Shown here: piece by piece, positions 1 through 64,000 of the stretch
Layout: the number at the start of each line of letters is the position of its first letter
How positions within the stretch are numbered: position 1 is the stretch's first letter
Source of the DNA: Escherichia coli
GTDB taxonomy: Bacteria; Pseudomonadota; Gammaproteobacteria; Enterobacterales; Enterobacteriaceae
Assembly: GCF_016026235.1 (NCBI RefSeq)
Contig: NZ_CP065613.1
Strand: one strand, 5' to 3'
DNA: 64,000 bases
The notes under the pieces: generated by a model
The model's input: the letters and a program-made list of their open reading frames with translations, nothing else
Databases searched by the model: none
What the model was told of the DNA's origin: nothing
Made by a program: the position numbers and the translations under genes

Positions 1-85
1 GTTGATTCTGGTCGTGGTTCTGGTGGTAGGCGTGCGCTGGTGGCTGAAACGACGCGGGAAGAAAAAGCCGGATAATCAGGCGTAA
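1..85 (+). CDS. yohD: C-terminal fragment of an inner-membrane protein (DedA-family-like); 5' end lies outside the window
   Basis: Frame 2 is open from the window edge to TAA at 83-85 and translates ...LILVVVLVVGVRWWLKRRGKKKPDNQA* (hydrophobic helix then basic tail). Gene name is from recalled synteny upstream of yohF. Confidence 0.5.
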   Translation, partial: LILVVVLVVGVRWWLKRRGKKKPDNQA

Positions 86-92
86 AACCATT

Positions 93-174
93 GCCCTGGA
101 TAAGGCGTTCGCGCCGCATCCGACATCCGGTGCACCATGCCTGATGCGGCGCTTGTGCGTCTTATCATGCCTAC
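93..174. repeat. REP/BIME-type palindromic units between convergent yohD and yohF
   Basis: ggataaggcgttcgcgccgcatcc and gcctgatgcggcgcttgtgcgtcttatcatgcctac match REP consensus shapes (GCCGGATG...CCGGCCTAC / GCCTGATG...CAGGCCTAC). Confidence 0.6.
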
Positions 175-214
175 CAAAATTTTACCCATTGAAATATCCA
201 CACACCTCACTGCG

Positions 215-976
215 CTATTCTGGGTTGAACTGCGGATTCGCCAACATAAAGCCGCCATCCACTATCAACGACTGCCCGGTGGTGTAATTTGCGCCCTCCG
301 AACAAAGCCACGCCACCAGGCTGGCAATCTCATACGTTGCGCCAAAACGCCGCAGAGGAATCGAAGGCTCCGCGTCGGGCTTCACGTCGCTATCATCCAT
401 GCCGTTCATTGGCGTAGCGATCGCCCCAGGTGCGACTGCGTTCACCAAAATCTTATGCCTGACCAACTCCAGCGCCATTGCTTTGGTTAACCCGCCGAGC
501 GCATGTTTAGCGGCTGTGTAGGCGCTGGCATCCGGCAGCGGCGTATGTTCATGTACCGACGTAATGTTGATGATGCGACCACCCTGCCCTTGTTTCACCA
601 TCTGGCGGGCCGCAATTTGTGAGCATAAAAATGCACCATCGACATCAACGGTAAAAATCTTGCGCCACTCATCGAAAGCCATATCAAGAAACGGCGCTTT
701 GGTCATTGCGCCCGCATTATTCACCAGCACATCAATACGCCCCAGCCGTTGAATGAGTTTCTCCAGCGCCTGTGCACCTTCTGGCAGTTTACCGAGATCC
801 AGCTGCACAATCTCCGCACGTACGCCGTGGCTAACTACCTCACGCGCGGTATCTTTTGCCCCTTCTTCATCTGAGTGCCAGGTAATGCCAATATCAAACC
901 CTTGCTGCGCCAGTAATAACGCGCACTCTTTGCCGATCCCCGAATCGGAGGCGGTAATAATCGCAACCTGTGCCAT
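215..976 (-). CDS. yohF: SDR-family oxidoreductase YohF
   Basis: ORF 215..988 (GTG at 988); likely ATG at 976 (MAQVAIITASDSGIGK...) with GGAG 8 nt upstream; glycine-rich Rossmann motif TASDSGIGK. Confidence 0.9.
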   Translation of the reverse strand: MAQVAIITASDSGIGKECALLLAQQGFDIGITWHSDEEGAKDTAREVVSHGVRAEIVQLDLGKLPEGAQALEKLIQRLGRIDVLVNNAGAMTKAPFLDMAFDEWRKIFTVDVDGAFLCSQIAARQMVKQGQGGRIINITSVHEHTPLPDASAYTAAKHALGGLTKAMALELVRHKILVNAVAPGAIATPMNGMDDSDVKPDAEPSIPLRRFGATYEIASLVAWLCSEGANYTTGQSLIVDGGFMLANPQFNPE

Positions 977-1028
977 CGAGTTCTCCACTTAACGCTGAAT
1001 AAACGTTAAGTATAGAAGGCGCATATCA

Positions 1029-2465
1029 TCAGCGTTTGTAACCCCCGCCCAACGCACCAGTGAGTTGAATGGAGGCATCCAGCCACTGCCCTTGCAATAA
1101 CAGGCCATTGGCCCGCTCACGCAGCGCGGGGATTCTGGCTTCGCTGACGCGGGAACCAGCAATGATGCCCGCGTTAAAGCGCGCCTGCGCAAGACCTACC
1201 ACACGCAAGGCATCGCGCTCAATTTGCGCCTGATGCTGGTTTTTCTCCGCAAGTGTCTGAACGTGACTGGCTGCCCGCGCCACGTCATTCACCGCTTCAA
1301 CCACCGCTTTGTTGTAGCTGGCGATAGACAAGTTGCTTTCGGCTTTTGCGATATCAAGATTGGCGTTAAGACGACCACTATCGAAAATGGGTAGCGTCAG
1401 GCCTGCCGTAACGCCCATTTGCTGCGCGGAATGACGGAACAGATCGCTTAAGTGCAACGCATCCTGTTGCAGGAAGGCCATCAGGTTGATGTCAGGATAA
1501 AATGCCGCTTTTGCCGCATCAATGGTGCTTAGCGATGACTCAACGTACCAGTGCGCCGCCTGCAAATCTGCCCGCCGCGCCAGTAAGGAGTACCCCAGTT
1601 CATCAGGAAGCTGGCTTGCCACTTTCGGCAACGCGACCGGTTTAAGCTTCAATGACTTAGTCTGGTGATTTGTGAGTGCATTTAACCGTGCCTCAATAAT
1701 TTTCATTTTCCCCGCGACATCGTTGAGCTGCTGCCGGGTTTTGCTGGCATTAATATCGGTTTCCACACCTTCAACTGAAGAAGTAATCCCGTTCTGATAT
1801 AGCTGGCGATCGGTCGCGATAATGGTGTTCTGCTCTTTTTCGATTTGCTGCAAGACAGTGTTTAACGCCGCCTGGGTTTGCCACTCCCAGTACAGGCGGG
1901 CTACGCTGCCAGCCAGCAATTGGCGGGTTTGCTCGCGTTCCGCCGCCCGTGCTTTAACCGTACCCTGGCGGGCAGTAACCTCCGCCCGATTCTTTCCCCA
2001 GATATCGAGATGCCAGCCCGCCGTTAAGCCAAAAGTACCGTTGGTGTACCACGGACCGGTCGTACCTGCGGCCGGATCGTTCAGAGCAAACGGCCCCATT
2101 AGCCCTTCTGCCGACATTTTTTGCCGCTCCATATCCGCAGAAAAGTCGATCTGCGGACCATCCTGAGTGGCAACTGCCTTCGCCTGGGCTTCAGCTAGCT
2201 GAATGCGCTGTTCAGCCACCTGCATATCCGGTGCGTTCTGTAGTGCATTGTTAATTAATGAAGTGAGTTGATTATCGTGATACTCCAGCCACCATTGGCT
2301 GTCTGGCCAACCATTTTTCAGCGCCGTGGGTAATGCGGTGTCAACTTGTGCAGCGGGCGTTTGCTGGCTTAACGCCTGGCGGGTTTCATGCATAGGCGCA
2401 CACCCGGTCAGCATCAGTAACAGCGGAAAACAGGCGATGGCTGGATAAAAGGAATCACGATTCAT
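1029..2465 (-). CDS. mdtQ: Outer-membrane efflux lipoprotein MdtQ (OMF/TolC-like family), uninterrupted 478-codon frame
   Basis: ORF 1029..2555; conserved start MNRDSFYPAIACFPLLLMLTGCAP (lipobox LTGC) at ATG 2465; full-length OMF-like sequence with no internal stop. Confidence 0.85.
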   Translation of the reverse strand: MNRDSFYPAIACFPLLLMLTGCAPMHETRQALSQQTPAAQVDTALPTALKNGWPDSQWWLEYHDNQLTSLINNALQNAPDMQVAEQRIQLAEAQAKAVATQDGPQIDFSADMERQKMSAEGLMGPFALNDPAAGTTGPWYTNGTFGLTAGWHLDIWGKNRAEVTARQGTVKARAAEREQTRQLLAGSVARLYWEWQTQAALNTVLQQIEKEQNTIIATDRQLYQNGITSSVEGVETDINASKTRQQLNDVAGKMKIIEARLNALTNHQTKSLKLKPVALPKVASQLPDELGYSLLARRADLQAAHWYVESSLSTIDAAKAAFYPDINLMAFLQQDALHLSDLFRHSAQQMGVTAGLTLPIFDSGRLNANLDIAKAESNLSIASYNKAVVEAVNDVARAASHVQTLAEKNQHQAQIERDALRVVGLAQARFNAGIIAGSRVSEARIPALRERANGLLLQGQWLDASIQLTGALGGGYKR

Positions 2466-2688
2466 GGGGGAATAATCAGGTAAGAAAAGGTGCGCGGAGA
2501 TTACCGTGTGTTGCGATATATTTTTTAGTTTCGCGTGGCAATACATCAGTAGCAATAAAACGACATATCCAGAAAAATATACACTAAGTGAATGATATCT
2601 TCCGATTTATCTTAATCGTTTATGGATAACGGCAAAGGGCTTCGTTTTTTCCTATACTTATTCAGCACTCACAAATAAAGGAACGCCA

Positions 2689-2772
2689 ATGAAAATTATA
2701 CTCTGGGCTGTATTGATTATTTTCCTGATTGGGCTACTGGTGGTGACTGGCGTATTTAAGATGATATTTTAA
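2689..2772 (+). CDS. yohP: Small membrane protein YohP (27 aa)
   Basis: ATG 2689 preceded by AGGA; translation MKIILWAVLIIFLIGLLVVTGVFKMIF* is a single TM helix matching the recalled YohP sequence. Below the ORF-track length cutoff. Confidence 0.7.
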   Translation: MKIILWAVLIIFLIGLLVVTGVFKMIF

Positions 2773-2889
2773 AAATCAGATATGACATATAAGTTGTCAG
2801 GTCAGGAACTAGATATTTTGTGTACTTGATTTGCAAACAGCTCCGGTGTTGGTGGCGTCAAAATCGCTGAAGCGTTCCACGAAGGCCGG

Positions 2890-3110
2890 GGCAGCCCACA
2901 TGGATGTGGGCTGAGGGCGCGTCTTACAAGGACGTTTCCTCGCGCCCGACCCGGTAGCCGAAGGGGATAAGCTGAAGGTACCGCGCAGCGGCGATTTTGT
3001 TCGCCAGAGCCCGGGGGTGCAGGGGGAGGAGGCGATTGTCCTCCCCCTGCGCGCTCCTTGCGCCAGTGGCAATATGTGGCTTAGCTCATGAAAGGAGCGC
3101 AACAAGATGA
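2890..3110. other. GC-rich cluster of hairpins/palindromes of unassigned family between yohP and dusC
   Basis: Perfect or near-perfect inverted repeats: gcccacat-gg-atgtgggc (2894-2911); gggcgcg...cgcgccc (2915-2947); cagggggagga-ggcgattg-tcctccccctg (3020-3049); gcgctcctt...aaggagcgc (3051-3110). GC content far above the flanking AT-rich DNA. Confidence 0.4.
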
Positions 3111-3159
3111 TGAAGCTGAATAAGCGATTCATTGTCTCTGATAAACTGCGATTCCACTA

Positions 3160-4110
3160 TTATCGCAGCTTATCGATATCAATTGCCTGAATAGCCCTTG
3201 CAATATCAGGGGAATTATTCAACACCCGAACATGCTGAAATAATTCTGTTGCTTCATCGTATTCTTTACGCAAATAACTCAACCACTGTTTAATCCGCGC
3301 TACGTGATATAACCCGGTATCGCCCTGCTTTTCCAGACGGGTATATTTTTGCAGCAAAGCAACCACCTCCGGCCACGGCATTCGCGGTTCGTTATATTTT
3401 ACTACCCGGCTCAGGTTGGGAATATTGAGCGCCCCGCGACCAATCATCACTGCGTCGCAGCCGCTGATCGCCATGCATTGTTGCGCGCTCTGCCAGTCCC
3501 AGATTTCGCCGTTGGCAATCACCGGAATATTCAGCCGCTGGCGAATCTCGCCAATCGCCTGCCAGTCAATATGCTCCGCGCGGTAACCCTGCTCTTTTGT
3601 CCGTCCATGCACCACCAGCTCCGTAGCACCAGCCTGTTGAACCGCATCGGCGATTTCAAATTTCTTCTCACCGCTGTCCCAGCCCAGACGCACTTTCACG
3701 CTGACGGGCAAATGCGCCGGTACAGCTTCACGCATCGCTTTTGCACCCTGGTAGATGAGTTCAGGATCTTTGAGTAACGTTGCCCCACCACCGCTGCCGT
3801 TGACCGTTTTCGACGGGCAGCCGCAATTGAGATCCACGCCCCAGGAACCTAATTCCACCGCACGGGCGGCGTTCTCTGCCAGCCATTGTGGGAACTGACC
3901 CAACAACTGCACGCGCACCAGCGTACCGGATGGTGTCCGGCTGGCGTTTTGTAGCTCAGGGCAAATGCGATGAAAAACTTTTACCGGCAGCAGTTGATCC
4001 ACCACGCGGACAAACTCGGTGATGCACAGATCGTAGTCGTTAACTTCGGTCAGCAATTCACGCACCAGAGAGTCAAGCACACCCTCCATCGGAGCCAGTA
4101 ACACACGCAT
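3160..4110 (-). CDS. dusC: tRNA-dihydrouridine synthase C
   Basis: ORF 3160..4176; conserved start [13 protein letters not shown] at ATG 4110; Dus-family TIM-barrel sequence. Confidence 0.9.
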
Positions 4111-4312
4111 ATCTTCACCCGCAAAAAAATGAGGCGCCATGTTAGCGCCTATGGTCAACGGATTAAAGGTCTGCAAAGAGGGATTGCTGCAAACTGTAAT
4201 CCCTCTCTATGCTTGATGTATGCCTGAGTTCGTTGCGCATTGCGTAATGCCGGGGAGCGAAAAAATAAGCGCTGATTTCTTAATGTGATCGGTAGCACGT
4301 TTTACGAATTAA

Positions 4313-5439
<1,127 letters not shown>

Positions 5440-5443
5440 AATT

Positions 5444-5459
5444 TGCGATGCGTCGCGCA
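5444..5459. promoter_or_regulatory. Candidate distal CRP site (CRP-2) of the cdd promoter
   Basis: tgcga-tgcgtc-gcgca, a weak match to TGTGA-N6-TCACA, centred 50 bp upstream of the proximal site, consistent with the known tandem-CRP/CytR architecture of cdd. Confidence 0.4.
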
Positions 5460-5493
5460 TTTTTGATGTAAGTTTCACGCGTTGCATAATTAA

Positions 5494-5509
5494 TGAGATT
5501 CAGATCACA
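5494..5509. promoter_or_regulatory. Candidate proximal CRP site (CRP-1) of the cdd promoter
   Basis: tgaga-ttcaga-tcaca; a -10-like TAAACT lies at 5531-5536 and the ATG at 5569; TGCAAC-like CytR motif (gttgca, 5481-5486) lies between the two CRP sites. Confidence 0.55.
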
Positions 5510-5568
5510 TATAAAGCCATAACGGGTTCGTAAACTGTTATCCCATTACATGATTATGAGGCAACGCC

Positions 5569-7564
<1,996 letters not shown>

Positions 7565-7739
7565 TATTTTCTCTTTTCTGTTAATTATTGAGAATAATTA
7601 TTACTTCACTCAATAAGCTGCGGATATAACATTCTGAACCGCAGCTATTTGTGAATCCTTTCACAGTTTAAATTTCCCCACGCGCATAGCCTTAATATCA
7701 GCTCGCAATATTTATACTCTAAATAATTCGAGTTGCAGG

Positions 7740-7853
7740 AAGGCGACAAGTGAGTGAGTCCCCAGGAGCTTACATAAGTAAGTGACTGGGGTGAGCGAAC
7801 GCAGACGCAGCACATGCAACTTGAAGTATGACGAGTATATTAGCGTTCGCCTT
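7740..7853. repeat. ERIC/IRU (enterobacterial repetitive intergenic consensus) element
   Basis: Contains aagtaagtgactggggtgagcg (identical to the ERIC2 primer sequence) and gtgagtccccaggagcttacat (one mismatch to the ERIC1R complement); terminal inverted repeats aaggcga...tcgcctt. Confidence 0.85.
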
Positions 7854-7881
7854 AATTACTCATAGCATTAAGGAAGATCAC

Positions 7882-9120
7882 ATGCCGCAACAAAATTATC
7901 TGGATGAACTCACTCCGGCTTTTACGCCGTTACTGGCGATTAAAGAAGCCTCTCGCTGTTTATTATGTCACGACGCTCCCTGTAGTCAGGCTTGCCCGGC
8001 ACAGACCGATCCGGGGAAATTTATTCGCTCAATCTACTTTCGTAATTTTAAAGGCGCTGCCGAGACAATTCGCAAAAATAATGCCCTCGGTGCCGTTTGT
8101 GCCAGAGTGTGCCCGACGGAGAAATTATGCCAAAGCGGTTGTACCCGTGCCGGTGTTGATGCTCCCATTGATATCGGCCGCTTACAGCGTTTTGTTACTG
8201 ATTTTGAACAACAAACCGGGATGGAAATTTATCAGCCCGGTACTAAAACGCTCGGCAAAGTCGCGATTATTGGCGCAGGTCCTGCCGGATTGCAGGCCAG
8301 TGTGACACTGACAAACCAGGGTTATGACGTCACGATTTATGAGAAAGAAGCGCACCCCGGTGGCTGGTTGCGTAACGGTATTCCGCAATTCCGGTTACCG
8401 CAATCAGTGCTGGATGCAGAGATCGCCCGTATTGAAAAAATGGGCGTGACCATTAAGTGCAACAACGAAGTCGGTAAAACACTCACCCTGGAGCAACTGA
8501 AAGCGGAAAACCGCGCGGTACTGGTCACCGTGGGGTTATCAAGCGGTTCCGGGCTACCGCTGTTTGAGCATAGCGACGTTGAGATTGCCGTCGACTTCCT
8601 GCAACGTGCACGACAGGCGCAAGGCGATATCAGCATTCCACAAAGTGCATTAATTATCGGCGGCGGTGATGTCGCGATGGACGTAGCCAGCACGCTGAAA
8701 GTTCTCGGCTGTCAGGCGGTAACTTGCGTAGCGCGTGAAGAGTTAGATGAGTTTCCGGCAAGCGAAAAAGAGTTTGCCAGCGCCCGGGAGCTGGGCGTTT
8801 CGATCATCGATGGATTCACGCCAGTAGCCGTGGAAGGCAATAAAGTCACGTTTAAGCATGTACGGTTATCGGGCGAACTGACGATGGTGGCAGATAAAAT
8901 TATTCTCGCCGTCGGTCAGCATGCCAGACTGGATGCCTTTGCGGAGTTAGAGCCGCAGCGTAACACCATCAAAACACAAAATTACCAGACCCGCGACCCG
9001 CAAGTCTTTGCTGCTGGCGATATTGTTGAGGGTGACAAAACCGTGGTCTATGCCGTAAAAACCGGGAAAGAAGCCGCCGAGGCGATTCATCACTATTTAG
9101 AGGGAGCTTGCTCATGTTAA
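7882..9120 (+). CDS. preT: NAD-dependent dihydropyrimidine dehydrogenase subunit PreT
   Basis: ORF 7828..9120; conserved start [14 protein letters not shown] at ATG 7882 with AAGGAAG upstream; 4Fe-4S cysteine clusters and GAGPAG FAD/NAD fold. Confidence 0.9.
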
Positions 9121-10349
9121 CGAAAGATCTTTCGATTACTTTTTGCGGCGTGAAGTTTCCCAACCCATTCTGCCTCTCTTCTTCGCCGGTAGGCAACTGC
9201 TATGAGATGTGTGCCAAAGCCTACGACACAGGTTGGGGCGGTGTGGTGTTTAAAACGATCGGCTTTTTTATCGCCAACGAAGTCTCGCCGCGTTTTGATC
9301 ATCTGGTGAAAGAAGATACCGGTTTTATCGGCTTCAAAAATATGGAGCAGATTGCTGAACATCCGTTGGAAGAGAATCTGGCCGCCCTGCGTCGGCTGAA
9401 GGAAGATTACCCGGACAAAGTATTGATCGCTTCGATCATGGGGGAAAATGAGCAGCAATGGGAGGAGCTGGCGCGCCTGGTGCAAGAAGCTGGCGCGGAT
9501 ATGATCGAGTGTAACTTCTCCTGTCCGCAAATGACTTCTCATGCGATGGGTAGCGATGTCGGGCAAAGCCCGGAGCTGGTAGAAAAATATTGTCGGGCAG
9601 TGAAACGGGGTTCCACGCTGCCAATGCTGGCGAAGATGACGCCGAATATCGGTGATATGTGCGAAGTGGCGCTGGCGGCGAAGCGCGGCGGCGCAGATGG
9701 CATTGCGGCGATTAACACCGTTAAATCCATCACCAATATCGATCTTAATCAGAAAATCGGTATGCCGATCGTTAACGGAAAATCGAGTATTTCCGGATAT
9801 TCCGGTAAAGCGGTAAAACCGATCGCCCTGCGCTTCATTCAGCAAATGCGCACCCATCCAGAACTGCGCGATTTCCCAATCAGCGGTATCGGCGGCATTG
9901 AAACCTGGGAGGATGCGGCGGAGTTTTTATTGCTCGGCGCAGCAACGTTACAGGTCACCACCGGCATTATGCAGTACGGCTATCGCATCGTAGAAGATAT
10001 GGCGAGCGGGTTATCGCATTATCTCGCCGATCAGGGATTTGATTCGTTGCAGGAGATGGTAGGTCTGGCGAATAACAATATTGTCCCGGCGGAAGATTTA
10101 GACCGCAGTTATATTGTCTATCCCCGTATCAATCTTGATAAATGTGTTGGCTGTGGACGCTGTTATATTTCCTGTTACGACGGCGGTCACCAGGCGATGG
10201 AATGGAGCGAGAAAACCCGGACACCGCATTGTAATACCGAGAAATGTGTGGGTTGCCTGCTTTGTGGTCACGTCTGCCCGGTGGGTTGTATTGATCTCGG
10301 AGAAGTGAAGTTTAAGAAGGGAGAGAAAGAACACCCGGTAACGTTGTAA
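9114..10349 (+). CDS. preA: NAD-dependent dihydropyrimidine dehydrogenase subunit PreA
   Basis: ORF 9108..10349 (TTG); likely ATG 9114 ([15 protein letters not shown]) with AGGGAG upstream; overlaps the preT stop; C-terminal ferredoxin-like CxxCxxC motifs. Confidence 0.9.
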
Positions 10350-10359
10350 AACCAGAGAC

Positions 10360-10416
10360 GCATCCGGCATTTAGTTCCTGTCGCCGGATGCGGCTTGAAC
10401 GCCTTATCCGGCCTAC
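10360..10416. repeat. REP/BIME element
   Basis: cgcatccggca followed by gccggatgcggcttgaacgccttatccggcctac between convergent preA and mglC. Confidence 0.75.
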
Positions 10417-10475
10417 AAAACCACACAGATCATGATGTTATGTGCGTTTATGACCGAATGCGAACCACAATCACA

Positions 10476-11486
10476 TCACTTCTTACGCGCGTATTTCAGT
10501 GAATCCAGCGCTACGGCGAAGATAATAATCGCCCCTTTGATGATGTACTGCCAGTATGGGTTTACGCCGATGTACGTCAGGCCATAGTTGATGACGGTAA
10601 AAATAATTACCCCGGTCACCACGCCAATCACCGTCCCCACACCGCCGCTGAACGATACGCCGCCTACCACGCACGCCGCGATAGCATCCAGCTCATACAT
10701 AAAGCCGAGGTTGTTGGTGGCAGAGCCGATACGTCCGGCTTCTAACATCCCGCCGAAGGCATAGAACACACCAGACAACGCGTAGATCATCAGCAGGTTC
10801 AGGCCGACATTGACACCAGATACTTTTGCCGCTTCCGGGTTACCGCCAATGGCAAAAATGTTCTTACCGAAGCGGGTTTTGTTCCACAACACCCAGACGA
10901 ACGCCACCGCAATCAACGCGTAGAAGGTGATGTAAGAGAGACGGAAACTCCCCAGCGCGACAAAGCCCTGAGCAAAGGTAGAGAAGCCACTGTCAAAACC
11001 AGAAATTGGCGACGCCCCGACAAAGTCGTAATAGAGCGAGTTGATGCCATAGACGATGATCATCGTGCCGAGCGTGGTAATGAACGGCGTCACGTTGAGA
11101 TAAGCGATAATCAGACCGTTGATCAAACCGATCACCGCACCAATGGCACAGACAATCAGAATAACCAGCGCAATCGGCATCGTCGCCATTTCCGGGAACA
11201 CTTTGTTGGCGTTATCCATGGACTGCAATAACGTCGCCGCTACTACTGCCGCCAGCCCCACCTGGCGACCTGCAGAAAGGTCGGTCCCCTGGGTGACAAT
11301 TAACCCTGCCACGCCGAGCGCGATAATAATACGCACCGATGACTGGGTGAGAATATTACTTAAGTTCAACAGACTTAAAAATGTTGGGTCCTGGAAAATA
11401 ATAATCGCCAGCAAAACTAAAAGAACGACGTAAATACCGCCCTCTTTCAGGTAAGTAAGAAAACTTTTCTTATTTAACGCACTCAT
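10476..11486 (-). CDS. mglC: Galactose/methyl-galactoside ABC transporter permease
   Basis: 336-aa polytopic ORF MSALNKKSFLTYLKEGGIYVV... Confidence 0.95.
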   Translation of the reverse strand: MSALNKKSFLTYLKEGGIYVVLLVLLAIIIFQDPTFLSLLNLSNILTQSSVRIIIALGVAGLIVTQGTDLSAGRQVGLAAVVAATLLQSMDNANKVFPEMATMPIALVILIVCAIGAVIGLINGLIIAYLNVTPFITTLGTMIIVYGINSLYYDFVGASPISGFDSGFSTFAQGFVALGSFRLSYITFYALIAVAFVWVLWNKTRFGKNIFAIGGNPEAAKVSGVNVGLNLLMIYALSGVFYAFGGMLEAGRIGSATNNLGFMYELDAIAACVVGGVSFSGGVGTVIGVVTGVIIFTVINYGLTYIGVNPYWQYIIKGAIIIFAVALDSLKYARKK

Positions 11487-11501
11487 GGGAAGCCCCTAAT
11501 C

Positions 11502-13022
11502 TTAAAGGTGCAAAGACGCAAGACGCAGAATTTCGTTTTGCGTTGTTGTTTTTGTATCGACAATTCCGGAAACGAGACCGTTGCTCATGACCAGAATACG
11601 GTCTGTTATCCCTAACAACTCAGGCATTTCAGAGGAGATAATAATAATCCCTTTGCCTTTCTTCGCCAGTTCGGCAATTAACTGATAGATCTCAAACTTC
11701 GCCCCGACATCAATACCGCGCGTCGGTTCATCGAGCATTAATATTTCCGGTTGCGTTAGTAGCCAGCGACCAATAATCACCTTTTGCTGATTACCACCGG
11801 AGAGCGAACCAATTTGCGTCCGATGACCCGGCGTTTTTACCCGCATCGAATCAATCACCCACTGGGTATCGCTTTTCATCCGCGAGTTATCCAGTAAACC
11901 AACTTTATTTTTGTAGTTGCGAATATTGGAAATTAACGAGTTAAAACCGATATCCAGATAGGCATAAATTCCCGTTGAGCGGCGCTCCTCAGTTACCAGA
12001 GCAAATCCGTGGTTTATGGCTTCATTGGCATTATGGTTATTGATCTTTTTGCCGTGCAACGTAATGGTGCCAGCCGATTTCTCGCGAATACCAAATAACG
12101 TCTCAACAATATCGGTACGTTTCGCCCCCACCAGCCCGGCAATACCGAGGATCTCCCCTTTATGCAGATCAAACGAGACATCACGGATCGACGGCTGGCG
12201 CAGTGACGTCAGGTTACGCACCTCGAGGATGACTTCGCCCGGCTTGTTTTCTTTGTCAGGAAAACGCTGGTTAAGAGAACGCCCAACCATCATGGCGATA
12301 ATCTTGTCCATCGTCAGCCCTGCCAGCGGTTCGGTGGCGATCCACTGACCGTCGCGCAATACGGTAACTTCATCACATAACTGGAAGATTTCTTCCATTT
12401 TATGCGAGATATAAACAATACCGCAGCCGCGCTCTTTTAATTTACGAATAATAGTGAACAGATGATTGACCTCTTTTTCGGTTAACGAAGAAGTCGGTTC
12501 ATCCATAATCACAATTTTCGCGTTATAGGAAAACGCTTTGGCGATTTCGATCATCTGCATTTGCGAAACAGATAATGTGCCGACGCGCGCACGCGGATCG
12601 ATATCAATATCCAGTTCATCAAAAATCGCTTTGGTTTCGCGGTACATTTTGTCCTGATCGACAAACATGCCTTTGGTGGGGTATCGCCCAAGCCACATGT
12701 TGTCCATCACCGAACGTTGTAATACCAGGTTTAACTCCTGGTGTACCATCGAAATACCATTTTCCAGTGCTTCTTTGGCCGAATGGAAATCGATCTCTTT
12801 ACCCTGGAATAAAATGGTGCCGGAGTCTTTTTGATAAATACCAAACAAGCATTTTAATAATGTTGATTTTCCTGCGCCGTTTTCCCCCATTAATGCATGG
12901 ATAGAATGTGGCCGGACTTTTAAATTAACGTTATCAAGTGCCTTAACACCAGGAAAGGACTTGTTGATACCACTCATTTCCAACAAGTATTCCCCGGAGG
13001 ACGGAGTCGTTGAGCTGACCAT
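11502..13022 (-). CDS. mglA: Galactose/methyl-galactoside ABC transporter ATP-binding protein (tandem ABC domains)
   Basis: 506-aa ORF with Walker [10 protein letters not shown] and a second ABC domain. Confidence 0.95.
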
Positions 13023-13051
13023 ATAATTTTACCTTGTTGGTCATACAATAA

Positions 13052-13074
13052 GGGCGCAGTAATAGACTGCGCCC
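13052..13074 (-). other. Intercistronic stem-loop between mglB and mglA
   Basis: gggcgcagt-aatag-actgcgccc, a 9-bp perfect stem in the 60-nt mglB-mglA spacer; a REP-like stabiliser is known at this position. Confidence 0.6.
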
Positions 13075-13082
13075 AATCAGTC

Positions 13083-14081
13083 TTATTTCTTGCTGAATTC
13101 AGCCAGGTTGTCTTTATCTACGCCAACATAAGGTACGCGGACCACTTTGTTGTCGATTTTCCAGTTGGTGCCATCAGCCGCACCTTTACCATCGGCCAGG
13201 TTTTTCGCCAGATCAAAGGTCGCTTTCGCCTGGTTGTTAGCATCGTTCAGTACGGTGCCCGCCAGTGCACCGGATTTCACCAGCGCCAGCGCTTCTGGCA
13301 GCGCATCGACGCCAAACACCGGAATGCTGGACTTGTTGTGTGCTTTCAGCGCTTCAACCGCGCCCATTGCCATCGCATCGTTGTTGGCGATAACCACTTC
13401 GATTTTGTTGGCGTTCGGGCCAGACAGCCAGGCGTCCATCTTATCTTTCGCCTGAGCGGTATCCCACATAGCGGTATCTAACTGTAACTGTTCAGTTTTA
13501 ATGCCTTTGTCGTTCAGCTCTTTAATCACGTAAGTGGTACGTGCTTCTGCATCCGGATGGCCCGGTTCACCTTTCAGCAGTACGAATTGAATCTGACCGT
13601 CTTTATTCAGATCCCAACCCTGATTCGCCGCCCAGTGTTTAGCAATCAAATCGCCTTGAATAATGCCGGACTCTTTGGAGTCAGTGCCAACGTAGTAGGC
13701 TTTGTCGTAGCTATCCAGCGCCTTACGAGACGGTTCTTTGTTAAAGAATACCACCGGCACATTTTGCCCACGCGCTTTCTCAATCACCGTACCCGCAGCT
13801 GCCGGGTCAACCAGGTTGATTGCCAGTGCCTTCACCCCTTTCGCCAGCAATACGTCGATCTGATCGTTCTGCTTGGACTGGTCATTCTGAGAATCATTCA
13901 TCAGCAGCTGAACATCTGGCGCGGCTTTCGCATCTTGCTCAATAGCCTTGCGCACTACAGACATAAAGTTATCGTCGTACTTATAGATTGTTACACCAAT
14001 GCGAGTATCAGCAGCGTGTGCAGCGGCACCGAATAACATGCTGGCCATCACAGCAGACAGGGTTAACACCTTCTTATTCAT
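13083..14081 (-). CDS. mglB: Periplasmic D-galactose/D-glucose-binding protein
   Basis: 332-aa ORF with signal peptide [23 protein letters not shown]. Confidence 0.95.
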
Positions 14082-14332
14082 GGTATCTCCGGTTTTTCTT
14101 ATGCAGGGTAGTGCTTGAGATAAATGCTCGGCGGGGCAGTAGAGTTAATGAAGTGTTACTGAACGCCGAAGCTCACTTTTTAAAATTCGTTCTTCCATGC
14201 CCGGTAACGCTCCAGAAAACGGCTTTAATTGTTGTTATGACGCTATTACCTCGGTGAAAGTGATTATTCACTGTTACATACGGGTTACAACGTTAAAACG
14301 GTGCAATCATAGCTATCACATTGTTAAGATAC

Positions 14333-14348
14333 TGTGAAATCACTCACA
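14333..14348. promoter_or_regulatory. CRP site of the mgl promoter (class II geometry)
   Basis: tgtga-aatcac-tcaca, a perfect CRP half-site pair; on the minus strand a TATGAT -10 lies about 30 nt downstream (plus 14306-14311). Confidence 0.6.
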
Positions 14349-14350
14349 GA

Positions 14351-14366
14351 TTGAAAGCGGTTACAT
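14351..14366. promoter_or_regulatory. GalR/GalS operator-like dyad adjacent to the CRP site
   Basis: Minus strand atgtaaccgctttcaa resembles gal operators (GTGTAAACGATTCCAC / ATGTAACCGCTACCAC); it overlaps the galS stop codon. Confidence 0.4.
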
Positions 14367-15401
14367 CGCCTGATTTGTTGAGTTAGTGATCGCTGCCGCA
14401 TTCTGGCGTGTTGCGACAGAATGGCGACGCACTAACGTCGGCATAAAACAGTGGCTGGCACGAGGATCAATATTGCCTGCTGCCCCCTGCAAGGCCAGTT
14501 CGGTGGCTAATTTCGCCATTGAAGCAATGGGATAACGCACGGTCGTTAATTGCGGGTCGGTGTAACGGGCGATGGGAATATCATCGAAACCGATGATTGA
14601 GAGATGTAACGGAATCGCAATGCCATTATCTTTTAATGCTGTCAGTGCGCCAGCAGCCATATTGTCGTTATAAGCAAATACAGCGGTAAGTTGTAGATTG
14701 CGCCCCAGCAGTTCAACCATCGCCGCCTCACCGCCCGGCATGTCCGGCGTACCAGTGCCAATCCAGCTTTCCGGCGGAATAATATCCTGCTCTTTCAACG
14801 CACTCATCCAGCCTGCTTTACGCATGGCGTCATCTTCAATGCCGTGGCTGGAAGAAAGATAACCAATACGTTGATGACCGTTATTCAGCAACATGCGCGT
14901 CGCCATTCGGGCACCGCTGAGATTATCCAGGCAAACGCAACGATGGGCGTACCCCGGCACAACGCGGTTGATTAACACCATACCGGGAATGTTATCCATA
15001 AATTGCGCCAGTTCATCGTCACTCAATGCTTTTGAGTGAACAATCAACGCATTACAACGCTGGCGAATTAACACCTCAATGGCGTGACGCTCTTTTTCCG
15101 CTTCATGATAGCTATTGCCGATTAGCACGTATTTCTGATGCTGCTGGGCGACCAGATCCACCGCTTTTACCAGCGCGCCGAAAAACGCATCAGAAACGTC
15201 CATCACCACCACGCCAATGGTGTCGCTAACCTGAGTTGCCAGCGCCTGGGCATTGGCGTTTGGCCGATAATCCAGCTCACTCACGGCTTTCATTACTGCT
15301 TCACGCGTGTCGGCACTGACCAGCGTGCTGTTATTGATCACCCGGGAAACCGTTGCCACAGAGACGCCAGCCTGACGCGCTACATCACGAATGGTGATCA
15401 T
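14361..15401 (-). CDS. galS: Galactose isorepressor GalS (LacI/GalR family)
   Basis: ORF 14361..15407; conserved start [21 protein letters not shown] (HTH) at ATG 15401. Confidence 0.95.
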
Positions 15402-15532
15402 ATTCACTACCTGTTAGTAAATGACTGCTTGCTGGCGGCTATTTTGTCAGCACTGAATACAGGACTTCGTGAATCGAGTCACAGCAATGGAAACGGTTAC
15501 AGCCGTTTTGTTAACGAATGTGATCCAGATCG

Positions 15533-16690
15533 TTATCTTGATGTTTTAGATATTGCCGTTCCGGCAGCACGCAAAGTTAACTGACGCCAGAGCCATTCCA
15601 CCGGCCCCTGGCGGAAGTAACGCAGCCAGATAACAGAGAAGAGGATATTCGCCAGCCATACCGGAATAACAAACGCCAGCAGCTCCAGGCGGTCAAAATG
15701 CATAAACAAACCGAGGTGGTAAAAAAGCATGGTACAAATCAGCGTTTGCAATAGATAGTTGGTCAGCGCCATCCGTCCGACGCAGGCGATCGCAAGCACC
15801 AGCTTAAAGCGGCTCAATTGCGGCCAGAAGCCATAAAACAGCGACGCATAGCCAATCGCCTGAAACGGCGCACTCAGTTCCCGCGGCATTTGAAGTAAGA
15901 AGGCACACCAGCGATACGCCCAGTCCAGCTGCCATTGCAGGGCGATGGCAGGAAGGTTAATGGTCACCCCAATCGCCACCAGCACAAAACCAGTACGACG
16001 ATAGTGACGTAAGCTGAACTGCCCTTTCAGCCAGCCGCTGCGCATCAGCGCCGCACCAATGAGCATCATCCCTGCCAGTTGCCAGCCATACTGTGCGCCC
16101 AGTGCCAGTAAACTGTTGCCAACACCATCGGCACGATTACTGATCGCTTCAACGCCGCCGTGAAGCTTCCAGTATTTTTCATACAAAATAGCCGATGCAT
16201 CCGGCGTCCAGGCGCGGCTGGTCTGGCTGTCGGAAATCAGCCCCAATAACAGCAAAACGCCAAGCCCCACCAGATAAAGCATGACGCCTGTATTAAACAG
16301 GCTTTTTACCGATGGCGCATCGCGCACCAGCCGCCAGCAGATTAAGCCCACCAGCCCGTAAGCCAGCAGAATATCGCCGTCCCAGAACAATAAACCGTGA
16401 ATAAAACCCAGCAAGACTAACAGCGTTAACCGCGACTGGATCCAGCGTCTGCCACGGGGCAGCAACATTTGCAGGCCCGCACCAAACAGCAGCGCAAAAA
16501 GCGTGAGGAATTTCACCTGGCCGATGAGATCGAGAAATGCCCAGGTCCATGCATCCTGCGGCGTAATAGCGCCGTACCAGGCGGGATTGAGATAAGCCGC
16601 CTTTGGTAGCCCAAAGGCGCTGATGTTTAATAGCAGGATCCCCAGAATGGCGACGCCGCGAACAAAATCGAGCGTTACGTTGCGCTCCAT
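15533..16690 (-). CDS. yeiB: YeiB, DUF418 inner-membrane protein
   Basis: 385-aa polytopic ORF MERNVTLDFVRGVAILGILLLNI... Confidence 0.9.
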   Translation of the reverse strand: MERNVTLDFVRGVAILGILLLNISAFGLPKAAYLNPAWYGAITPQDAWTWAFLDLIGQVKFLTLFALLFGAGLQMLLPRGRRWIQSRLTLLVLLGFIHGLLFWDGDILLAYGLVGLICWRLVRDAPSVKSLFNTGVMLYLVGLGVLLLLGLISDSQTSRAWTPDASAILYEKYWKLHGGVEAISNRADGVGNSLLALGAQYGWQLAGMMLIGAALMRSGWLKGQFSLRHYRRTGFVLVAIGVTINLPAIALQWQLDWAYRWCAFLLQMPRELSAPFQAIGYASLFYGFWPQLSRFKLVLAIACVGRMALTNYLLQTLICTMLFYHLGLFMHFDRLELLAFVIPVWLANILFSVIWLRYFRQGPVEWLWRQLTLRAAGTAISKTSR

Positions 16691-16706
16691 GGTTCCTGCC
16701 TTTTAA

Positions 16707-17375
16707 TCAGTTGTGATGACGCACAGCGCGCAGAAACTCGTGGCGCGTATTCTGACTGGATTTGAACAATCCACCAAGAGAGGTCGTTGTTGTGGCACTG
16801 GTTGCATCGCGGATGCCACGCGCTTTCACGCAGTAATGCACCGCATCAATGGAGACAGCCACGTTATTGGTGCCCAGCAGCGTTTGTAGCGCAATAAGAA
16901 TTTGCTGCGTCAGACGTTCCTGCACCTGCGGACGCTGGGCAAAGAACTGCACGATACGGTTAATTTTTGACAGACCGATCACCGAATCTTTCGGGATATA
17001 AGCCACCGTCGCTTTGCCATCGATGGTAACAAAATGGTGTTCACAGGTACTGGTCAGAGTGATATCGCGCACGGTGACCATTTCATCGACCTTCATTTTG
17101 TTTTCAATGAGGGTGATTTTCGGGAAGTTGGCGTAATCCAGACCGGAGAAAATTTCATCGACATACATTTTAGCGATGCGATGCGGCGTTTCCATCAAAC
17201 TGTCATCAGCCAGGTCGAGATTCAGCAGCTGCATGATTTCGGTCATATGACCAGCAATAAGGCTTTTGCGCGTTTCGTTATCCATTTCATGCACGGGCGG
17301 GCGCAGCGGTGTTTCCAGTCCTCGCGCAACTAACGCTTCATGAACCAGGGCCGCTTCTTTACTGAGTGATGGCAT
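16707..17375 (-). CDS. folE: GTP cyclohydrolase I
   Basis: 222-aa ORF with the conserved CEHH motif (TSTCEHHFV). Confidence 0.95.
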
Positions 17376-17599
17376 TTATGATTTCTCCTGCAGGTGTGAC
17401 GCCTCCGCCCTGCGTGGGGGCAAAGTTATTAAGCTGATTTACAGCCTGATTATTGTGCGTGAGGCGGCGCACATAATCCAGTATTCACAGCGATAATTAT
17501 TGTAATTGCCGCTGCCTTTCATCAGCAGATGTTAAAACATCGTTATGCAAATACGGAAGTGAAAGTTACTCACAGCACATTGAATAAACGGTATGATGA

Positions 17600-18469
<870 letters not shown>

Positions 18470-18500
18470 AAGTCCGCCCGGTTCGCCGGGCATCTTCTCA

Positions 18501-20480
18501 TCAGAAGCGATAATCCACTGCCATAAAGTAACGACGTCCGTCTTCGTTATAGCTGTAGTCGTCACGACTGAGATCCTTGTTGCCAAGGTTCAGCACGCCT
18601 GCGCGCAGTTTGACGTCTTTAGTCACCTGCCAGGCCGCTCCGGTATTCCAGATGGTATAACCGCCAGGTGTTTTAGCCGTCGCGCTGTCGGCTCGTTTCT
18701 GCCCGGTATAGTGACCAGAAACATAGAATGACCAGTCTTCCAGCGCCAGCGGTTTCCAGTCCAACGTACCGTTAGCGGTATGGAACGGCAGATCAGATAG
18801 CGGTTTATTTTCGCCGTTGCTGACATCACGACCATCGTTGTAGGTGTAGTTGAGTGACAGTTTCCATTCATCGTTGAACGGAATTTTCAGCTCGGTTTCC
18901 ACGCCCTGAATACGTGCTTTGTTAACGTTGTAGTAGCTAAATACCGGCACACCGTTCGCTGTAAAACCAACAAAGTTTTGGTAGCCCGGTGCAGCATTGA
19001 CGTCAGACGTACGGCTGATGCTGATACGATCTTTCACATCGTTACGGAAAACGGTAACGCTGGATTCAACCCCTTCCAGCCAGCCTTCTTCACCCATGTA
19101 GTAAAGCCCCAGCTCCCAACTTTCGCTGGTTTCTGGTTTCAGATCCGGGCTACCCACAATCTTACATGCGCCACGGCAGGAATTGCTCGTCCAGTCAGGG
19201 CTAAGTTGCAACAGAGAAGGTGCTTTAAATGCCGTCGCCCAGCCCCCTTTCACCGTTACGGTGTCGGTGGCGTTATAAACCAGGTAAGCACGCGGACTCC
19301 AGTGTTCACCGTAGGTTTCATGATCGTCCATACGTACGCCGGTCGTCAGCGCCAGCGGCTCGAAGATCCGCCATTCATCTTCCACAAACAGCGCGTACTG
19401 GCTGGCAGACGTTTTGGAGCTGGTTCCCCCGGTCAGGTTCACCGCATCGCTAAGTTTGTCGTGACGCCATTCACCGCCAACCGTGAGAAACTGATTAATC
19501 GCCGTCAGCGGCAACGTGTATTTGCCGTCGACCGTATTGCTTTCGGAAGTTATCGGGCTGCTGTTGCCAGGGTTTTTGTTCTCGACTTTCTCACCGTAGT
19601 ATTTCAGTTCGCTGGTGCCGTAATCCCAACGCCCATTATGGCTGACGGAGTAGTTCTGGCGTTCCAGGCGGTTTTTGTCCAGCGAGTCGGAATCACGATC
19701 CTGACGGTCGAAACCGTATCCGGCAGTAAAATCGTGATTTTGATTCGGTGTCCAGGCAAATTCGACATTGCCGTCGCGGCTGGAGAATCCTTCAATACGC
19801 GGCGTATCTCCGGTATCGGTGGTCGTTGAGTTTTGCGGGTCATCCTTTTCACGTTTTGCCAGGCTGCCGTAAGCTTTCATTCCCAGCACACCATCAATTA
19901 ATGGTCCACTGGTAAAGAACTGACCGTTATAGGTATCACCGCGATCGCGATGTTCCTGAATGGTGGTATCGACGGTAACGGTACCCGACCATTTCTGACC
20001 GATTTTTTTGGTGATGATATTCACTACACCGCCGAGCGCATCGGAACCGTACAGCGACGACATCGGGCCACGGACCACTTCAATACGTTCGATGGAATCG
20101 ACCGGGATCCAGTTCAGATCGAAATCATTGTGGCGGAAGACGGCATTGCGGGAGTTAACGCGTTTACCGTCGACAAGAATCAGGGTGTAGCTGCTGTCCA
20201 GACCACGAATACTAACGCCCTTACGGTTATCCCCTTCGTTCGTCAGTTGTACGCCAGGCACTTCTTTGAGGACATCCTTCAGATTCTGTACCGGTTTTCG
20301 CTGCAGGTCTTCCTGGGTAATGACGCTGATACTGGCGGGTGCATCTTTAAGGTTTTGTTCAACGGAAGATGCAGTGACAACCATCGTTTCGCCATCATCA
20401 TCGACCGCTAACACAGGCCATGCACAAGAAATAGCGGACAAACACAGCCCGACCCGTACGAAAGGGTTCAACCTAAACAT
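18501..20480 (-). CDS. cirA: TonB-dependent catecholate siderophore / colicin I receptor
   Basis: 659-aa ORF with signal peptide, TonB box ETMVVTA, plug and barrel, C-terminal ...AVDYRF. Confidence 0.95.
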
Positions 20481-20649
20481 TCCATATCTCCATGAGGTAA
20501 CTACGAAAATAAAATGGGTTATCGCTCACATCTTCTTCACGTCCCCTTGCGTACGGCAGCATCGCGGTGGACTTATTTGTATGCAGGTGATCATCCCAGA
20601 AAGCCGGACCAGCCTCTGATTTGTCAGCCTTTTTTGATTGCGGCGTAAC

Positions 20650-20674
20650 GATAATGCAAACGATAACAATTATC
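20650..20674. promoter_or_regulatory. Fur box-like sequence upstream of cirA
   Basis: gataatgcaaacgataacaattatc resembles the Fur consensus GATAATGATAATCATTATC; cirA is iron/Fur regulated. Confidence 0.5.
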
Positions 20675-20725
20675 AATCCAAATGTTAAATTTTATATCCG
20701 CATGATTTGTCAGGGAAATGGAATT

Positions 20726-20751
20726 GAAAAAGCCCTCTCGGTTGAGAGGGC
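20726..20751 (-). terminator. Rho-independent terminator downstream of lysP
   Basis: Minus strand GCCCTCTC-aacc-GAGAGGGC followed by TTTTTC, 20 nt after the lysP stop. Confidence 0.7.
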
Positions 20752-20771
20752 TTAGCAAGGAAGGGAGAAAC

Positions 20772-22241
20772 TTATTTCTTATCGTTCTGCGGGAACTTCA
20801 TTTCGCTGTAGCGTACGAAGTGGGTTCCTTTAATCAGCTTGTAGCCGAACCAAATAATCAGGAACAGCGGGATACCAATATACGTTGCCGCTACGCCGCC
20901 CCAGTCAATGGTATCTTTAAGGAACGCTTCGTAGTTCTGGCCCAAAGTGATAATCAGACACAGAATGAATGCGAAGATCGGCCCCAATGGGAAGAAACCT
21001 GAACGGTACGGCAGATCGTTAATGTCGTGTCCCTGCAATACGTAACCGCGACGGAAGCGATAGTGGCTAATGGCAATCCCCAGCCAGGCGATAAAACCGG
21101 TCATCCCGGAGGTATTCAGCAGCCACAGGTATACCGTCTGGTTGCCAAACATGGAGGTCAGGAAGCACAGACCGGCAATCACCGTCGTCGCATACAGCGC
21201 ATTACGCGGCACGCCACCACGCGACAGTTTAGCGAAAATGCGCGGCGCTTTACCGTCACACGCCAGGGTGTACAGCATACGAGTAGACGCATACATACCG
21301 GAGTTACCCGCTGACAGCACCGCCGTCAGAATAACTGCGTTCATCACCGCCGCCGCAGAGAGCAGACCCGCGTGCTGGAACACCAGGGTGAACGGACTAA
21401 CGCTGATGTCTTTAACATCGTTACGCAGCAGGCTCGGATCGGTGTACGGAATAATCAGGCTGATAATCAGGATCGCGAACACATAGAACAACAGGATTCG
21501 CCAGAACACCTGACGTACCGCGCGTGGAATGTTTTTCGCCGGATCTTCGGACTCGCCTGCAGCAATACCGATCAGCTCGGTTCCCTGGAAAGAGAAGCCG
21601 ACAATCATAGCTACGCCGATCATCGCCGCAAAACCACCAGCAAACGGCGCTTCGCCGATTGTCCAGTTGCTCCAGCCCGCAGGCTGCGCGCCTTTGAAGA
21701 TACCGATAATCATCAGCACGCCAACGATGATAAAGACAATAACTGTCGTGACTTTGATCAGTGAGAACCAGTATTCCGCTTCACCAAAGCCGCGAACAGA
21801 GATGTAGTTCAGCAGGAAGATAACGCCGAGGAACAACGCACTCCAGATCCAGCCCGGTGTATCCGGGAACCACCAGCTCATGACCAGCTGAGCTGCAACC
21901 AGGTCAACGGCAATAGTCACCGCCCAGTTGTACCAGTAGTTCCAGCCCAGCGCGAAGCCAAAGCCCTCTTCAACATAGTTCTGACCGTAAGTGGCAAACG
22001 AACCGGAAACCGGCATATATGCAGCCAGTTCACCGAGACTGGTCATCAGGAAGTAAACCATCAGGCCAATCAACATATACGAGAGCAATGCCCCGCCCGG
22101 ACCTGCCTGAGAAATCGTTGCGCCAGAGGCAACAAAAAGACCTGTACCGATGGAACCGCCAATGGCAATCATCGTCAGGTGACGCGCCTTTAATTCACGG
22201 CGTAAGCCCGGCGCTTCTGTGGTTTTAGTTTCGGAAACCAT
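20772..22241 (-). CDS. lysP: Lysine-specific permease (APC family)
   Basis: 489-aa ORF MVSETKTTEAPGLRRELKARHLTMIAIGG... Confidence 0.95.
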   Translation of the reverse strand: MVSETKTTEAPGLRRELKARHLTMIAIGGSIGTGLFVASGATISQAGPGGALLSYMLIGLMVYFLMTSLGELAAYMPVSGSFATYGQNYVEEGFGFALGWNYWYNWAVTIAVDLVAAQLVMSWWFPDTPGWIWSALFLGVIFLLNYISVRGFGEAEYWFSLIKVTTVIVFIIVGVLMIIGIFKGAQPAGWSNWTIGEAPFAGGFAAMIGVAMIVGFSFQGTELIGIAAGESEDPAKNIPRAVRQVFWRILLFYVFAILIISLIIPYTDPSLLRNDVKDISVSPFTLVFQHAGLLSAAAVMNAVILTAVLSAGNSGMYASTRMLYTLACDGKAPRIFAKLSRGGVPRNALYATTVIAGLCFLTSMFGNQTVYLWLLNTSGMTGFIAWLGIAISHYRFRRGYVLQGHDINDLPYRSGFFPLGPIFAFILCLIITLGQNYEAFLKDTIDWGGVAATYIGIPLFLIIWFGYKLIKGTHFVRYSEMKFPQNDKK

Positions 22242-22445
22242 ACAAAAATGCTATCCATCTAAAAAATGAGGCGCGATTGTAGCAGACGATTGGCAATTCT
22301 TCCGGCAGAAATACACGGTTATAAGACACCTTCATGATCGCCCAGGGATTATAAGTAAAGCAGCCAATCTCTTTTCTGGCGAATGCATGCTGAAGGCGCT
22401 GCGTCACGAAATCGACACAGCACCAGCATGTTCTTGTACAGCAAC

Positions 22446-23327
22446 TTAACGCGGCACATTTGCGGGATCGCAATAGTCCAGAAAGCGCCGTAGCGCGTTG
22501 GAAAGGTGTTTTTGCCGATGATGTATACGCCACAACGTACGCATCAGGCGCGGCAGAGGGACCGCAACTTCACTTAATGTGCCTGCCTGCAATTGATCTT
22601 CAATCACCCGTCGCGACAGGCAACTAATTCCCAACCCATGACGCACCGCATGTTTGATTGCCTCGGAGTTACCTAATTCCATCGCCATCTCAAACTTCGG
22701 TAAATGTGACAGCAACAGATAATCGACAATCTCCCGCGTGCCGGAGCCGCGTTCACGCAGGATCCACGGCGCAGCGGCCAGCTGTTCTAAGGTGACCGGA
22801 CCACGGGCAAACGGCGAAGTCGGCGCGGCGAAAACCACCAGCTCGTCTTCCAGCCACGGTTCAGAAATGATTTCAGTGCTGTGGCACGGTCCTTCAATAA
22901 AGCCAATATCAACGCGGAAATCCAGCACCGCTTGCATCACGTCCTGGCTGTTCCCAACGCTAAGTTCAATCGGCAACTGCGGATAATCATGGCGATAACG
23001 GGCGATAACTGCAGACAGAATGTAGTTACCGATGGTACTACTGGCATAGATACGAATCGCGCCGTTGTCTTCGCGAAACAGTTGTTCGATTTCAACCGCC
23101 TGTTCAAGCAATGCCAACGCACGCGGATAGAGCAGCCGCCCGTGTTCATTAACAACCAGTCTTTTCCCCACGCGATCAAACAGTTGCACGCCAAGCTGCC
23201 CTTCCAGGTCGGTCAAGGCTGCGCTCACTGCTGATTGCGACAACGCCAGCATCACCGACGCCTGGGTGGTTGATCCACTTTTCAATACTTCTGCAAAAAC
23301 TTCCAACTGCCGGAGGGTGATGTGCAT
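22446..23327 (-). CDS. yeiE: LysR-family transcriptional regulator YeiE
   Basis: 293-aa ORF with N-terminal HTH, divergent from yeiH. Confidence 0.9.
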
Positions 23328-23425
23328 AGTCGCTTACCACTTATAAAGATTAATTATAAATATATAATCAATTTTATTTTTAAACCAGTTAGTCGTAACC
23401 TTATGCCCGGTTAAAGGAGAGGGTT

Positions 23426-24475
23426 ATGACGAATATCACCTTACAGAAACAACATCGTACACTGTGGCATTTTATTCTGGGGTTAGCCCTGAGTGCAGTT
23501 ATCACCGGGGTCGCCCTGTGGGGTGGTTCCATTCCCGCGGTTGCGGGTGCCGGGTTTAGTGCCCTCACCCTCGCAATCTTGTTGGGGATGGTTTTAGGCA
23601 ACACCATCTATCCGCACATCTGGAAAAGCTGTGACGGTGGTGTGCTGTTTGCCAAGCAATATTTATTACGTCTGGGTATCATTCTTTATGGCTTCCGTCT
23701 GACGTTCTCGCAAATTGCCGATGTCGGTATCAGTGGGATCATCATTGACGTGTTGACGCTGTCCAGTACCTTCCTGCTGGCTTGCTTCCTGGGGCAGAAA
23801 GTGTTTGGTCTGGATAAGCACACCAGCTGGTTGATCGGTGCCGGTAGCAGTATCTGTGGTGCTGCCGCGGTACTGGCGACTGAGCCGGTAGTGAAAGCGG
23901 AAGCCAGTAAAGTAACCGTGGCTGTTGCAACCGTTGTTATCTTCGGGACCGTCGCGATTTTCCTCTACCCGGCGATATATCCGCTGATGTCTCAATGGGT
24001 TAGTCCGGAAACTTTCGGTATCTACATTGGTTCTACTGTGCACGAAGTGGCGCAGGTGGTGGCGGCAGGTCATGCCATCAGCCCGGATGCAGAAAACGCA
24101 GCAGTTATTTCCAAAATGCTGCGCGTGATGATGCTGGCTCCGTTCCTCATCCTGCTGGCGGCGCGTGTTAAACAGCTGTCTGGGGCGAACAGCGGCGAGA
24201 AAAGCAAAATCACTATTCCGTGGTTTGCCATCTTGTTCATCGTAGTTGCCATCTTTAACTCGTTCCACCTGTTACCGCAGAGCGTGGTGAACATGCTGGT
24301 AACGCTGGATACCTTCCTGCTGGCAATGGCGATGGCGGCGCTGGGTCTGACCACTCACGTCAGCGCGCTGAAAAAAGCCGGGGCGAAACCTCTGCTGATG
24401 GCACTGGTACTGTTTGCCTGGCTGATTGTTGGTGGTGGTGCGATTAACTATGTGATTCAAAGCGTCATCGCATAA
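23426..24475 (+). CDS. yeiH: YeiH, UPF0324 inner-membrane protein
   Basis: 349-aa polytopic ORF; AAGGAGAGGG RBS upstream. Confidence 0.9.
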
Positions 24476-24489
24476 ACCACTACATCTTG

Positions 24490-24541
24490 CTCCTGTTAAC
24501 CCGCTATCATTACCGTTTTCCTCCAGCGGGTTTAACAGGAG
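24490..24541 (+). promoter_or_regulatory. Imperfect 15-bp inverted repeat whose 3' arm contains the nfo Shine-Dalgarno
   Basis: ctcctgttaacccgc (24490-24504) pairs with gcgggtttaacaggag (24526-24541) with one bulge; the SD aggag (24537-24541) is in the stem; nfo ATG at 24549. Confidence 0.45.
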
Positions 24542-24548
24542 TCCTCGC

Positions 24549-25406
24549 ATGAAATACATTGGAGCGCACGTTAGTGCTGCTGGCGGTCTGGCAAATGCCG
24601 CAATTCGCGCCGCCGAAATCGACGCAACCGCGTTTGCCTTGTTCACCAAAAACCAACGTCAGTGGCGTGCCGCACCGCTCACGACGCAAACCATCGATGA
24701 ATTCAAAGCCGCCTGTGAAAAATATCACTACACATCGGCGCAAATTCTTCCCCACGACAGTTATCTGATTAACCTCGGACATCCGGTCACTGAAGCTCTG
24801 GAAAAATCGCGCGATGCCTTTATAGATGAAATGCAGCGTTGCGAACAGCTGGGGCTTTCTTTGCTCAACTTCCACCCTGGCAGCCATCTGATGCAGATTT
24901 CAGAAGAGGATTGCCTTGCGCGTATTGCCGAATCCATCAACATTGCGCTGGATAAAACTCAAGGTGTGACTGCGGTGATTGAAAACACCGCCGGTCAGGG
25001 CAGTAACTTAGGGTTTAAATTCGAACATCTCGCGGCGATTATCGACGGCGTGGAAGATAAATCCCGTGTCGGCGTCTGCATTGATACCTGCCATGCTTTC
25101 GCTGCCGGGTATGATTTGCGTACTCCAGCCGAATGCGAGAAAACGTTCGCTGATTTTGCCCGTATTGTCGGCTTTAAGTATCTGCGCGGGATGCACCTTA
25201 ACGATGCGAAAAGCACCTTTGGCAGCCGCGTTGACCGCCATCATAGCCTCGGTGCAGGCAATATCGGTCATGATGCGTTCCGCTGGATCATGCAGGACGA
25301 CCGTTTCGACGGCATTCCGCTGATCCTTGAAACCATCAACCCGGATATCTGGGCAGAAGAGATCGCCTGGCTGAAAGCGCAACAAACTGAAAAAGCGGTA
25401 GCCTGA
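24549..25406 (+). CDS. nfo: Endonuclease IV (AP endonuclease)
   Basis: 285-aa [26 protein letters not shown]..., TIM-barrel AP endonuclease. Confidence 0.95.
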
Positions 25407-25408
25407 AG

Positions 25409-26497
25409 ATGAATAACCGGGAAAAGGAGATCCTTGCAATTTTACGGCGTAACCCGCTGATTCAGCAGAACGAAATTGCGGACATGCTGCAAATCAGTCG
25501 TTCGCGCGTTGCGGCGCATATTATGGATTTAATGCGCAAAGGCCGGATTAAAGGCAAAGGTTACATTCTCACCGAGCAGGAATACTGCGTAGTGGTGGGG
25601 ACAATCAATATGGATATTCGCGGGATGGCGGATATCCATTACCCACAAGCGGCTTCTCATCCCGGTACAATTCATTGCTCGGCGGGCGGCGTGGGTCGCA
25701 ACATCGCCCACAATCTGGCGCTGTTAGGCCGTGACGTCCATTTGCTTTCAGTGATTGGCGATGACTTTTATGGCGAAATGCTCCTGGAAGAAACGCGCCG
25801 TGCCGGCGTGAATGTCTCCGGCTGCGTTCGTTTGCATGGTCAAAGCACATCGACGTATCTGGCAATTGCCAATCGAGACGATCAAACCGTGCTGGCGATT
25901 AACGATACCCATCTGCTGGAACAGTTGACACCGCAACTACTGAACGGGTCGCGCGATTTACTTCGTCATGCGGGCGTGGTACTGGCTGATTGCAACCTGA
26001 CAGCCGAGGCGCTGGAATGGGTCTTTACCCTCGCTGATGAAATCCCGGTGTTTGTCGATACCGTTTCAGAATTCAAAGCGGGCAAAATCAAACACTGGCT
26101 GGCGCATATTCACACCCTGAAACCCACTTTACCGGAGCTGGAAATTTTATGGGGACAGGCGATCACCAGCGATGCTGACCGTAATGCCGCAGTGAATGCA
26201 TTGCATCAGCAAGGTGTTCAGCAACTGTTTGTTTATTTGCCCGATGAGTCAGTTTATTGCAGCGAAAAGGATGGAGAACAATTTTTGCTGACCGCGCCAG
26301 CGCATACGACAGTAGACAGTTTTGGTGCTGACGATGGTTTTATGGCGGGCCTGGTATATAGCTTTCTTGAAGGATACAGTTTCCGCGACAGCGCCCGTTT
26401 TGCGGTAGCCTGCGCGGCAATTTCGCGCGCCAGCGGCAGCTTAAACAACCCTACCCTGTCTGCCGATAACGCGCTTTCATTAGTGCCAATGGTGTAA
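25409..26497 (+). CDS. yeiI: Uncharacterised HTH-fused PfkB-family carbohydrate/nucleoside kinase YeiI
   Basis: 362-aa ORF with N-terminal winged-HTH-like segment (EILAILRRNPLIQQNEIADMLQISRSRVAAHI) followed by a PfkB ribokinase-like domain (GGVGRNIA); ATG is 2 nt after the nfo stop. Confidence 0.85.
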   Translation: MNNREKEILAILRRNPLIQQNEIADMLQISRSRVAAHIMDLMRKGRIKGKGYILTEQEYCVVVGTINMDIRGMADIHYPQAASHPGTIHCSAGGVGRNIAHNLALLGRDVHLLSVIGDDFYGEMLLEETRRAGVNVSGCVRLHGQSTSTYLAIANRDDQTVLAINDTHLLEQLTPQLLNGSRDLLRHAGVVLADCNLTAEALEWVFTLADEIPVFVDTVSEFKAGKIKHWLAHIHTLKPTLPELEILWGQAITSDADRNAAVNALHQQGVQQLFVYLPDESVYCSEKDGEQFLLTAPAHTTVDSFGADDGFMAGLVYSFLEGYSFRDSARFAVACAAISRASGSLNNPTLSADNALSLVPMV

Positions 26498-26504
26498 CAA
26501 TGTT

Positions 26505-26538
26505 GCCGGATTCGACGCTTGACCGCATCTTATCCGGC
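26505..26538. repeat. REP-like palindrome downstream of nupX
   Basis: gccggattcgacgcttgaccgcatcttatccggc; closely resembles the unit after psuT (29696-29732). Confidence 0.55.
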
Positions 26539-26552
26539 TCATAAATTGCGCA

Positions 26553-27803
26553 CTACGCTAAACCAATAAAGAATCCTGCAATAGTAGCACTCATCAGGTT
26601 AGAAAGTGTCGCCGCCGCCAGCGCGCGTAAACCAAGTTGGGCGATTTCCGGCGCACGGTGTGGCGCAACCGCAGAAAACGCCCCCACCACCACCCCGATA
26701 GAACCAAAGTTAGCGAAACCGCACAACGCGAAAGAAATAATCGCCACGGTTTTAGCATCCAGAGTGCCACCCGTTTGCAGATATGGCGAGAAATTGAGAT
26801 AAGCGATAAATTCATTGATCGCCAGCTTCTGCCCAATCAAACTCTCGGCAAGATTTGCATCACTCCAGTCAACCCCCATCACCCACGCCAATGGGGCCAA
26901 CAGGTAACCTAAAATGGACTCCAGCGAGGCATGTGCAAAACCAAACCAGCCGCCAACGCCGCCGATAATACCATTAATTAACGCAATGATGGCGACAAAT
27001 GCCATAACAACTGTCGCTACACCGGCGGCGATTTTCAGCCCGGTCATTGCCCCTGTCGCAGCGGCTTCAATAATGCTTTTTGGCGGTGTTTCGGTGAAAG
27101 AGAGGTTATTAAAGGAAACCTGCGAAGATTCCGTAGCCGGGCTTAACAGGCGGGCAAACAAGATCCCGCCTGGGATCGCCATTAACGATGCCGCCAGCAA
27201 ATATTCCACAGGTACGCCCAGGGCGGCGTAACCAATCATTGTCGAACCAGCAATCGAGGCCATGCCACTACAAATCGCTGTAAATAATTCATTGCGATTC
27301 AGACGATCGATAAAGGGTTTGACGATCGCCGGAATTTCGTTTTGCCCGAGGAAAATGGTGGTGACCGCGACGAATGACTCAATCTTGCTGATATTTAATG
27401 CTTTCTGGAATATACCGCCGAGAATGCGAATTAAAATCCCCATCACACCGATGTAGTAGAGAATACTCACCAGTGCAGTGACGAAGATAATTACCGGTAA
27501 TACCCTGAAACCAAAGATAAATCCTGCGCCATCAAACAGCGTGTCCATTTTCGGCCCGACCAGCGAACCGAAGATAAATGCGCTACCCGCGTCGCTGTAC
27601 GCCATCACTTTATGCACGCCAAAAGCGACTTTTTCAGCGACCCAACACCCTGGCGGTAACCAAAGCATAATCCCGCCAATCACGACCTGTAACACTAACG
27701 CCGCGCCAACGGTACGCAGGCTGATCTTCTTCTTGTTTACTGACAGTAAAAACGCAATCGTCAGCAATACCACCATTCCCAGAACACTTCTCATGACATC
27801 CAT
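26553..27803 (-). CDS. nupX: Concentrative nucleoside transporter (CNT family) NupX
   Basis: 416-aa ORF; paralog of psuT in this window (most residues identical by eye). Confidence 0.9.
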   Translation of the reverse strand: MDVMRSVLGMVVLLTIAFLLSVNKKKISLRTVGAALVLQVVIGGIMLWLPPGCWVAEKVAFGVHKVMAYSDAGSAFIFGSLVGPKMDTLFDGAGFIFGFRVLPVIIFVTALVSILYYIGVMGILIRILGGIFQKALNISKIESFVAVTTIFLGQNEIPAIVKPFIDRLNRNELFTAICSGMASIAGSTMIGYAALGVPVEYLLAASLMAIPGGILFARLLSPATESSQVSFNNLSFTETPPKSIIEAAATGAMTGLKIAAGVATVVMAFVAIIALINGIIGGVGGWFGFAHASLESILGYLLAPLAWVMGVDWSDANLAESLIGQKLAINEFIAYLNFSPYLQTGGTLDAKTVAIISFALCGFANFGSIGVVVGAFSAVAPHRAPEIAQLGLRALAAATLSNLMSATIAGFFIGLA

Positions 27804-27902
27804 AGTTATTATCTCTTCATGTCATATTGGGCGACGGCTTTCTGCCCCTCAGAAATAGCCGGGCCTGCATCTTGCGATACTGACCCGGCTTGTTATCAAC
27901 AC

Positions 27903-28844
27903 TTAATGGGTTTTGATGTAGCCGCGCACGCACTCTTCGACTAAGCCCCAGAACCAGTCGGTATCAATAGTGATGCCGACTTTGGTATTAGCGGGCTTGC
28001 CAAGAACGCCCAGCTCGTCGCAGACGGTACGCCCATAGCAAGGGCCACTGTTGACGTCCACTTCGACGTACATCTCCTGGGTTTTAATGCCATCAGGGTT
28101 AATCAGATAACCGATGCAGGTGGCGTCGTGCACCGGGCCGCCAGCCAGGCCGTAGTTTTCGAACTGGGTTTTGAGAGTGAAGTTCATGATGTCGCTGAAC
28201 AGCTCTCCGGCAGGGCCGCCTGCCCTTTCCATTCGTGCAATCACGTCCGGGGTGCAAACGGTCTGGTTGGTAAGATCGAGGCCCATCATCACTAATGGAA
28301 CGCCAGAAGTGAACACCACGCGTGCGGCTTCCGGGTCAGCAAAGATGTTGAACTCGGCAGATGGCGTGAAGTTGCCTGTACCGTAAGCGCCGCCCATTAG
28401 CACAATTTCACGAATTTTAGGCAGGATCGCGGGTTGCATACGCATTGCCACCGCGATATTTGAAAGCGGACCAACCGGCACCAGAGTGATATCGCCATCG
28501 CTTGCCATCAGGGTATCAATGATGTATTTCACCGCGTGGGTACTTTCTGCCTGGCGGGTCAGCGGCTCGAATACCGGGCCATCCAGTCCGGTTTCACCGT
28601 GAATATTATCGGCAACGATTTGTTGACGCATAATGGGTTGCGGCATCCCCGCATAAACCGGAACATTAATCTCCAGTTTCTGGCAAACATTCAGGCCATT
28701 AATTAATGTTTTATCAAGCGTCTGATTACCCGCTACAATAGTGATGCCTAATAAATCTATTGCCGGATGTTTCGCTGCCATCATCATTGCAATAGCATCA
28801 TCATGACCCGGATCACAATCCAGAATAATTTTTCTCTTTTCCAT
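27903..28844 (-). CDS. rihB: Pyrimidine-specific ribonucleoside hydrolase
   Basis: 313-aa ORF with the nucleoside hydrolase N-terminal aspartate motif DCDPGHDDA. Confidence 0.9.
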
Positions 28845-29012
28845 TGTTTATTTCCTCTGTTTCCAGTTGCGTTATTTTTTCTACAGCAAAGAAAATTCGA
28901 CCGGGCCGATGATTGAATCTTAACAACAGCGTACGTATGCTAAATATGAGAAATCTCACAGCGGATAAACATCGTGAAAGAAATCCACAATAATGATCTT
29001 AAGCTGCAATTG

Positions 29013-29672
29013 ATGAGTGAATCCGCGTTTAAGGATTGCTTTTTAACGGATGTTTCAGCCGATACGCGGCTGTTTCATTTTTTAGCGCGTGACTACATTG
29101 TGCAGGAAGGGCAACAGCCGTCCTGGCTGTTTTACCTGACGCGAGGCCGCGCCAGGCTTTACGCCACGCTAGCTAATGGTCGCGTGTCGCTGATCGATTT
29201 CTTTGCCGCCCCCTGTTTTATTGGTGAGATTGAGTTAATCGATAAAGACCATGAACCGCGTGCGGTACAGGCTATTGAAGAGTGTTGGTGCCTTGCGCTC
29301 CCTATGAAACATTACCGTCCGCTGTTATTAAACGACACCCTATTTTTACGAAAACTTTGCGTCACCTTAAGTCATAAAAATTATCGTAATATTGTTTCTT
29401 TAACTCAGAATCAATCATTTCCGTTAGTGAATCGCCTGGCAGCATTTATATTACTCTCACAAGAAGGTGATCTTTATCACGAAAAGCATACGCAAGCGGC
29501 AGAGTATTTAGGCGTTTCTTATCGACATCTTTTATATGTTCTCGCGCAATTCATTCACGACGGTTTATTAATTAAAAGCAAGAAAGGATATCTAATTAAA
29601 AACAGAAAGCAGTTGTCAGGGCTGGCGCTGGAGATGGACCCGGAGAATAAATTCTCCGGGATGATGCAGTAA
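29013..29672 (+). CDS. yeiL: CRP/FNR-family transcriptional regulator YeiL
   Basis: ORF 28974..29672 (GTG); conserved start [11 protein letters not shown] at ATG 29013; cNMP-binding-like domain plus C-terminal HTH. Confidence 0.85.
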
Positions 29673-29695
29673 AAATTATTTGCAATAGCGCGATT

Positions 29696-29732
29696 GCCGG
29701 ATACAACGCTTGATGCGTTTTATCCGGTCTAC
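29696..29732. repeat. REP-like palindrome downstream of psuT
   Basis: gccggatacaacgcttgatgcgttttatccggtctac between convergent yeiL and psuT. Confidence 0.55.
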
Positions 29733-29742
29733 AAATTGAGCA

Positions 29743-30993
29743 TTACGCCAGACCAATAAAGAACCCGGCAATGGTCGCGCTCATCAGGTTGGAAAGCGTT
29801 GCTGCTGCCAGCGCCCGTAAACCAAGCTGAGCGATTTCCGGTGCACGTTTTGGCGAAATAGCCGAAAATGCGCCAACGACAACACCGATAGAACCAAAGT
29901 TAGCAAAACCACAAAGCGCAAAGGAGATAATCGCAATGGTTTTCACTTCCAGCGTGCCGCCCGTTTGCAGGTATGGGGAGAAACTCAGGTAAGCGACGAA
30001 TTCGTTAATCGCCAGTTTCTGCCCAATCAGGCTACCCGCAAGGTTGGCATCACTCCAGTCCACACCCATGATCCACGCCAGCGGTGCCAGCACATAGCCA
30101 AAAATACTTTCCAGAGAAGCATTGGTAAAACCAAACCAACCGCCAATTCCGCCGATAATGCCATTAATCAGCGCAATAATTGCGACAAACGCCATTACCA
30201 CCGTCGCCACACCGGCGGCGATTTTCAACCCGGTCATCGCACCGCTCGCCGCCGCTTCGATAAAGCTTTTTGGCGGCGTTTCACTGAACGACAGATTTTC
30301 AAATGTGACCTGCGAAGGCTCGGTTGCCGGACTAAGAATACGTGCAAACAAAATACCGCCGGGGATCGCCATCAGCGATGCCGCCAACAGGTAGTCAATT
30401 GGTACGCCCATTCCGGCATAACCAATCATCATCGAACCCGCAATGGACGCCATCCCGCTACAAATTGCGGTAAACAACTCGTTGCGATTCATGCGATCGA
30501 TAAACGGTTTAACGATCGCCGGGATCTCATTTTGCCCGAGGAAAATAGTAGTAACCGCAACAAAAGATTCGATTTTGCTGATGTTGAGGGCTTTCTGGAA
30601 AATGCTGCCAAGGATGCGAATCAGCAGCCCCATCACGCCAATGTAGTACAGCAGACTGATGAGCGCAGTGACGAAGATAATCGCCGGGAGTACGCGAAAG
30701 GCGAAGATAAAGCCTGCGCCATCAAACAGGACATCCATTTTCGGCCCAACCAGCGAACCAAAAATGAAGGCGCTACCGGCATCACTGTAAGACATCACTT
30801 TATGAACACCTAATGCCGCCTGTTCTACTGCCCATTTTCCCGGCGGAAAATAGAGCATGATGCCACCAATAGCGATTTGCAGCAGCAGTGCGGCTCCAAC
30901 CGTGCGCAAACTGATGCTCTTTTTATTTACCGACAACAGAAATGCTATTGCCAGTAACACCACCATCCCCACAACACTTCTCATTATATCCAT
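29743..30993 (-). CDS. psuT: Putative pseudouridine transporter (CNT family)
   Basis: 416-aa ORF; paralog of nupX. Confidence 0.9.
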   Translation of the reverse strand: MDIMRSVVGMVVLLAIAFLLSVNKKSISLRTVGAALLLQIAIGGIMLYFPPGKWAVEQAALGVHKVMSYSDAGSAFIFGSLVGPKMDVLFDGAGFIFAFRVLPAIIFVTALISLLYYIGVMGLLIRILGSIFQKALNISKIESFVAVTTIFLGQNEIPAIVKPFIDRMNRNELFTAICSGMASIAGSMMIGYAGMGVPIDYLLAASLMAIPGGILFARILSPATEPSQVTFENLSFSETPPKSFIEAAASGAMTGLKIAAGVATVVMAFVAIIALINGIIGGIGGWFGFTNASLESIFGYVLAPLAWIMGVDWSDANLAGSLIGQKLAINEFVAYLSFSPYLQTGGTLEVKTIAIISFALCGFANFGSIGVVVGAFSAISPKRAPEIAQLGLRALAAATLSNLMSATIAGFFIGLA

Positions 30994-31086
30994 AATGATT
31001 TTCCCTTCATGCCAGTAAACCCGGCGTCAGCGCCAGGTTTCGGTATGTATGATCAGTACGGGCGACGGCTTTCTGCCCGTCAGAAA

Positions 31087-32021
31087 TTAACCCGCGAGAC
31101 GCTGATATTCTTTGGCAATTTCGCTCGCCAGAATGGCGTTGTTGAACACCAGCTGGATGTTGGATTTCAGGCTGTCACCGCCGGTCAGCTCAGCAACGCG
31201 CGCCAGCAGGAATGGCGTACTTTCTTTACCAATAACACCCTGCGCTTCAGCTTCAGCTACCGCCTGATCGCCGCATTGATAGTGTGTTCCGGCATAGCAA
31301 ACTGTTCCGGGATCGGGTTCGCTACCACGAGGCCACCGTTCAGCCCGCTTTGCCATTTCACCGCCATTGCACGGGCAATTTCGCTGGCGCTGTCGAGACG
31401 AATGCTGACGTCAAACGGGCTGGTACGGCAGAAAAACGCAGGCAGCGCTTTAGTCTGATAGCCAATTAACGGCACACCGAAGGTTTCTAAATACTCAGTG
31501 GTTAATCCTAAATCGAGAATAGATTTCGCCCCGGCACAAACAACGGTGACATTAGTATTTGCCAGTTCTTGCAAATCGGCAGAAATATCGAAGGTATGTT
31601 CCGCCCCGCGATGAACACCACCAATTCCCCCGGTGGCAAATACTTTAATTCCGGCAAGCGCCGCAATAATCATCGTTGAAGCCACAGTGGTTGCGCCATT
31701 TTTTCCGGCGGCAACAACAAAAGGTAAATCGCGACGACTAACTTTGGTCACGTTATGCCCTTCACGACCCAGTAATTCAATTTCTTCTTTGCTTAAACCC
31801 ACTTTCATCACGCCACCAATAATGGCGATAGTGGCAGGTACTGCGCCCTGTTTACGAATAGTTTCTTCAACTTCAATTGCGGTCTGGGCATTTTGTGGGA
31901 ACGGCATCCCGTGAGAAATAATGGTCGATTCCAGCGCCACAACCGGTTTTTTGTTTTTTAAAGCGTCCTGCACTTCCGGGGAAATTTGTAATAATTCAGG
32001 GGAAATTTTTAATTCAGACAT
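31087..32021 (-). pseudogene. psuG: Pseudouridine-5'-phosphate glycosidase with a disrupted reading frame
   Basis: N-terminal 252 residues in ORF 31257..32021 (ends ...PEHTINAAIRR*); conserved C-terminal 60 residues DQAVAEAEAQG...EYQRLAG are in another frame (ORF 31087..31356). Frames meet at plus 31261-31274 cgcctgatcgccgc. Confidence 0.75.
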
Positions 32022-32950
32022 TCTGCGTTCTCCACTAACGATATAACGTTGGCAATCGATAAATCGGGGTTATTGGTGTATTCACAGGAGAGCGCCATTG
32101 ACGAACATCCCTGTGCGAAACGAACAGATTCGGCAAACGGCATTCCGTCTACCCAACACGAAGCAAGTCCCGCCATCATGGCATCGCCCGCTCCGGTAAC
32201 ATTAATAACATTGGTTTTGATCGAGGCAGACCAGCCACTTTCACCGCTGATTTCACTGTAATAAACGCCATCGCCGCCCATGCTCAATACCAATCGGTTC
32301 AGGCCATGTTGATGGAACCAGGCAGCAACTTTTGCCACATCTTCACGCCCTGACAGCGCAATCCCACTCAGTGTTTCCGCTTCAAGGCGGTTTGGCTTGA
32401 GAGTATGGATTTGACTTAATCGCTCGCGTACTTTGACGCATTTCCACGCGGAAACCGGATCGACAAATACGGGTACGTTGGCAGCATTATCCAGAATCCA
32501 TGCCAGTGCCTCTTCACTGATATTACAGTCCGCGACAATGACCTTTGCCCTCTGAATAAATTCACGGTGCTGTGCGAGATATTCAGCTGTAATAGCGTTG
32601 CTAATATTCATGTCATTTATAGCAACCAGCATTTCACCAGTATTATCGAGTAATGATAAATAGCTCGACGTATTTTCTCCCGGCACAATCAGGCATTTAT
32701 CGACATAAACGCCAGATTGATTGGTTTGCGTTAGCAGCGATTGGCCATAAAAATCACTGCCTACGGCGCTCAGTAGCCAGGCTTTATTACCCAGCAACGC
32801 CAGGTTTTGTGCAATATTGCGCCCTACCCCACCAGGCGTAAATTTTATTTTACCTGGATTTGAATCCGCATAATTTAATGATTCATGTGAATATCCGGCG
32901 ACATCAATATTCGCCGAGCCTATAATTACGACATAATCCTTTTCGCGCAT
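32009..32950 (-). CDS. psuK: Pseudouridine kinase (PfkB family)
   Basis: 313-aa ORF MREKDYVVIIGSANIDVAGY... with GGVGRNIA motif; overlaps the psuG start by 13 nt. Confidence 0.9.
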   Translation of the reverse strand: MREKDYVVIIGSANIDVAGYSHESLNYADSNPGKIKFTPGGVGRNIAQNLALLGNKAWLLSAVGSDFYGQSLLTQTNQSGVYVDKCLIVPGENTSSYLSLLDNTGEMLVAINDMNISNAITAEYLAQHREFIQRAKVIVADCNISEEALAWILDNAANVPVFVDPVSAWKCVKVRERLSQIHTLKPNRLEAETLSGIALSGREDVAKVAAWFHQHGLNRLVLSMGGDGVYYSEISGESGWSASIKTNVINVTGAGDAMMAGLASCWVDGMPFAESVRFAQGCSSMALSCEYTNNPDLSIANVISLVENAECLN

Positions 32951-33017
32951 AGCACGTCCTCTGGTAAAAAATTACCAACCCTGTCAATCCACAAGAATAT
33001 AGATACTGCAAAGACGG

Positions 33018-33053
33018 TTTAAACATGTGTTCATATTTAAACATGTGCTCATA
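33018..33053. repeat. Tandem 18-bp direct repeat upstream of psuK
   Basis: tttaaacatgtgttcata (33018-33035) immediately repeated as tttaaacatgtgctcata (33036-33053), 17/18 identical; a third gcatgt follows at 33058-33063. Confidence 0.6.
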
Positions 33054-33190
33054 GTATGCATGTTTTACGTAAAGTAAATTGCCGCCAGAGAGGCAAAGCG
33101 GGCAGATTTGAGCAGGCTCACAAAATGCGATTAAATGCCAGAATTACAAAAGCGAGGAATTTGTGACGGGATGCACAGAACATGAACACT

Positions 33191-33216
33191 AAAAAAGGGC
33201 AGAAAAGAATCTGCCC
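33191..33216 (-). terminator. Rho-independent terminator, probably ending the fruBKA transcript
   Basis: Minus strand GGGCAGA-ttcttt-TCTGCCC followed by TTTTTT (plus-strand A tract 33191-33196), about 160 nt past the fruA stop. Confidence 0.55.
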
Positions 33217-33373
33217 TTGAGGAAATAACCTTAGTGTTTGATGAACGTTTCAGGTTTCTACTGAAAGATAAAACCATTTAAATTCATAAAATTACATTCA
33301 CAAACCGGTCATTCTCTTTGCGCTCATCCAATGATACAGGGCAGTAAATTTCTGCCCTGTAACACACCTTTTA

Positions 33374-35065
33374 TTACGCGGCTTTCGCTACTGCGTCCAC
33401 TTCCGGACGTTTCAGGAAGGCATAGGCCAAACCCGCCACCAGCGTACCGGCAATAATTGCTACCAGGTAACCCAGTACCGGCGTAATAGCGCCAGGGATC
33501 AGCAGAACAAACAGACCACCGTGCGGTGCCATCAGTTTCGCACCAATCGCCATTGAGATTGCGCCAGTCAGCGCCCCACCAACGATACAACACGGCAGCA
33601 CACGCATCGGATCACGAGCAGCAAACGGAATTGCACCTTCCGAAATAAAGCACAGACCAAGAACCAGAGCGGCTTTGCCACCTTCCTGCTGCGCTTTGTC
33701 AAATTTGCGACGCGCCACCATTGTTGCCAGACCCATTGCCAGCGGTGGCACCATACCTGCTGCCATAATCGCCGCCATCGGGCCATAGGTTTGAGTACTC
33801 AGCAGACCCACACCGAATGCGTACGCTGCTTTATTTACCGGACCGCCCATGTCAGTACACATCATGCCACCGAGGATCGCCCCCAGCAGAACCGCATTCG
33901 CAGTCCCCATGGTCTGCAGCCAGTGAGTCAACCCTTCGAGAATGCCAGCAACCGGTTTACCGATCAGGTAGATCATCGCCAGACCGACCACCAGACTGGA
34001 AATTAGCGGAATGATCAGGATCGGTTTCAGCGCCTCCATACTCTGTGGCAGTTTCAGTTGCGTACTGATTAACTTCGCAATGTAACCAGCCAGGAAGCCC
34101 GCAATAATACCGCCAATGAAGCCAGAACCGGTGCTGACCGCCAGCATACCGCCAATCAGACCCGGCGTGAGACCCGGACGATCGGCAATGGAGAAGGCAA
34201 TGTAACCTGCCAGTACCGGCACCATCAGCGCAAAGGCTGAACCACCACCAATCTGCATCAGCGCCGCTGCCAACGTACCCGGCTCTTTAAACGCTTCGAT
34301 ACCAAAAGCAAAAGAAAGCGCGATACACAGACCACCTGCAACGACCATCGGCAGCATGTAAGAGACGCCCGTCAGCAAGTGACGGTATGCGCCTGCACTC
34401 TCTTTCTTACCTTCAGAGGTCGCCGTTTGAGCTTTGCCCACCGGTTCATACGGCGTTGCTTCAGCAACCGCTTTATCCAGTTCCTGCGCGGTTTTCTTCA
34501 GCGCCAGACCGGTAGAGGTACGATACATCGGTTTACCAGCAAATTTTGCCAGATCCACTTCGATATCTGCCGCCACAATCACCAGATCCGCTGCGACTAC
34601 TTCTTCGGGAGTGATTGCATTACCCGCGCCAACAGAACCACGGGTTTCAACTTTCACCCACCAGCCACGTTTTTTCGCTTCGGTTTCAATGGCTTCAGCC
34701 GCCATAAAGGTGTGTGCTACGCCAGTCGGGCAAGCAGTCACCGCAACTACGCGTTTCGGACCGCTGGCGGCAACCGGTGCTGTCGCAGCGACCGGCGCAG
34801 TGTAAGGTTTCGCATGGCCTTTGGCTTCACTCAGGAACAGCTCAGGGTGCGCAACTGCCCGGGAAATATCGCCCAGCCAGACATTTTTACCGTTCAGCGC
34901 GCTGTCATTCGGGATGGAATCACCGAGAACAATCGCCATTTCTGCGTCGTTCGGATTGTCGATGATTTCCAGTTTTGCTTTTCGCGCCGCCGCGCCCAGC
35001 AGGGTCTTCGCCATATAGGCGCGTGCCTGACCGAGATTAGCGTCAATAATCAGCAGCGTTTTCAT
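33374..35065 (-). CDS. fruA: PTS fructose-specific EIIB'BC component
   Basis: 563-aa ORF MKTLLIIDANLGQARAYMAKTLL... with EIIB cysteine (VTACPTGVAHT) and a polytopic EIIC domain. Confidence 0.95.
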   Translation of the reverse strand: MKTLLIIDANLGQARAYMAKTLLGAAARKAKLEIIDNPNDAEMAIVLGDSIPNDSALNGKNVWLGDISRAVAHPELFLSEAKGHAKPYTAPVAATAPVAASGPKRVVAVTACPTGVAHTFMAAEAIETEAKKRGWWVKVETRGSVGAGNAITPEEVVAADLVIVAADIEVDLAKFAGKPMYRTSTGLALKKTAQELDKAVAEATPYEPVGKAQTATSEGKKESAGAYRHLLTGVSYMLPMVVAGGLCIALSFAFGIEAFKEPGTLAAALMQIGGGSAFALMVPVLAGYIAFSIADRPGLTPGLIGGMLAVSTGSGFIGGIIAGFLAGYIAKLISTQLKLPQSMEALKPILIIPLISSLVVGLAMIYLIGKPVAGILEGLTHWLQTMGTANAVLLGAILGGMMCTDMGGPVNKAAYAFGVGLLSTQTYGPMAAIMAAGMVPPLAMGLATMVARRKFDKAQQEGGKAALVLGLCFISEGAIPFAARDPMRVLPCCIVGGALTGAISMAIGAKLMAPHGGLFVLLIPGAITPVLGYLVAIIAGTLVAGLAYAFLKRPEVDAVAKAA

Positions 35066-35081
35066 TATGCCTCTCCTGCTG

Positions 35082-36020
35082 TCAGTTAAAAGGTTGTAAG
35101 TCGACGCGCGCCATCATTGCGGCCAACTGCGGACGATCGGTAATACCCACATTGCTTTGACTTACCGCCAGGGCTGCAACAGCAGTCGCCAGACGCAGTG
35201 TGTGTTCACTGGATTCACGCATTAGCAAGCCATAAATCAGGCCACCAACCATAGAATCCCCTGCGCCAACGGTGCTTACGACATCGACTGACGGTGGTTT
35301 GGCGATCCATTCGCCGGAGGCATTAACCCAAAGCGCGCCTTCGGCACCCAGTGAAATAACGACATGCGCAATACCTTGTTCACGCAGCGCATGCGCAGCT
35401 TCAATCACATCTTTCATTTCAGGCAGTTTACGGCCTGCCCAGATTTCCAGCTCGCGGCGGTTAGGTTTCACCAGCCACGGTGCCGCTTTCAAACCTGCTA
35501 CTAACGCTTCACGACTACTATCAAAGATAATGCAAGGACACTGACTACGCAGGCGAGTCATCCAGTCGGTGAACGCTTCCGGGCTGACGCCTGACGGTAA
35601 GCTTCCGCTGACACAGACCATATCGAACTGACCGAGCCAGCTCAGAGAATCAGTCACAAAGCGTTCCCAGTCGGCGGGAGTGACTTCAAAACCCGAGAAG
35701 TTGAAGTCGGTCACTTCGCCGTCTTTTTCCGTCAGCTTAACGTTAATTCGGGTGCGCCCCTGTACAACCTGGAAACGGTTGGCAATGCCCAGCTCGCTGA
35801 ACAGTTGCTGAAAACCATCCTGATTGTCTTTACCCAGGAAGCCGCCAACGGTGACATCAATTCCCAGGTCTTTTAATACTTTGGCCACGTTGATGCCTTT
35901 ACCCGCCGCATGCAGACCGGTGGTTTTCACCAGGTTCACTTCGCCGCGTTCAATTTCCGGGCAGAAACCAACAAGGTCATAAGCCGGATTAAGGGTGATA
36001 GTAGCAACACGTCTGCTCAT
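35082..36020 (-). CDS. fruK: 1-phosphofructokinase
   Basis: 312-aa PfkB-family [22 protein letters not shown]... Confidence 0.95.
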   Translation of the reverse strand: MSRRVATITLNPAYDLVGFCPEIERGEVNLVKTTGLHAAGKGINVAKVLKDLGIDVTVGGFLGKDNQDGFQQLFSELGIANRFQVVQGRTRINVKLTEKDGEVTDFNFSGFEVTPADWERFVTDSLSWLGQFDMVCVSGSLPSGVSPEAFTDWMTRLRSQCPCIIFDSSREALVAGLKAAPWLVKPNRRELEIWAGRKLPEMKDVIEAAHALREQGIAHVVISLGAEGALWVNASGEWIAKPPSVDVVSTVGAGDSMVGGLIYGLLMRESSEHTLRLATAVAALAVSQSNVGITDRPQLAAMMARVDLQPFN

Positions 36021-37150
36021 TATGCGCCCTCCCCAAGACCAGCAGCGATAGCGTCGCCGATTGCTTTCAGCGCCTGTTCAGCATCTGCACCCTGGGCGGT
36101 AAAGCGTAGGCGATGACCCTTCTTAACGCCAAGTGCCACAACTTTCATCAGACTACGTCCGTTTGCCGGTTTGCCGGTGCCATCAAGGTTTGTCACGGTA
36201 ATATCACTGTTAAATTGTTTAATGGTGTTGACCAGCATGGTACCTGGACGAGCATGCAGGCCGTGTTCATTGCGCACCACAAACTCCGCGCTTAACACGT
36301 CGTCGGTCGGCGCATCATCGCTGGTCAGCAGCGCCAGCAACGTTGCCGCATCCGCTTTCAGCAAGCGGTCAGCTTTATTGTCGAGCAACAAATCAGCGAG
36401 ACGCTTAAGAACCGCAATGGGCTGATCGTCATTCATCGCCACACTCACCAGCATGGCTGCCGTTTCGCCGTCCATATCAAAAGCATTTGCCGCACGGCTT
36501 ACAGCAATCGCGCTACGCAAATTGCCTTCGGCGCTATCGCTCAGCCAGATGCCCTGTCCGAGGTTCAGCGGTTGTTCATTGATGGCTTTGGTGACGAAAG
36601 TGGCGTCAACTGCCCCCGCTTCTTTCAGACGCGCAGCGTTCAGCGCCTGAAGAGTCAGCAGATCGCTGGCGACGATATCCAGCGTCAGCATTTCGTTGTC
36701 GAGCTTCAACTGCTCACTCTGCTTTTCGCCCATCAGCAATGCGCGAAGTTCTTCTGCTGTTGTTGCTGACTTCAGTTGTTCAGCAACGGAATCATCGCTC
36801 AGTACGTGGGTCAGCTGGCGTAGCAGGCCCAGATGCTCATCCGAGCTGGCAGCAATACCGATCGCTACGTACGCTACCTGACCGTCACCCCAAGTGACGC
36901 CTTCCGGGAACTGAAATACCTGAACGCCGGTTTTCAGCACCTGATCGCGGGTGTCGGTAGTGCCGTGTGGAATAGCAATACCATTGCCGAGGAACGTTGA
37001 GGTTTGCTGTTCGCGCGCCAGCATGCCATTGACGTAGCCTTCTGCTACATTACCGGCCTGCACCAGCGCCGCAGCGACCTGGCGAATCGCCTCTTCTTTG
37101 TCTCCGGCCTTTTCGCCCGGATGGATGTCCTGTACGGATAACTGGAACAT
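36020..37150 (-). CDS. fruB: PTS fructose-specific EIIA-M-FPr fusion (diphosphoryl transfer protein)
   Basis: 376-aa ORF with N-terminal EIIA and C-terminal HPr-like domain ([12 protein letters not shown]); stop overlaps the fruK start. Confidence 0.95.
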
Positions 37151-37164
37151 AGTTCTCCTCTCTT

Positions 37165-37185
37165 GCTGAATTGAAACGATTCAGC
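37165..37185. promoter_or_regulatory. Cra (FruR)-like operator dyad close to the fruB start
   Basis: gctgaattgaaacgattcagc, a palindrome containing TGAAACGATTCAGC (Cra consensus GCTGAAtCGaTTCAGC-like). Confidence 0.45.
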
Positions 37186-37236
37186 TTCTATGAGAAAAAA
37201 AGCGCCAACCTGGCTTAGGGTTAAAGACAAGATCGC

Positions 37237-37252
37237 GCTGAAACGTTTCAAG
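37237..37252. promoter_or_regulatory. Cra (FruR)-like operator in the fruB promoter region
   Basis: gctgaaacgtttcaag, a near-perfect TGAAAC/GTTTCA dyad. Confidence 0.5.
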
Positions 37253-37517
37253 AAAGCATAATACTTCTGTTTCAGCACGCAAGGAAAGCCGTAAAGTTAT
37301 GAGCAAAAGTTTGATGTGCTGCACAATTTTTTGTCATTTTTCCGAATTGCTGATGGGAAAATCCGTTATCAGCAATTTCATTTCAGCAGCGTCAGCAGCC
37401 AATCAGCAACAGTGAAATAGCATTTTGATTATTCGTGGCGCTTTTGATTTCGCTGTCTGTTTATTTTCTGACAAGCAGCGTAAACTCCGCGTCTTCCTCT
37501 TCCAGTGATCGACCAGC

Positions 37518-38699
37518 ATGCATAACTCCCCCGCAGTCTCCAGCGCGAAATCGTTTGACCTGACCTCGACGGCGTTTTTAATCGTTGCCTTTCTCACCGG
37601 TATTGCGGGCGCTCTGCAAACCCCGACACTCAGTATTTTTCTTACCGATGAAGTACATGCCCGTCCGGCGATGGTGGGATTCTTCTTTACCGGCAGCGCT
37701 GTCATTGGGATTCTGGTGAGTCAGTTTCTCGCCGGGCGCTCTGATAAGCGCGGCGATCGCAAATCGCTGATTGTCTTTTGCTGCCTGTTAGGCGTGCTGG
37801 CCTGCACCCTTTTTGCCTGGAATCGCAACTACTTTGTTTTGCTATTCGTTGGCGTCTTTCTTAGCAGCTTTGGCTCGACCGCTAACCCGCAAATGTTTGC
37901 CCTTGCCCGTGAACATGCCGACAAAACCGGACGTGAGGCGGTGATGTTCAGCTCTTTTTTACGCGCTCAGGTTTCACTGGCATGGGTCATTGGCCCACCG
38001 CTGGCTTATGCCTTAGCGATGGGTTTCAGCTTTACGGTAATGTATCTGAGCGCAGCGGTAGCATTTATTGTTTGCGGCGTGATGGTGTGGCTGTTTTTAC
38101 CGTCGATGCAAAAAGAGCTTCCGCTGGCGACCGGCACGGTTGAAGCGCCGCGCCGTAACCGTCGCGATACGCTGCTGCTGTTTGTCATTTGTACATTGAT
38201 GTGGGGCTCGAACAGCCTGTACATCATCAACATGCCGCTATTTATTATCAACGAACTGCATCTTCCCGAGAAACTGGCCGGTGTGATGATGGGGACCGCC
38301 GCCGGGCTGGAAATCCCGACCATGTTGATTGCCGGATATTTTGCCAAACGTCTGGGTAAGCGTTTCTTAATGCGCGTTGCTGCCGTGGGTGGCGTCTGTT
38401 TTTACGCAGGAATGCTGATGGCGCATTCACCTGCCATTCTGTTGGGCTTGCAGCTGCTAAATGCTATTTTTATTGGCATTCTGGGCGGTATCGGGATGCT
38501 CTATTTTCAGGATCTGATGCCCGGTCAGGCAGGTTCAGCCACCACGCTCTATACCAACACGTCGCGCGTGGGCTGGATCATCGCAGGATCAGTGGCGGGC
38601 ATCGTCGCCGAGATCTGGAATTATCACGCTGTGTTCTGGTTTGCGATGGTGATGATTATCGCCACTCTGTTTTGCTTACTGCGGATTAAAGATGTTTAA
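37518..38699 (+). CDS. setB: Sugar efflux transporter B (MFS)
   Basis: 393-aa 12-[30 protein letters not shown]... Confidence 0.9.
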
Positions 38700-38950
38700 G
38701 GCGCGGTCAGCATTTCCAGATCGATAAGCCAGGTCATTGCCTGCTGACGCGAGTTACCGCACATTTCAGCGCTGGCTTGTAAGCCTGCACAGACTTTCGG
38801 CCGCAGTGGCGAGGTGAAAATTTTACAGCGTTGCTGTTCATCAAGCTGAATGCAGGGCGTATTGGCGGGCTTGCCATCTGGCATACCGGGAATAGGGCTG
38901 GAAATTGAAGGGGCAGTGCAACACGCCCCGCAACCCGGACGGCATTCCAT
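38696..38950 (-). CDS. yeiW: YeiW, small cysteine-rich protein (UPF0153)
   Basis: ORF 38696..39082; conserved start [18 protein letters not shown] at ATG 38950; 84 aa; stop overlaps the setB stop. Confidence 0.8.
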
Positions 38951-39104
38951 ACGTTGTTCTCTTAAGGTTAACCACCGGATTGATGAGCGCGCACAGTACC
39001 ACCTTTTTTGCACCAGCAAAAGTGCGAATACCACTTGCCCGAAAGGCCCGTCGCGAGTACTTTGTCGCGATATTTTTGACATTTTCGACTACAGGAATTT
39101 TTCG

Positions 39105-39677
39105 ATGCCAAGAGCGAACGAAATTAAAAAAGGTATGGTACTGAATTACAACGGCAAACTGCTGCTGGTTAAGGACATTGATATTCAGTCGCCCACTGCC
39201 CGCGGTGCCGCTACGCTGTACAAAATGCGTTTTTCTGATGTCCGTACCGGGCTGAAAGTAGAAGAGCGTTTCAAAGGAGATGATATCGTTGACACCGTGA
39301 CGCTGACCCGCCGTTACGTTGACTTCTCCTATGTCGATGGCAACGAATATGTCTTTATGGATAAAGAAGACTATACCCCGTATACCTTCACCAAAGATCA
39401 GATTGAAGAAGAGTTGCTGTTTATGCCAGAGGGCGGCATGCCGGACATGCAGGTGCTGACCTGGGACGGTCAACTGCTGGCGCTTGAGCTGCCGCAGACC
39501 GTTGATCTGGAAATCGTTGAAACCGCACCAGGCATCAAAGGGGCATCTGCCAGCGCCCGTAACAAACCGGCGACATTGAGCACTGGTCTGGTGATTCAGG
39601 TACCAGAATACTTAAGCCCGGGCGAAAAAATTCGTATCCATATCGAAGAACGCCGTTATATGGGGCGTGCTGACTAA
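39105..39677 (+). CDS. yeiP: Elongation factor P-like protein
   Basis: ORF 38850..39677; conserved start [22 protein letters not shown] at ATG 39105; EF-P fold paralog (190 aa). Confidence 0.9.
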
Positions 39678-39696
39678 CTTCAGCCGCATGCAGAGA

Positions 39697-39723
39697 AGGG
39701 ATAGCTCAGGCTGTCCCTTTTTT
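39697..39723 (+). terminator. Rho-independent terminator of yeiP
   Basis: agggatagc-tcag-gctgtccct followed by a T6 run. Confidence 0.7.
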
Positions 39724-39899
39724 AATTTATTATACCAATCTTCTATTTTGCGCTTCCTGAACACCTTACGCCCGCAATATTCACTCGTTGATTGATCGCC
39801 CTCACACTTCATCGCATTAACAATCCAGACCAATTTCAATTGCTGTCATATAACTTTACACTGTCATTGTTAATTAATCGTTACTAAGACGTGACTCCT

Positions 39900-41366
39900 A
39901 TGAATACAATCGCCTCCGTTACGCTCCCGCATCATGTACACGCTCCACGCTACGATCGCCAGCAGTTGCAATCACGTATCGTTCATTTTGGCTTTGGAGC
40001 CTTTCACCGCGCACATCAGGCGTTACTGACCGATCGTGTGCTGAATGCCCAGGGCGGCGACTGGGGGATCTGTGAAATCAGCTTGTTCAGCGGTGATCAA
40101 CTGATGAGCCAGCTCCGCGCACAGAACCATTTATATACCGTGCTGGAGAAAGGGGCGGACGGCAATCAGGCGATAATTGTCGGTGCCGTTCACGAATGCC
40201 TGAATGCAAAACTGGATTCCTTAGCGGCAATTATTGAGAAATTTTGCGAGCCACAGGTGGCAATTGTTTCCCTGACGATTACCGAAAAAGGCTATTGTAT
40301 TGACCCGGCCACCGGTGCACTCGACACCAGCAATCCGCGGATTATTCACGATCTACAAACCCCTGAAGAACCTCACTCCGCACCGGGTATTCTAGTCGAA
40401 GCACTGAAACGCCGCCGTGAGCGCGGCCTTACACCGTTTACCGTGCTCTCCTGCAACAATATTCCCGACAATGGCCATGTGGTGAAAAACGCGGTGCTGG
40501 GAATGGCAGAAAAACGTTCGCCAGAACTCGCCGGGTGGATAAAAGAACACGTCAGTTTTCCGGGAACCATGGTCGACCGCATTGTTCCGGCTGCAACAGA
40601 CGAATCACTGGCAGAAATCAGCCAGCATCTGGGGGTAAATGATCCCTGCGCGATTAGCTGCGAACCGTTTATCCAGTGGGTGGTGGAAGATAACTTCGTC
40701 GCTGGGCGTCCTGCCTGGGAAGTCGCAGGTGTACAAATGGTAAATGATGTCCTGCCATGGGAAGAGATGAAACTGCGTATGCTTAATGGCAGCCACTCTT
40801 TTCTCGCTTATCTGGGTTACCTCTCAGGATTCGCCCATATCAGTGATTGCATGCAGGATCGCGCATTTCGCCATGCCGCCAGAACATTAATGCTGGATGA
40901 GCAAGCGCCGACACTGCGGATTAAAGATGTCGATTTAACACAATATGCGGATAAGTTAATTGCACGTTTTGCTAATCCGGCGCTGAAACATAAGACCTGG
41001 CAAATCGCGATGGATGGCAGCCAGAAATTACCGCAACGCATGCTGGCAGGTATTCGCATACATCTGGGGCGCGAAACGGACTGGTCGTTGCTGGCATTAG
41101 GCGTTGCAGGCTGGATGCGTTACGTCAGCGGCGTTGATGATGCCGGAAATGCCATTGATGTTCGCGATCCGCTTAGCGATAAAATTCGCGATCTTGTTGC
41201 GGGCAGCAGCAGTGAGCAACGCGTCACCGCCCTGCTTTCCCTGCGTGAAGTTTTCGGTGATGATCTGCCAGATAACCCGCATTTTGTGCAGGCCATCGAA
41301 CAAGCCTGGCAACAAATCGCACAATTCGGCGCGCATCAGGCGCTATTAAACACCCTCAAAATTTAA
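39900..41366 (+). CDS. yeiQ: Putative mannitol-dehydrogenase-family NAD-dependent oxidoreductase YeiQ
   Basis: ORF 39891..41366 (GTG); likely ATG 39900 (MNTIASVTLPHH); Rossmann motif HFGFGAFHRAH. Confidence 0.9.
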   Translation: MNTIASVTLPHHVHAPRYDRQQLQSRIVHFGFGAFHRAHQALLTDRVLNAQGGDWGICEISLFSGDQLMSQLRAQNHLYTVLEKGADGNQAIIVGAVHECLNAKLDSLAAIIEKFCEPQVAIVSLTITEKGYCIDPATGALDTSNPRIIHDLQTPEEPHSAPGILVEALKRRRERGLTPFTVLSCNNIPDNGHVVKNAVLGMAEKRSPELAGWIKEHVSFPGTMVDRIVPAATDESLAEISQHLGVNDPCAISCEPFIQWVVEDNFVAGRPAWEVAGVQMVNDVLPWEEMKLRMLNGSHSFLAYLGYLSGFAHISDCMQDRAFRHAARTLMLDEQAPTLRIKDVDLTQYADKLIARFANPALKHKTWQIAMDGSQKLPQRMLAGIRIHLGRETDWSLLALGVAGWMRYVSGVDDAGNAIDVRDPLSDKIRDLVAGSSSEQRVTALLSLREVFGDDLPDNPHFVQAIEQAWQQIAQFGAHQALLNTLKI

Positions 41367-41383
41367 CGATTTCTGCGGTTAAA

Positions 41384-41420
41384 GCGGATGAAGCTCGCCT
41401 TCGTCCGCTCTCCCCTTCTC
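41384..41420 (+). terminator. Possible terminator after yeiQ
   Basis: gcggatgaag-ctcgc-cttcgtccgc (10-bp stem with one G-U) followed by T-rich tctccccttctcttttctg. Confidence 0.4.
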
Positions 41421-41483
41421 TTTTCTGCCGTTTTTAGCCAGGATTAACGCTCAGTTAACTTACCAGAGTATTGCGGAGCCGTT

Positions 41484-42470
41484 GTGACCAGGACCAACCT
41501 CATCACCGGTTTTCTCGGCAGCGGGAAAACTACGTCGATTCTTCATCTGTTAGCCCATAAAGATCCCAACGAAAAATGGGCGGTACTGGTTAATGAATTT
41601 GGGGAAGTCGGAATTGATGGTGCTTTGCTCGCCGATAGCGGCGCATTGCTGAAAGAGATCCCCTGCGGCTGCATGTGCTGCGTTAATGGTTTACCCATGC
41701 AGGTAGGGTTGAATACCTTACTGCGTCAGGGAAAACCAGACCGCTTGTTGATAGAGCCGACCGGGCTGGGCCATCCGAAACAGATCCTCGATCTCTTAAC
41801 CGCACCAGTCTATGAACCGTGGATAGATCTACGCGCCACGTTGTGCATTCTCGATCCACGCCTGCTGCTGGACGAAAAAAGCGCCAGCAATGAAAACTTC
41901 CGTGACCAGCTGGCTGCCGCAGACATCATTGTCGCCAATAAATCCGACCGTGCGACACCTGAAAGCGAGCAAGCGCTACAGCGCTGGTGGCAGCAAAATG
42001 GTGGCGATCGGCAATTAATTCACAGTGAGCATGGGAAAGTTGACGGTCATCTTCTGGATTTGCCGCGTCGCAATTTAGCCGAGTTGCCCGCCAGCGCCGC
42101 GCATTCTCATCAGCATGTCGTGAAAAAAGGGTTAGCAGCATTAAGCCTGCCAGAGCATCAACGCTGGCGTCGCAGTCTGAACAGTGGACAAGGACATCAG
42201 GCCTGCGGCTGGATATTCGACGCTGATACGGTATTCGACACCATTGGCATTCTGGAATGGGCGCGACTTGCACCGGTGGAACGCGTCAAAGGCGTGCTGC
42301 GTATTCCCGAAGGGCTGGTGCGAATCAACCGTCAGGGCGATGACCTGCACATTGAAACGCAAAACGTTGCGCCACCAGACAGCCGTATTGAGCTGATTTC
42401 CAGCAGCGAAGCTGACTGGAATGCCTTGCAGAGCGCGCTGTTGAAGCTTCGTTTAGCGACTACCGCGTAA
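41484..42470 (+). CDS. yeiR: COG0523-family zinc-associated GTPase YeiR
   Basis: 328-aa ORF, GTG start with GGAG upstream; P-loop GFLGSGKTT and CxCC metal motif (GCMCCV). Confidence 0.9.
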   Translation: MTRTNLITGFLGSGKTTSILHLLAHKDPNEKWAVLVNEFGEVGIDGALLADSGALLKEIPCGCMCCVNGLPMQVGLNTLLRQGKPDRLLIEPTGLGHPKQILDLLTAPVYEPWIDLRATLCILDPRLLLDEKSASNENFRDQLAAADIIVANKSDRATPESEQALQRWWQQNGGDRQLIHSEHGKVDGHLLDLPRRNLAELPASAAHSHQHVVKKGLAALSLPEHQRWRRSLNSGQGHQACGWIFDADTVFDTIGILEWARLAPVERVKGVLRIPEGLVRINRQGDDLHIETQNVAPPDSRIELISSSEADWNALQSALLKLRLATTA

Positions 42471-42508
42471 GGTTGCCTGCGATTTTCAGTAAGATAATTA
42501 GAGAAAAT

Positions 42509-43222
42509 ATGATTAAAAATTTGCCGCAAATAGTGTTGTTGAATATTGTTGGCCTCGCGCTGTTTCTTTCCTGGTATATTCCCGTTAATCATGGATTCTG
42601 GTTGCCGATTGATGCGGATATTTTTTATTTCTTTAATCAGAAACTGGTCGAAAGTAAGGCCTTTTTGTGGCTGGTTGCATTGACCAACAATCGCGCTTTC
42701 GACGGTTGTTCTCTGCTGGCGATGGGAATGTTGATGCTGAGTTTCTGGCTAAAAGAAAACGCCCATGGCAGACGACGTATCGTGATTATTGGTCTGGTCA
42801 TGCTATTAACTGCAGTGGTATTAAACCAGCTGGGTCAGGCATTAATTCCTGTAAAACGGGCCAGCCCAACATTGACTTTTACCGATATTAACCGCGTCAG
42901 CGAACTGCTCTCTGTCCCCACGAAAGATGCCTCACGAGATAGCTTTCCCGGCGATCACGGCATGATGCTGCTTATTTTTTCGGCATTCATGTGGCGTTAT
43001 TTCGGCAAAGTTGCAGGTCTTATCGCCCTTATTATTTTTGTGGTTTTTGCGTTTCCCAGAGTAATGATTGGCGCACACTGGTTTACTGACATCATTGTCG
43101 GTTCGATGACCGTGATATTGATCGGTTTGCCCTGGGTGTTGCTGACGCCATTAAGTGATCGATTAATCACCTTTTTTGACAAATCACTACCGGGAAAAAA
43201 CAAACATTTCCAAAACAAATAA
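42509..43222 (+). CDS. lpxT: Lipid A 1-diphosphate synthase / undecaprenyl-pyrophosphate phosphotransferase (PAP2 family)
   Basis: ORF 42473..43222; conserved start MIKNLPQIVLLNIVGLALF at ATG 42509; PAP2 motifs (PGDHG, ...HWFTD). Confidence 0.9.
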   Translation: MIKNLPQIVLLNIVGLALFLSWYIPVNHGFWLPIDADIFYFFNQKLVESKAFLWLVALTNNRAFDGCSLLAMGMLMLSFWLKENAHGRRRIVIIGLVMLLTAVVLNQLGQALIPVKRASPTLTFTDINRVSELLSVPTKDASRDSFPGDHGMMLLIFSAFMWRYFGKVAGLIALIIFVVFAFPRVMIGAHWFTDIIVGSMTVILIGLPWVLLTPLSDRLITFFDKSLPGKNKHFQNK

Positions 43223-43633
43223 CTCACAGTAATTAACATCATCAGGTTTATTTTTATAGTGAGGATAATCCTGATGATGCGCACCGTGCTTTCATCCATC
43301 GAAAGCAAAAATCATTCTCTACGTAAATGAATGGATTGCATGCGTTTCACTCAATCGTACTTTAATTGACCAATCCCGCTTATTAACTTTCTGTATCACT
43401 TTTTCTTATAAAAAATCATGTAAAACCGCTCGCCAAGACCGCACCAATCGGGTAATCTCGAACTCGTTTTGCCTCGGCGGTAGATTATCCTCACAGCATA
43501 TAATTTTGTGCGTTAGTCCACAGATTTGGCCTTAAGGAATTGTTTCAACATGCCCAGGTAATTAGTCTCGTGTCGCTTGGCATTTTTTTATAACGATATT
43601 TGTCGTTAAGGACTTCAAGGGAAAACAAACAAC

Positions 43634-44200
43634 ATGGTCAAATCTCAACCGATTTTGAGATATATCTTGCGCGGGATCCCCGCGATTGCAGTAGCGGTTC
43701 TGCTTTCTGCATGTAGTGCAAATAACACCGCAAAGAATATGCATCCTGAGACACGTGCAGTGGGTAGTGAAACATCATCACTGCAAGCTTCTCAGGATGA
43801 ATTTGAAAACCTGGTTCGTAATGTCGACGTAAAATCGCGAATTATGGATCAGTATGCTGACTGGAAAGGCGTACGTTATCGTCTGGGCGGCAGCACTAAA
43901 AAAGGTATCGATTGTTCTGGTTTCGTACAGCGTACATTCCGTGAGCAATTTGGCTTAGAACTTCCGCGTTCGACTTACGAACAGCAGGAAATGGGTAAAT
44001 CTGTTTCTCGCAGTAATTTGCGTACGGGTGATTTAGTTCTGTTCCGTGCCGGTTCAACGGGACGCCATGTCGGTATTTATATCGGCAACAATCAGTTTGT
44101 CCATGCTTCCACCAGCAGTGGTGTTATTATTTCCAGCATGAATGAACCGTACTGGAAGAAGCGTTACAACGAAGCACGCCGGGTTCTCAGCCGCAGCTAA
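43634..44200 (+). CDS. mepS: Peptidoglycan DD-endopeptidase / LD-carboxypeptidase MepS (NlpC/P60 lipoprotein)
   Basis: 188-aa ORF with lipobox LLSACS and NlpC/P60 catalytic region (DCSGFV...H). Confidence 0.95.
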
Positions 44201-44247
44201 TAAACCGTTTGGATGCAATCCCTTGGCTATCCTGACGAGTTAACTGA

Positions 44248-44277
44248 AAGCACTGCTTAGGCAGTGCTTTTTTGTTT
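44248..44277 (+). terminator. Rho-independent terminator of mepS
   Basis: aagcactgc-ttag-gcagtgctt followed by tttttgtttt. Confidence 0.8.
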
Positions 44278-44380
44278 TCATTCATCAGAGAAAATGATGT
44301 TTCCGCGTCTTGATCCAGGCTATAGTCCGGTCATTGTTATCTTTTAAATGTTGTCGTAATTTCAGGAAATTAACGGAATC

Positions 44381-45937
44381 ATGTTCATACGCGCTCCCAA
44401 TTCTGGACGTAAGCTCCTGCTTACCTGCATTGTTGCAGGCGTGATGATTGCGATACTGGTGAGCTGCCTTCAGTTTTTGGTGGCCTGGCATAAGCACGAA
44501 GTCAAATACGACACACTGATTACCGACGTACAAAAGTATCTCGATACCTATTTTGCCGACCTGAAATCCACTACTGACCGGCTCCAGCCGCTGACCTTAG
44601 ATACCTGCCAGCAGGCTAACCCCGAACTGACCGCCCGCGCGGCGTTTAGCATGAATGTCCGTACGTTTGTGCTGGTGAAAGATAAAAAAACATTCTGTTC
44701 ATCTGCGACCGGTGAGATGGACATTCCACTCAATGAATTGATTCCTGCGCTCGACATTAATAAAAACGTCGATATGGCGATCTTACCCGGCACGCCGATG
44801 GTGCCGAACAAACCCGCAATCGTCATCTGGTATCGCAACCCTTTGCTGAAAAATAGCGGCGTCTTTGCCGCTCTGAATCTCAACCTGACGCCTTCTCTCT
44901 TTTATAGTTCAAGGCAGGAAGATTACGATGGCGTCGCCCTCATTATTGGTAATACTGCGCTATCTACCTTTTCTTCACGTTTGATGAACGTTAATGAATT
45001 AACCGACATGCCAGTCCGTGAAACTAAAATTGCGGGCATTCCTCTGACCGTTCGGCTTTATGCAGATGACTGGACATGGAACGATGTGTGGTACGCATTT
45101 TTACTGGGCGGCATGAGTGGAACTGTCGTTGGCCTGCTCTGCTATTACCTGATGAGCGTACGTATGCGCCCCGGCAGAGAAATCATGACCGCCATCAAGC
45201 GCGAACAATTTTACGTGGCGTATCAACCGGTGGTGGATACACAAGCTTTGCGAGTAACGGGCCTGGAAGTACTGCTACGCTGGCGGCATCCTGTCGCGGG
45301 AGAAATTCCCCCGGATGCCTTCATTAACTTTGCCGAATCGCAAAAGATGATTGTGCCGCTGACTCAGCACCTGTTTGAGTTAATTGCCCGCGATGCCGCA
45401 GAATTAGAAAAAGTGCTGCCGGTAGGCGTCAAATTTGGCATTAACATTGCGCCGGACCATCTGCACAGCGAAAGCTTTAAAGCAGATATCCAGAAACTGC
45501 TCACTTCCCTACCCGCACACCATTTCCAGATTGTGCTGGAAATTACCGAGCGCGATATGCTGAAAGAGCAAGAAGCCACACAACTCTTCGCCTGGCTGCA
45601 CTCGGTCGGCGTAGAAATTGCTATTGATGACTTCGGCACCGGGCACAGCGCGCTTATCTATCTTGAGCGTTTTACGCTCGATTATCTGAAAATTGACCGT
45701 GGATTTATCAACGCCATCGGTACGGAAACGATCACTTCACCCGTACTTGACGCGGTGCTGACGCTGGCGAAACGCCTCAATATGCTGACGGTTGCTGAAG
45801 GGGTCGAAACGCCGGAACAGGCGCGATGGCTAAGCGAACGCGGCGTTAATTTCATGCAAGGCTACTGGATTAGTCGCCCGTTACCGCTGGACGATTTTGT
45901 CCGCTGGCTGAAGAAACCGTATACGCCGCAGTGGTAA
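44381..45937 (+). CDS. pdeN: c-di-GMP phosphodiesterase with periplasmic CSS-motif domain and EAL domain
   Basis: 518-aa ORF with N-terminal TM, CSS-like cysteines and EAL-domain motifs (EVLLRW, DDFGTG). Confidence 0.9.
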   Translation: MFIRAPNSGRKLLLTCIVAGVMIAILVSCLQFLVAWHKHEVKYDTLITDVQKYLDTYFADLKSTTDRLQPLTLDTCQQANPELTARAAFSMNVRTFVLVKDKKTFCSSATGEMDIPLNELIPALDINKNVDMAILPGTPMVPNKPAIVIWYRNPLLKNSGVFAALNLNLTPSLFYSSRQEDYDGVALIIGNTALSTFSSRLMNVNELTDMPVRETKIAGIPLTVRLYADDWTWNDVWYAFLLGGMSGTVVGLLCYYLMSVRMRPGREIMTAIKREQFYVAYQPVVDTQALRVTGLEVLLRWRHPVAGEIPPDAFINFAESQKMIVPLTQHLFELIARDAAELEKVLPVGVKFGINIAPDHLHSESFKADIQKLLTSLPAHHFQIVLEITERDMLKEQEATQLFAWLHSVGVEIAIDDFGTGHSALIYLERFTLDYLKIDRGFINAIGTETITSPVLDAVLTLAKRLNMLTVAEGVETPEQARWLSERGVNFMQGYWISRPLPLDDFVRWLKKPYTPQW

Positions 45938-46018
45938 GGTGTGCTTACGTCCCTTATTATTCATAGTGAAAGCATGCCGGATTGCGGCTAATGATGAGTA
46001 AAAGGAAATCCGTTGCAG

Positions 46019-47833
46019 ATGATTGTGCGCATACTGCTGCTGTTTATCGCTCTGTTCACCTTTGGTGCGCAGGCGCAGGCTATCAAGGAAAGCTATGCCT
46101 TTGCCGTGCTGGGCGAACCCCGGTACGCGTTTAATTTCAACCATTTTGATTATGTGAACCCCGCCGCGCCAAAAGGTGGGCAGATAACGTTGTCAGCCCT
46201 CGGCACCTTCGATAATTTCAACCGCTATGCACGGCGCGGCAACCCGGGCGCACGCACCGAGCAGTTGTACGACACGCTATTTACGACTTCCGATGACGAA
46301 CCAGGCAGTTATTACCCGCTGATTGCTGAAAGCGCACGCTATGCTGACGATTATTCCTGGGTGGAGGTCGCTATTAATCCGCGCGCCCGTTTTCATGATG
46401 GTTCGCCCATTACTGCCCGCGATGTAGAGTTTACTTTTCAAAAATTTATGACCGAAGGCGTGCCGCAATTTCGTCTGGTCTACAAAGGCACCACCGTCAA
46501 AGCCATTGCGCCGTTAACCGTGCGCATTGAGTTAGCTAAACCCGGCAAAGAAGATATGTTGAGTCTGTTTTCGCTGCCGGTATTTCCAGAAAAGTACTGG
46601 AAGGATCACAAACTTAGCGATCCGCTCGCCACGCCTCCGCTTGCTAGTGGTCCGTACCGAATTACGTCCTGGAAAATGGGGCAAAATATTGTCTATTCCC
46701 GCGTGAAAGATTACTGGGCAGCAAACTTACCGGTAAACCGTGGACGCTGGAATTTCGACACCATTCGCTACGATTATTACCTCGATGATAATGTCGCCTT
46801 TGAAGCGTTTAAAGCAGGTGCTTTTGATTTGCGTATGGAAAACGACGCTAAAAACTGGGCCACGCGTTATACCGGTAAAAATTTCGATAAAAAATACATC
46901 ATCAAAGATGAGCAAAAGAACGAATCAGCCCAGGATACGCGCTGGCTGGCGTTTAATATCCAACGTCCGGTATTCAGCGATCGCCGGGTCCGGGAAGCAA
47001 TCACCCTCGCCTTTGACTTTGAATGGATGAACAAGGCGTTGTTTTACAATGCCTGGAGTCGCACGAACAGTTATTTTCAGAATACCGAATACGCGGCCAG
47101 AAATTACCCCGACGCCGCGGAGCTGGTGCTTCTGGCACCAATGAAAAAAGATCTACCGTCAGAAGTCTTCACACAAATCTACCAGCCGCCGGTATCTAAA
47201 GGCGATGGCTACGATCGTGACAACCTGTTAAAAGCCGACAAACTTCTCAACGAAGCGGGCTGGGTGCTGAAGGGTCAGCAACGCGTTAATGCCACAACGG
47301 GTCAGCCACTCAGCTTTGAATTATTGCTTCCCGCAAGCAGCAATAGTCAGTGGGTATTGCCGTTCCAGCACAGCCTGCAACGGCTGGGTATCAACATGGA
47401 CATTCGCAAGGTGGATAACTCGCAAATCACCAACCGCATGCGCAGTCGCGACTATGACATGATGCCGCGCCTATGGCGGGCGATGCCGTGGCCCAGTTCC
47501 GATTTACAGATTTCCTGGTCATCGGAATATATCAATTCTACTTATAATGCCCCCGGCGTGCAAAGCCCGGTTATCGACTCGCTGATCAACCAAATTATTG
47601 CCGCGCAGGGAAATAAAGAAAAATTACTGCCGTTAGGGCGAGCACTGGATCGCGTATTAACGTGGAATTATTACATGCTGCCAATGTGGTACATGGCGGA
47701 AGACCGTCTCGCCTGGTGGGATAAATTCTCCCAACCCGCTGTGCGCCCTGTTTACAGTCTGGGTATCGATACCTGGTGGTATGATGTTAATAAAGCGGCC
47801 AAACTGCCGTCAGCCAGACAACAGGGAGAGTAG
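46019..47833 (+). CDS. yejA: Peptide/microcin C ABC transporter periplasmic substrate-binding protein
   Basis: ORF 46013..47833 (TTG); likely ATG 46019 ([21 protein letters not shown] signal peptide); family-5 SBP. Confidence 0.9.
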
Positions 47834-48928
47834 ATGGGCGCTTATCTGATTCGCCGTCTGTTGCTGGTGATCCCAACGTTATGGGCGATTATCACTATCA
47901 ACTTTTTCATCGTGCAAATTGCGCCTGGCGGTCCGGTCGACCAGGCCATCGCCGCCATTGAGTTTGGTAATGCCGGAGTATTACCCGGCGCAGGCGGTGA
48001 AGGCGTTCGCGCCAGCCATGCGCAAACGGGCGTCGGTAATATCAGCGACAGTAATTACCGTGGCGGACGCGGATTAGATCCAGAAGTGATCGCCGAGATC
48101 ACTCATCGCTACGGTTTCGATAAGCCGATCCACGAACGTTACTTCAAAATGCTCTGGGACTACATCCGCTTTGATTTTGGCGATAGCCTGTTTCGCAGCG
48201 CCTCGGTGCTGACGCTGATTAAAGACAGTCTGCCGGTTTCCATCACCCTCGGATTGTGGAGCACGCTGATTATCTATCTGGTGTCGATTCCGTTAGGCAT
48301 TCGCAAAGCTGTTTATAATGGGAGCCGCTTTGACGTCTGGAGTAGCGCATTTATCATCATCGGCTACGCCATTCCGGCCTTTTTGTTTGCCATCCTGCTG
48401 ATTGTCTTCTTCGCAGGCGGCAGCTATTTCGACCTGTTCCCTCTACGCGGCCTGGTTTCCGCTAACTTTGATTCGCTGCCGTGGTATCAGAAAATCACCG
48501 ATTATCTGTGGCATATCACGCTGCCGGTGCTGGCGACGGTGATTGGTGGCTTTGCGGCGCTGACTATGCTGACAAAAAACTCATTCCTTGATGAAGTGCG
48601 CAAGCAATACGTGGTGACCGCGCGTGCGAAAGGGGTAAGTGAAAAAAATATTCTCTGGAAACATGTGTTCCGCAACGCCATGCTGCTGGTGATTGCCGGT
48701 TTTCCGGCGACGTTTATCAGCATGTTTTTTACCGGCTCGCTGCTGATTGAGGTGATGTTTTCACTCAATGGTCTTGGCTTACTGGGCTACGAAGCGACCG
48801 TCTCGCGCGATTATCCTGTAATGTTTGGTACCTTGTATATTTTCACCCTGATTGGCCTGCTGCTGAATATTGTCAGTGATATCAGCTATACGCTGGTCGA
48901 TCCGCGTATAGATTTTGAGGGACGTTAA
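47834..48928 (+). CDS. yejB: Peptide ABC transporter permease
   Basis: 364-aa polytopic ORF immediately after yejA. Confidence 0.9.
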
Positions 48929-49953
48929 TGTCGCGACTCAGCCCCGTCAATCAGGCCCGTTGGGCGCGTTTTCGCCATAACCGTCGCGGCTACTGGTCGT
49001 TATGGATTTTCCTCGTTTTGTTTGGTTTGAGTTTGTGTTCTGAACTTATCGCTAACGATAAACCGTTGCTGGTGCGTTATGACGGCAGTTGGTATTTCCC
49101 GTTGTTGAAAAACTACAGCGAAAGCGATTTTGGCGGCCCGCTGGCAAGTCAGGCTGATTATCAGGACCCGTGGCTGAAACAACGGCTGGAAAATAATGGC
49201 TGGGTACTGTGGGCACCGATTCGCTTTGGTGCTACCAGTATCAAATTTGCTACCGATAAGCCCTTCCCTTCTCCCCCCTCCCGGCAAAACTGGCTGGGAA
49301 CGGATGCCAACGGCGGCGATGTGCTGGCACGTATTCTCTATGGCACGCGGATCTCGGTTCTGTTTGGCCTGATGCTGACTCTCTGTTCCAGCGTGATGGG
49401 CGTGCTGGCGGGGGCGCTACAAGGCTATTACGGCGGTAAGGTCGATCTCTGGGGGCAGCGCTTTATTGAAGTATGGTCGGGGATGCCGACGCTGTTTTTG
49501 ATTATTTTACTTTCCAGCGTCGTACAGCCTAACTTCTGGTGGCTGCTGGCAATTACTGTCTTGTTTGGCTGGATGAGTCTGGTCGGCGTGGTGCGGGCGG
49601 AGTTTTTACGTACCCGTAATTTCGACTACATTCGTGCGGCGCAGGCGCTTGGCGTCAGCGATCGCAGTATCATCCTGCGTCATATGTTGCCTAATGCCAT
49701 GGTCGCGACCCTCACCTTTTTACCGTTTATTTTATGTAGTTCGATCACCACCCTGACCTCACTCGATTTCCTCGGCTTCGGTCTGCCGCTCGGTTCACCG
49801 TCACTCGGTGAACTGCTGTTACAAGGGAAAAATAACCTTCAGGCTCCGTGGCTTGGGATCACCGCCTTCTTGTCGGTGGCGATATTATTGTCTTTGCTGA
49901 TCTTTATTGGTGAAGCCGTCCGCGACGCATTTGATCCTAATAAGGCGGTGTAG
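48928..49953 (+). CDS. yejE: Peptide ABC transporter permease
   Basis: 341-aa polytopic ORF overlapping the yejB stop by 1 nt. Confidence 0.9.
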   Translation: MSRLSPVNQARWARFRHNRRGYWSLWIFLVLFGLSLCSELIANDKPLLVRYDGSWYFPLLKNYSESDFGGPLASQADYQDPWLKQRLENNGWVLWAPIRFGATSIKFATDKPFPSPPSRQNWLGTDANGGDVLARILYGTRISVLFGLMLTLCSSVMGVLAGALQGYYGGKVDLWGQRFIEVWSGMPTLFLIILLSSVVQPNFWWLLAITVLFGWMSLVGVVRAEFLRTRNFDYIRAAQALGVSDRSIILRHMLPNAMVATLTFLPFILCSSITTLTSLDFLGFGLPLGSPSLGELLLQGKNNLQAPWLGITAFLSVAILLSLLIFIGEAVRDAFDPNKAV

Positions 49954-49954
49954 C

Positions 49955-51544
49955 ATGACGCAAACTCTGTTAGCGATTGAAGATTTGTCGGTGGGTTTTC
50001 GCCATCAGCAAACCGTACGTACAGTAGTCAATGATGTTTCACTACAGATTGAGGCTGGCGAAACGCTGGCGCTGGTGGGTGAGTCAGGTTCAGGCAAAAG
50101 CGTTACCGCGCTGTCAATTTTACGCCTGCTCCCTTCCCCGCCGGTTGAATATCTCTCCGGCGATATTCGTTTTCATGGCGAATCGCTGCTTCATGCCAGC
50201 GACCAAACGTTGCGCGGTGTACGCGGTAATAAGATCGCCATGATTTTTCAAGAGCCGATGGTGTCGTTAAATCCATTGCATACCCTGGAAAAACAGCTTT
50301 ATGAAGTGCTTTCACTCCACCGCGGGATGCGTCGGGAAGCGGCTCGTGGCGAAATTCTTAACTGCCTTGATCGCGTTGGTATCCGCCAGGCGGCAAAACG
50401 GCTGACAGATTATCCGCATCAGCTCTCCGGCGGCGAACGCCAGCGGGTGATGATTGCGATGGCGCTGTTAACGCGACCGGAATTATTAATTGCCGATGAA
50501 CCGACCACCGCACTGGACGTCTCTGTCCAGGCGCAGATTTTACAGCTGTTGCGCGAACTGCAAGGCGAGTTGAATATGGGCATGCTGTTTATTACTCATA
50601 ACCTCAGCATTGTCAGAAAACTGGCCCACCGCGTGGCGGTAATGCAAAACGGTCGCTGTGTCGAGCAAAATTACGCCGCTACGCTATTTGCCTCACCCAC
50701 TCATCCTTACACACAAAAGCTACTCAACAGTGAACCGTCAGGCGATCCAGTGCCGTTGCCAGAACCTGCCTCAACGTTGCTGGATGTTGAACAGCTTCAG
50801 GTTGCCTTCCCCATTCGCAAAGGGATTTTGAAGCGCATTGTGGATCATAATGTGGTGGTGAAAAACATCAGTTTTACGCTACGAGCGGGTGAAACACTGG
50901 GTTTAGTGGGCGAGTCCGGTTCCGGGAAAAGCACGACGGGACTGGCGCTGCTGCGACTGATTAATTCTCAGGGCAGCATCATCTTTGACGGTCAGCCACT
51001 GCAAAATTTAAATCGCCGCCAGCTGTTACCTATTCGTCATCGCATTCAGGTGGTATTTCAGGATCCAAACTCCTCGCTCAACCCACGACTCAACGTTTTG
51101 CAGATTATTGAGGAAGGCTTACGGGTTCACCAGCCGACGCTTTCTGCCACACAACGCGAACAACAAGTGATAGCCGTGATGCATGAAGTGGGATTAGATC
51201 CTGAAACACGCCACCGTTATCCGGCGGAGTTCTCTGGTGGTCAGCGACAACGTATTGCGATTGCCAGGGCATTAATTCTTAAGCCCTCGCTGATCATACT
51301 TGATGAACCGACATCATCACTCGACAAAACGGTACAGGCGCAAATATTGACGCTATTGAAATCATTGCAACAAAAGCATCAACTGGCCTATTTGTTTATC
51401 AGCCATGATTTGCACGTTGTCCGCGCGTTATGTCATCAGGTTATCGTACTGCGACAAGGGGAAGTAGTGGAACAAGGACCGTGCGCGCGCGTGTTTGCCA
51501 CACCGCAGCAGGAGTATACGCGTCAGCTACTGGCGTTGAGCTGA
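49955..51544 (+). CDS. yejF: Peptide ABC transporter ATP-binding protein (two ABC domains)
   Basis: ORF 49907..51544; conserved start MTQTLLAIEDLSVGF at ATG 49955; two Walker A motifs GESGSGKS. Confidence 0.9.
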   Translation: MTQTLLAIEDLSVGFRHQQTVRTVVNDVSLQIEAGETLALVGESGSGKSVTALSILRLLPSPPVEYLSGDIRFHGESLLHASDQTLRGVRGNKIAMIFQEPMVSLNPLHTLEKQLYEVLSLHRGMRREAARGEILNCLDRVGIRQAAKRLTDYPHQLSGGERQRVMIAMALLTRPELLIADEPTTALDVSVQAQILQLLRELQGELNMGMLFITHNLSIVRKLAHRVAVMQNGRCVEQNYAATLFASPTHPYTQKLLNSEPSGDPVPLPEPASTLLDVEQLQVAFPIRKGILKRIVDHNVVVKNISFTLRAGETLGLVGESGSGKSTTGLALLRLINSQGSIIFDGQPLQNLNRRQLLPIRHRIQVVFQDPNSSLNPRLNVLQIIEEGLRVHQPTLSATQREQQVIAVMHEVGLDPETRHRYPAEFSGGQRQRIAIARALILKPSLIILDEPTSSLDKTVQAQILTLLKSLQQKHQLAYLFISHDLHVVRALCHQVIVLRQGEVVEQGPCARVFATPQQEYTRQLLALS

Positions 51545-51547
51545 CGC

Positions 51548-51892
51548 TTAAAAAGGATTGTAGTTTGAAAAGGGTTCGGCAATTGCCACACCAAAATTTT
51601 TCAATCGGCATGTTGCAGCAAACTCGTCCTGGCGATTTACAAACAGGCACGGCTCACCTTCACACTCCAGCACCGAACATGGAACTTCGATGTCGCTTAA
51701 CGCCTGGCTTAGTTTATACATCACCGACCATGCATTATCACCATCCGGGCTAAGCAATTTAAGCGCCACCAGGCTGTTGTCACCGCACGGTCCATTTTGC
51801 GGAATCGGTTCAACCTTCGAACCTGCGAAACCAGCAGACCAGCGATAGTTCTGCGGCAGTCGATGGACGATTGAGAGTTGTAATGAAGTCAC
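51548..51892 (-). CDS. yejG: YejG, uncharacterised 114-aa protein
   Basis: [21 protein letters not shown]... (GTG start); convergent with yejF, stops 3 nt apart. Confidence 0.85.
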
Positions 51893-52190
51893 TTATTTTC
51901 CCCGGAAGCACATTCACCTCACAATTTGTTTACATCAATTTTAACACATCATCAACAATCCGTCTTTATACAGATCGTAAAGATTGATGCCTCGCCTGCG
52001 TGGCCTCTATGGCTCTGATTTAAGTAATATCTGCGGGCGTGGTCACGTTTGCGGGGCTATATGTACCCGTTTCTGCGATCTAACTCAACCTTTTTAACTA
52101 CAATGATGTGACTTTTTACATAAATTGATTTTACATAAAATAAACATATATCGGGGGAATGATAGATTTGTGGTTGACATGCATCAACAA

Positions 52191-52210
52191 AGGAAGCCTT
52201 TTAGCTTCCT
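52191..52210 (-). terminator. Possible terminator hairpin after bcr
   Basis: aggaagc-ctttta-gcttcct; on the minus strand followed by a weak UUGUUG tract 15 nt past the bcr stop. Confidence 0.4.
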
Positions 52211-52224
52211 CGTTGTGCAATAGA

Positions 52225-53415
52225 TCACCGTTTTTTCGGCCGACTGGCGTACAGACAGAAGAGAATGGAGCTGGTTGCGCAGAATGCAATTGACCAAATC
52301 ATCGGCCATGCAGAGTTAAAGGTCGCAAGAGAAAGCAATGCGCCAACAATTGCCCCTATGCCAAAACGGAAGGTTCCTGCCAGCGAAGATGCCGTTCCCG
52401 CCATATGGGGAAACTCATCAAGAATGACCGCCATCGCATTGGATGACACCATCGACACGCAGTCCACAAACGGCGCAACGCCAACCACCAGCGACCAGAA
52501 TCCCAGCCCCAGCAGCGCACTGATGACCATCCACGCTGCCATAATAAATTGTATCCACAACCCCGAGCGGAACATATTTAACGCGCCAATACGGCGGACG
52601 AAGCGGCTATTAAAGATGGTCATCACGAACAGGAAAACAATGTTTAGTGCAAAGTAATAACCAAAGTTTTCCGGCGCGACGTGGTTAATTTCAATGTAGA
52701 CAAACGGTCCGGCGCTTAAGAACGAGAACATCCCGGCAAAGCTGAAACCACTGGCCAGCATATAACTCAGGACACGCTTATGACGGAACAGCGCCGCAAA
52801 GTTACCAATAGTGGTACGAATGTGAAAAGGCTGGCGACGCTCCGGTGGTAAGGTTTCTTTGATCAGAAAGAAGATCATTGCCGAAGCCAGAATCGCCGCC
52901 ACGGCGAGGATCCAGAAGATGTAATGCCAGCTCAGCCACACCAGCACCCAGCCGCCAACTATCGGTGCCATCAGCGGTGCAATGGTTGTCACCAGCATGA
53001 CAAACGACATCATCCGCGAGAACTCTTCTTTAGGGTAGATATCACGCATCAAAGCGTTGATAACCACGCTGGCCGCAGCCGCCGCCAGCCCGTGGAAGAA
53101 ACGCATCACAATCAGCTGATCGATGGTTTGTGCCAACGCACACGCCACCGCGGCGGCGGCAAACACCAGCGTACCGCCAAGAACCACCGGCTTACGCCCG
53201 AAGCTGTCTGCCATCGGCCCGTAGATTAACTGCCCCAACGCAAAGCCCAGAATATAAGTACTGAGGGTCATCTGCGTACTGCCCGCCGGTACGCCAAACT
53301 GCGCTGAAATTACCGGTAGCGCGGGCAGATACATATCAATCGACAGCGGCATCAACATGGCCAGCAGGCCAAGGATAAAAACAATAGCAAACGACGAATG
53401 CTGTCGGGTGGTCAC
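52225..53415 (-). CDS. bcr: Bicyclomycin/multidrug efflux MFS transporter
   Basis: 396-aa 12-[28 protein letters not shown]... (GTG start). Confidence 0.9.
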
Positions 53416-53442
53416 AACGGGCTCCTGAAAGTCATTGAAAAG

Positions 53443-54138
53443 TTAGACGACGCTGGCAATTTCTTCTTCAGTTAACGGACGATATTCACTGGGGGCTAAA
53501 TCAGCATCCAGCGTAATGCCGCCAATACGTTCACGATGCAGCTCAACCACATGGTTACCCACGGCGGCGAACATGCGTTTCACCTGATGATAACGCCCTT
53601 CGCTGATGGTCAGACGAACCTGCGTTGGGGTAATCACTTCCAGCACCGCCGGCTTAGTGAGATCTTTTTCGTTATGCAGCTGCACGCCTTTAGCAAATTG
53701 CTCTGCCGTATCGTCAGCTACGGGTGATTCCAGCGTCACCAGATAAGTCTTCTCGCAATGATGGCGCGGAGAAGTAACGCGGTGTGACCACTGACCATCA
53801 TCTGTCATTAGTACCAGACCGGTGGTATCGATATCCAGCCGCCCTGCGGCGTGCAGTTTCCACGCCACTGGTTCATCTAGAAAATAGAGCACCGTTGGGT
53901 GATCAGGGTCGTCCGTGGAGCAAACATAGCCCTGAGGCTTATTGAGCATGAAGTAACGTGGACCGTGTTGCTGCGCCAGCGGGTTGCCATCGTAAGCGAC
54001 ATCATGTTCAGGAAGCAGTTTGAACGCTGCATTACGGACGATTTCGCCATCGACGGTGACACGATTGCCGCGGATTTCACGCCCGGCAATAGCACGGCTA
54101 ACGCCGAGTTGCTGTGCGATAAATTTATCAAGTCGCAT
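53443..54138 (-). CDS. rsuA: 16S rRNA pseudouridine(516) synthase
   Basis: 231-aa ORF with S4 domain ([15 protein letters not shown]) and RsuA catalytic motif ([10 protein letters not shown]). Confidence 0.95.
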
Positions 54139-54286
54139 GTGTGTGATTTTGCCTGTAAAAACGGAGGTCGGGCATTGACCCGAAAATCTGAACTGTTGTC
54201 TGCCCAGTATAGCGGTCTAATAACTTCCCTCAAGGGAAAAAGAACCGTGGCATACTATTAGCAGAATAATCTACCTACGCGAGACC

Positions 54287-56047
54287 ATGATTTTTACACT
54301 CCGCCCATATCAGCAAGAAGCCGTGGATGCCACGCTCAACCATTTTCGTCGTCATAAAACCCCTGCCGTTATCGTGCTGCCCACCGGTGCAGGTAAAAGC
54401 CTGGTGATAGCGGAACTTGCGCGGCTGGCTCGTGGTCGCGTGCTGGTGCTGGCACACGTTAAAGAACTGGTGGCGCAAAACCATGCAAAGTATCAGGCGC
54501 TGGGGCTGGAAGCCGATATTTTTGCCGCCGGGCTAAAGCGCAAAGAGAGCCACGGTAAAGTGGTATTTGGCAGCGTGCAGTCGGTCGCCCGTAATCTTGA
54601 TGCCTTTCAGGGTGAATTTTCGCTGTTGATTGTCGATGAATGTCACCGTATTGGTGACGATGAAGAGAGCCAGTATCAGCAAATCCTCACTCACCTGACA
54701 AAAGTGAATCCCCACTTACGCCTGCTGGGGCTGACTGCCACGCCTTTTCGACTGGGCAAAGGCTGGATCTACCAGTTCCATTATCACGGCATGGTACGCG
54801 GCGATGAGAAAGCCCTTTTCCGTGACTGCATTTATGAACTGCCGCTGCGTTATATGATTAAACACAGCTATCTGACGCCGCCAGAACGACTGGATATGCC
54901 AGTAGTGCAATACGATTTCAGCCGCTTGCAGGCACAGAGTAATGGGCTGTTCAGCGAAGCCGATCTCAACCGCGAGCTAAAAAAACAACAACGTATTACC
55001 CCGCACATCATCAGCCAGATTATGGAGTTTGCTGCAACGCGCAAAGGGGTGATGATTTTCGCCGCCACCGTTGAACACGCAAAAGAGATTGTGGGATTAC
55101 TACCCGCCGAAGATGCTGCACTGATTACTGGCGACACCCCCGGCGCTGAGCGCGATGTGTTAATTGAAGATTTTAAAGCCCAGCGTTTTCGCTATCTGGT
55201 CAACGTCGCGGTACTGACCACCGGATTTGACGCCCCGCACGTCGATCTTATCGCCATTCTGCGCCCTACCGAATCAGTGAGTCTTTACCAACAAATTGTC
55301 GGGCGCGGTCTGCGTCTCGCTCCGGGCAAGACTGATTGTTTAATTCTTGATTATGCGGGTAATCCTCACGATCTCTACGCGCCGGAAGTTGGTACACCGA
55401 AAGGCAAAAGTGACAACGTTCCGGTACAGGTTTTCTGCCCTGCCTGCGGTTTTGCCAACACCTTTTGGGGGAAAACGACCGCCGACGGGACATTGATTGA
55501 ACACTTTGGTCGCCGCTGTCAGGGATGGTTTGAAGATGACGACGGTCATCGCGAACAGTGTGACTTCCGTTTCCGTTTTAAAAATTGCCCGCAATGTAAC
55601 GCAGAAAATGATATTGCCGCTCGCCGCTGCCGCGAATGTGACACGGTACTGGTTGATCCGGATGATATGTTAAAAGCGGCGCTACGACTGAAAGATGCGC
55701 TGGTATTACGCTGTAGCGGCATGTCTTTGCAGCATGGGCACGACGAGAAAGGCGAATGGTTGAAAATCACCTATTACGATGAAGACGGCGCGGATGTGAG
55801 TGAGCGTTTCCGTCTGCAAACGCCCGCCCAGCGTACCGCCTTCGAGCAGCTTTTTATCCGCCCGCATACGCGCACACCGGGCATCCCTCTGCGCTGGATC
55901 ACCGCCGCCGATATCCTCGCCCAGCAAGCCTTATTGCGACACCCGGATTTTGTCGTTGCCCGCATGAAAGGTCAGTACTGGCAAGTGCGTGAAAAAGTGT
56001 TCGATTACGAAGGTCGTTTTCGTCGGGCGCACGAATTACGCGGTTAA
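54287..56047 (+). CDS. radD: Superfamily-2 ATP-dependent DNA helicase-like repair protein
   Basis: 586-aa ORF with Walker [13 protein letters not shown] box, and C-terminal zinc-finger-like CxxC pairs. Confidence 0.9.
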
Positions 56048-56059
56048 TGGTAGTTTTGA

Positions 56060-56456
<397 letters not shown>

Positions 56457-56472
56457 TTGCTGAATAAGTTGT

Positions 56473-56500
56473 AAAAAACCCCGCTCCGGCGGGGTTTTTT
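56473..56500. terminator. Bidirectional Rho-independent terminator between rplY and yejK
   Basis: aaaaaa-ccccgc-tccg-gcgggg-tttttt; the A and T tracts on either side allow function on both strands. Confidence 0.8.
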
Positions 56501-56545
56501 GTATCTGCAGATTATGCCTGATTACGGTATTGCTATTTTTTGCAG

Positions 56546-56575
56546 GCCAGATAAGGCGTTCACGCCGCATCTGGC
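56546..56575. repeat. REP-like palindrome
   Basis: gccagataaggcgttcacgccgcatctggc, a REP variant (GCCAGAT/ATCTGGC arms). Confidence 0.6.
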
Positions 56576-56594
56576 ATTCAGAACACAAAACCGA

Positions 56595-57602
56595 TTAATT
56601 GCCGCCAGACGTCCGGCGCTGCAATTGGTCGCGCAAATTCGGCGGCGTGCCTTTAATGGTCAAGGTATCGGTTGCTGGATCCCAGAAGATGCGTTCACCT
56701 AACAGCATCGCATCAAAGTTAATAGTCAAGCCACCGCCGCTACCGGCAAACTTCGTCAACTGACGCAGTGTGCTACGGTCTGCCGGGAAGCTCTCTTCCA
56801 GTTCGTAGCCTTTTTCAGCCGCAAACTCCGTGAAGCTCACTTCGCTTACGCCTGCCAGCTCTTTCGACAGCGATTCCAGTTCAATCTCTTCGCCTGCCTG
56901 CAGCTGCTCATTACAGTAGCTATAAACCTGCTGGCGCACGTTCTGTCGCTCTGCTTTATCCAGTTGTGCTTCGGCAGTGAAATCATCAACCGCTTGCAAC
57001 AGCCCACGGTTTTGCGCTTTCGCGTTTAACCCTTCGCTGGCCCCGAGGAAATCCATAAAGAAATCCGCCACTTTGCGCCCTACTCGCCCTTTCAGGAAAG
57101 TGAGATAGCGGGTCGACTCTGGATTGGTTTCCCATTCGGTTAAATCGATACGCGCAACAATATCCGCATGATTGATATCAAGATAATGGGTTGGGTTGAT
57201 GTCGAGATTTTCGTTAACGCGCATACTGCTCAGGTTGCTCAGGACTGCCACCAGCAGATACTCCACCGCCAGATAACGGTAGTGGCAAAACAGCACGAAT
57301 CCACCGTCAGCAAAAGGATATTTCGCTAATTCGTCACGCAGGCGACCGGTTGCCGCGCGGCTAAATGCCAGAAAGTCCTCTTCGCCCTGACGCTGTAAGC
57401 GCAGCGTCTGCGCCAGTTCACTCTCTTCGCTAAACAAGCCGTAAGCTTTATTTTTGGCGCTATAGACCCGATGCAGTTCTGCCACCATCTCAACGACGGT
57501 TTCTGTCGGTTCCAGCAATGAATCGCGCAACACCAGCTCAAGGTTCTGCTCATCACGCTTGATAAGCTGGTGCAGAGCAATCTGGTTGATATCCAGACTC
57601 AT
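56595..57602 (-). CDS. yejK: Nucleoid-associated protein YejK (NdpA)
   Basis: 335-aa [33 protein letters not shown]... Confidence 0.9.
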
Positions 57603-57783
57603 GATAAACTCTCCTTTAAGACCGGGCGGTATTCAACCACCGCCGGTTAAGCGACGCAATAAAAGATGGCGGTCATTTTACAGAAGGCAGCGTAACGAGA
57701 ATGATTTAACGCATAAAAAAGCAGAAAAAAAACCGTTGCTACGGTAATATGTTGCCCTTTCATCAACTAACTGATTTCGATTT

Positions 57784-58011
57784 ATGCCACAAATTTCCCG
57801 CTACAGTGATGAACAGGTTGAACAATTGCTCGCAGAGCTGCTCAACGTACTGGAAAAACATAAGGCTCCGACCGACCTTTCCCTGATGGTGTTAGGCAAC
57901 ATGGTCACTAACCTTATCAACACCAGCATTGCCCCGGCCCAACGCCAGGCAATTGCCAACTCTTTTGCCCGCGCCTTACAGTCCTCTATCAACGAAGACA
58001 AAGCGCACTAA
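57784..58011 (+). CDS. yejL: YejL, UPF0352 small protein
   Basis: 75-aa [44 protein letters not shown]... Confidence 0.9.
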
Positions 58012-58030
58012 GGGAAACAGATAACAGGTT

Positions 58031-59791
58031 ATGGTAACTCATCGTCAGCGCTACCGTGAAAAAGTCTCCCAAATGGTCAGTTGGGGGCACTGGTTTGCAC
58101 TGTTCAATATTCTGCTTTCGCTCGTCATTGGCAGCCGTTACCTGTTTATCGCCGACTGGCCGACCACGCTTGCTGGTCGCATTTATTCCTACGTAAGCAT
58201 TATCGGCCATTTCAGCTTCCTGGTGTTCGCCACCTATTTGCTGATCCTCTTCCCGCTGACCTTTATCGTCGGCTCCCAGAGGCTGATGAGGTTTTTGTCC
58301 GTCATTCTGGCAACGGCGGGAATGACGCTATTACTGATCGATAGCGAAGTCTTTACTCGTTTCCATCTCCATCTTAATCCCATCGTCTGGCAACTGGTTA
58401 TCAACCCAGACGAAAATGAGATGGCGCGCGACTGGCAGCTGATGTTCATCAGCGTGCCGGTTATTTTATTGCTTGAACTGGTGTTTGCGACGTGGAGCTG
58501 GCAAAAGCTGCGCAGCCTGACGCGTCGTCGACGCTTCGCGCGCCCGCTGGCCGCATTCTTATTTATCGCCTTTATCGCCTCGCATGTGGTGTATATCTGG
58601 GCCGATGCCAACTTCTATCGCCCGATCACCATGCAGCGCGCTAACCTGCCGCTTTCGTACCCGATGACGGCGCGACGTTTTCTTGAGAAGCATGGCCTGC
58701 TTGATGCGCAGGAATATCAACGCCGTCTTATTGAGCAAGGTAATCCAGACGCCGTTTCCGTTCAGTATCCGTTAAGCGAACTGCGCTATCGCGATATGGG
58801 CACTGGGCAGAATGTGCTGTTGATTACTGTCGATGGCCTGAACTACTCACGCTTCGAGAAGCAGATGCCTGCGCTGGCAGGTTTTGCTGAGCAAAATATT
58901 TCGTTCACGCGCCATATGAGCTCCGGCAACACTACAGACAACGGCATCTTTGGCCTGTTCTATGGCATCTCGCCGAGCTATATGGACGGCATTCTGTCGA
59001 CCCGTACGCCTGCGGCATTAATTACTGCGCTTAATCAGCAAGGCTATCAGCTGGGGTTATTCTCATCAGATGGCTTTACCAGCCCGCTGTATCGCCAGGC
59101 ATTGTTGTCAGATTTCTCGATGCCGAGCGTACGCACCCAATCCGACGAGCAGACCGCCACGCAGTGGATCAACTGGCTGGGACGCTACGCACAAGAAGAT
59201 AACCGCTGGTTCTCGTGGGTTTCTTTCAATGGTACTAACATTGACGACAGCAATCAGCAGGCATTTGCGCGGAAATATAGCCGGGCGGCAGGCAATGTCG
59301 ATGACCAGATCTACCGCGTGCTCAATGCACTGCGTGATTCTGGCAAACTGGACAATACGGTGGTGATTATCACTGCCGGTCGGGGTATTCCACTGAGCGA
59401 AGAGGAAGAAACCTTTGACTGGTCCCACGGTCATCTGCAGGTGCCATTAGTGATTCACTGGCCAGGCACGCCGGCGCAGCGTATTAATGCTCTGACTGAT
59501 CATACCGATCTGATGACGACGCTGATGCAACGCCTGCTACATGTCAGCACACCTGCCAGCGAATATTCGCAAGGTCAGGATTTGTTCAACCCTCAACGCC
59601 GTCATTACTGGGTTACCGCAGCGGATAACGATACGCTGGCAATTACCACCCCGAAAAAGACGCTGGTGCTGAACAATAACGGTAAATACCGCACTTACAA
59701 CTTACGTGGTGAAAGAGTGAAAGATGAAAAACCACAGTTAAGTTTGTTATTGCAAGTACTGACAGATGAGAAGCGTTTTATCGCTAACTGA
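58031..59791 (+). CDS. yejM: Inner-membrane LPS/cardiolipin homeostasis protein YejM (PbgA/LapC), sulfatase-like periplasmic domain
   Basis: 586-aa ORF with five N-terminal TM helices and an alkaline-phosphatase-superfamily domain. Confidence 0.9.
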   Translation: MVTHRQRYREKVSQMVSWGHWFALFNILLSLVIGSRYLFIADWPTTLAGRIYSYVSIIGHFSFLVFATYLLILFPLTFIVGSQRLMRFLSVILATAGMTLLLIDSEVFTRFHLHLNPIVWQLVINPDENEMARDWQLMFISVPVILLLELVFATWSWQKLRSLTRRRRFARPLAAFLFIAFIASHVVYIWADANFYRPITMQRANLPLSYPMTARRFLEKHGLLDAQEYQRRLIEQGNPDAVSVQYPLSELRYRDMGTGQNVLLITVDGLNYSRFEKQMPALAGFAEQNISFTRHMSSGNTTDNGIFGLFYGISPSYMDGILSTRTPAALITALNQQGYQLGLFSSDGFTSPLYRQALLSDFSMPSVRTQSDEQTATQWINWLGRYAQEDNRWFSWVSFNGTNIDDSNQQAFARKYSRAAGNVDDQIYRVLNALRDSGKLDNTVVIITAGRGIPLSEEEETFDWSHGHLQVPLVIHWPGTPAQRINALTDHTDLMTTLMQRLLHVSTPASEYSQGQDLFNPQRRHYWVTAADNDTLAITTPKKTLVLNNNGKYRTYNLRGERVKDEKPQLSLLLQVLTDEKRFIAN

Positions 59792-59812
59792 TTAATTATA
59801 AATCAGTTAGCG
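59782..59812 (+). other. Perfect 12-bp stem-loop spanning the yejM stop codon
   Basis: cgctaactgatt-aattata-aatcagttagcg; the TGA stop (59789-59791) lies in the 5' arm; no U tract follows. Confidence 0.5.
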
Positions 59813-59865
59813 AAATATCTTACTTGCAATCGGTGTGGAAAACGGTAGTATTAGCAGCCACGAGT

Positions 59866-59942
59866 CGGCACGTAGCGCAGCCTGGTAGCGCACCGTCATG
59901 GGGTGTCGGGGGTCGGAGGTTCAAATCCTCTCGTGCCGACCA
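59866..59942 (+). tRNA. proL: tRNA-Pro (anticodon GGG)
   Basis: 77-nt CGGCACGTAGCGCAGCCTGGTAGCGCACCGTCATGGGGTGTCGGGGGTCGGAGGTTCAAATCCTCTCGTGCCGACCA with cloverleaf-compatible stems, GGG anticodon and encoded CCA end. Confidence 0.9.
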
Positions 59943-59955
59943 AAAATCCCAAAAA

Positions 59956-59981
59956 AACCAACCGTAAAGGTTGGTTTTTTT
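59956..59981 (+). terminator. Rho-independent terminator of proL
   Basis: aaccaacc-gtaaa-ggttggtt followed by a T7 run. Confidence 0.8.
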
Positions 59982-60042
59982 ATATCTGCATTTAATTCGA
60001 TAAACAGACCGCGACACATCACGGCCTGTTTATTGTCTGTTA

Positions 60043-62634
60043 TCAGAACGTCCAGACCACACCCGCCTGGGTATTCCACGGCGATTCTACCCCTGCGCCA
60101 TTGCCATAGCTGACTGACAAATGACCGCTTAACGTCGGGGTAAACGATGACCTTATCCCAGCCTGATAAACGCCACTGGTTCCAGCCACATCATTATTAA
60201 ATTTGCCATCGTCATTAACTTTCACCTGGTTAGAATCGGCGTATTCCTGACGTACGGCGGCTTTCAGCCAGGGTTCCAGCGTCGTACCGTTTTGCAGGTC
60301 CATGTGATAGCTTACCGCCGTTCCCGCTTCAGCGCGTAATATCCGGGTATTTCCCACATCCGCGCGCATGCCGTTTGATAACGTGTAGTCCTGACCATCT
60401 GTGGTAAAGCCGGTAAAGGCCAGATAGGGTCTAACACTCCACAATCCGTCAACCCAACGGAACCCGCTCTCAACATGAGCACCCGCGCCGTTACTATTGT
60501 AATCGCCAAACGCTGTTGCCCCATTACTCATCTTGCCATGGATGGTGTTGGCAAAACGGTCAACTTTCACCACCCCATCAACATAGGCACCGTTCTGATG
60601 CTCCCAACCGGCATAAGCCCCCAGGGTATAGCTATCGACATTGCCTTTGCCGCCGCGATCAAAACCAATATCAGAATGAGAGTAACCAAAGAACAAGCCG
60701 CGAATTGTGCTGCTTTCTTCACGGGAGAAACGGCTATCGATACCGAGCGTCAGGCCCGTCAATGTTTGCTCAAAACCAGCTCCCGCATCAGTGGTCACGT
60801 TGTTGCGGGTGTTAATTGCCGAACTCCACATCGCCGTATCGTAACTAACGCCTTTTACGCTACCAAGACGCTCACGCACGGTGTCCAGTTCTGCATCAAA
60901 TACCAGCGGTTGTGCTGCCGCCATATTTAGCACATCAGTGGTTGAAGGGGTAATTTGCGCGCGATTCTCTGCCAGACTCCAGCTATGATTGCCATTATCC
61001 AGCAAGGTATATTCATACGTACCGATATCAACAACGCCTCCGGCATTGCCCAACGTAAATGCAGCATCACCGCCGCCCGTTGTTACCAGTGTAAGGCTAT
61101 CTCCTGCTGCCGGGCTGGCACCGGTGTCCGTCACGAATATTTTGAAATCACCTGTTGCCTGGCCAGTGACGTTAAGCTGATCGCTCTGATGATTGGCCAT
61201 ATCGGTACGCATATAAAAATTGCCGTTTCCCGACAGGGTATTGGTGGTCAACGTTATGAAATTTTCCGCACTTGCCGTCACTGATGAACGAGTCACTGGC
61301 TCAGCCATCATAATCACATTTGCGCCAGACATCGCAAGGTTGGCTAAGTTGAGGAGGGTGTTTTGGTTCGTCGTAGTGATATTGGCAATGATGGTCCATG
61401 CGCTATTTTCGAGCGAAACATCCGCTTTGCTGGTATCCACGGCACCATGCGTTCTAAAAGAAGCGCCCTCAGAAACCACGACCTTACCCACCAACATAGC
61501 GGGTGCATAATTTATTTGCGGCTTCATGACCTCAAGAATGCCATCATTCCCTCTGACTGAAACGTTAACCATTGTGCCAGCCCAGACGTTAGCGCGGCCA
61601 TTGTTGATAACCATATTTTCAGAGATGGCTTTAGAGGAATACGTTATACTTCCATTCTGATCTGATCGACCGAGATCATATACCGCATTTGCCTGCACTC
61701 TCGTACCAGTATCCTTTCCCAGCGATTGCATAGTGGCATGCTCATCAAGGATAGTGTCAATGGCCTGCGTGTCCTCCATAACAATGAGCCCGGAACCATC
61801 ATCCAGTTCATAATTTTTTGACACACCATCTTTTATACTAAATTGGCCTTTACTGTTTGTACCACTCACTTCCAGCGCATTCGTTGAGACAATTAATTTT
61901 CCGCCTGCTTTTTTATCAACGCCAGTTGCAGTCCCGCCATCCATAACCTCCAGTAAGCCGCCACTATCTACAGTAGTATTATAAGCGAAGTCATTTTCTT
62001 CAACTCGCAAACTTCCGCCGTTTTCCAACAGCATATTGTTAGCAATACCATTCTTGATTTCGAACTGACCGAGACGGTTTGTTCCGAATACCTCCATGAC
62101 CCGCGTGCTTGCTTTAATAGCACCGCCTGCTTTCTGATCTACCGCAATCGCTAATCCCCCCTCTTTAACCTCCAGTAATCCTCCCTTTTCGATAGCGGCA
62201 AGGACGGTAATCCCATCTTTTTCAACGATTAAGCGCCCGCCTTTAATCGTGGGATCATTCGCTGCGCCATAAACCTGTAGCACACCATTATTGAGGGTAG
62301 TCTGGTTTGCCGCGCCACCCATTTGAACAATTTGATAACCATCATTTAATACGGAGTATTCTGCGGTGCCATTCATTTCAATGTACTGATACCCGCCGTT
62401 AATTTCAGTATTACTACTTATACCAAATTCTTTAATATGCTGTTCTCCGCCAGGATTGATTTTCGTATTATTGGCGGTCCCATAAACCAGCTGGATATCT
62501 TTTTCCAGGACAACACCATCAACTGTCTCACCATACTCAACTGTTGATGCCAATGCTATGGGTGAATATAACGCTGTAGCCACCAGAACAGATATTGCGG
62601 AACGACAAAGAGAAACAGAACCAGATTGATGCAT
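60043..62634 (-). CDS. yejO: Type Va autotransporter (adhesin-like) YejO, uninterrupted
   Basis: 863-aa ORF with signal peptide MHQSGSVSLCRSAISVLVATALYSPIALA, repetitive Gly/Asn/Thr-rich passenger and C-terminal beta-barrel ending ...QAGVVWTF. Confidence 0.85.
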   Translation of the reverse strand: MHQSGSVSLCRSAISVLVATALYSPIALASTVEYGETVDGVVLEKDIQLVYGTANNTKINPGGEQHIKEFGISSNTEINGGYQYIEMNGTAEYSVLNDGYQIVQMGGAANQTTLNNGVLQVYGAANDPTIKGGRLIVEKDGITVLAAIEKGGLLEVKEGGLAIAVDQKAGGAIKASTRVMEVFGTNRLGQFEIKNGIANNMLLENGGSLRVEENDFAYNTTVDSGGLLEVMDGGTATGVDKKAGGKLIVSTNALEVSGTNSKGQFSIKDGVSKNYELDDGSGLIVMEDTQAIDTILDEHATMQSLGKDTGTRVQANAVYDLGRSDQNGSITYSSKAISENMVINNGRANVWAGTMVNVSVRGNDGILEVMKPQINYAPAMLVGKVVVSEGASFRTHGAVDTSKADVSLENSAWTIIANITTTNQNTLLNLANLAMSGANVIMMAEPVTRSSVTASAENFITLTTNTLSGNGNFYMRTDMANHQSDQLNVTGQATGDFKIFVTDTGASPAAGDSLTLVTTGGGDAAFTLGNAGGVVDIGTYEYTLLDNGNHSWSLAENRAQITPSTTDVLNMAAAQPLVFDAELDTVRERLGSVKGVSYDTAMWSSAINTRNNVTTDAGAGFEQTLTGLTLGIDSRFSREESSTIRGLFFGYSHSDIGFDRGGKGNVDSYTLGAYAGWEHQNGAYVDGVVKVDRFANTIHGKMSNGATAFGDYNSNGAGAHVESGFRWVDGLWSVRPYLAFTGFTTDGQDYTLSNGMRADVGNTRILRAEAGTAVSYHMDLQNGTTLEPWLKAAVRQEYADSNQVKVNDDGKFNNDVAGTSGVYQAGIRSSFTPTLSGHLSVSYGNGAGVESPWNTQAGVVWTF

Positions 62635-62953
62635 TGAGCTTTCATCCTATGAAATTAATTGCTGTTAAAAGCATTGGGTACGGAAAATACCCATAGCTCC
62701 ATACCCGGAGTCAGTTTTTAAAAACTGTTTAAAGAAATGCACAAGTATTGTGATTGATTTTTTAGTTGTTTTTCTTGATGAGAAGCTGATGCAAAATTCC
62801 GTCTTTATAATGAAAATGATGCCAAAGCGAACGACAAGGTTGTAGTTTTCACTACATGTCCATACATAAAATGGGGTAACATTCACGCGCCTGGTAGCGA
62901 TACCAACGCTACGCTCAAACATAATGATTCTAATAAAACCTCAGGAGACTACT

Positions 62954-63601
62954 ATGCCTGAAGCAACGCCTTTTCAGGTGATGATTGTGGATGATCATCC
63001 ACTTATGCGACGCGGTGTTCGTCAGTTACTGGAGCTTGATCCTGGCTTTGAAGTGGTCGCCGAAGCGGGCGACGGCGCGAGTGCTATCGATCTGGCGAAT
63101 AGACTGGATATCGACGTGATCTTGCTGGATCTCAATATGAAAGGTATGAGTGGCCTGGATACCCTCAATGCCTTGCGCAGGGATGGCGTTACCGCGCAAA
63201 TTATTATCCTGACCGTATCAGATGCCTCCAGCGATGTCTTTGCGCTGATAGACGCAGGCGCAGACGGTTATCTGTTGAAAGACAGCGACCCGGAAGTGTT
63301 GCTGGAAGCGATTCGTGCCGGAGCGAAAGGCAGCAAAGTCTTTAGCGAACGCGTCAATCAGTACTTACATGAACGTGAAATGTTTGGCGCGGAAGAAGAT
63401 CCCTTCAGCGTGCTGACGGAGCGCGAGCTGGATGTTCTGCACGAGCTGGCACAGGGGCTGTCAAATAAACAGATTGCCTCGGTGTTGAATATTTCCGAGC
63501 AGACAGTAAAAGTACATATTCGCAATCTGCTGCGTAAACTCAATGTCCGCTCACGCGTGGCAGCCACCATTCTATTCCTGCAACAACGCGGGGCACAATA
63601 A
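62954..63601 (+). CDS. narP: Nitrate/nitrite response regulator NarP (NarL/FixJ family)
   Basis: ORF 62924..63601; conserved start MPEATPFQVMIVDDHPLMRRG at ATG 62954 with AGGAG upstream; receiver domain plus LuxR-type HTH. Confidence 0.95.
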   Translation: MPEATPFQVMIVDDHPLMRRGVRQLLELDPGFEVVAEAGDGASAIDLANRLDIDVILLDLNMKGMSGLDTLNALRRDGVTAQIIILTVSDASSDVFALIDAGADGYLLKDSDPEVLLEAIRAGAKGSKVFSERVNQYLHEREMFGAEEDPFSVLTERELDVLHELAQGLSNKQIASVLNISEQTVKVHIRNLLRKLNVRSRVAATILFLQQRGAQ

Positions 63602-63654
63602 AAATAGCCCGATGGATTTATCATCGGGCTGAGATTTATGACAAACGCAAAACT

Positions 63655-63751
63655 GCCTGATGCGCTACGCTTATCAGGCCTACGCGGATCGATCAATTTA
63701 TTGAATTCACACGATTGTGTAGGCCGGATAAGGCGTTCACGCCGCATCCGG
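63655..63751. repeat. BIME: two REP units in opposite orientation
   Basis: gcctgatgcgctacgcttatcaggcctac (63655-63683) and gtaggccggataaggcgttcacgccgcatccggc (63719-63751), between narP and the ccmH 3' end. Confidence 0.7.
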
Positions 63752-63811
63752 CATAAAATAAGCGCACTTTGTCATCAGTCTGGCCTGATGGAATCACCAT
63801 CGGGCCACTTT

Positions 63812-64000
63812 TTATTTACTCTCCTGCGGCGACAAATGTTGCATCGCCTGCGCGATACTACGTTCAATCACCGCACGGCGAGTATCGTTGGCAGGTAAGA
63901 GTTTCAACATCATCTCCCACGCGGCAACGGCTTCGCCAAATCGCTGCTGCTCAAAGGCATTAAACGCATACATGCTTAACACACGGATATTGCTGTGGTC
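63812..64000 (-). CDS. ccmH: C-terminal fragment of cytochrome c maturation protein CcmH (TPR-containing C-terminus); 5' end outside window
   Basis: Minus-strand frame ends ...IAQAMQHLSPQESK* with stop at 63812-63814 and is open to the window edge. Name is from the recalled C-terminal sequence and synteny after narP. Confidence 0.65.
   Translation of the reverse strand, partial: DHSNIRVLSMYAFNAFEQQRFGEAVAAWEMMLKLLPANDTRRAVIERSIAQAMQHLSPQESK

Follow-up and report, generated by a model that had tools for sequence, protein, structure and literature searches.

Sequence exchange and deletion between the nupX and psuT transporter paralogs in the nucleoside-utilization locus of Escherichia coli

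Gene Organization of the Locus

A 64,000-nt stretch of Escherichia coli DNA (GCF_016026235.1, NZ_CP065613.1), hereafter called the window, has been examined. It carries the gene order nfo–yeiI / nupX–rihB / yeiL / psuT–psuG–psuK, with the genes from yeiI to psuK on the strands + − − + − − −, as follows.

25409–26497, plus strand: yeiI, a PfkB kinase with a fused N-terminal winged-helix (HTH_24) domain and with PsuK as its nearest paralog
26553–27803, minus strand: nupX (yeiJ), a 416-aa CNT nucleoside transporter, direct-repeat copy 1
27903–28844, minus strand: rihB (yeiK), a pyrimidine nucleoside hydrolase (Pfam IU_nuc_hydro; NCBIfam ribosylpyrimidine nucleosidase, 728 bits)
28974–29672, plus strand: yeiL, a CRP/FNR-family regulator divergent from rihB–nupX (Pfam cNMP_binding and HTH_Crp_2; NCBIfam YeiL, 416 bits)
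29743–30993, minus strand: psuT (yeiM), a 416-aa CNT transporter, direct-repeat copy 2
31087–32021, minus strand: psuG (yeiN), a pseudouridine-5'-phosphate glycosidase gene, here a frameshifted pseudogene (Pfam Indigoidine_A)
32009–32950, minus strand: psuK (yeiC), a pseudouridine kinase, intact at 313 aa (NCBIfam, 710 bits; Pfam PfkB)

Gene content, order, orientation and product names (RefSeq) agree with those of the K-12 yeiI–nupX–rihB–yeiL–psuT–psuG–psuK locus. The window differs from the K-12-type locus in its frameshifted psuG, in a yeiI–nupX spacer of the short form (55 nt) and in a nupX gene that shares about 95% identity with the K-12-type allele. Alignment to intact alleles places the psuG frameshift at a 4-nt deletion (GATCGATC>GATC) at 31269/31270, and the longest psuG ORF in the window encodes 254 aa. 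The frameshift was overlooked in the preliminary description of this DNA, which listed psuG as a plain glycosidase.

The NupX/PsuT Pair and Its Flanks

Ungapped pairwise alignment has shown that NupX and PsuT are identical at 365 of 416 residues (87.7%) and their genes at 977 of 1251 bases (78.1%), in agreement with the preliminary description of two same-strand 416-aa CNT transporters, at these coordinates, that are identical at most positions and alike at the DNA level. Third codon positions are just 51% identical, and dS is 1.55, dN 0.079 and dN/dS about 0.05; both genes are under strong purifying selection. Both proteins contain the three CNT domains Nucleos_tra2_N, Gate and Nucleos_tra2_C (Pfam) and exceed the TIGR00804 cut-off of 442 bits (NupX, 492 bits; PsuT, 518 bits), thereby belonging to the CNT (NupC/NupG) family. 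NupX and PsuT form one CNT clade, with NupC apart; NupX transports uridine and cytidine weakly, PsuT does not take up uridine, cytidine or xanthosine, and pseudouridine uptake by PsuT is an assumption from the operon context (PMC11241209).

The two genes are direct repeats lying 1.9 kb apart and bracketing rihB and yeiL, with a register of 3190/3191 nt that runs through the genes into their 3' flanks. On the 3' side, homology extends to about 50 nt beyond each stop codon; on the 5' side, it stops at a 28-nt box ahead of each start codon. The repeated unit of about 1.35–1.4 kb is thus one gene plus its flanks, namely a 5' leader box, the transporter gene and a 3' hairpin or REP. The following features lie on the 5' side.

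27829–27856, minus strand: conserved 28-nt box, nupX copy, in the rihB–nupX spacer
31060–31087, minus strand: conserved 28-nt box, psuT copy, abutting the psuG stop codon
27857–27890, minus strand: strong hairpin just past the rihB stop codon (−24.4 kcal/mol, z −5.3)
31008–31047, minus strand: terminator-like conserved hairpin in the psuG–psuT spacer (consensus fold of 12 species or alleles)

The two boxes are identical at 27 of 28 positions and are the only occurrences in the window, where none is expected; this 5' homology of the transporter genes was missed in the preliminary description. In 1.57 Mb of sequence searched, the box is seen solely upstream of NupX/PsuT-type genes. Its core GGGCAGAAAGCCGTCGCCC at 27829–27847 can fold into a short stem that closes a conserved loop of 11 nt; across 24 aligned sequences 93% of the stem cells pair, and three pairs change on both sides. 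The two hairpins are not shared between the copies. Alignment finds no counterpart of the 27857–27890 hairpin upstream of psuT, so that only the nupX copy has it and it lies outside the repeat, and the 31008–31047 hairpin (single-sequence fold −30.8 kcal/mol, z −2.4) lies within a 41-nt stretch that is absent from the nupX leader.

A palindrome of the REP type follows each transporter gene.

26505–26538, minus strand: REP-type palindrome gccggattcgacgcttgaccgcatcttatccggc between the convergent yeiI and nupX genes, 14 nt past the nupX stop codon
29696–29732, minus strand: REP-type palindrome gccggatacaacgcttgatgcgttttatccggt(ctac) between the convergent yeiL and psuT genes, 10–14 nt past the psuT stop codon

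Both are imperfect extragenic palindromes of the REP length of about 30–35 nt with the GCCGGAT / ATCCGGC arms of REPs, the GCCGGAT...ATCCGG arms being those of the canonical REPs at 10383, 63655 and 63723 in the window. The predicted folds have energies of −21.9 kcal/mol (z −3.7) at nupX and −17.7 kcal/mol (z −2.6) at psuT, and the psuT copy gives a weak, sub-threshold Rfam match to the REP-derived naRNA4 (30 bits; gathering score, 59.5). Publications on the REP-associated transposase describe a conserved GTAG tetranucleotide beside the palindrome. The psuT copy has it (CTAC on the plus strand, 29729–29732), and the nupX copy has ATGA instead. Like the REP and BIME elements of E. coli, the two copies are imperfect palindromes of about 33 nt located at the 3' ends of convergent genes, but unlike BIME pairs both are single REPs in the window.

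The claim of the preliminary description that a related REP lies within 15 bp past each transporter gene is borne out by the shared arms and the common register, with a 1-nt indel relative to the gene alignment. Its suggestion that the duplication included the 3' flank stands for the flanks themselves, which are homologous to about 50 nt past the stops, and probably does not extend to the palindromes. Since ordinary terminator hairpins or different REP flavors occupy these positions in other genera that carry the same array, it is unlikely, as judged from these sequences, that the REP pair dates from the original duplication. An extra 51 nt is found at the REP site in some E. coli haplotypes. 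The younger age of the palindromes is also what two independent insertions of a common REP type would give, and REPs are abundant, prefer 3' ends between convergent genes and have canonical copies elsewhere in the window. Independent insertion is nevertheless doubtful, because the copies share one register apart from the 1-nt indel, the spacers from stop codon to REP are alike (TGCGCAATTTATGA and TGCTCAATTTGTAG; 10 of 14 positions identical, 8 of the leading nine), and crossover or conversion extends as far as the stop codon and the flank, as seen in E. albertii and in an E. coli recombinant described below. The matching REPs of E. coli may instead have spread from copy to copy by exchange between the repeats.

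The Kinases YeiI and PsuK

YeiI and PsuK, proposed in the preliminary description to be a second paralog pair, are indeed each other's nearest PfkB relatives, although distant ones. They are identical at 120 of 309 residues (39%); a global alignment of RihB with PsuK, two non-homologous proteins of the locus, has a negative score. Each is the other's second-best NCBIfam match. YeiI scores 813 bits against the YeiI equivalog NF007416 and 258 bits against the pseudouridine kinase equivalog NF007355, below its cut-off of 540 bits, and its best PDB match is PsuK (7vkp, E 4e-67). Compared with PsuK, YeiI has an additional N-terminal winged-helix domain (HTH_24, residues 1–48) in front of the PfkB domain (residues 58–348; Pfam). 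The hallmark residues of pseudouridine kinases, Ser30, Asn143 and Lys170 for base recognition and Asp256 for catalysis (PMC9061257), are conserved in YeiI as S83, N196, K223 and D309, but YeiI has GADD in place of the GAGD motif. In the same paper YeiI is placed among the pseudouridine kinases and listed as uncharacterized (PMC9061257). YeiI is a predicted pseudouridine-kinase-like protein with a DNA-binding domain.

A Candidate YeiL Operator

One palindrome stands out in the spacer between the divergent yeiL and rihB genes.

28946–28959, no strand assigned: palindrome ATGAGAAATCTCAC in the yeiL–rihB divergent spacer, candidate YeiL operator

The ATGAGAAATCTCAC palindrome occurs in a single copy near this locus, is invariant in nine Enterobacterales loci and is also present upstream of the Enterococcus homolog, making it a candidate for the YeiL operator on the basis of its conservation. 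The yeiL gene accompanies rihB–nupX in other genera, even in Enterococcus, rather than being a neutral spacer between modules.

Deletion and Conversion between the Repeats

A query for the junction nfo–yeiI–[one 416-aa transporter]–psuG–psuK against 5,426 complete E. coli genomes has identified five genomes with a single-transporter layout lacking rihB–yeiL, which confirms the proposal of the preliminary description that the direct repeats are a substrate for deletion of this interval. All five carry an intact 416-aa in-frame hybrid gene with one switch from the psuT type (5') to the nupX type (3'), and one repeat period is lost, as in unequal homologous recombination. The breakpoints differ (gene positions 924–947, 964–977, 1083–1088, 1194–1251 in L007, and 756–767) and lie inside identity blocks. 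The hybrid L004 can be assembled from the nupX and psuT alleles of the locus L010 with zero mismatches, and the breakpoint of this chimera falls in their 23-nt identity block. Rare unequal homologous crossovers remove a 3.19-kb interval consisting of the 5' part of nupX, rihB, yeiL and the 3' part of psuT, leaving one in-frame psuT-5'/nupX-3' hybrid gene beside yeiI. In about 18% of E. coli, nupX is missing owing to an internal deletion that is unrelated to these crossovers.

Gene conversion between tufA and tufB in Salmonella and deletions mediated by rrn or IS copies are textbook cases of concerted evolution and unequal crossover between direct-repeat paralogs. The nupX/psuT pair resembles them in having conversion tracts amid diverged sequence, in-frame hybrids left by deletion and breakpoints in short identity blocks, and differs from them in that the repeats are just 78% identical. 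The longest identical run is 20–38 nt in most E. coli alleles (20 nt in the window), close to the minimum needed for RecA-mediated exchange, and deletion events are correspondingly rare.

Longer identical runs are found in other alleles and genera: 137 nt at gene positions 1078–1214 in the E. coli haplotype L014, 116 nt in C. amalonaticus, 80 nt in Phytobacter and 57 nt in Yokenella. The within-genome DNA identity of nupX and psuT is 78–88%, often equal to or higher than ortholog identity between genera, and such long tracts together with paralogs as alike as inter-genus orthologs are the pattern of gene conversion. Conversion tracts homogenize parts of the two genes and are concentrated in the 3' third. 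In neighbor-joining trees, NupX and PsuT sequences do not fall into two clean clades; this is consistent with conversion, but it also leaves the duplication undatable. The old nupX/psuT pair still exchanges sequence.

Distribution in Other Genera

The full array nfo–yeiI–nupX–rihB–yeiL–psuT–psuG–psuK–fruA occurs at the same nfo–fruA site in C. amalonaticus, Kluyvera, Yokenella and Phytobacter. A one-transporter layout (yeiI–psuT–psuG–psuK) is found in E. albertii, three Citrobacter species (C. freundii group) and Leclercia, and C. freundii has been reported to have NupC and PsuT as its only CNTs (PMC11241209). The E. albertii gene is of the psuT type to about position 1203 and of the nupX type at its extreme 3' end and flank; the Citrobacter single-transporter genes have no clear hybrid signature. 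The layout in these three groups may have arisen by the same deletion as in E. coli; which of the full array and the one-transporter layout came first was assigned by parsimony over about 15 genomes. Genomes with yeiI and without nupX–rihB are also found, and in Enterococcus a YeiL homolog lies beside an operon of a hydrolase, a PfkB kinase and a nucleoside transporter.

Origin of the Array

These observations are very probably best explained by an old duplication of only the transporter gene and its short flanks, whose copies are still converting and occasionally delete rihB–yeiL. The duplication would predate the divergence of Escherichia, Citrobacter, Kluyvera, Yokenella and Phytobacter.

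An ancient insertion of a yeiL–rihB–nupX trio beside psuT may also have given rise to the array, because the trio exists alone at other sites in Hafnia alvei and Superficieibacter. A mobile trio would then have joined an ancestral nfo–yeiI / psuT–psuG–psuK arrangement, perhaps via transporter homology, and the one-transporter layout would be primitive. The presence of nupX–rihB–yeiL at the nfo–fruA site without yeiI in Buttiauxella and S. enterica arizonae fits such a history, as does the fact that the closest YeiL outside E. coli is just about 76% identical, and the match of the E. albertii psuT 3' end and flank to E. coli nupX is also predicted by Campbell-type integration. However, the full array is present with identical order, orientation and site in five genera, which would take several identical insertions or the transfer of the locus as a whole, and the reverse step, deletion, has been seen five times within E. 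coli and gives exactly the one-transporter layout. Insertion as the origin is therefore unlikely.

The reading of the locus as two diverged copies of one salvage module, in which an ancestral kinase–transporter–hydrolase unit gave rise to yeiI–nupX–rihB and psuT–psuG–psuK, draws on two of three component types being paralogous (transporters 88%, kinases 39%), on the reciprocal kinase families and on the Enterococcus operon, which shows that a hydrolase–kinase–transporter unit is a real design, but it is highly improbable and was not upheld: RihB (IU_nuc_hydro) and PsuG (Indigoidine_A) belong to unrelated folds and Pfam families without homology, which by itself largely refutes it, so that not every component has a homologous counterpart; the order is not collinear, with the kinases convergent at the outer ends of the locus and yeiI, at the far end, read from the opposite strand; DNA homology is not continuous and is limited to the transporter and its short flanks; the divergence levels of 88% and 39% imply separate events; and nupX–rihB–yeiL and yeiI each occur without the other.

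The locus is the long-annotated nucleoside-utilization locus of E. coli and represents ordinary biology, not a new system, and the paralogy of nupX and psuT is already known from the literature. The analysis has shown how its sequences are related, that recombinants exist in nature and that conversion tracts are present. Functionally, rihB–nupX and yeiL together form a unit for the uptake and hydrolysis of pyrimidine nucleosides, and psuKGT is a pseudouridine catabolic operon.

Organization of the nupX–psuT locus

Among complete E. coli genomes, the best match to the window is strain FDAARGOS_943 (99.7%), and the majority match at 95–98%; the window is Escherichia-type chromosomal DNA. The open reading frames called at the locus match the RefSeq annotation of the matching genomes.

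Genes of the locus, from ORF calls and RefSeq annotation
24549–25406, + strand, nfo
25409–26497, + strand, yeiI
26553–27803, − strand, nupX
27903–28844, − strand, rihB
28974–29672, + strand, yeiL
29743–30993, − strand, psuT
31087–32021, − strand, psuG (frameshifted in the window)
32009–32950, − strand, psuK
after psuK, fruA

The paralogy at this locus has been published already [PMC11241209, PMC9061257]. The nupX/psuT observation is a real feature, correctly seen, in a locus that had been annotated before; both the genes and their relationship as paralogs are textbook annotation.

Extent of the duplication

The gap-free alignment of NupX and PsuT contains 365 identical residues out of 416 (87.7%), and the ungapped alignment of their genes 977 identical bases out of 1251 (78.1%). 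By a repeat finder, nupX and psuT are in a register of 3190/3191 nt, which runs on into the 3′ flanks. The observation of a transporter paralog pair with REP-type palindromes at the 3′ ends is confirmed. The homology stops about 50 nt past each stop codon in the mRNA sense. Upstream, it comprises about 20 nt before the ATG and a 28-nt box (27829–27856 for nupX and 31060–31087 for psuT), which is identical at 27 of 28 positions between the copies and occurs twice in the window against an expectation of 0; a 41-nt stretch of the psuT leader is absent from the nupX leader. Beyond the box there is no alignment, the nupX side carrying the rihB-distal hairpin and the psuT side psuG coding sequence. 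What is repeated thus amounts to a single gene and its short flanks, about 1.35–1.4 kb. Since, in addition, RihB (IU_nuc_hydro) and PsuG (Indigoidine_A) belong to unrelated families and the strand pattern + − − + − − − is not collinear, the view that the locus consists of two copies of one salvage module fails on these features and is not supported.

YeiI and PsuK are a true pair, as the preliminary description had proposed. They are 39% identical, YeiI having an extra N-terminal winged-helix domain, and they are reciprocal second-best matches by NCBIfam family (258 and 265 bits, against 103 and 134 bits for ribokinase). In agreement with this, the closest solved structure to YeiI is E. coli PsuK, and YeiI clusters with pseudouridine kinases in a published tree [PMC9061257]. 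YeiI retains all pseudouridine-recognition residues defined for PsuK (Ser/Asn/Lys and the catalytic Asp; YeiI 83, 196, 223 and 308–309), and its anion-hole motif is GADD versus GAGD in PsuK. The GADD motif and the winged-helix domain suggest a sensory or regulatory role for YeiI, and not simply that of a kinase.

REP palindromes and sequence exchange between the copies

Past the stop codons of nupX and psuT, after a similar 14-nt spacer in each case, lies a palindrome whose GCCGGAT...ATCCGG arms are those of canonical REPs elsewhere in the window; the predicted folds have energies of −21.9 and −17.7 kcal/mol (z of −3.7 and −2.6). In other genera with the full gene array, one or both transporter genes are followed by GCGCCAG...CTGGCGC terminator hairpins and not by REPs, indicating that the E. 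coli REP pair is younger than the duplication. From the shared register and spacer, we argue that one REP was probably copied from the other by exchange of the 3′ ends; independent insertion of both REPs is less likely. The spacer between yeiI and nupX exists in two E. coli haplotypes, of 55 nt (window) and 106 nt (homologous loci L010, L004, L006, L008 and L014 compared); in the 106-nt form, nupX ends in a different stop codon and is separated from the REP by an additional 51 nt.

Third codon positions of nupX and psuT are only 51% identical, and Nei–Gojobori estimates are 1.55 for dS, which is saturated, and 0.079 for dN. The box and flanks are much better kept than the synonymous sites, so they are either under constraint or have been copied between the paralogs. 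An identity matrix shows that, where the full array is present, nupX is as close to psuT (78–88% DNA identity) as the two are to their counterparts in other genera. Identical runs between the two genes reach 116 nt in C. amalonaticus, 80 nt in Phytobacter and 57 nt in Yokenella, and the longest in the window is 20 nt. The E. coli haplotype at locus L014 has an identical tract of 137 nt (gene positions 1078–1214); 45 of its last 52 codons are identical between the copies, and in the window 26 of the 49 conserved-residue codons of that part are. In a neighbor-joining tree, drawn without support values, NupX and PsuT do not fall into two clean clades, as sequence exchange between the copies would predict.

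Deletion recombinants in E. coli

A synthetic query joining nfo–yeiI to psuG–psuK matches as one place only if more than 2.2 kb has been lost between them. This query is positive in 5 of 5,426 complete E. coli genomes; in all five, yeiI and psuG are separated by one intact transporter gene of 416 aa. Typed at 205 fixed diagnostic sites, four of the five hybrids change just once from psuT type to nupX type; in the fifth (L008), a stray psuT-type site follows the switch. The best-fit breakpoints lie at gene positions 924–947, 964–977, 1083–1088, 1194–1251 and 756–767, and since they all differ, the five hybrids represent five independent events. The first hybrid is a zero-mismatch chimera of the L010 nupX and psuT alleles, with its breakpoint inside a 23-nt block of identity between them. 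Unequal homologous recombination between the direct repeats is the mechanism of the five hybrids, and these natural examples bear out the prediction that the repeats are a substrate for deletion of rihB–yeiL, leaving a single hybrid transporter. E. coli CUPS04 carries another large deletion (L002, 4001–5803), from the 3′ part of yeiI to the 3′ end of psuK; it leaves a truncated yeiI overlapping an extended psuK and is not repeat-mediated.

Gene layouts in other genera

Three layouts at the nfo–fruA site emerge from a scan of species-representative genomes combined with eight context look-ups.

Layouts at the nfo–fruA site
Full array, yeiI-nupX-rihB-yeiL-psuT-psuG-psuK: E. coli, Citrobacter amalonaticus, Kluyvera, Yokenella, Phytobacter
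nupX trio only, nupX-rihB-yeiL: Buttiauxella, Salmonella enterica arizonae
Single transporter, yeiI-psuT-psuG-psuK: E. albertii, three C. freundii-group species, Leclercia

The full array at this site is thus not special to E. coli. Insertion of yeiL–rihB–nupX in E. coli alone, the reading drawn from E. albertii, Citrobacter and Leclercia, is rejected by YeiL-anchored look-ups, which find the full array in four other genera. The hybrid layout is that of E. albertii, the C. freundii group and Leclercia, and in E. albertii the gene keeps the psuT type until about position 1203, turning nupX-type at its extreme end and flank. Because of this recombinant-like layout and the switch in the E. albertii gene, we think, by parsimony, that these species are deletion derivatives. 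The single genes of Citrobacter show no clear hybrid signature at C. amalonaticus and Kluyvera diagnostic sites, the sites being uninformative. Deletion is a simple account of the patchy presence of rihB–yeiL–nupX among Escherichia and Citrobacter species.

The yeiL/rihB–nupX trio is also found at unrelated sites in Hafnia alvei and Superficieibacter. In Enterococcus malodoratus (L100, 2797–6672), a YeiL homolog (57% identity) is divergent from an operon of an IU-nucleoside hydrolase, a PfkB kinase and a Bmp-type nucleoside ABC transporter, indicating that the YeiL–hydrolase pairing spans phyla. Both observations indicate that yeiL goes with rihB–nupX. In Salmonella enterica subsp. arizonae (L095, 4460–7000), nupX is broken into ORFs of 350 and 64 aa, the yeiL–rihB spacer has an insert of about 120 nt, and yeiI and psuTGK are missing from the locus.

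Transporter leader and candidate YeiL operator

The conserved transporter leader and a candidate operator are the only mildly novel leads at the locus. The core of the box, YGGGCAG-N3-GCSGTCGCCCR (19 nt), occurs 39 times in 1.57 Mb of collected sequence, each time directly upstream of a NupX/PsuT-type gene. Across 24 sequences, the 5–6 bp of the core stem are paired in 93% of cells, compared with 88.6 ± 1.3% in shuffles (0 of 500 reach this value), and three pairs have changed on both sides around an invariant 11-nt loop. This covariation gives the stem moderate support, given an unvarying loop and the relatedness of the sequences. The psuT leader (30994–31087), and not that of nupX, contains a near-invariant terminator-like hairpin (31008–47). 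A permissive-threshold Rfam scan of positions 24000–34000 gave a sub-threshold REP-related match only and none for the leader, and in a promoter and terminator consensus scan sites were no more numerous than in shuffled sequence.

The palindrome TTTCTG-N5-CAGAAA in the box was rejected as an operator: it is not kept in the B2-type E. coli allele (TTTATG...CAGAGA) or in other genera; the GGGC/GCCC stem is kept. A small upstream ORF from the ATG of ATGGGCAG was also rejected, this ATG being absent from psuT leaders and from the nupX leader of the window.

The yeiL–rihB spacer contains the palindrome ATGAG-N4-CTCAT (the ATGAGAAATCTCAC site, 28946–28959; window, L094–L101 and L023 compared), invariant in nine Enterobacterales loci. 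It takes the form ATGAGAAATCTCA(C/T), lies about 15–25 nt before the yeiL start with FNR-like 5-N4-5 spacing, and is also present before the Enterococcus yeiL homolog. Judged from sequence conservation, it is a plausible candidate for the YeiL operator. A doubtful possibility is that the leader is a previously undescribed cis-regulatory RNA, which, through processing, stabilisation or attenuation, would tune transporter expression apart from that of the enzyme genes upstream. On this reading the leader could act jointly with YeiL, through this palindrome, and with YeiI, both putative regulators of the locus.

Other variation and significance

In 975 E. coli records, ST131 included, the best match to nupX is psuT at about 79%, and about 18% of complete E. 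coli genomes are without an intact nupX. The representative L001 (E. coli S4, 2590–2856) has an internal, frame-shifting 1138-bp nupX deletion unrelated to psuT; what survives of the gene is 46 nt at the 3′ end and about 67 nt at the 5′ end. A deeply divergent haplotype of the whole locus is present in L012 (E. coli GABEEC10) and L001 (S4). Over 7.5 kb this haplotype has about 89.6% identity to the window, with 88.8% for psuT, and it is nearer to E. albertii than are the other E. coli alleles. Such divergence within a species is unusually high.

The psuG gene of the window has lost one GATC of the GATCGATC repeat at 31269/31270, and the resulting frameshift leaves an ORF of 254 aa compared with 312 aa when intact. 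In the closest E. coli relative, FDAARGOS_943 (L003), psuG is instead interrupted by an IS5 element and psuK by an internal stop codon. In this lineage the pseudouridine pathway seems to be decaying.

The overall significance is modest. For users of pan-genomes and metabolic models, about 18% of E. coli are nupX-less, a few carry a psuT/nupX hybrid, and in some lineages, that of the window among them, the pathway for pseudouridine is broken. The leader and the candidate YeiL operator offer cheap, testable leads on two poorly understood regulators, and the locus is a clean natural example of direct repeats that, at 78% identity, are still converting and deleting.

Follow-up and report, generated by a model that had tools for sequence, protein, structure and literature searches.

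The yeiI gene and its surroundings

The window (the whole 64,000-nucleotide stretch of Escherichia coli DNA that was analysed) carries yeiI directly behind nfo and, beyond it, nupX, rihB, yeiL, psuT, psuG and psuK, in the order that a preliminary description of this DNA had reported (Table 1). Of 5426 complete E. coli genomes, 5420 carry the gene, which RefSeq labels 'yeiI: sugar kinase'; papers from 2022 and 2025 still treat its product as uncharacterised. One paper mentions YeiI as a LysR-type regulator, apparently a slip for YeiE. Between E. coli and E. albertii, yeiI as a whole has a dN/dS of 0.078 (psuK: 0.061); the part encoding the helix-turn-helix (HTH) has 0.028 and the PfkB part 0.090. 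Pairings with Citrobacter, Enterobacter and Leclercia were left out, as synonymous sites were saturated. The gene is under purifying selection and does not decay.

Table 1. Features of the yeiI–psuK region, with positions counted from the first letter of the window
Feature	Position	Strand	Description	Source
nfo	24549..25406	+	Endonuclease IV; stop TGA 25404-25406	ORF list, RefSeq annotation
yeiI	25409..26497	+	362 aa, ATG start; winged HTH plus pseudouridine-kinase-like domain	ORF list, Pfam, AlphaFold model
Winged HTH, residues 1-48	25409..25552	+		Pfam HTH_24, AlphaFold model
PfkB-fold domain, residues 58-348	25580..26452	+	39% identical to E. coli PsuK; nucleoside pocket intact	
T240-L-P-E243	26126..26137	+	In place of the NxxE Mg/phosphate motif; N in 80/82 kinases, T in 8/8 YeiI	
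Y276-L-P-D-E-S281	26234..26251	+	In place of the small ATP-binding loop S-x-G-x-x-G	Alignment
G306-A-D308-D309	26324..26335	+	In place of GAGD; G in 82/82 kinases, D in 8/8 YeiI	
nupX	26553..27803	-	NupC-family transporter; recent psuT duplicate, not a conserved yeiI neighbour	
psuT	29743..30993	-	Third gene of the proposed target operon	RefSeq annotation
psuG	31087..32021	-	Frameshifted in the window, 4-bp deletion near 31270	
psuK	32009..32950	-	Pseudouridine kinase without HTH, canonical motifs; first gene of the proposed target operon	
Proposed YeiI operator	33020..33051	-	Two palindromes 18 bp apart, directly after the psuK -10	
Operator cores	33040-33049; 33022-33031	-	AGCAcaTGTT; AACAcaTGTT	
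Putative psuK promoter	33051..33078	-	-35 TTTACT 33078-33073, 16-nt spacer, -10 TACTAT 33056-33051	
CRP-like box	33107..33122	-	TGTGA-N6-TCAAA; inferred transcription start about 70 nt downstream	

The nfo–yeiI junction reads ...GCC TGA AG ATG, which bears out the start 2 nt past the nfo stop noted earlier, and a gap of 2–3 nt is retained in all nine nfo-linked loci examined. It was also fair to say that yeiI has no obvious Shine-Dalgarno sequence, because the best pairing with the 16S 3' end in the 22 nt 5' of the gene is weak (–3.2 kcal/mol versus –6.9 for nfo, –8.7 for yeiH and –6.7 for psuK by the same measure). Co-transcription of the two genes is very likely, since a gap of 2–3 nt cannot hold a terminator, and nfo is the most likely source of yeiI transcription. 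In the nfo-linked lineages, read-through from nfo and reinitiation 2 nt after its stop would give yeiI a low level of expression, and the translation of the two genes is possibly coupled. Some independent transcription of yeiI is hinted at by a genomic SELEX study whose list includes a peak of RpoD binding between the two genes (PMC3946193). Our consensus promoter scan found one site with 9 of 12 matches in nfo (25088–25115), yet the total was at chance (4 versus 3.1 expected), and a yeiI promoter inside nfo was rejected, its sole support being the SELEX listing, which gives no hexamers. The linkage with nfo, which the preliminary description called unexplained, is there, but it is lineage-specific (nfo lies 5' of yeiI in 9 of 12 YeiI-type loci) and needs no functional reason beyond a supply of transcription.

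All 12 YeiI-type genes are convergent with psuT-psuG-psuK, and the psuK in question is without an HTH. nupX/rihB stand beside yeiI in just 3 to 4 of the 12 loci: yeiI is directly convergent with psuT-psuG-psuK, with no nupX/rihB, in E. albertii, three Citrobacter, Enterobacter asburiae and Leclercia, and the same layout is found in a Salmonella island, Affinibrenneria and a metagenomic relative. Among E. coli genomes that keep yeiI, about 975 of 5420 (~18%) have no nupX. NupX shares 87.7% amino acid identity with PsuT; therefore the NupX/RihB arrangement, which had been seen as a mirror of PsuT/PsuG, reflects recent duplication plus insertion and no parallel pathway.

A winged helix joined to a kinase-like domain

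The N-terminal winged HTH suspected in YeiI is genuine. A domain search found a MarR/Lrp-like DNA-binding fold at residues 1–48 (Pfam HTH_24, 41.2 bits, cut-off 21.9, E 1.2e–10), and the AlphaFold model (pLDDT 88.5) has helices at residues 3–14, 20–27 and 31–43 and a beta wing at 47–54, followed by the PfkB fold. The recognition helix corresponds to residues 31–43 (RSRVAAHIMDLMR); its R31, S32, V34, A35, H37 and I38 are common to the YeiI clade and to 73 pseudouridine kinases that are themselves fused to an HTH (HTH-PsuK).

The C-terminal part belongs to the ribokinase family, as had been proposed, and profile and fold agree on this: Pfam PfkB (PF00294) matches residues 58–348 with 233.8 bits (cut-off 25.8, E 3.8e–69), and the nearest solved relative is E. 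coli pseudouridine kinase, on which the model superimposes with a TM score of 0.94 and an rmsd of about 2 Å (Foldseek, 7vtd/7vkp). Taking the pseudouridine contacts of PsuK as given in PMC9247573 and PMC9061257, 12 of the 13 listed residues are identical in YeiI (N67, D69, S83, G94, V95, N98, Y150, N196, V219, S220, K223 and D309, equivalent to PsuK N14, D16, S30, G41, V42, N45, Y97, N143, V166, S167, K170 and D256). The sole change, M114 to T, is restricted to the YeiI clade in the alignment. S83, N196 and K223, which correspond to the hallmarks S30, N143 and K170 of the pseudouridine kinase PUKI, are present in all YeiI orthologues, and the N-terminal GG substrate motif is kept as G93-G94. 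YeiI scores 258.2 bits against the NCBIfam pseudouridine kinase model NF007355 (EC 2.7.1.83), below its cut-off of 540, 813 bits against its own equivalog model NF007416 ('sugar kinase') and 103 bits against ribokinase models, whose cut-off is 300. Judged by its residues, the pocket is that of a likely pseudouridine binder and not of a ribose kinase.

The ATP side of the domain is different. We measured motif conservation over 82 related kinases (73 HTH-PsuK and 9 PsuK without HTH) versus 8 aligned YeiI orthologues. The kinases show little or no variation at PsuK N187, S/T223, G226, G229 and G255, whereas all 8 YeiI orthologues have T, Y/C, P/Q/K/E, S and D at these five positions. The glycines of the loop, named as the small ATP-binding loop GXXG in PMC9247573, are found in 80 of 82 (G226) and 82 of 82 kinases (G229), and neither occurs in any YeiI. 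The anion-hole glycine is replaced by Asp308; the catalytic Asp, D309, is retained, and so are E243 and D217. In one relative (P0107), whose locus has the same yeiI/psuT-psuG-psuK layout and an operator pair 5' of psuK, the catalytic Asp is lost too (GIDN). According to PMC12506659, which cites Preumont 2008, a psuK mutant is unable to use pseudouridine, which implies that YeiI does not stand in for the kinase in vivo. The altered ATP-binding and catalytic motifs argue against a dedicated kinase role, and the kinase activity of YeiI is probably weak or absent. Residual or altered activity is conceivable, because D309, E243 and D217 are kept and PROSITE PfkB signature 2 accepts [GD] ahead of the catalytic Asp.

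The psuK promoter and its paired palindromes

The putative psuK promoter is assigned at the level of consensus, and both of its hexamers are conserved in an alignment of nine enterobacterial sequences. It was missed by the generic scan (threshold 9 matches of 12) because TTTACT-16-TACTAT scores lower than that. In the psuK promoter alignment (A2) the TGTGA and TCA of the upstream box are invariant, and by the known consensus this box can tentatively be assigned to CRP. Directly downstream of the –10, the ACA..TGT positions of the palindromes are invariant across the nine enterobacterial psuK promoters, while the central dinucleotide and the rest of the leader vary.

With a paired-site model, 3 pairs were found in the 64-kb window versus 0.33 expected, and the pair at the psuK promoter is the best match. 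No pair lies near nfo, yeiI, nupX, rihB or yeiL. A weaker pair within the yeiE coding sequence (23077–23104) was taken as chance, because it is present in E. coli loci only. It should be noted that specificity was obtained solely with the paired-site model: single-site searches of the window with CACATGTTTAAA and GAACANNTGTTC at up to 2 mismatches gave counts at chance level. Beyond the window, AACAnnTGTT is denser in the last 120 nt before HTH-psuK genes (7.2 per kb) than elsewhere (0.44 per kb), and a stringent search for paired sites over 1.34 Mb gave 35, of which 32 are located directly 5' of HTH-psuK or psuK (shuffled sequence gave 1). The paired motif, with a spacing of about 19 bp, occurs upstream of HTH-psuK genes in other phyla too. 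Its distribution has gaps, as about 30 of 71 HTH-psuK loci, mostly in Clostridia and Aeromonas, have no match to AACAnnTGTT with at most one mismatch, and the Salmonella island has just one good palindrome.

The case for YeiI as the protein that binds the pair is circumstantial, and another factor could do so. YeiL was considered as such a factor and rejected, because yeiL is missing from most operator-bearing loci. Self-regulation of yeiI was rejected as well, since no operator pair was found 5' of those YeiI-type genes that follow an intergenic region of their own (loci L082, L084 and L086; L084 is the Salmonella island).

Origin and probable role of YeiI

In 67 of 73 loci, the gene immediately 5' of psuG encodes an HTH-PsuK protein with intact kinase motifs. 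Proteins of this kind, which form about 100 clusters at 50% identity, are found across Proteobacteria, Clostridia, Spirochaetes and Bacteroidota, with representatives in Hafnia, Serratia, Photorhabdus, Shewanella, Neisseriales and Clostridia, among others. HTH-PsuK very probably represses its own promoter through the two AACAnnTGTT palindromes. In an NJ tree a long stem leads to the YeiI clade, which lies beside the enterobacterial PsuK and HTH-PsuK clades, and the kinase domain of YeiI is 47% identical to that of Hafnia HTH-PsuK, versus 60% for E. coli PsuK. The exact point of duplication is uncertain, because the tree is a simple NJ tree and the YeiI branch is long. In-frame translation of the 120 nt upstream of psuK in 12 loci revealed no HTH remnant. 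We infer that YeiI descends from a self-regulating HTH-PsuK. The ancestor would have had full kinase motifs and headed a psuK-psuG operon, and two copies would have been present in the lineage ancestral to Escherichia, Citrobacter, Enterobacter, Leclercia and their relatives. The copy in the operon, psuK, would then have kept catalysis and not the HTH; the yeiI copy would have kept the HTH and the nucleoside pocket while its phosphoryl-transfer site was rebuilt with acidic or bulky residues.

The reading we favour, with a probability of about 0.6, is that YeiI is a PsuK-derived one-component transcription factor that represses psuKGT until pseudouridine binds and has weak kinase activity or none. 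It builds on the domain architecture, residue substitutions, gene neighbourhoods, motif placement and purifying selection described above, from which we infer that YeiI binds DNA and acts as a repressor, what its ligand is, and that kinase activity has been lost. A YeiI dimer on both palindromes, just past the psuK –10, would block transcription of psuK-psuG-psuT; pseudouridine or a close analogue would enter the retained pocket and alter the geometry of the dimer, as happens in PsuK by way of its Ser30 loop, and the DNA would be released. The upstream CRP-like site would add catabolite control. The suggestion of the preliminary description that YeiI may be a substrate-sensing regulator is thus the one that the sequence evidence favours. 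Our literature search on yeiI, HTH-fused pseudouridine kinases and psuK/psuG regulation returned no description of such a regulator. On the broader proposal, that HTH-PsuK proteins are a widespread class of kinases repressing their own operons via paired AACAnnTGTT and that YeiI is their kinase-impaired enterobacterial descendant and the missing pseudouridine regulator, we would place even odds.

The most serious competitor, though an unlikely one in our view, is a bifunctional YeiI that, on the model of canonical HTH-PsuK, regulates and also phosphorylates pseudouridine or a related modified nucleoside via an unusual TxxE/GADD site. The retained D309, E243, D217, GG motif and entire nucleoside pocket would suit such an enzyme, a machine-learning predictor assigns EC 2.7.1.83 to it, and the clade-specific M114 to T change could alter base specificity. 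Moreover, the altered residues are invariant and under purifying selection, and therefore serve some function. Yet five ATP-side positions that are near-invariant in 82 kinases have changed together, three of the changes placing acidic or bulky side chains at the position of the triphosphate, and the relative without catalytic Asp keeps the same gene layout. A canonical PsuK is always encoded 1–6 kb away, which would make a second kinase redundant, and the reported phenotype of the psuK mutant points the same way.

Two further readings start from the neighbours of yeiI, and we give very little credence to either. The preliminary description took YeiI for the kinase partner of NupX uptake and RihB hydrolysis, acting on released ribose or imported nucleoside and possibly regulating nupX/rihB. 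It is true that yeiI adjoins nupX-rihB in the window and in one other enterobacterial contig and that the ribokinase-family fold is present; but the adjacency is not conserved (8 of 12 loci have neither nupX nor rihB beside yeiI, and nearly a fifth of yeiI-bearing E. coli have lost nupX), nupX is a duplicate of psuT (88%), and no operator pair is found near nupX or rihB in the window. The pocket is of the pseudouridine type, with base-reading N196, K223 and S83 that a ribose kinase would not need, the score against ribokinase models falls well below cut-off, and the ATP motifs are altered, all of which leaves the proposal unsupported. The other reading makes YeiI a partner of nfo in the oxidative-damage response, for example in sensing or processing damaged nucleosides. 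nfo is under SoxS control, and the tight junction, conserved in 9 loci with no terminator between the genes, would agree with a common task. However, the YeiI genes of Affinibrenneria, the Salmonella island and the metagenome (L086) adjoin psuTGK and not nfo, canonical HTH-PsuK is linked to nfo in 0 of 73 loci, and the RpoD peak of PMC3946193 falls between the two genes.

So far yeiI has been called a 'sugar kinase', and automatic predictors make of it a second pseudouridine kinase. Our analysis offers a specific candidate role, that of a pseudouridine-responsive psuKGT repressor, together with a 32-bp target site and residues for mutation, and it draws attention to HTH-fused pseudouridine kinases with a common operator motif as an uncharacterised family across several phyla. 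If the regulatory reading is true, no ligand-sensing transcription factor with a PfkB fold would have been assigned in E. coli before YeiI, and the locus would illustrate duplication followed by division of labour, in which one copy lost the HTH and the other lost catalysis; a bifunctional enzyme-regulator appears to have been split into a pure enzyme and a catalysis-impaired sensor. Regulation of psuK, psuG and psuT is relevant to E. coli engineered to overproduce pseudouridine for mRNA manufacture, and a pseudouridine-responsive repressor/operator pair could serve as a biosensor.

YeiI and known systems

The closest comparison is E. coli PsuK itself (PUKI, YeiC; PDB 7vkp, 7vva), which is encoded in the same gene cluster and has the PfkB fold in common with YeiI (TM 0.94, 39% identity), along with the pocket contacts listed above. 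Unlike PsuK, YeiI carries an additional 54-residue winged HTH, has TxxE for NxxE, PDES for the GxxG loop, GADD for GAGD and T for M114, stays below the NF007355 cut-off (258 versus 540 bits) and does not replace PsuK in vivo. HTH-PsuK resembles YeiI in its two-domain architecture, length, recognition helix, paired AACAnnTGTT promoter motif and association with the psuG pathway. It differs in that all kinase motifs are kept and that it heads its own psuK-psuG operon, on which it would act in cis. In YeiI the motifs are altered, its gene is read from behind nfo, and the target, a psuK without HTH, would be controlled in trans.

Outside this family, Bacillus subtilis PurR consists of a winged helix and a PRPP-sensing domain that has the fold of a phosphoribosyltransferase but no catalytic activity. 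By analogy, it parallels the proposed YeiI in joining a winged HTH to an enzyme fold, in keeping ligand binding while losing catalysis and in controlling its own pathway; the two are not homologous and differ in fold (phosphoribosyltransferase versus PfkB) and in effector. NagC and Mlc of the ROK family are sugar-kinase-fold sensors joined to an HTH, and BirA and NadR combine enzyme activity with repression of their own pathway, a behaviour that is likely to be that of canonical HTH-PsuK. None of the four is homologous to YeiI, their folds being ROK/ASKHA, biotin ligase and NMNAT. Finally, FLN1 and FLN2 of plant plastids are PfkB-type proteins without kinase activity that reside in transcription complexes. 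They are eukaryotic proteins that lack an HTH and, as far as is known, sense no small molecule; still, a PfkB fold with substituted active-site motifs is what they share with YeiI, and they may be seen as a precedent for a non-catalytic role of this fold.

The yeiI gene and its surroundings

The preliminary description had presented yeiI as an ORF 2 nt behind nfo with no obvious Shine-Dalgarno sequence, encoding a winged HTH joined to a ribokinase-family domain, and all of this is correct according to ORF, pairing, Pfam and AlphaFold analyses. The last base of the nfo TGA is 25406 and the first of the yeiI ATG is 25409; the gap is 2-3 nt in 9/9 nfo-linked loci examined, and the best Shine-Dalgarno pairing is weaker for yeiI (-3.2 kcal/mol) than for nfo (-6.9) or yeiH (-8.7). 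Pfam assigns residues 1-48 to HTH_24, over the gathering score, and residues 58-348 to PfkB, while in the AlphaFold model (pLDDT 88.5) a segment of three helices plus a wing precedes a PfkB fold matching that of E. coli pseudouridine kinase (TM 0.94). The domain architecture is already in public annotation, and papers from 2022 and 2025 treat YeiI as uncharacterised. Among the RpoD-binding peaks listed by a genomic SELEX study, one falls between nfo and yeiI (PMC3946193). The 'YeiI' named elsewhere as a LysR-type regulator characterised by ChIP (PMC6698644) looks like an error for yeiE, a gene close by, and could mislead text mining.

The window is E. coli chromosomal DNA, and its gene order is yeiH, nfo, yeiI (+); nupX, rihB (-); yeiL (+); psuT, psuG, psuK (-); then fruAKB. 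NupX is 87.7% identical to PsuT, the pseudouridine transporter, over 416 aa, so nupX looks like a recent duplicate of psuT. About 975 of the 5420 complete E. coli genomes lack a nupX-level match, and one of these carries just a 66-nt nupX remnant.

Coordinates of features in the window and in two compared loci
Feature	Position	Strand	Remark
yeiI	25409-26497	+	ORF, 362 aa
yeiI-nupX convergent spacer	26498-26552		55 nt; GC-rich inverted repeat GCCGGAT...ATCCGGC, resembles REP element or bidirectional terminator
nupX	26553-27803	-	
psuT	29743-30993	-	
psuG	31087-32021	-	4-bp deletion (AATT) near 31270 relative to other E. coli; PsuG truncated at residue 254 of 312
Palindrome pair at psuK	33022-33031 and 33040-33049		best pair in the 64-kb window
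CRP-like box, TGTGA-N6-TCAAA	33107-33122	-	~70 nt upstream of inferred psuK transcription start
Operator-like pair in yeiE coding sequence	23077-23104		GAAACAGTTGTTC...CAACCGCCTGTTCA, 0 and 2 mismatches; ~330 nt upstream of yeiH
HTH-PfkB gene and nucleoside-hydrolase operon, L087	180-5473		dead site, GAAS for GAGD; gene precedes operon
Paired palindrome, L087	1381-1410		intergenic, in front of the downstream operon
Second palindrome pair, L086 (metagenomic YeiI-type locus)	919-946		upstream of a 112-aa gene

Some strains keep yeiI intact while the catabolic genes decay. Besides the psuG deletion in the window, FDAARGOS_943, 100% identical to it in the yeiI region, has psuG split by IS5 and an internal stop codon in psuK. 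E. coli also carries two forms of yeiI, at least 95% identical to that of the window in 3359 genomes and about 81% identical (nucleotide) in 2060, with almost none between. This divergence is unusually deep for a chromosomal gene flanked by nfo conserved at 98-99%; the divergent allele retains the TxxE, acidic-loop and GADD residues.

A retained pocket, an altered ATP side and a constant neighbour

The closest characterised protein to YeiI is PsuK (39% identity), encoded 5.5 kb away. Among the pseudouridine contacts listed in two PsuK structure papers (PMC9247573, PMC9061257), 12 are the same in YeiI (N14, D16, S30, G41, V42, N45, Y97, N143, V166, S167, K170 and D256), and the sole change is PsuK M114 to Thr. 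On the ATP side YeiI has T240-L-P-E for NxxE (PsuK N187), Y-L-P-D-E-S for the small ATP-binding loop S-M-G-G-D-G, and G-A-D308-D309 for GAGD. In 73 HTH-fused relatives and 9 PsuK proteins without an HTH, the five altered positions show little or no variation; the replacements are found in 8/8 aligned YeiI orthologues, and the pattern recurs in about 50 more clusters whose identity to YeiI is 56% or higher. In P0107, a degenerate metagenomic relative, the catalytic Asp is also gone (GIDN). YeiI scores 258 bits against the NCBIfam pseudouridine-kinase model (cut-off 540). It has the PfkB fold and is the paralogue nearest to pseudouridine kinase, but is not filed as one, since it lacks the kinase family's NxxE and GxxG motifs and scores below the equivalog threshold. 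Between E. coli and E. albertii, dN/dS of yeiI is 0.078 overall (HTH 0.028, PfkB domain 0.090; psuK 0.061). The gene is under purifying selection; the site is remodelled rather than decaying.

The HTH-PfkB architecture is common, with about 100 of the top 150 clusters (50% identity) aligning from residue 1. Scanning one genome per species gave 80 loci. Of 73 loci outside the YeiI clade, 67 have a fused gene with canonical motifs that psuG directly follows on the same strand (contig ends account for three of the six exceptions), in taxa including Hafnia, Serratia, Photorhabdus, Gilliamella, Neisseriales, Shewanella, Vibrio, Aeromonas, Clostridia, Spirochaetes and one member of Bacteroidota. Xenorhabdus species (L017, L019, L027) have two or three HTH-PfkB paralogues whose motifs are canonical or GSGD and which do not lie beside psuG. 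In the eight enterobacterial loci yeiH, nfo and yeiI are followed by a convergent psuT-psuG-psuK whose psuK has no HTH; among them only E. coli has the nupX-rihB-yeiL insertion. Four more YeiI-type loci were added: a metagenomic enterobacterial contig with the E. coli gene order, and Affinibrenneria, a Salmonella island and the P0107 locus, where the gene is convergent with psuT-psuG-psuK and nfo is absent. The psu operon adjoins 12/12 of these loci and is therefore the constant partner of yeiI; nfo is found in 9/12, rihB in 4/12 and nupX in 3/12, the last being lower because the second E. coli haplotype retains just the nupX remnant. A neighbour-joining tree of the kinase domain gives YeiI a long stem, adjacent to the enterobacterial clades of PsuK and HTH-PsuK.

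These data bear on what YeiI could be. A functional link to nfo is very improbable, being contradicted by the YeiI-type loci that lack nfo. Equally remote is the earlier proposal of a kinase partner for NupX/RihB, against which stand both the comparative context and the pocket residues. An active bifunctional kinase with unusual motifs has D309, E243 and D217, all kept in YeiI, in its favour, and we regard it as unlikely, though clearly ahead of the other two.

Paired palindromes at psuK promoters

Upstream of psuK the minus strand of the window reads TTTACT-N16-TACTAT-GAGCACATGTTTAAATATGAACACATGTTTAAAC. The HTH-psuK genes of beta- and gamma-proteobacteria, of spirochaetes and of some clostridia have, between promoter and start codon, two palindromes (C/T)AAACAnnTGTTT(G/A) about 19 bp apart. 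With up to one mismatch, AACAnnTGTT has a density of 7.2 per kb in the 120 nt preceding 71 fused genes and of 0.44 per kb in the remainder of those loci. When a stringent rule for paired sites was applied to 1.34 Mb, 35 matches were obtained, of which 32 are immediately 5' to a fused gene or to a psuK without HTH; one match came from shuffled sequence. The paired-site search of the 64-kb window found no operator pair near nfo, yeiI, nupX or rihB.

Four groups of columns do not vary among nine aligned enterobacterial psuK promoters: a CRP-like box (TGTGA-N6-TCA), TTTAC at -35, TA..AT at -10, and the ACA..TGT arms in each of the two palindromes. Elsewhere the leader is variable, as are the dinucleotides at the palindrome centres. 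As the operators start right after the -10 element, repression is indicated. Recognition-helix residues R31, S32, V34, A35, H37 and I38 are common to YeiI and the fused kinases. The invariant CRP-like box suggests catabolite control of pseudouridine catabolism. The weaker pair within yeiE, seen in E. coli loci only, is probably due to chance. Clearly dead catalytic motifs also occur in further HTH-PfkB proteins, that of L087 being one example. Judging from the pairs in L087 and L086, the HTH-PfkB regulator family may exert control beyond psu genes.

YeiI as a putative repressor of the psu operon

From the sequences, neighbourhoods and motif observed here we infer DNA binding, repression, a ligand and loss of catalysis for YeiI. 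Most likely it binds the two psuK-promoter palindromes and represses psuK-psuG-psuT until pseudouridine fills the retained pocket. The earlier interpretation is supported in part: its suggestion of a regulator holds, that of a NupX/RihB kinase does not. The ancestor would have been an HTH-PsuK that regulated itself; duplication would have been followed by loss of the HTH from the operon copy and of the canonical phosphoryl-transfer site from the yeiI copy. Location behind nfo probably provides just low, steady expression. In PsuK, pseudouridine induces dimer changes through the Ser30 loop (PMC9247573, PMC9061257), and in YeiI an allosteric signal could plausibly reach the N-terminal HTH in this way.

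The analysis gives a so far unassigned E. coli gene a proposed role that is specific and testable, and the broad HTH-PsuK family a conserved putative operator. In the open-access literature we found neither a PfkB-fold transcription factor of this kind nor any regulator of a psu operon. YeiI would work like an enzyme-derived one-component regulator. In B. subtilis PurR the sensor is an inactive PRT fold, and in NagC and Mlc it is a kinase fold; BirA and NadR are active enzymes that are also repressors, which is the likely state of canonical HTH-PsuK.

Follow-up and report, generated by a model that had tools for sequence, protein, structure and literature searches.

A GATC deletion frameshifts psuG, the pseudouridine-5'-phosphate glycosidase gene, in an Escherichia coli lineage

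The psuG gene in the stretch of Escherichia coli DNA analysed here (64,000 nucleotides; referred to as the window) is, with a probability that we put at roughly 0.9, a genuine loss-of-function allele, inherited clonally, of the pseudouridine-5'-phosphate glycosidase gene. On the minus strand, from 32021 to 31087, it consists of an open reading frame (ORF) for 254 amino acids and a tail that is out of frame. The ancestral gene would have carried the two-unit tandem tetranucleotide GATCGATC across codons Ile252-Asp253-Gln254 (ATC GAT CAG), and one GATC unit was dropped, most likely via slipped-strand mispairing during replication. The resulting −4 shift changes the frame such that a ribosome past Ile252 would read AGG CGG TAG and stop, giving a product of 254 amino acids that lacks PsuG residues 253-312, about the last fifth of the enzyme. 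The difference between the window and the reference genes is deterministic and involves no statistical signal.

An earlier, sequence-only reading had described a 254-aa ORF (31257..32021, minus strand) ending in ...PEHTINAAIRR* and had placed the C-terminal 60 residues (DQAVAEAEAQGVIGKES...EYQRLAG) out of frame in a second ORF (31087..31356, minus strand). Both are read as claimed in the window and its ORF list, and the plus strand at 31261-31274 is indeed cgcctgatcgccgc. The proposed loss of one unit of GATCGATC is borne out by the alignment with reference genes that had been suggested as a check: three intact E. coli psuG genes have CCTGATCGATCGCC where the window has CCTGATCGCC, and this 4-base gap is the sole indel in 145 aligned columns. 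Likewise, a pattern scan counted a single GATC at the lesion site of the window as against two per reference, and every best whole-gene match among complete RefSeq E. coli genomes spans 939 bases compared with 935 in the window. Putting GATC back yields the expected 312-aa protein. It is identical at all residues to WP_001292454.1, the common intact allele of E. coli PsuG found in strains 2452 and 33F4; the match to the strain 2452 allele includes residues 253-312. The octamer GATCGATC is an 8-bp palindrome with two Dam sites. The GATC that remains contributes the Ile252 codon ATC (31266-31268) to the upstream frame and the Asp253 codon GAT (31267-31269) to the downstream frame, and the premature TAG stop lies at 31257-31259. 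Coordinates of the features are given in Table 1.

Table 1. Features of the psu operon and of the lesion site in the window.
Feature	Position	Strand	Basis
psuT, NupC/NupG-family nucleoside transporter, intact, 416 aa	29743..30993	-	exact sequence on record
psuG 3' remnant: residues 253-312 (DQAV...QRLAG) and TAA	31087..31269	-	downstream of premature stop, other frame
Hexamer tandem GCTTCA x2 (+GCT), codes AEAE, adjoins lesion	31244..31258	.	sequence
psuG 5' part: PsuG residues 1-252, then Arg Arg (AGG CGG, out of frame)	31257..32021	-	sequence
Lesion site: one GATC left where intact alleles have GATCGATC	31266..31269	.	alignment and pattern scan
psuK, pseudouridine kinase, intact, 313 aa	32009..32950	-	exact sequence on record under that name

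The lesion recurs in other deposited sequences, among them NCBI drafts, a long contig of NCTC type and Logan read assemblies. Four carriers were compared with the window, and CCTGATCGCC is present in all of them. Across 6765 bp that contain the lesion, GCA_001907535.1 matches the window at 100% identity, and 19 more places have the same neighbouring genes. An NCTC-type 3.2-Mb contig (GCA_901482675.2, CABEFB020000003.1; here L006) differs from the window by 7 substitutions, the Logan assembly of ERR1082468 (L007) by 114 and GCA_030000655.1 (L008) by 155.

Two features of the site are those expected of slippage: the tandem GATCGATC is perfect in all intact alleles of the window's class that were examined, and the 4-bp gap aligns to one GATC, that is, to exactly one repeat unit. 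The loss of exactly one unit from a perfect two-unit tandem would thus be the signature of slipped-strand mispairing. Restriction cleavage at both GATC sites followed by religation would give the same product and look alike in sequence; we judged it less likely.

Three psuG haplotypes, with 8-11 differing sites in each pairwise comparison, bear the same GATC deletion. The L008 gene agrees with that of the intact strain 2452 at all 935 positions, the gap aside, and in an alignment of 6769 columns no more than one substitution and the 4-bp gap separate the two. The L007 gene has 2 substitutions relative to the intact strain 33F4 and 8 relative to the window. All five differences between the window and L007 within the 254-codon ORF are synonymous, which would fit divergence of the two haplotypes while psuG was still functional and under selection. 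Independent, recurrent loss of GATC probably explains this distribution best, being more economical than a single origin. It is quite unlikely, in our estimation, that the deletion arose once and reached L007 and L008 by homologous recombination, in which case GATCGATC would not be a site of recurrent mutation. Recombination is frequent in E. coli, all carriers share one and the same 254-aa product, and the rihB-psuT flank is strongly mosaic, with 29-46 differences/kb between L007 and the window as against ~9/kb in psuG. However, haplotype-specific sites flank the lesion closely, with gene positions 678 and 783 as the limits in the case of L008 and 597 and 873 for the window versus L007, and hence two transfers would be needed, with tracts below 105 bp where the window or L007 is compared with L008 and below 276 bp between the window and L007. 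Moreover, apart from the lesion L008 is hardly distinguishable from an intact strain across 6.7 kb, and the common protein sequence merely mirrors a very common allele, the intact form of which is found in 37,438 index blocks. One or two assemblies each stand behind L007 and L008, and in principle these two occurrences could be assembly errors; if they were, recurrence would be weaker as a conclusion, and the window's own allele would be unaffected.

In the interval 28257-30993, L007 and the window differ by 46 positions/kb in rihB and by 29 in psuT, compared with 8-11/kb in psuG, psuK and fruA, and this excess divergence would indicate mosaic recombination in the flank.

Recurrent or not, the deletion in the window is hardly an artefact. 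The sequence-only reading had kept a sequencing error as an option, and for the window's lineage this option is rejected. The exact 254-aa product is already public (CAD7363943.1, SQP93824.1, STM06773.1) and is found in 32 index blocks, from which 24 contigs were read, so that at least 24 contigs, drawn from independent assemblies of differing types, have the lesion. The closest complete genome, FDAARGOS_943 (NZ_CP065615.1; 99.9% identity over 60 kb), is collinear with the window over 1-59944 with ~40 substitutions, and the only two indels in these ~60 kb are the 4-bp gap in psuG and a 10-bp indel near 15415; the window sequence is thus not prone to indels. A single small indel within an 8-bp palindrome is admittedly of the type that errors can yield, and the lesion is absent from every complete RefSeq E. 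coli genome. Given its presence on so many contigs and the scarcity of other indels in the window, we nevertheless regard an error in an actually intact psuG as very improbable and the deletion as inherited.

Carriers of the allele are rare. Among 5426 complete RefSeq E. coli genomes, 5406 gave a psuG match with the whole gene as query, and not one of the 5426 has the deletion allele. With a 70-nt query spanning the lesion junction, 2250 complete genomes were matched, all at 80-95% identity, corresponding to the presence of the extra 4 bases, and none at 95% identity or above; the complete genomes outside these 2250 have an allele class without the repeat at this site. In terms of index blocks, 37,438 with the intact allele stand against 32 with the truncated product (~0.1%). 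A scan of metagenomes for the exact deletion junction returned no match, a zero that is uninformative since the control pattern found just 23 stretches with an intact site. A literature search on psuG and frameshift yielded no description of the lesion; one pan-genome paper lists psuG, psuT and rihB as near-core.

The consequence for the enzyme can be judged from published structures. The restored protein differs at one of 312 residues from the crystallised E. coli YeiN/PsuG (PDB 4GIJ; also 4GIK, 4GIL and 4GIM), whose operon order is the same, and matches the Pfam family PF04227 with E = 3e-132 (residues 16-306, model positions 1-291 of 291). The window product, by contrast, ends after residue 252 with two additional arginines. 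It retains Glu31, Lys93, Asp149 and Lys166; Thr270, Leu274 and Asn289 are lost with residues 253-312, as are helices alpha11-13, and the set of catalytic and ligand-binding residues is therefore incomplete. In the covalent intermediate, uracil is hydrogen-bonded by Asn289 only (PMC7722734), and replacement of the equivalent residue in the Arabidopsis orthologue (N308A) leaves 0.52% of catalytic efficiency (PMC10761123). [quoted passage not shown] With Asn289, Thr270, Leu274 and these helices gone, truncated PsuG is expected to be inactive or unstable, and by strong inference from the published structures the 254-aa product is almost certainly inactive. A PF04227 match is also on record for the truncated product; however, residues 253-306, roughly the final fifth of the domain, are out of frame, and because the full domain is not encoded in one frame the locus represents a pseudogene of the family and not a functional member. 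In a scan with NCBIfam models no model matched, the intact protein included.

The lesion would be silent if ribosomal frameshifting or assembly of the enzyme from two pieces still gave active PsuG, which we consider highly improbable. A −1 shift at ATC-A would produce a 311-aa protein lacking Asp253 only, and the rare arginine codons (AGG CGG) and the stop codon that follow the site could pause ribosomes. However, the sequence GCG GCG ATC AGG CGG TAG contains no slippery heptamer of the X XXY YYZ type. Recoding is thus unlikely, because restoring the frame requires a shift of −1 (or +2), whereas rare AGG codons promote +1 shifts; a programmed ribosomal frameshift site was rejected as a candidate for the same lack of a heptamer suited to the −1 shift. 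Translation of the 3' remnant as a second piece is disfavoured as well, since it lacks a separate start at Asp253 and the sole ORF covering it opens with 29 unrelated residues. Furthermore, the NCTC relative L006 has lost 6 bp more in the remnant. The additional loss in L006 (AGCTGA; gene-alignment columns 768-773, in L006 only) corresponds to one unit of the adjacent GCTGAA x2 tandem and is a second slippage event, in a remnant no longer translated as PsuG. An inactivating lesion thus remains the preferred reading.

The closest mechanistic analogue of the psuG lesion is probably the CTGG hot spot of lacI. This tetranucleotide frameshift hot spot of E. coli, reportedly described by Farabaugh, Schmeissner, Hofer and Miller in 1978, is said to comprise three units and to yield frequent +4 as well as −4 events under laboratory conditions. 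Common to both cases are the loss of one unit from a tandem tetranucleotide in a coding region, the frameshift and null allele that result, and the independent recurrence of the event. By contrast, the psuG site has two units, only −4 events were observed there, and the natural frequency amounts to ~0.1% of blocks. No three-unit GATC alleles were present among the 23 metagenome stretches bearing the site, all of which have two units. Exact look-ups were made for nine constructs on other PsuG alleles. Products with an added GATC on two repeat-bearing alleles were not on record, and neither was the product of a GATC loss on the P0004 allele; the other six of the seven constructs with a GATC removed are based on alleles that read ATA GAT CAA, that is, without a repeat in the DNA, and their negative look-ups consequently carry no meaning. 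Only deletions were seen at the site, with no third unit in these small samples, whereas slippage hot spots are typically unstable in both directions. A repeat of two units makes a weak hot spot, and the deletion allele is rare.

A phase-variable contingency switch for pseudouridine catabolism, as might be suggested by a tandem tetranucleotide in a coding region at which the same change recurs across backgrounds, can practically be dismissed: the site has two units only, compared with many in known contingency loci, ~20 clone-mates are all OFF instead of ON and OFF being mixed among close relatives, no 3-unit allele is on record in the small samples available, the OFF state amounts to ~0.1% of blocks and to 0 of 5426 complete genomes, and much of the species lacks a repeat at the site.

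The repeat is polymorphic within E. coli, as the other major PsuG class (P0003/P0005) reads ATA GAT CAA at the site, with a single GATC and no tandem; the P0003 allele alone is found in 8615 index blocks. The two classes are recognized by PEHTINAAIDQ...AEAEAQ together with GATCGATC and by PEESINAAIDQ...AEAEEQ together with ATAGATCAA. Substitutions that distinguish them cluster around the lesion site, in codons 244-262 of psuG (L013-L019 versus L016-L018), and 14 of 57 nucleotides differ in the segment sampled, which suggests that this may be an old recombinant or divergent segment.

As proposed in the sequence-only reading, the lesion affects a single gene, psuK and psuT both being intact: each has the length annotated in the references, and database entries with these names match each sequence exactly. 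The exact psuT sequence is found on at least 1000 contigs. The 3' end of psuK overlaps the start of psuG by 13 nt, psuT follows psuG as its immediate downstream neighbour in the same orientation, and the order psuK-psuG-psuT and its overlaps agree with annotated references. The predicted genotype of the window is kinase-plus, glycosidase-minus; the cell should import and phosphorylate pseudouridine yet not cleave pseudouridine 5'-phosphate. This genotype resembles in outline that of Arabidopsis plants without PUMY, where the kinase is likewise present and the glycosidase absent, the difference being that of plant versus bacterium. Loss of PUMY is said to result in accumulation of toxic pseudouridine monophosphate, a finding attributed to Chen and Witte in 2020. 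Adverse effects in plants are also mentioned in the abstract of PMC12212127.

In FDAARGOS_943 psuG is inactivated too, albeit by an IS5-family insertion and not by loss of GATC: GATCGATC is intact, and psuK carries in addition the nonsense mutation W58* (L004, 8088-10866). Two independent psu inactivations in close relatives hint at relaxed selection on the pathway in this lineage. That loss of PsuG has been repeatedly selected in some E. coli lineages, beyond neutral decay, appears unlikely; this idea rests on the three apparently independent GATC losses together with the IS insertion and the psuK nonsense mutation of the sister genome. A related and likewise unlikely idea is that a PsuK+ PsuG- strain builds up pseudouridine 5'-phosphate to a physiological effect, which would then favour a secondary loss of psuK such as that in FDAARGOS_943.

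The psuG allele of the window is a textbook small-repeat frameshift pseudogene of an ordinary kind in a non-essential salvage pathway, and the apparent recurrence at a two-unit repeat is the sole mildly notable addition. For annotation, the locus should be recorded as a frameshifted psuG pseudogene and not as the 254-aa "indigoidine synthase A like protein" of some deposited records. The 4-bp deletion is usable as a clonal marker of the lineage, and the site offers a small natural case of recurrent tetranucleotide slippage at two units, for which the repeat-less allele class constitutes a within-species control. If carriers do accumulate pseudouridine 5'-phosphate, one may speculate that they would be natural mutants for the study of modified-nucleoside salvage in bacteria.

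Several further observations concern the window and its relatives. At 15415/15416, ~15-24 nt ahead of the ATG of galS (upstream of this minus-strand gene), 10 bp are missing from the window, namely ATGAGATTGC when read in its orientation; these bases are present in all 5425 matching complete E. coli genomes and in FDAARGOS_943, and their loss may have altered the 5'UTR or the promoter. L006 has, besides the GATC deletion, an IS1 inserted in yeiL. Collinearity with FDAARGOS_943 stops just after tRNA-Pro (59866..59942), where that genome has an integrase/IS21 island; the window has instead an uninterrupted 863-aa ORF (60043..62634, minus strand) and a 225-aa ORF, which we take to encode a putative autotransporter and a putative response regulator, respectively. 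Finally, the window contains 257 GATC sites overall, and the sole GATCGATC octamer left in its 64 kb is located at 63687-63694.

Follow-up and report, generated by a model that had tools for sequence, protein, structure and literature searches.

A conserved pair of operator-like palindromes at the psuK promoter of Escherichia coli, and YeiI as its proposed kinase-like repressor

Two neighbouring palindromes are contained in an 18-bp tandem repeat that lies 5' of psuK in Escherichia coli; they directly follow a conserved, predicted promoter, are maintained upstream of psuK in at least five enterobacterial genera, and recur in the same arrangement in distant gamma-proteobacteria. These comparisons support the initial annotation of the repeat as an iterated operator for a dimeric regulator, with one palindrome per unit (hereafter called O1 and O2). 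The regulator that binds them is, in our estimate, rather probably YeiI, a dimer of which would occupy each palindrome and repress the psuKGT promoter until a ligand releases it. In the mostly open-access literature searched, we found no description of a psuK operator or of a psuKGT regulator.

The window, i.e., the whole 64-kb stretch of DNA analysed, carries on its minus strand psuT (29743-30993), psuG and psuK (32009..32950, with the ATG at 32950-32948), followed by fruA, fruK and fruB. The psuK gene codes for pseudouridine kinase and is the first gene of the psuK-psuG-psuT unit. On the plus strand are found yeiL (28974-29672) and yeiI (25409..26497), with nupX-rihB-yeiL located between yeiI and psuT in E. 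coli. Gene positions were taken from the list of open reading frames and the RefSeq annotation; the proposal of YeiI as the regulator of O1 and O2 draws in addition on Pfam signatures, synteny and motif co-occurrence. The region 32900-33400 is 100% identical to strain FDAARGOS_943 and 96.8% identical to MG1655. The repeat is located in the 423-nt psuK-fruA spacer, and an intrinsic terminator of the upstream fruBKA operon (33195..33218, minus strand), detected by a terminator scan and conserved in alignments, represents the upstream limit of the psuK control region.

The repeat (33018..33053, minus strand) consists of two head-to-tail units, 33018-33035 (TTTAAACATGTGTTCATA) and 33036-33053 (TTTAAACATGTGCTCATA), and encompasses both palindromes and their flanks. 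The units are identical at 17 of 18 positions, as initially reported; TRF returned a period of 18, 2.0 copies, 94% matches and a score of 65, and an independent repeat search identified the same pair. Its measured location, 68-103 nt 5' of the psuK start, agrees well with the distance of 70-110 bp on the psuK side given beforehand. A partial third unit containing GCATGT (33054-33063) had also been proposed, but it is out of register and TRF ends at 2.0 copies. We rejected it, this segment being composed of the -10 hexamer (33056-33051) and of promoter spacer. The promoter spacer also harbours an AAAACAyGC block that is kept in Enterobacteriaceae only and remains unexplained. Another rejected candidate, a second exact occurrence of AAACATGTGTTC at 48659, lies inside a 364-aa open reading frame (47834-48928) and was treated as a chance match.

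No other head-to-tail pair with at most one mismatch and a period of 12-30 is present in the 64-kb window. In first-order Markov simulations, such a pair arose in 46 of 20,000 runs (0.23%) for a 423-nt spacer and in 48 of 300 runs (16%) for the whole 64 kb. Taken alone, the repeat is unusual for its spacer and not overwhelming window-wide, i.e., suggestive rather than decisive, and the weight of evidence therefore rests on cross-species conservation. Among the E. coli genome matches listed, there was no copy-number variation of the unit, and the one short match corresponds to an IS1-associated deletion.

The palindrome found in each unit is 12 bp long and conforms to RAACA-NN-TGTTY, and the centres of the two palindromes are 18 bp apart. 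The predicted promoter-proximal operator O1 (33039..33050, minus strand; GAGCACATGTTT in the psuK sense) is defined by conserved alignment columns and scores 14.4 bits with the all-species matrix. The predicted O2 (33021..33032, minus strand; GAACACATGTTT in the psuK sense), whose GAACA is invariant in the alignment, scores 17.6 bits as a single site, and the O1+O2 pair reaches 32.0 bits, the highest dual score of the window. The centres of the half-sites are separated by 7 bp within a palindrome and by 11 bp across the junction of the units, where the same bases that form arms of the two adjacent palindromes also constitute a 5-N6-5 inverted repeat, TGTTy-N6-GAACA. This alternative register is conserved equally to the within-unit palindromes, and a single dimer might engage half-sites at either distance.

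We aligned psuK upstream regions from 13 sequences, namely two strongly divergent E. coli haplotypes, three additional Escherichia species or lineages, five Citrobacter, two Buttiauxella and one MAG labelled Raoultella; Enterobacter was read separately. The psuK-fruA spacer is poorly conserved overall, with a mean column identity of 70% in this alignment. Its invariant or near-invariant blocks are TTGTGA-N6-TCA.ATCT, TTTAC, TA..AT and the half-sites of both units, and the Enterobacter region displays the same pattern. The operator pair is thus present upstream of psuK in Escherichia, Citrobacter, Buttiauxella and Enterobacter, as well as in Affinibrenneria (see below), and both units are found in unchanged register in all orthologous promoters examined, including that of the diverged second E. 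coli haplotype. The arms RAACA and TGTTY are kept across taxa, whereas the central dinucleotide varies (CA, TG, CG, AT, GA, AG, GG, AA or CT). ACATGT, initially regarded as the recognition core, is therefore incidental, and we discarded it as a clade-specific by-product of ACA+TG+T. Near-perfect 18-bp identity is similarly confined to the K-12-like allele, the units of other taxa being alike at 10-14 of 18 positions, which indicates that the ancient feature is the two neighbouring palindromes and not a fresh duplication.

The predicted promoter, P1, comprises a -35 hexamer, TTTACT (33073..33078, minus strand), and a -10 hexamer, TACTAT (33051..33056, minus strand), separated by a 16-nt spacer. 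TTTAC and TA..AT are invariant in the 13 sequences. This sigma-70-like promoter matches the consensus at 8 of 12 positions, under the scan threshold of 9/12. The TTTACT hexamer is also found in Yersinia, Serratia and Affinibrenneria, where the hexamer directly before O1 is TAAAAC in the former two and TATATA in the latter; the operator pair thus follows TTTACT-17-TAAAAC in Yersinia and Serratia, and comes directly after TTTACT-17-TATATA in Affinibrenneria. Transcription from the conserved promoter is predicted to start near 33044. Relative to this position, O1, which abuts the -10 hexamer, spans about -6..+6, and O2 about +13..+24. The supplementary data of Cappable-seq and SMRT-Cappable-seq provided nothing usable for the psuK locus. 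The location of the sites directly downstream of the conserved -10 hexamer would be that of a repressor, at odds with the upstream-activator geometry implied earlier for the repeat.

Approximately 55 bp further upstream than the repeat is a CRP-like site (33107..33122, minus strand; TGTGA-GCCTGC-TCAAA in the psuK sense), which matches TGTGA-N6-TCACA at 9 of 10 positions and coincides with the TTGTGA......TCA.ATCT block invariant in the alignment. Its centre would be at about -70.5, as in a class-I arrangement, a value that depends on the predicted start. Affinibrenneria has TGTGA-N6-TCATC at a similar position, and psuK is not mentioned in the CRP/Cra ChIP-exo paper. CRP had been put forward among the proteins that might bind the repeat; a CRP-like site does exist in this promoter, but as an element separate from the repeat.

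Evolution experiments bear on the same promoter. One A>C substitution at 2257444, between psuK and fruA, has repeatedly increased in frequency in mouse-colonising E. coli K-12 (PMC7518454, PMC9509342, PMC10340439), and for three populations kept in long-term stationary phase the listing under 'psuKp' is likewise a single A>C allele (PMC7858067). We transferred these coordinates to NC_000913.3 with an offset of 1978, calibrated with three srlR coding mutations of the same table; only this offset reproduces all three srlR reference bases and amino-acid changes. On this mapping, which holds if the authors' reference is free of indels between 2.26 and 2.83 Mb, the SNP falls on the third T in ATTTACT, read on the psuK strand (window position 33076), and converts the -35 hexamer TTTACT to TTGACT.

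In order to look for the same architecture elsewhere, we scored pairs of sites at 18-19 bp spacing over whole loci of 11-17 kb, using a weight matrix trained on the enterobacterial psuK 12-mers only. In five taxa, the top pair of the locus is located 33-58 nt before the start codon of a gene that codes for a winged helix-turn-helix (wHTH) fused to a PfkB kinase and is followed by psuG. The best pair and the runner-up score 20.7 and 8.2 bits, respectively, in Yersinia, 22.3 and 2.5 in Serratia, 16.1 and 7.7 in Pasteurella, 28.6 and 8.5 in Shewanella, and 19.5 and 5.5 in Aliivibrio. Affinibrenneria harbours psuK and a yeiI-type gene as separate genes; there, the best-scoring pair precedes psuK (21.4 vs 9.3, spacings of 17-19 being allowed). 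Among the other test loci, that of Xenorhabdus has no clear proximal pair and one distal single site only, and that of a Burkholderiaceae MAG has one good palindrome only, abutting the ATG. The top-scoring pair is thus at the expected place in six of eight test loci, with a probability of ~1e-10 by position alone. Yersinia, Serratia and Pasteurella share the layout O1, 6 bp, O2, 3 bp and ATG, this ATG aligning with the YeiI N-terminus. Because O2 ends 3 nt before the ATG, these three taxa have no room for a downstream promoter, and the sites could only act negatively there.

The fused wHTH-PfkB gene is the sole regulator-like gene common to the motif loci, which span five families and varied neighbourhoods. 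Homologues 43-52% identical to YeiI are found in Yersinia, Serratia, Xenorhabdus, Pasteurella, Shewanella and Aliivibrio, where the fused gene is the first of the operon and precedes psuG and usually then a psuT-type transporter gene. Wherever psuK is a separate gene, yeiI flanks psuKGT, and it adjoins psuT in convergent orientation in Citrobacter, Buttiauxella, Enterobacter and Affinibrenneria. The yeiI products there are 360-364 residues long and consist of an HTH_24 winged helix at the N-terminus and a PfkB kinase fold. The Pfam signatures HTH_24 (PF13412) and PfkB (PF00294) were found in the Buttiauxella and Citrobacter orthologues and in a protein 99% identical to YeiI.

YeiI is the closest PsuK paralogue and has been described as uncharacterised (PMC9061257, PMC12506659). 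When E. coli YeiI is compared with the distant fused kinases, identity amounts to 56-75% in the wHTH region and to 36-50% in the kinase domain, and the stretch ISRSxVAxHIMxL...KGxIKGKGYIL is nearly invariant in the wHTH of YeiI-like proteins. The wHTH is thus the best-conserved part of the protein, which fits a conserved DNA target. The nearest solved relative of the kinase domain is E. coli PsuK (E = 3.8e-67); the search returned no solved structure of a wHTH-PfkB protein, all PDB matches beginning after the HTH. We compared the catalytic motifs of 29 proteins. The fused kinases of the Yersinia-type taxa keep the canonical PfkB motifs DSNPGK, NxxE and GAGD. In nearly all YeiI-type proteins, i.e., those of taxa with a separate PsuK, DSN is replaced by ASx (ASxPG), NxxE by TxxE and GAGD by GADD. 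The YeiI-type proteins retain S30, N143 and K170, which are reported to be important for pseudouridine recognition (PMC9061257). With their intact kinase motifs and the operator pair just ahead of their own start codon, the wHTH-PsuK proteins of Yersinia, Serratia, Pasteurella, Shewanella and Aliivibrio look like bifunctional kinases and autorepressors. In Enterobacteriaceae and Affinibrenneria, two proteins seem to share these roles: PsuK, devoid of HTH, and YeiI, which harbours the HTH and the pseudouridine-contacting residues together with altered catalytic motifs.

A model of the control of psuKGT can be proposed on these grounds, for which we infer the transcription start, the binding of YeiI, its repressive sign and the identity of the inducer. 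CRP-cAMP would assist RNA polymerase at the weak psuK promoter. YeiI dimers on O1 and O2 would occlude the -10/+1 region and the early transcribed DNA and thereby block the binding or the escape of RNA polymerase. Repression would hold as long as pseudouridine or pseudouridine 5'-phosphate is missing, and binding of the ligand in the kinase-like domain would free YeiI from DNA. PsuK homodimerises via an N-terminal beta-thumb that moves on substrate binding (PMC9247573). A wHTH fused directly ahead of the beta-thumb could be repositioned by ligand binding.

Several observations weigh against YeiI. The searches of the mostly open-access literature found no binding, footprint, start-site or expression data for the psuK promoter or YeiI. 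In the evolution experiments mentioned above, the usual route is the knock-out of repressors (frlR, srlR, dgoR, glpR, paaX), and yet, in the adaptive-mutation tables examined, yeiI loss is absent and psuK is affected by one promoter SNP only (PMC7518454, PMC9509342, PMC7858067). Such a pattern would not be anticipated if YeiI were a simple repressor, except where the promoter itself is the bottleneck or inducer is available anyway. The Xenorhabdus and Burkholderiaceae loci lack the full pair, a 7-bp distance between half-site centres is tight for a wHTH dimer, and the K-12-like clade has another candidate promoter downstream of the sites (see below).

The initial annotation suggested YeiL, a protein of the CRP/FNR family encoded next to psuT, as the regulator. 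YeiL would bind the junction inverted repeat, TGTTT-AAATAT-GAACA, which conforms to the usual 5-N6-5 arrangement of CRP-family sites. No part of the element is more invariant than the TGTTT and GAACA half-sites, and yeiL adjoins the psu operon in E. coli. YeiL homologues are widespread in Enterobacteriaceae and are also found in Enterococcus; as they are present in Citrobacter and Buttiauxella species, absence from these genera is no argument against YeiL. However, the psu loci of Citrobacter, Buttiauxella and Enterobacter carry yeiI, and not yeiL, beside psuT. Six loci that contain the operator motif, those of Yersinia, Serratia, Pasteurella, Shewanella, Aliivibrio and Affinibrenneria, lack yeiL over a range of 5-8 kb. 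The conserved neighbour of yeiL in Hafnia and Enterococcus is a divergent rihB-type nucleoside hydrolase gene, accompanied by a nupX-type or ABC nucleoside transporter gene, with no psuG nearby. The suggested comparison of the repeat with the nupX, rihB and yeiL upstream regions revealed no matching site in the rihB-yeiL, nupX and yeiL-psuT spacers of the window, where the best scores are <=3.8 bits vs 14-18 for the psuK sites. The rihB-yeiL spacer is where autoregulation by YeiL would be expected. The nfo-yeiI spacer of the window and the yeiL loci of Hafnia and Enterococcus are also devoid of matching sites. The pairing of yeiL with rihB-type genes and the lack of sites in yeiL loci indicate that YeiL is more plausibly the regulator of the rihB-nupX module, and we consider its action at the psuK repeat unlikely.

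We attach a similarly low probability to an activator role of the sites, in which a regulator carrying pseudouridine would sit at about -37 and -55 and bring RNA polymerase to a downstream promoter, TTTAAA-16-TATATT (33023-32996). This promoter is the only one called at 9/12 by the consensus scan in the spacer, and the absence of yeiI loss-of-function alleles from the adaptive-mutation tables examined is what would be expected if the regulator were needed for expression. Conservation of its hexamers, however, does not extend beyond the K-12-like E. coli allele, in contrast with the invariant upstream TTTACT/TACTAT, and the adaptive SNP improves the upstream -35 hexamer and not the downstream promoter. 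In Yersinia, Serratia and Pasteurella, the gap of only 3 nt between the sites and the ATG also argues against this arrangement, and repression by YeiI at P1 remains the reading that we favour.

It is equally improbable that the AT-rich repeat is the target of another DNA-binding protein or of a global factor (ArcA, Fis or Lrp, for instance), in which case the link with yeiI would be only syntenic. TGTTTAAAT presumably resembles the AT-rich boxes of global regulators. Nevertheless, ArcA sites consist of 11-bp direct repeats, which the 18-bp spacing of the psuK sites does not fit, and the motif accompanies wHTH-PfkB genes, the only shared regulator-like genes, across five families.

The possibility that the element acts as RNA is slighter still. 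A hairpin between UGUUU and GAACA in the 5' leader would alter stability or translation; RNAalifold predicted a 9-pair hairpin across the unit junction, and a start near 33044 would leave most of the element transcribed. The core pairs are invariant, with a covariation term of -0.4, so that covariation lends no support to the hairpin. Furthermore, O1 would be only half transcribed, and the arms found in Pasteurella, Shewanella and Aliivibrio (AGUUG/AAACA, AGUUA/GAACA) pair poorly, whereas the DNA palindromes are kept. A recent, functionless slippage duplication, which the 17/18 identity of the units might suggest by pointing to recent homogenisation relative to other taxa, is contradicted by the cross-genus conservation of both units in the same register and is hardly credible.

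Enzyme-fused metabolite-sensing repressors with a promoter-overlapping palindromic operator are already well known, with BirA, NadR, RbkR and the ROK repressors as examples. In the BirA/bioO and NadR systems, an N-terminal (winged) HTH is joined to an enzyme domain that belongs to the pathway under control, the palindromic operator overlaps the pathway promoter, and DNA binding is governed by the ligand of the enzyme. YeiI, as known here from its sequence, would share with them the association of an HTH with a pathway-enzyme domain and a palindromic operator overlapping the promoter. It differs from them by its PfkB ribokinase-like fold, by two short palindromes 18 bp apart instead of one long bioO, and by the fact that in E. 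coli the enzyme and regulator roles seem to be divided between two paralogues. In the ROK repressors NagC and Mlc, a sugar-kinase fold serves as ligand sensor behind an N-terminal wHTH, and enzymatic paralogues without HTH exist. The relationship of YeiI, with its altered NxxE and GAGD motifs, to PsuK parallels that of ROK repressors to ROK kinases, but the ROK fold is that of actin-like ATPases and not PfkB, and the NagC and Mlc operators are single, ~23 bp long and often involved in looping. The psuK promoter itself would resemble CRP class-I catabolic promoters with a specific repressor, such as lac and deo, by its weak -35 hexamer, its CRP-like site predicted at ~-70 and its putative operator at or after the predicted +1. 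The psuK operator pair is much more compact (30 bp) than those of the lac/deo type, and the role of CRP is a predicted one. RbkR is an archaeal bifunctional riboflavin kinase and regulator that was found via comparative genomics of operators upstream of pathway genes (PMC5397151). It resembles YeiI in joining a DNA-binding domain to a kinase from the pathway under its control; it differs in being archaeal, in its unrelated kinase fold and in controlling biosynthesis and transport rather than catabolism.

More tentative, and in our estimate falling just short of probable, is the proposal that YeiI is the first characterisable representative of a family of wHTH-PfkB regulators. An ancestral bifunctional pseudouridine kinase and autorepressor would persist in Yersinia, Serratia, Pasteurella, Shewanella and Aliivibrio, and would have been duplicated in Enterobacteriaceae, giving rise to PsuK, which lost the HTH, and to YeiI, a kinase-impaired pseudouridine sensor-repressor acting on the ancestral two-palindrome operator at the psuK promoter.

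If the YeiI reading is correct, it would provide a function and a DNA target for one of the remaining uncharacterised proteins of E. coli K-12, and it would define the promoter and the control logic of the pseudouridine-catabolic operon. The SNP that sweeps repeatedly in mouse-gut and stationary-phase evolution can be read as a -35 up-mutation of a weak, repressible promoter. The psu loci would also offer a clean natural case in which a bifunctional enzyme-repressor has been divided into a separate enzyme and sensor, and a pseudouridine-responsive operator/regulator pair could be used for biosensing in the pseudouridine production strains being engineered.

Within E. coli, the spacer between psuK and fruA occurs as two deeply diverged haplotypes, as seen when the window (32951-33373) is compared with strain Z1323CEC0015 (4052-4505 of locus L002) and with E. 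albertii (locus L009). The window-type spacer was matched by 4232 of 5426 genomes in a megablast search, and the other E. coli haplotype is E. albertii-like and carries a REP-like insert. The genes flanking the spacer are highly similar between both haplotypes, and the islands common to them correspond to the proposed paired operator palindromes O1 and O2, the predicted -35, -10 and CRP-like elements of psuK, and a terminator. The latter, an intrinsic terminator of the form GGGCAGA...TCTGCCC followed by six T residues (33195-33218, minus strand), is the only strong one after fruA, is located approximately 155-180 nt past the fruA stop at 33374 and is retained by the diverged haplotype too. Right at the fruA stop codon (33332-33364) there is another conserved hairpin, this one devoid of a T-run. 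The distance of the sole strong terminator, together with this hairpin, implies that the fruA 3' UTR is long and partly conserved, and a small RNA could derive from it.

Two other elements were identified on the minus strand on the psuK side. A short hairpin or palindrome, TGGTAA-TTTT-TTACCA (32962-32977), directly 5' of the psuK Shine-Dalgarno sequence, is shared between genera; in 3 of 11 sequences a single compensatory change turns a C-G pair into U-A. Its role could be to stabilise the mRNA 5' end or to act in translation, or it could be a further protein site. The spacer between the -35 and -10 elements harbours an AAAACAyGC block (33057-33072) that is invariant in Enterobacteriaceae, which is unusual for a promoter spacer, and is absent from the promoter spacers of Yersinia, Serratia and Affinibrenneria. 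The block includes an AAACA half-site, which precedes that of O1 by 17 nt. It may represent an extra regulator contact, or something else.

In Yersinia, Serratia and Xenorhabdus, an extra single palindrome, CAAACAnnnGTTnG, is present ~240-285 nt upstream of the fused wHTH-PfkB kinase gene (L017 7753-7764, L020 about 4745-4756 and L021 4716-4727) and may be a distal operator for looping. In the window, an exact second copy of AAACATGTGTTC (48659-48670) lies within a 364-aa ORF (47834-48928). Its partner site, 17 bp upstream, is weak, and the two together score 21.1 bits; the copy probably reflects chance or coding constraint. TRF also reported two-copy tandem repeats of period 21 at the psuG/psuK overlap (31974-32013) and of period 26 at 9740-9790.

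In E. coli isolate L1_E925 (L026 1235-2541), an IS1 element stands in place of the psuK 5' half, the operators and the promoter, leaving a truncated psuK. For strain Z1323CEC0015 (L002 3109-4051), the annotation lists psuK as a pseudogene with a frameshift, although promoter and operators are intact.

In every locus compared, yeiL and a gene for a rihB-type inosine/uridine hydrolase point away from each other, and a nucleoside transporter gene comes after the hydrolase gene (window 27903-29672; Hafnia, L024 5934-7693), including in Enterococcus (L025 5945-7672), whose YeiL is 57% identical. This constant arrangement points to YeiL as a regulator of rihB-nupX and to horizontal movement of the module.

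Follow-up and report, generated by a model that had tools for sequence, protein, structure and literature searches.

Two hairpins with the same GGGCAG/CTGCCC stem core follow one another between fruA and psuK in Escherichia coli, and the question raised by this arrangement is which of them ends the fruBKA transcript, what the other does, and how one 3' untranslated region came to hold both. The two genes (fruA, 33374-35065; psuK, 32009-32950; positions are those of the window, the whole 64-kb stretch of DNA analyzed here) lie on the minus strand, as do fruBK and the remainder of psuGT, and are separated by 423 nt, the counterpart of which in MG1655 is 2259297-2259718. The initial annotation had placed one hairpin at 33337-33359 and a second at 33197-33216, and both are present exactly there (Table 1); we call the hairpin proximal to fruA HP1 and the distal one HP2. 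Their spacing is 142 nt, and the pattern GGGCAG-N4-10-CTGCCC occurs twice in the window where 0.02 occurrences are expected, with two or more in none of 100 shuffled sequences.

HP1 reads ACAGGGCAG-AAATTTA-CTGCCCTGT on the transcribed (minus) strand, or (U)ACAGGGCAG-AAAUUUA-CUGCCCUGU(A) as RNA. Its core arms are UACAGGGCAG and CUGCCCUGUA, to which the full fold adds three outer pairs (RNAfold, -19.7 kcal/mol, z = -4.3 against shuffled controls); in K-12 the stem reaches 14 bp and -21.3 kcal/mol. It had been described as lying 15 nt past the fruA stop without a U-tract: the distance is in fact 13-14 nt, counted from the tandem UAAUAA, and the missing U-tract stands, the stem being followed by AUCAUUGG in the window and by UUGAUGAG in K-12, neither of which is a U-tract. 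The stop codons and the AAAA behind them form an A-rich stretch, TAATAAAA, read as UUUUAUUA on the plus strand and invariant in Escherichia carrying the A-type spacer described below (alignment columns 1-8). HP2 reads AAGGGCAGA-UUCUUU-UCUGCCCUU and then the remainder of a T6 run; the pairing GGGCAGA-UUCUUU-UCUGCCC lengthens by AA/UU to 33195-33218, giving 9 pairs, 5 of them G-C, around a 6-nt loop (-16.2 kcal/mol, z = -4.5 against shuffled controls). A consensus terminator scan found HP2 terminator-like and did not flag HP1. An Rfam scan of 32700-33600 with E-values up to 10 returned sub-threshold chance matches only, the best being DapZ on the non-transcribed strand (24.8 bits versus a threshold of 56). 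Open reading frames in the spacer were considered as coding and rejected: they comprise 7-9 aa, plus one of 48 aa (33131-33277) that extends over the terminator and has its frame shifted by a 1-nt indel in K-12, and none is conserved.

Table 1. Elements of the fruA 3' region in the window and the basis on which each was placed.
Feature	Position	Strand	Basis
Tandem fruA stop codons, TAA-TAA	33371..33376	-	ORF list, sequence
TTTT just past HP1	33369..33372	+	K-12 counterpart position 2259716 (window 33371) is a listed antisense-strand 3' terminus
HP1, proximal hairpin copy without U-tract	33331..33365 (core 33337-33359)	-	folding, conservation
A/U-rich non-coding spacer in fruA 3'UTR	33217..33336 (120 nt between cores)	-	sequence
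5' arm GAUGAGCG of long-range inverted repeat closing the spacer	33321..33328	-	MFE fold, consensus fold, alignments
3' arm CGUUCAUC of the same inverted repeat	33240..33247	-	MFE fold, consensus fold
HP2, stem-loop of the fruBKA intrinsic terminator	33197..33216	-	terminator scan, fold, orthologues, conservation
U6 tract of the HP2 terminator	33191..33196	-	sequence; K-12 RNA 3' end 2259536 = window 33191

HP2 is the operative intrinsic terminator of fruBKA, and the fruA 3'UTR is 186 nt long, ending there. The hairpin combines a GC-rich stem of at least 5 bp, a loop within the range of 3-8 nt and an adjacent U-tract, and published K-12 data place an in vivo 3' end within that U-tract. A minus-strand Term-seq end at MG1655 2259536 appears in Supplementary file 1 of Adams et al. 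2021 (PMC7815308; 28,730 reads, on the M63-glucose sheet only, labelled 'orphan'), and the sequence printed with it, ...CTCAAGGGCAGATTATTTTCTGCCCTTTTTT|ATTG, identifies this position as the last U of the HP2 U-run; the K-12 and window hairpins differ at a single loop base. RNAtag-seq/Term-seq tables of the TRS paper (PMC10687069) give an independent terminus at 2259530-2259540 (minus; dominant 2259534/5, signal 0.98-0.99), classed as 'Distant primary' for fruA, with a 186-nt 3'UTR and a hairpin of -17.2 kcal/mol, and record no transcription start near it. Adams et al. also report a Rho termination region at 2259533 (minus, score 3.5), which suggests that Rho handles read-through beyond HP2 toward psuK, or contributes to termination at this point. 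The initial annotation had suggested that the second hairpin may be the real terminator, proposed Term-seq mapping of the fruBKA 3' end as the check, and expected about 120 nt of non-coding RNA between the hairpins; the published end bears out the first, and the RNA is transcribed inside the 186-nt 3'UTR. The HP2 end is already contained in published high-throughput 3'-end maps; the 3'UTR and its terminator are without RefSeq annotation, and our literature search found no paper discussing the fruBKA terminator.

A further RNA 3' end in the same K-12 maps lies at the other extremity of the operon, in the fruB 5'UTR (window ~37170-37222, minus; K-12 2263539), 44 nt upstream of the start codon. 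It is strong in all three Term-seq conditions (218,000-431,000 reads on two LB sheets, 213,000 in M63 glucose), follows GCCAGGTTGGCGC and a T7 run between two palindromes resembling Cra operators, and has an intrinsic-terminator score of 9.6. This may possibly be a leader attenuator or the end of a short leader RNA.

The shared stem core is best understood from the same locus in other enterobacteria. We inspected the DNA after the stop codon at 80 enterobacterial fruA loci (one genome per species), 75 of them from outside Escherichia. A single GGGCAGAG-loop-CTCTGCCC hairpin with a T-run was found 12-44 nt past the stop in 39 of these 75, from at least 10 genera; carriers include Citrobacter, Klebsiella, some Enterobacter, Leclercia, Silvania, Pluralibacter, Atlantibacter, Pseudescherichia, one Buttiauxella and Salmonella diarizonae, and the typical form is AAGGGCAGAG-ATTT-CTCTGCCCTT followed by T5-8. 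Across these orthologues the GGGCAG/CTGCCC core is constant, the loops differ, and the two inner pairs show compensatory substitutions (AG/CT, GT/AC, CC/GG), which marks this as a conserved RNA hairpin, the ancestral fruBKA terminator. Where psuK comes after fruA, the interval from stop to start measures 278-328 nt in Citrobacter, Klebsiella, Enterobacter and Leclercia; in Escherichia it measures 411-423 nt for the A type and 455 nt for the B type, an excess of ~140 nt that matches the spacing between the two hairpins. HP1 stands at the ancestral distance from the stop, and the DNA downstream of HP2 is collinear with that following the Citrobacter terminator; the two E. albertii copies, GGGGCAGAGATATCTCTTCCCC and GGGCAGAGACATCTCTGCCC, hardly differ from one another or from the ancestral hairpin. 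Since there is one ancestral hairpin elsewhere and two copies in Escherichia, HP1 and HP2 are paralogues rather than members of a dispersed motif family. Their relatedness, as first noticed, is accordingly that of paralogous copies of the fruBKA terminator hairpin, and the genome-wide family suspected at the same time did not materialize: the 41 further copies found in 447 kb of fetched related loci are all orthologous fruA terminators, every one within 260 nt after a fruA stop, and there are none elsewhere in the window.

We hypothesize that a Rho-independent terminator hairpin originally occurred once, shortly after the fruA stop, and that a duplication or insertion of ~140 nt in the Escherichia ancestor set a second copy downstream. 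The distal copy, HP2, has retained the U-run and the ancestral 3' flank, and fruBKA transcripts end there; the proximal copy, HP1, has lost its U-run, with the consequence that RNA polymerase reads through it on the sense strand; Rho may further limit read-through past HP2 toward psuK. The HP1 stem would have been kept by selection, as a barrier to 3' exonucleases and/or as an end-forming hairpin for transcripts running in the opposite direction, for which it would use the A-rich stop region as read on the plus strand. An ancestral terminator would thereby have been turned into two oppositely facing halves. Taken as a whole, the reading of HP1 and HP2 as two copies of the ancestral terminator, with HP2 functional and HP1 devoid of a U-run and selected for its stem, is one that we hold to be quite probable. 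The arrangement may have arisen by tandem duplication followed by insertion, or by one event. Just after HP1, B-type genomes and E. albertii carry a sequence (GAUGAUGA) complementary to the ancestral 5' flank of HP1 (UCAUCAUC; compare CTCATCAAAGGGCAG in Citrobacter locus L010), and a second copy of this flank precedes HP2. The pattern suggests, speculatively, a palindrome-extending or template-switch event at the hairpin, to which a transposon with a short target duplication would seem a poorer fit.

The case for selection on HP1 comes from ten related Escherichia sequences, in which a single one of 14 columns varies in the HP1 core stem and one of 18 in the HP2 stem, against 57 of 117 in the spacer (Fisher p = 0.003 for HP1 versus spacer). 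The sole variable column of HP1 is a G-C to G-U change in K-12. Its loops vary, and the stem is lengthened by different flanking bases in each lineage (14 bp in K-12, 13 bp in the B type). The HP1 stem is as conserved as that of HP2, and we infer from the alignment that it is under selection. No sense-strand 3' end is found near HP1 (2259600-2259718, minus) among the entries listed from Term-seq by Adams et al. or from RNAtag-seq/Term-seq in the TRS tables, a negative that is limited by the poor expression of fruBKA without fructose, the operon being barely expressed in the conditions sampled. With neither a U-tract nor a mapped end, HP1 is not a standard sense-strand terminator. Our best guesses at its role are two: it may be an exonuclease barrier that shields the fruA coding region once the A/U-rich spacer has been cut, a role that predicts trimmed ends just 3' of HP1, of which there are none among the entries listed; or it may be an antisense-facing 3'-end element or terminator.

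A different view of HP1 is that it acts on the sense strand as a processing or pause element, as the initial annotation had suggested it might; in this reading transcripts would end or be trimmed at HP1, and HP2 would serve only as a back-up terminator. HP1 is indeed the more stable of the two hairpins (-19.7 to -21.3 kcal/mol) and has a conserved stem, the A/U-rich spacer behind it looks like a good RNase E substrate, and read coverage of the 3'UTR is 2-3 times that of the coding sequence (TRS, PMC10687069), as would fit separate fates of the two and may reflect a stable 3' fragment. However, HP1 has no U-tract, the interval 2259600-2259718 holds no sense 3' end among the Term-seq and RNAtag-seq entries listed, and it is the HP2 terminus that is classed as primary for fruA, at a signal of 0.98-0.99. 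Neither dataset thus lends this proposal support, and we regard it as unlikely.

In the opposite direction there is a reported end. TRS Supplementary Data 2 (PMC10687069) lists a plus-strand terminus at 2259711-2259721 (dominant 2259716, signal 0.92) as 'Antisense fruA'. It occurs in one re-analyzed dataset only, probably the Dar & Sorek Term-seq sheet to judge from the position of the row in the file, and the curated list of Adams et al. does not contain it. Position 2259716 falls 6 nt past the 14-bp stem of the K-12 HP1, inside ACCUUUUAUU, a U-rich tail that is the complement of the invariant stop region UAAUAAAA. The corresponding tail in the window is CACCUUUUAUU, in which the U-run begins 4 nt after the HP1 stem, a poor geometry for a terminator. 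A terminus here implies an uncharacterized transcript that runs antisense through the psuK promoter region and the fruA 3'UTR. A promoter-like GCGACA-17-TATAAT (10/12 matches) is present on the plus strand at 32898-32926, directed toward fruA from inside the first psuK codons; it is kept in K-12 and E. whittamii, but lies within coding sequence. It is the only candidate source of such a transcript that the sequence offers. It is tempting to speculate that the two hairpins form a two-part insulator, in which HP2 shields psuKGT from sense fruBKA transcription and HP1 with the A-rich stops ends an antisense transcript from near the psuK promoter, shielding fruA, and/or that the 186-nt 3'UTR yields a stable Hfq-associated regulatory fragment in sugar-PTS control; we consider this a doubtful proposition, with the odds well against it.

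The spacer between the hairpins exists in two forms. The A type, carried by the window, K-12 and ~78% of complete E. coli genomes, is A/U-rich and found at one place per genome (a single copy in 4,230 genomes, with no distant copies), and it has no homologue outside Escherichia among the 80 fetched enterobacterial fruA loci; a mobile or repeat origin was accordingly ruled out. An inverted repeat closes it (Table 1), the 3' arm of which resembles the ancestral 5' terminator flank (CTCATCAAAGGGCAG, Citrobacter L010), and the pair UUUGAUGA/UCAUCAAA is invariant in A-type Escherichia, while 49% of A-type spacer columns vary among the ten Escherichia sequences. Conserved structure across the whole 3'UTR was considered and rejected, the RNAalifold covariation term of +0.96 giving no support beyond the two hairpins and UUUGAUGA/UCAUCAAA. 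So was a Cra operator at 33243-33254 (minus): CTGAAACGTTCA matches the half-palindrome TGAAAC|G but reads TTCAAACGTTCA in K-12, so that the resemblance is probably due to chance. The B type (~1,195 of 5,426 E. coli genomes, ~22%; for example FDAARGOS_1298 and the type strain ATCC 11775) has a spacer that resembles E. albertii, with a BIME/REP pair in its middle that matches at least 40 places per genome; its HP1 has a 13-bp stem, UCAUCAUCGGGGC...GCCCCGAUGAUGA (-29.5 kcal/mol), and HP2 is kept with a T5 run.

Could the spacer together with HP2 be a functional sRNA that acts with Hfq, either derived from the 3'UTR or independently transcribed? The 3' end is classed as 'orphan' by Adams et al. 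(PMC7815308), 'fruA.psuK.IGR' appears among the nodes of Hfq RIL-seq data, 2259586-2259651 takes part in one Hfq-CLASH chimera, 3'UTR coverage exceeds that of the coding sequence, the A/U-rich RNA precedes a U6 terminator, and the 211-nt region folds with z = -5.3. Yet the RIL-seq-based sRNA probability is 0.001, the sole CLASH partner is a tRNA, no transcription start is recorded nearby, and a search for a conserved promoter gave none, the minus strand holding no sigma-70-like site from HP1 to HP2 and the candidate hexamers lacking conservation. Within Escherichia, variation affects half of the spacer columns, the covariation term offers no support, the fetched loci outside Escherichia do not contain the spacer, and Rfam has no match. 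That it is single-copy, poorly conserved and replaced by a BIME in ~22% of E. coli genomes argues against an sRNA, and we give a functional sRNA from this spacer very little chance. Least credible, to the point that we set it aside, is the idea that the hairpins are copies of a REP-like dispersed repeat or mobile element, or palindromes in the DNA to which a regulator binds. In its favor one may cite two similar palindromes 142 nt apart and the genuine BIME between them in the B-type allele. Against it stand the absence of the pattern from the rest of the 64-kb window and, in 447 kb of related loci, from everywhere but the fruA 3' region, the single copy of the A-type spacer in every E. coli genome that carries it, and the free variation of the loops with the stems kept, which points to a constraint on RNA or terminator function rather than to a protein site.

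The divergence of the spacer extends into the neighboring operon. From ~29600 to 33400 (compare locus L004, 2300-6000), psuKGT and the fruA-psuK spacer form two deeply diverged E. coli alleles: ~1,195 of 5,426 genomes share just 74-92% identity with the window over this stretch, and 98.6% on the fruBKA side, with a sharp breakpoint ~27 nt inside the 3' end of fruA. The resemblance of the minority allele to E. albertii suggests introgression or an old polymorphism. Two deletions, natural or laboratory, also end in the fruA-psuK spacer: in Escherichia sp. MOD1-EC7003 (L006, 3248-3380) the spacer is fused to mid-psuG with loss of HP2 and psuK, and ER1709 (L003, 4001-4060) is without most of the spacer, fruA, fruK and part of fruB. 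In the window strain psuG has a 4-nt deletion relative to K-12 at ~31265, which splits it into ORFs 31257-32021 and 31087-31356, and is probably a pseudogene; the closest genome match, FDAARGOS_943, has a psuG disrupted by IS5 and an internal stop in psuK. Upstream of psuK, 33021-33070 contains three AAACATG(T/C) half-sites, arranged as a direct repeat, AAACATGTG(T/C)TCATA, present twice, and an inverted copy. The half-sites are shared by the two alleles of E. coli and by other Escherichia species, and are likely an operator for a regulator of the psu operon. The region upstream of psuK also has a CRP/FNR-like site, TTTTGTGAGCCTGCTCAAATCTG (~33105-33125, minus), whose conservation reaches to Citrobacter (AAATTGTGATTCTGTTCATATCTG) and which might serve CRP or YeiL.

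The finding is an ordinary one; the likeness of the stems has its explanation in the evolution of a duplicated terminator, and the value of the result is mainly for annotation, since it puts the end of the fruBKA operon at HP2 instead of the first hairpin past the stop. The observation from which the analysis set out is confirmed, and the interpretation placed on it was partly right. In Escherichia a conserved enterobacterial terminator has come to be present twice; the U-tract is gone from one copy but its stem persists, and in E. coli the DNA separating the copies occurs as two alleles of deep divergence, one of them a BIME. The locus therefore provides a natural test case for the role of a U-less terminator hairpin in a 3'UTR, and for the remodelling of terminators by insertions.

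Compared with known systems, HP2 resembles canonical E. coli intrinsic terminators in its GC-rich stem of 7-9 bp, 6-nt loop and adjacent U6, in the 3' end within the U-run, and in its orthologues across enterobacterial genera. It differs in lying 186 nt past the stop rather than the typical ~20-40 nt, because an insertion bearing a second, U-less copy of the hairpin sits between. With 3'UTR-derived sRNAs such as CpxQ, SdhX, NarS and DapZ, the fruA 3'UTR shares its length, a U-rich terminator and weak Hfq-associated reads; unlike them it has no conserved seed, processing site or mapped 5' end, and 22% of strains do without its spacer. REP/BIME elements and other 3' stabilizer hairpins (e.g. the malE-malF REP) block 3'-5' exonucleases, and HP1 is likewise a stable, U-less stem-loop just past a stop codon, with a true BIME right after it in the B type. 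HP1 is, however, terminator-derived and single-copy, lacks the REP consensus, and has no trimmed 3' end mapped to it among the entries listed; HP1, HP2 and the A-type spacer are each found at one place per genome, which does not match the copy number of a REP or BIME. Bidirectional intrinsic terminators, described in SEnd-seq and Term-seq studies, consist of an A-tract, a hairpin and a U-tract. Several orthologues (e.g. L019, L026, L034, L041) have just this form, with A-runs before and T-runs after a single hairpin, and in Escherichia HP1 follows the A-rich stop region and has a reported plus-strand end, with the sense U-run at HP2. The two directions would here be divided, unlike in those terminators, between separate hairpin copies 142 nt apart, and the putative antisense function of HP1 depends on one dataset row and a suboptimal geometry. 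HP1, though not a member of the REP family, behaves most like a stabilizer hairpin of the REP kind or like one half of a bidirectional terminator.

Follow-up and report, generated by a model that had tools for sequence, protein, structure and literature searches.

Convergent gene junctions at setB/yeiW and yejF/yejG of Escherichia coli: ordinary cases of compact packing, with antisense 3' overlap as a probable by-product

Introduction

When two convergent genes end so close together that their stop codons touch or overlap, where do their transcripts end, and does the antisense RNA that each makes over its neighbour couple the expression of the pair? The question arises twice in a 64,000-nucleotide stretch of an Escherichia coli genome (contig NZ_CP065613.1; the window hereafter), at the junction of setB with yeiW and at that of yejF with yejG. 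An original prediction made from the sequence held that neither junction leaves room for terminators, that transcripts must therefore run into the opposing gene, and that the resulting antisense overlap could couple each pair.

Junctions of this kind are not rare. The tetranucleotides CTAA, TTAA, CTAG or TTAG let stop codons on opposite strands overlap, which has been known since 2007 to cause the peak of 4-nt convergent overlaps, and E. coli was counted to have 58 convergent overlaps, the terminators of which have to be embedded in coding sequence (Lillo & Krakauer, 2007, Biol Direct 2:22; PMC2174442); a 2026 preprint gives the number of convergent pairs as 704.

Materials and methods

Positions are those of the window; at both junctions the MG1655 coordinate is the window coordinate plus 2,226,345. 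Annotation was taken from the RefSeq records of FDAARGOS_943, which is 100% identical over window positions 37400-39800 (2.4 kb), and of MG1655. Conservation was followed in 20-kb loci from 80 Enterobacteriaceae species, anchored on MepS, which is located between the two junctions. The frequency of tight junctions was estimated from 25 convergent CDS pairs, located in three 50-kb stretches elsewhere in MG1655. Transcript 3' ends came from supplementary Term-seq and bicyclomycin data of Adams et al. (2021; PMC7815308), which cover three growth conditions.

Results and discussion

Geometry and frequency of the junctions

The stop codons of setB and yeiW overlap by 2 nt, as had been predicted, on the concurring evidence of the sequence, the open reading frame list and the RefSeq annotation of both the identical E. 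coli genome and MG1655. Sequence, open reading frame list and RefSeq annotation likewise agree that the yejF and yejG stops are 3 nt apart (Table 1). On the plus strand the yeiW stop reads TTA at 38696-38698 and the yejG stop TTA at 51548-51550; yejF stops with TGA (51542-51544), and yejG is annotated with a GTG start. The coding sequences of setB and yeiW thus share exactly 4 nt that contain both stops, a convergent stop-codon overlap of the YTAR class, and those of yejF and yejG do not overlap at all, their 3-nt gap making them a near-overlap outside the 4-nt class. Judging by Pfam matches and by the conservation of their C-termini across genera, all four are genuine genes.

Table 1. Coordinates of genes, junction elements and transcript-end signals in the window
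Feature	Position	Strand	Evidence and remarks
setB CDS, MFS sugar efflux transporter	37518-38699	+	TAA stop 38697-38699; Pfam MFS_1
C-rich, G-poor stretch (C/G 1.3-1.7), antisense to setB 3' end	38556-38695	-	composition
TTAA tetramer common to setB and yeiW CDS	38696-38699	.	raw sequence
yeiW CDS, 84 aa, CxxCxxCC/YkgJ family	38696-38950	-	TAA stop read 38698->38696; Pfam CxxCxxCC
GC-rich hairpin GGGGCGTGTTGCACTGCCCC, yeiW codons 8-14, then TTCAATTT	38910-38929	-	Term-seq and consensus scan
yejF CDS, ABC ATPase of YejABEF peptide/microcin C importer	49955-51544	+	Pfam ABC_tran
Rho termination region peak, antisense in yejF	50930 (MG1655 2277275)	-	PMC7815308
yejG mRNA 3' end	51340 (MG1655 2277685)	-	Term-seq (PMC7815308); 208 nt past yejG stop
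Perfect 9-bp inverted repeat GCGTCAGCT-N10-AGCTGACGC	51520-51547	.	folds on both strands
yejF/yejG spacer CGC, 3 nt	51545-51547	.	sequence
yejG CDS, YejG family	51548-51892	-	TAA stop read 51550->51548; Pfam YejG
C-rich, G-poor tract (C/G 1.3-1.9, ~260 nt), yejF 3' extension antisense to yejG	51585-51845	+	
bcr terminator hairpin	52181-52222	+	Term-seq 3' end 52222 (MG1655 2278567)

Such layouts are common in the MG1655 sample. The convergent gaps there were 48, 199, -4, 47, -4, 136, 42 and -30 nt at 0.20-0.25 Mb, 233, 191, 35, -39, 231, 102 and -4 nt at 0.80-0.85 Mb, and 33, 43, 46, 0, 50, 161, -4, 39, 40 and 11 nt at 1.70-1.75 Mb. In seven of the 25 pairs the gap does not exceed 3 nt, and four (dkgB/yafC, yafS/rnhA, rlmF/ybiO and purR/punR) overlap by exactly 4 nt. 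With current annotation six of the 25 overlap, which makes overlaps commoner in this sample than 58 in about 700 pairs implies. Two tight junctions are about the number expected in a 64-kb window, and since about a quarter of convergent pairs share the layout, a tuned device in each case is unlikely. The TTAA of setB/yeiW is one of the four tetramers listed by Lillo and Krakauer and differs from their class in nothing essential; yejF/yejG is a variant with a 3-nt gap in place of the overlap. Both junctions are ordinary, ancient cases of the commonest kind of enterobacterial convergent junction, and their layout, catalogued before, is not new.

YTAR tetramers, which permit the overlap of convergent stops, are also the target and duplication site of IS5. 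Insertion of IS5 at a YTAR junction, at 38696-38699 or elsewhere, would duplicate the tetramer and spare both reading frames, so that such junctions are putative safe landing sites.

Conservation across the Enterobacteriaceae

Of the 53 Enterobacteriaceae species with both genes, 46 keep the 4-nt overlap of setB and yeiW, which reads TTAA or TTAG; the A/G change turns the setB stop from TAA to TAG and is synonymous in yeiW (CCT to CCC, Pro). The exceptions include Klebsiella pneumoniae, with a 39-nt spacer, and four genera with 1.2-3.2 kb of inserted genes. At yejF/yejG, 65 of 75 species have a spacing of exactly 3 nt; in the others it is 1-15 nt, bar one apparent 241-nt gap (locus L041), which we put down to truncation of the yejF alignment. 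Within E. coli, the sequence of 81 nt around each junction is found in 4851 of 5426 complete genomes for setB/yeiW and in 5425 of 5426 for yejF/yejG, and window positions 37400-39800 are found in 5413 of the 5426.

The residues encoded at the junctions are themselves conserved: setB and yeiW end in ...IKDV and ...TAP, yejF and yejG in ...LALS and ...NPF. The conserved C-termini are enough to explain the fixed geometry of both junctions, which probably persists because both C-termini are under purifying selection and an indel at the junction would harm a gene. The strict conservation of the 3-nt spacer could reflect an additional function.

The setB-yeiW junction is also a site of recurrent insertion and rearrangement. 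Salmonella carries the horizontally acquired opvAB operon between the two genes (PMC12902445), and the 1.2-3.2 kb inserts at the junction differ among loci L049, L065, L071 and L076 (at about 1.9-4.6 kb of each locus). In the last of these, from Pluralibacter, a 3' fragment of yeiW still abuts setB, beside a second, diverged yeiW copy. A deletion crosses the junction in the clinical E. coli isolate EC18 (L086, NZ_CP060914.1, locus positions 3540-3646) and shortens setB by two codons; yeiW is left there as a 5' fragment pseudogene and is therefore dispensable.

Transcript ends around yejF/yejG

The curated Term-seq tables contain no 3' end at or just upstream of either junction (PMC7815308). 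That transcripts continue into the opposing gene, as predicted, follows from the geometry itself and is borne out by the listing of both pairs among genes with overlapping transcripts (PMC12288877, discussed below) and by the position of the yejG 3' end within yejF (PMC7815308). This end is strong, antisense to yejF, and has three entries in the supplementary table for the three growth conditions; the yejG 3' UTR overlaps the coding end of yejF by about 205 nt (PMC7815308). Upstream of it lies a modest hairpin (51346-51384, minus strand) followed by UAUUUGC. No consensus structure was found for this hairpin across 74 species and it is not conserved outside Escherichia, so that it is either specific to Escherichia or a processing stop. 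Further along the same strand, the Rho termination region has a Rho score of 3.76 and a significance of 2e-10, at a resolution of about +/-800 nt (PMC7815308).

In the other direction, the only plus-strand 3' end in the curated tables beyond yejF is that at 52222, after all of yejG has been crossed antisense. It falls at the bcr terminator hairpin, which is therefore used in both directions, and it is a possible end point of yejABEF read-through, which is one candidate source of this RNA. The tract antisense to yejG between yejF and this point has a composition that resembles a Rho loading site and may act as one.

A stem-loop built around the yejF stop codon

The perfect inverted repeat at the end of yejF is made of the codons T-R-Q-L and of the last Ser codon with the TGA stop and CGC spacer that follow it. 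Its predicted folding energies are -16.2 (plus strand) and -16.6 kcal/mol (minus strand), with z scores of -3.8 and -4.3, and it is the most stable 34-mer of the last 1.5 kb of E. coli yejF. The hairpin has no U-tract, being followed by UUAAAAAGG on the plus strand and by GUAUACUCC on the minus strand. An intrinsic terminator, that is a GC-rich hairpin followed by a U-tract, was sought at both junctions and found at neither, and Rfam has no known RNA family at either.

Across the 62 different sequences whose gap is 3 nt, pairing holds in 88% of the cells of the yejF-stop helix. The third base of the Thr codon and the third base of the spacer form GC in 36 sequences, AU in six, CG in six and GU or UG in three, and are unpaired in 11; the third bases of the Arg codon and of the stop form UA in 35 and CG in 11, and are unpaired in 16. 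None of 500 shuffles matched the covariation observed at these two pairs, in counts that ignore phylogeny. Spacer bases 1 and 2, the pairing partners of the invariant CG in the Arg codon, are about 90% conserved though non-coding. In Cedecea the 3' arm lies in a 10-nt spacer and is perfectly complementary to the same yejF codons. In 47% of species the folding energy of the hairpin lies below the 5th percentile. Enterobacter, Kosakonia and Atlantibacter have a weak hairpin here or none. Since RNAalifold gave no family-wide consensus structure at the yejF/yejG junction despite the 88% pairing, we call the hairpin only partly conserved.

The end of yejF has the architecture of a stable, U-less stem-loop immediately followed by a C-rich, G-poor tract, and resembles in this the ends of Rho-terminated mRNAs that, in a general model, are trimmed back to a protective U-less stem-loop (Dar & Sorek, 2018, NAR; PMC6061677). 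It differs from that class in that the stem-loop is built of coding sequence, stop codon and a 3-nt spacer that the opposing gene shares, and has no mapped 3' end: the curated Term-seq tables list none at the hairpin on either strand, in genes that are weakly expressed. This partly conserved stem-loop of a stop codon and a 3-nt spacer is the sole item here that is new, and only mildly so; it offers a small, testable case of an RNA structure formed from coding sequence, stop codon and spacer together.

Transcript ends around setB/yeiW

The dominant 3' end from the yeiW promoter lies inside the yeiW reading frame, at window position 38906 (MG1655 2265250/1), 44 nt after the ATG, in each of the three growth conditions; it scores 6.97 as an intrinsic terminator (threshold 3.0) and 1.36 for Rho, which is not significant (PMC7815308). 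Because most transcripts from this promoter end there, little yeiW transcription reaches setB under laboratory conditions. The hairpin at this end is strong only in Escherichia and some Citrobacter. Complementarity between the third bases of its Gly and Ala codons was seen in 19 of 51 cases against 12.6 expected, a weak signal only, since the protein motif (G-A...A-P codons) largely dictates the sequence of the arms. This internal 3' end sits in codons of the CxxCxxCC motif; Adams et al. (2021) list it in their supplements alone and do not discuss it there. The palindrome that forms it (38910-38929) also gives a hairpin on the plus strand, 211-230 nt past the setB stop.

For setB, which is weakly expressed, the curated Term-seq tables list no 3' end (PMC7815308). 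A conserved structure was sought at the junction with RNAalifold in 45 species, and the result was a 4-pair helix of -2.3 kcal/mol with zero covariation. One candidate junction structure in E. coli, CGCGGTCAGCA...TGCTGACGCG, was discarded since it is not conserved; terminator-like matches in the last 60 nt of setB (38643-38664) are upstream of the stop and weak, have no Term-seq support and were put down to chance. Any yeiW read-through RNA would contain, antisense to the setB 3' end, a C-rich stretch whose composition resembles that of a Rho loading site.

The original claim that there is no room for terminators thus holds only for intergenic space. It is misleading because determinants of 3' ends sit inside the coding sequences, namely the yejF-stop stem-loop, the Rho region in yejF and the hairpin within yeiW.

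Antisense overlap as a by-product of packing

We consider it probable that the antisense 3' overlap at both junctions is a generic by-product of compact packing, with no dedicated device behind it, and that Rho and embedded hairpins limit its extent. RNA polymerase would pass each junction into the opposing gene, and 3' ends would form there. For yejG, the steady-state end lies 208 nt into antisense yejF, with a bicyclomycin-sensitive, Rho-dependent region further downstream; as in the known suppression of antisense RNA by Rho, the termination region maps antisense within a gene. Most transcripts from the yeiW promoter halt at the intrinsic-terminator-like hairpin early in the reading frame. 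For the two remaining genes we infer the course of events, because neither has a matching 3' end in the tables and both operons are weakly expressed: yejF read-through would be terminated by Rho in antisense yejG and trimmed back to the stop-codon hairpin, and the setB transcript would run antisense through yeiW, perhaps as far as the palindrome and a C-rich tract beyond it.

Embedded hairpins occur at other tight junctions too. Strong hairpins lie just inside the opposing coding sequence at dkgB/yafC, purR/punR and rlmF/ybiO, that of dkgB/yafC being a canonical hairpin followed by U5. Hairpin energies at ten tight junctions were not generally exceptional against the genomic background, so hairpins at junctions are no universal rule. 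The two junctions illustrate how, in compact genomes, signals for 3' ends come to lie inside neighbouring genes and Rho limits the antisense RNA that results.

Could the overlap nevertheless serve as a regulatory device? In an excludon, 3' antisense overlap would bring about mutual repression, in that transcription of one gene interferes with that of the other and RNase III cuts the RNA duplex. On this view setB would fall when yeiW is induced, as by vanillin, and yejABEF would fall when yejG is expressed. Both pairs consist of adjacent, opposed genes with overlapping transcripts according to the literature (PMC12288877; PMC7815308), and both stand among the 165 convergent MG1655 excludons found with ExcludonFinder, with overlap called in 50% or more of the 58 RNA-seq data sets (NAR 2025, Table 1; PMC12288877). 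As a class these pairs are over-represented in dsRNA captured with p19, and their members are co-expressed more rarely in single cells; for 146 of the 165 the predicted terminators lie inside the neighbour's transcription unit (PMC12288877). The overlap of the yejG 3' UTR with the coding end of yejF, the yeiW promoter, which is inducible 4.3-fold by vanillin, and the conservation of the geometry across genera would all fit such coupling. However, the evidence for the mutually exclusive expression that defines excludons is at the level of the class and not of setB/yeiW or yejF/yejG; the conserved geometry is accounted for by the conserved protein C-termini; and the early end of most yeiW-promoter transcripts, like the action of Rho on the antisense RNA in yejF, speaks against coupling. 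In our sample, the list of excludons contains all eight pairs whose gap is at most 11 nt and not one of the 17 whose gap is at least 31 nt. The listing thus tracks the proximity of the coding sequences exactly and adds little beyond geometry, and membership mostly restates proximity together with detectable expression. We therefore regard excludon coupling as unlikely at these junctions.

Still less probable is a combined reading in which the yejF-stop stem-loop is a selected, bidirectional insulator or 3'-end element that has held the yejF/yejG spacing constant throughout the Enterobacteriaceae, and the terminator in yeiW a regulated gate. Efficient translation of yeiW, or stress such as vanillin, may open this gate and so set the entry of antisense RNA into setB. 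Were this so, both junctions would be conditional excludons and not passive packing, and cis-antisense control would link a sugar efflux pump with a stress-induced metal-binding protein, and a peptide/microcin importer with YejG; even then, conditional excludons would add one more case to a mechanism already known.

Overlapping bidirectional terminators between convergent genes were reportedly described by Ju, Li and Liu in 2019 with SEnd-seq. In a collision model of such terminators (Wang et al., preprint, 2022; 10.1101/2022.10.23.513370), applied here, the yejF/yejG stem-loop would pause both polymerases, and head-on and trailing collisions would release them. The position of the perfect repeat exactly at the junction, its folding on both strands, its lack of a U-tract, its covariation and the relocated 3' arm of Cedecea are what such a model would lead one to expect, and yejF/yejG shares with the SEnd-seq class a U-less hairpin where convergent units meet; setB/yeiW, with no conserved hairpin, does not. 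Against it, paired, Rho-independent 3' ends flanking the stem-loop are absent from the curated Term-seq tables, a comparison limited by low expression; the abundant yejG 3' end lies 208 nt past the hairpin, so that minus-strand polymerases pass through it, and Rho dependence is seen downstream; and in the model the efficiency of termination rises with expression, whereas these genes are weakly expressed (10.1101/2022.10.23.513370). We find this reading about as doubtful as the combined one.

That one stop per pair has been mis-called, the true genes ending earlier and leaving an intergenic gap, would fit the small size and poor characterisation of yeiW and yejG and the GTG start of the latter, but can be rejected with near certainty, as the reading frame fixes the position of a stop codon, full-length alignments reach the last residue with an identical stop position in 46 to 65 species, Pfam domains span the proteins, and RefSeq PGAP and the curated MG1655 record concur.

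Other observations in the window

A very abundant orphan Term-seq 3' end lies at about 37194 on the minus strand (MG1655 2263539), 44 nt upstream of the fruB start (37150). It follows a hairpin and seven consecutive T in the leader of fruBKA, which suggests an attenuator or a leader-derived small RNA. At about 30170-32950 (12773-15551 of locus L001), an IS5-family element interrupts psuG in this strain, and psuK has an internal stop; both are pseudogenes relative to MG1655. Rfam matches identify the L25 ribosomal protein leader upstream of rplY (56125-56150) and a tRNA, annotated as proL (tRNA-Pro) in MG1655, at 59866-59939.
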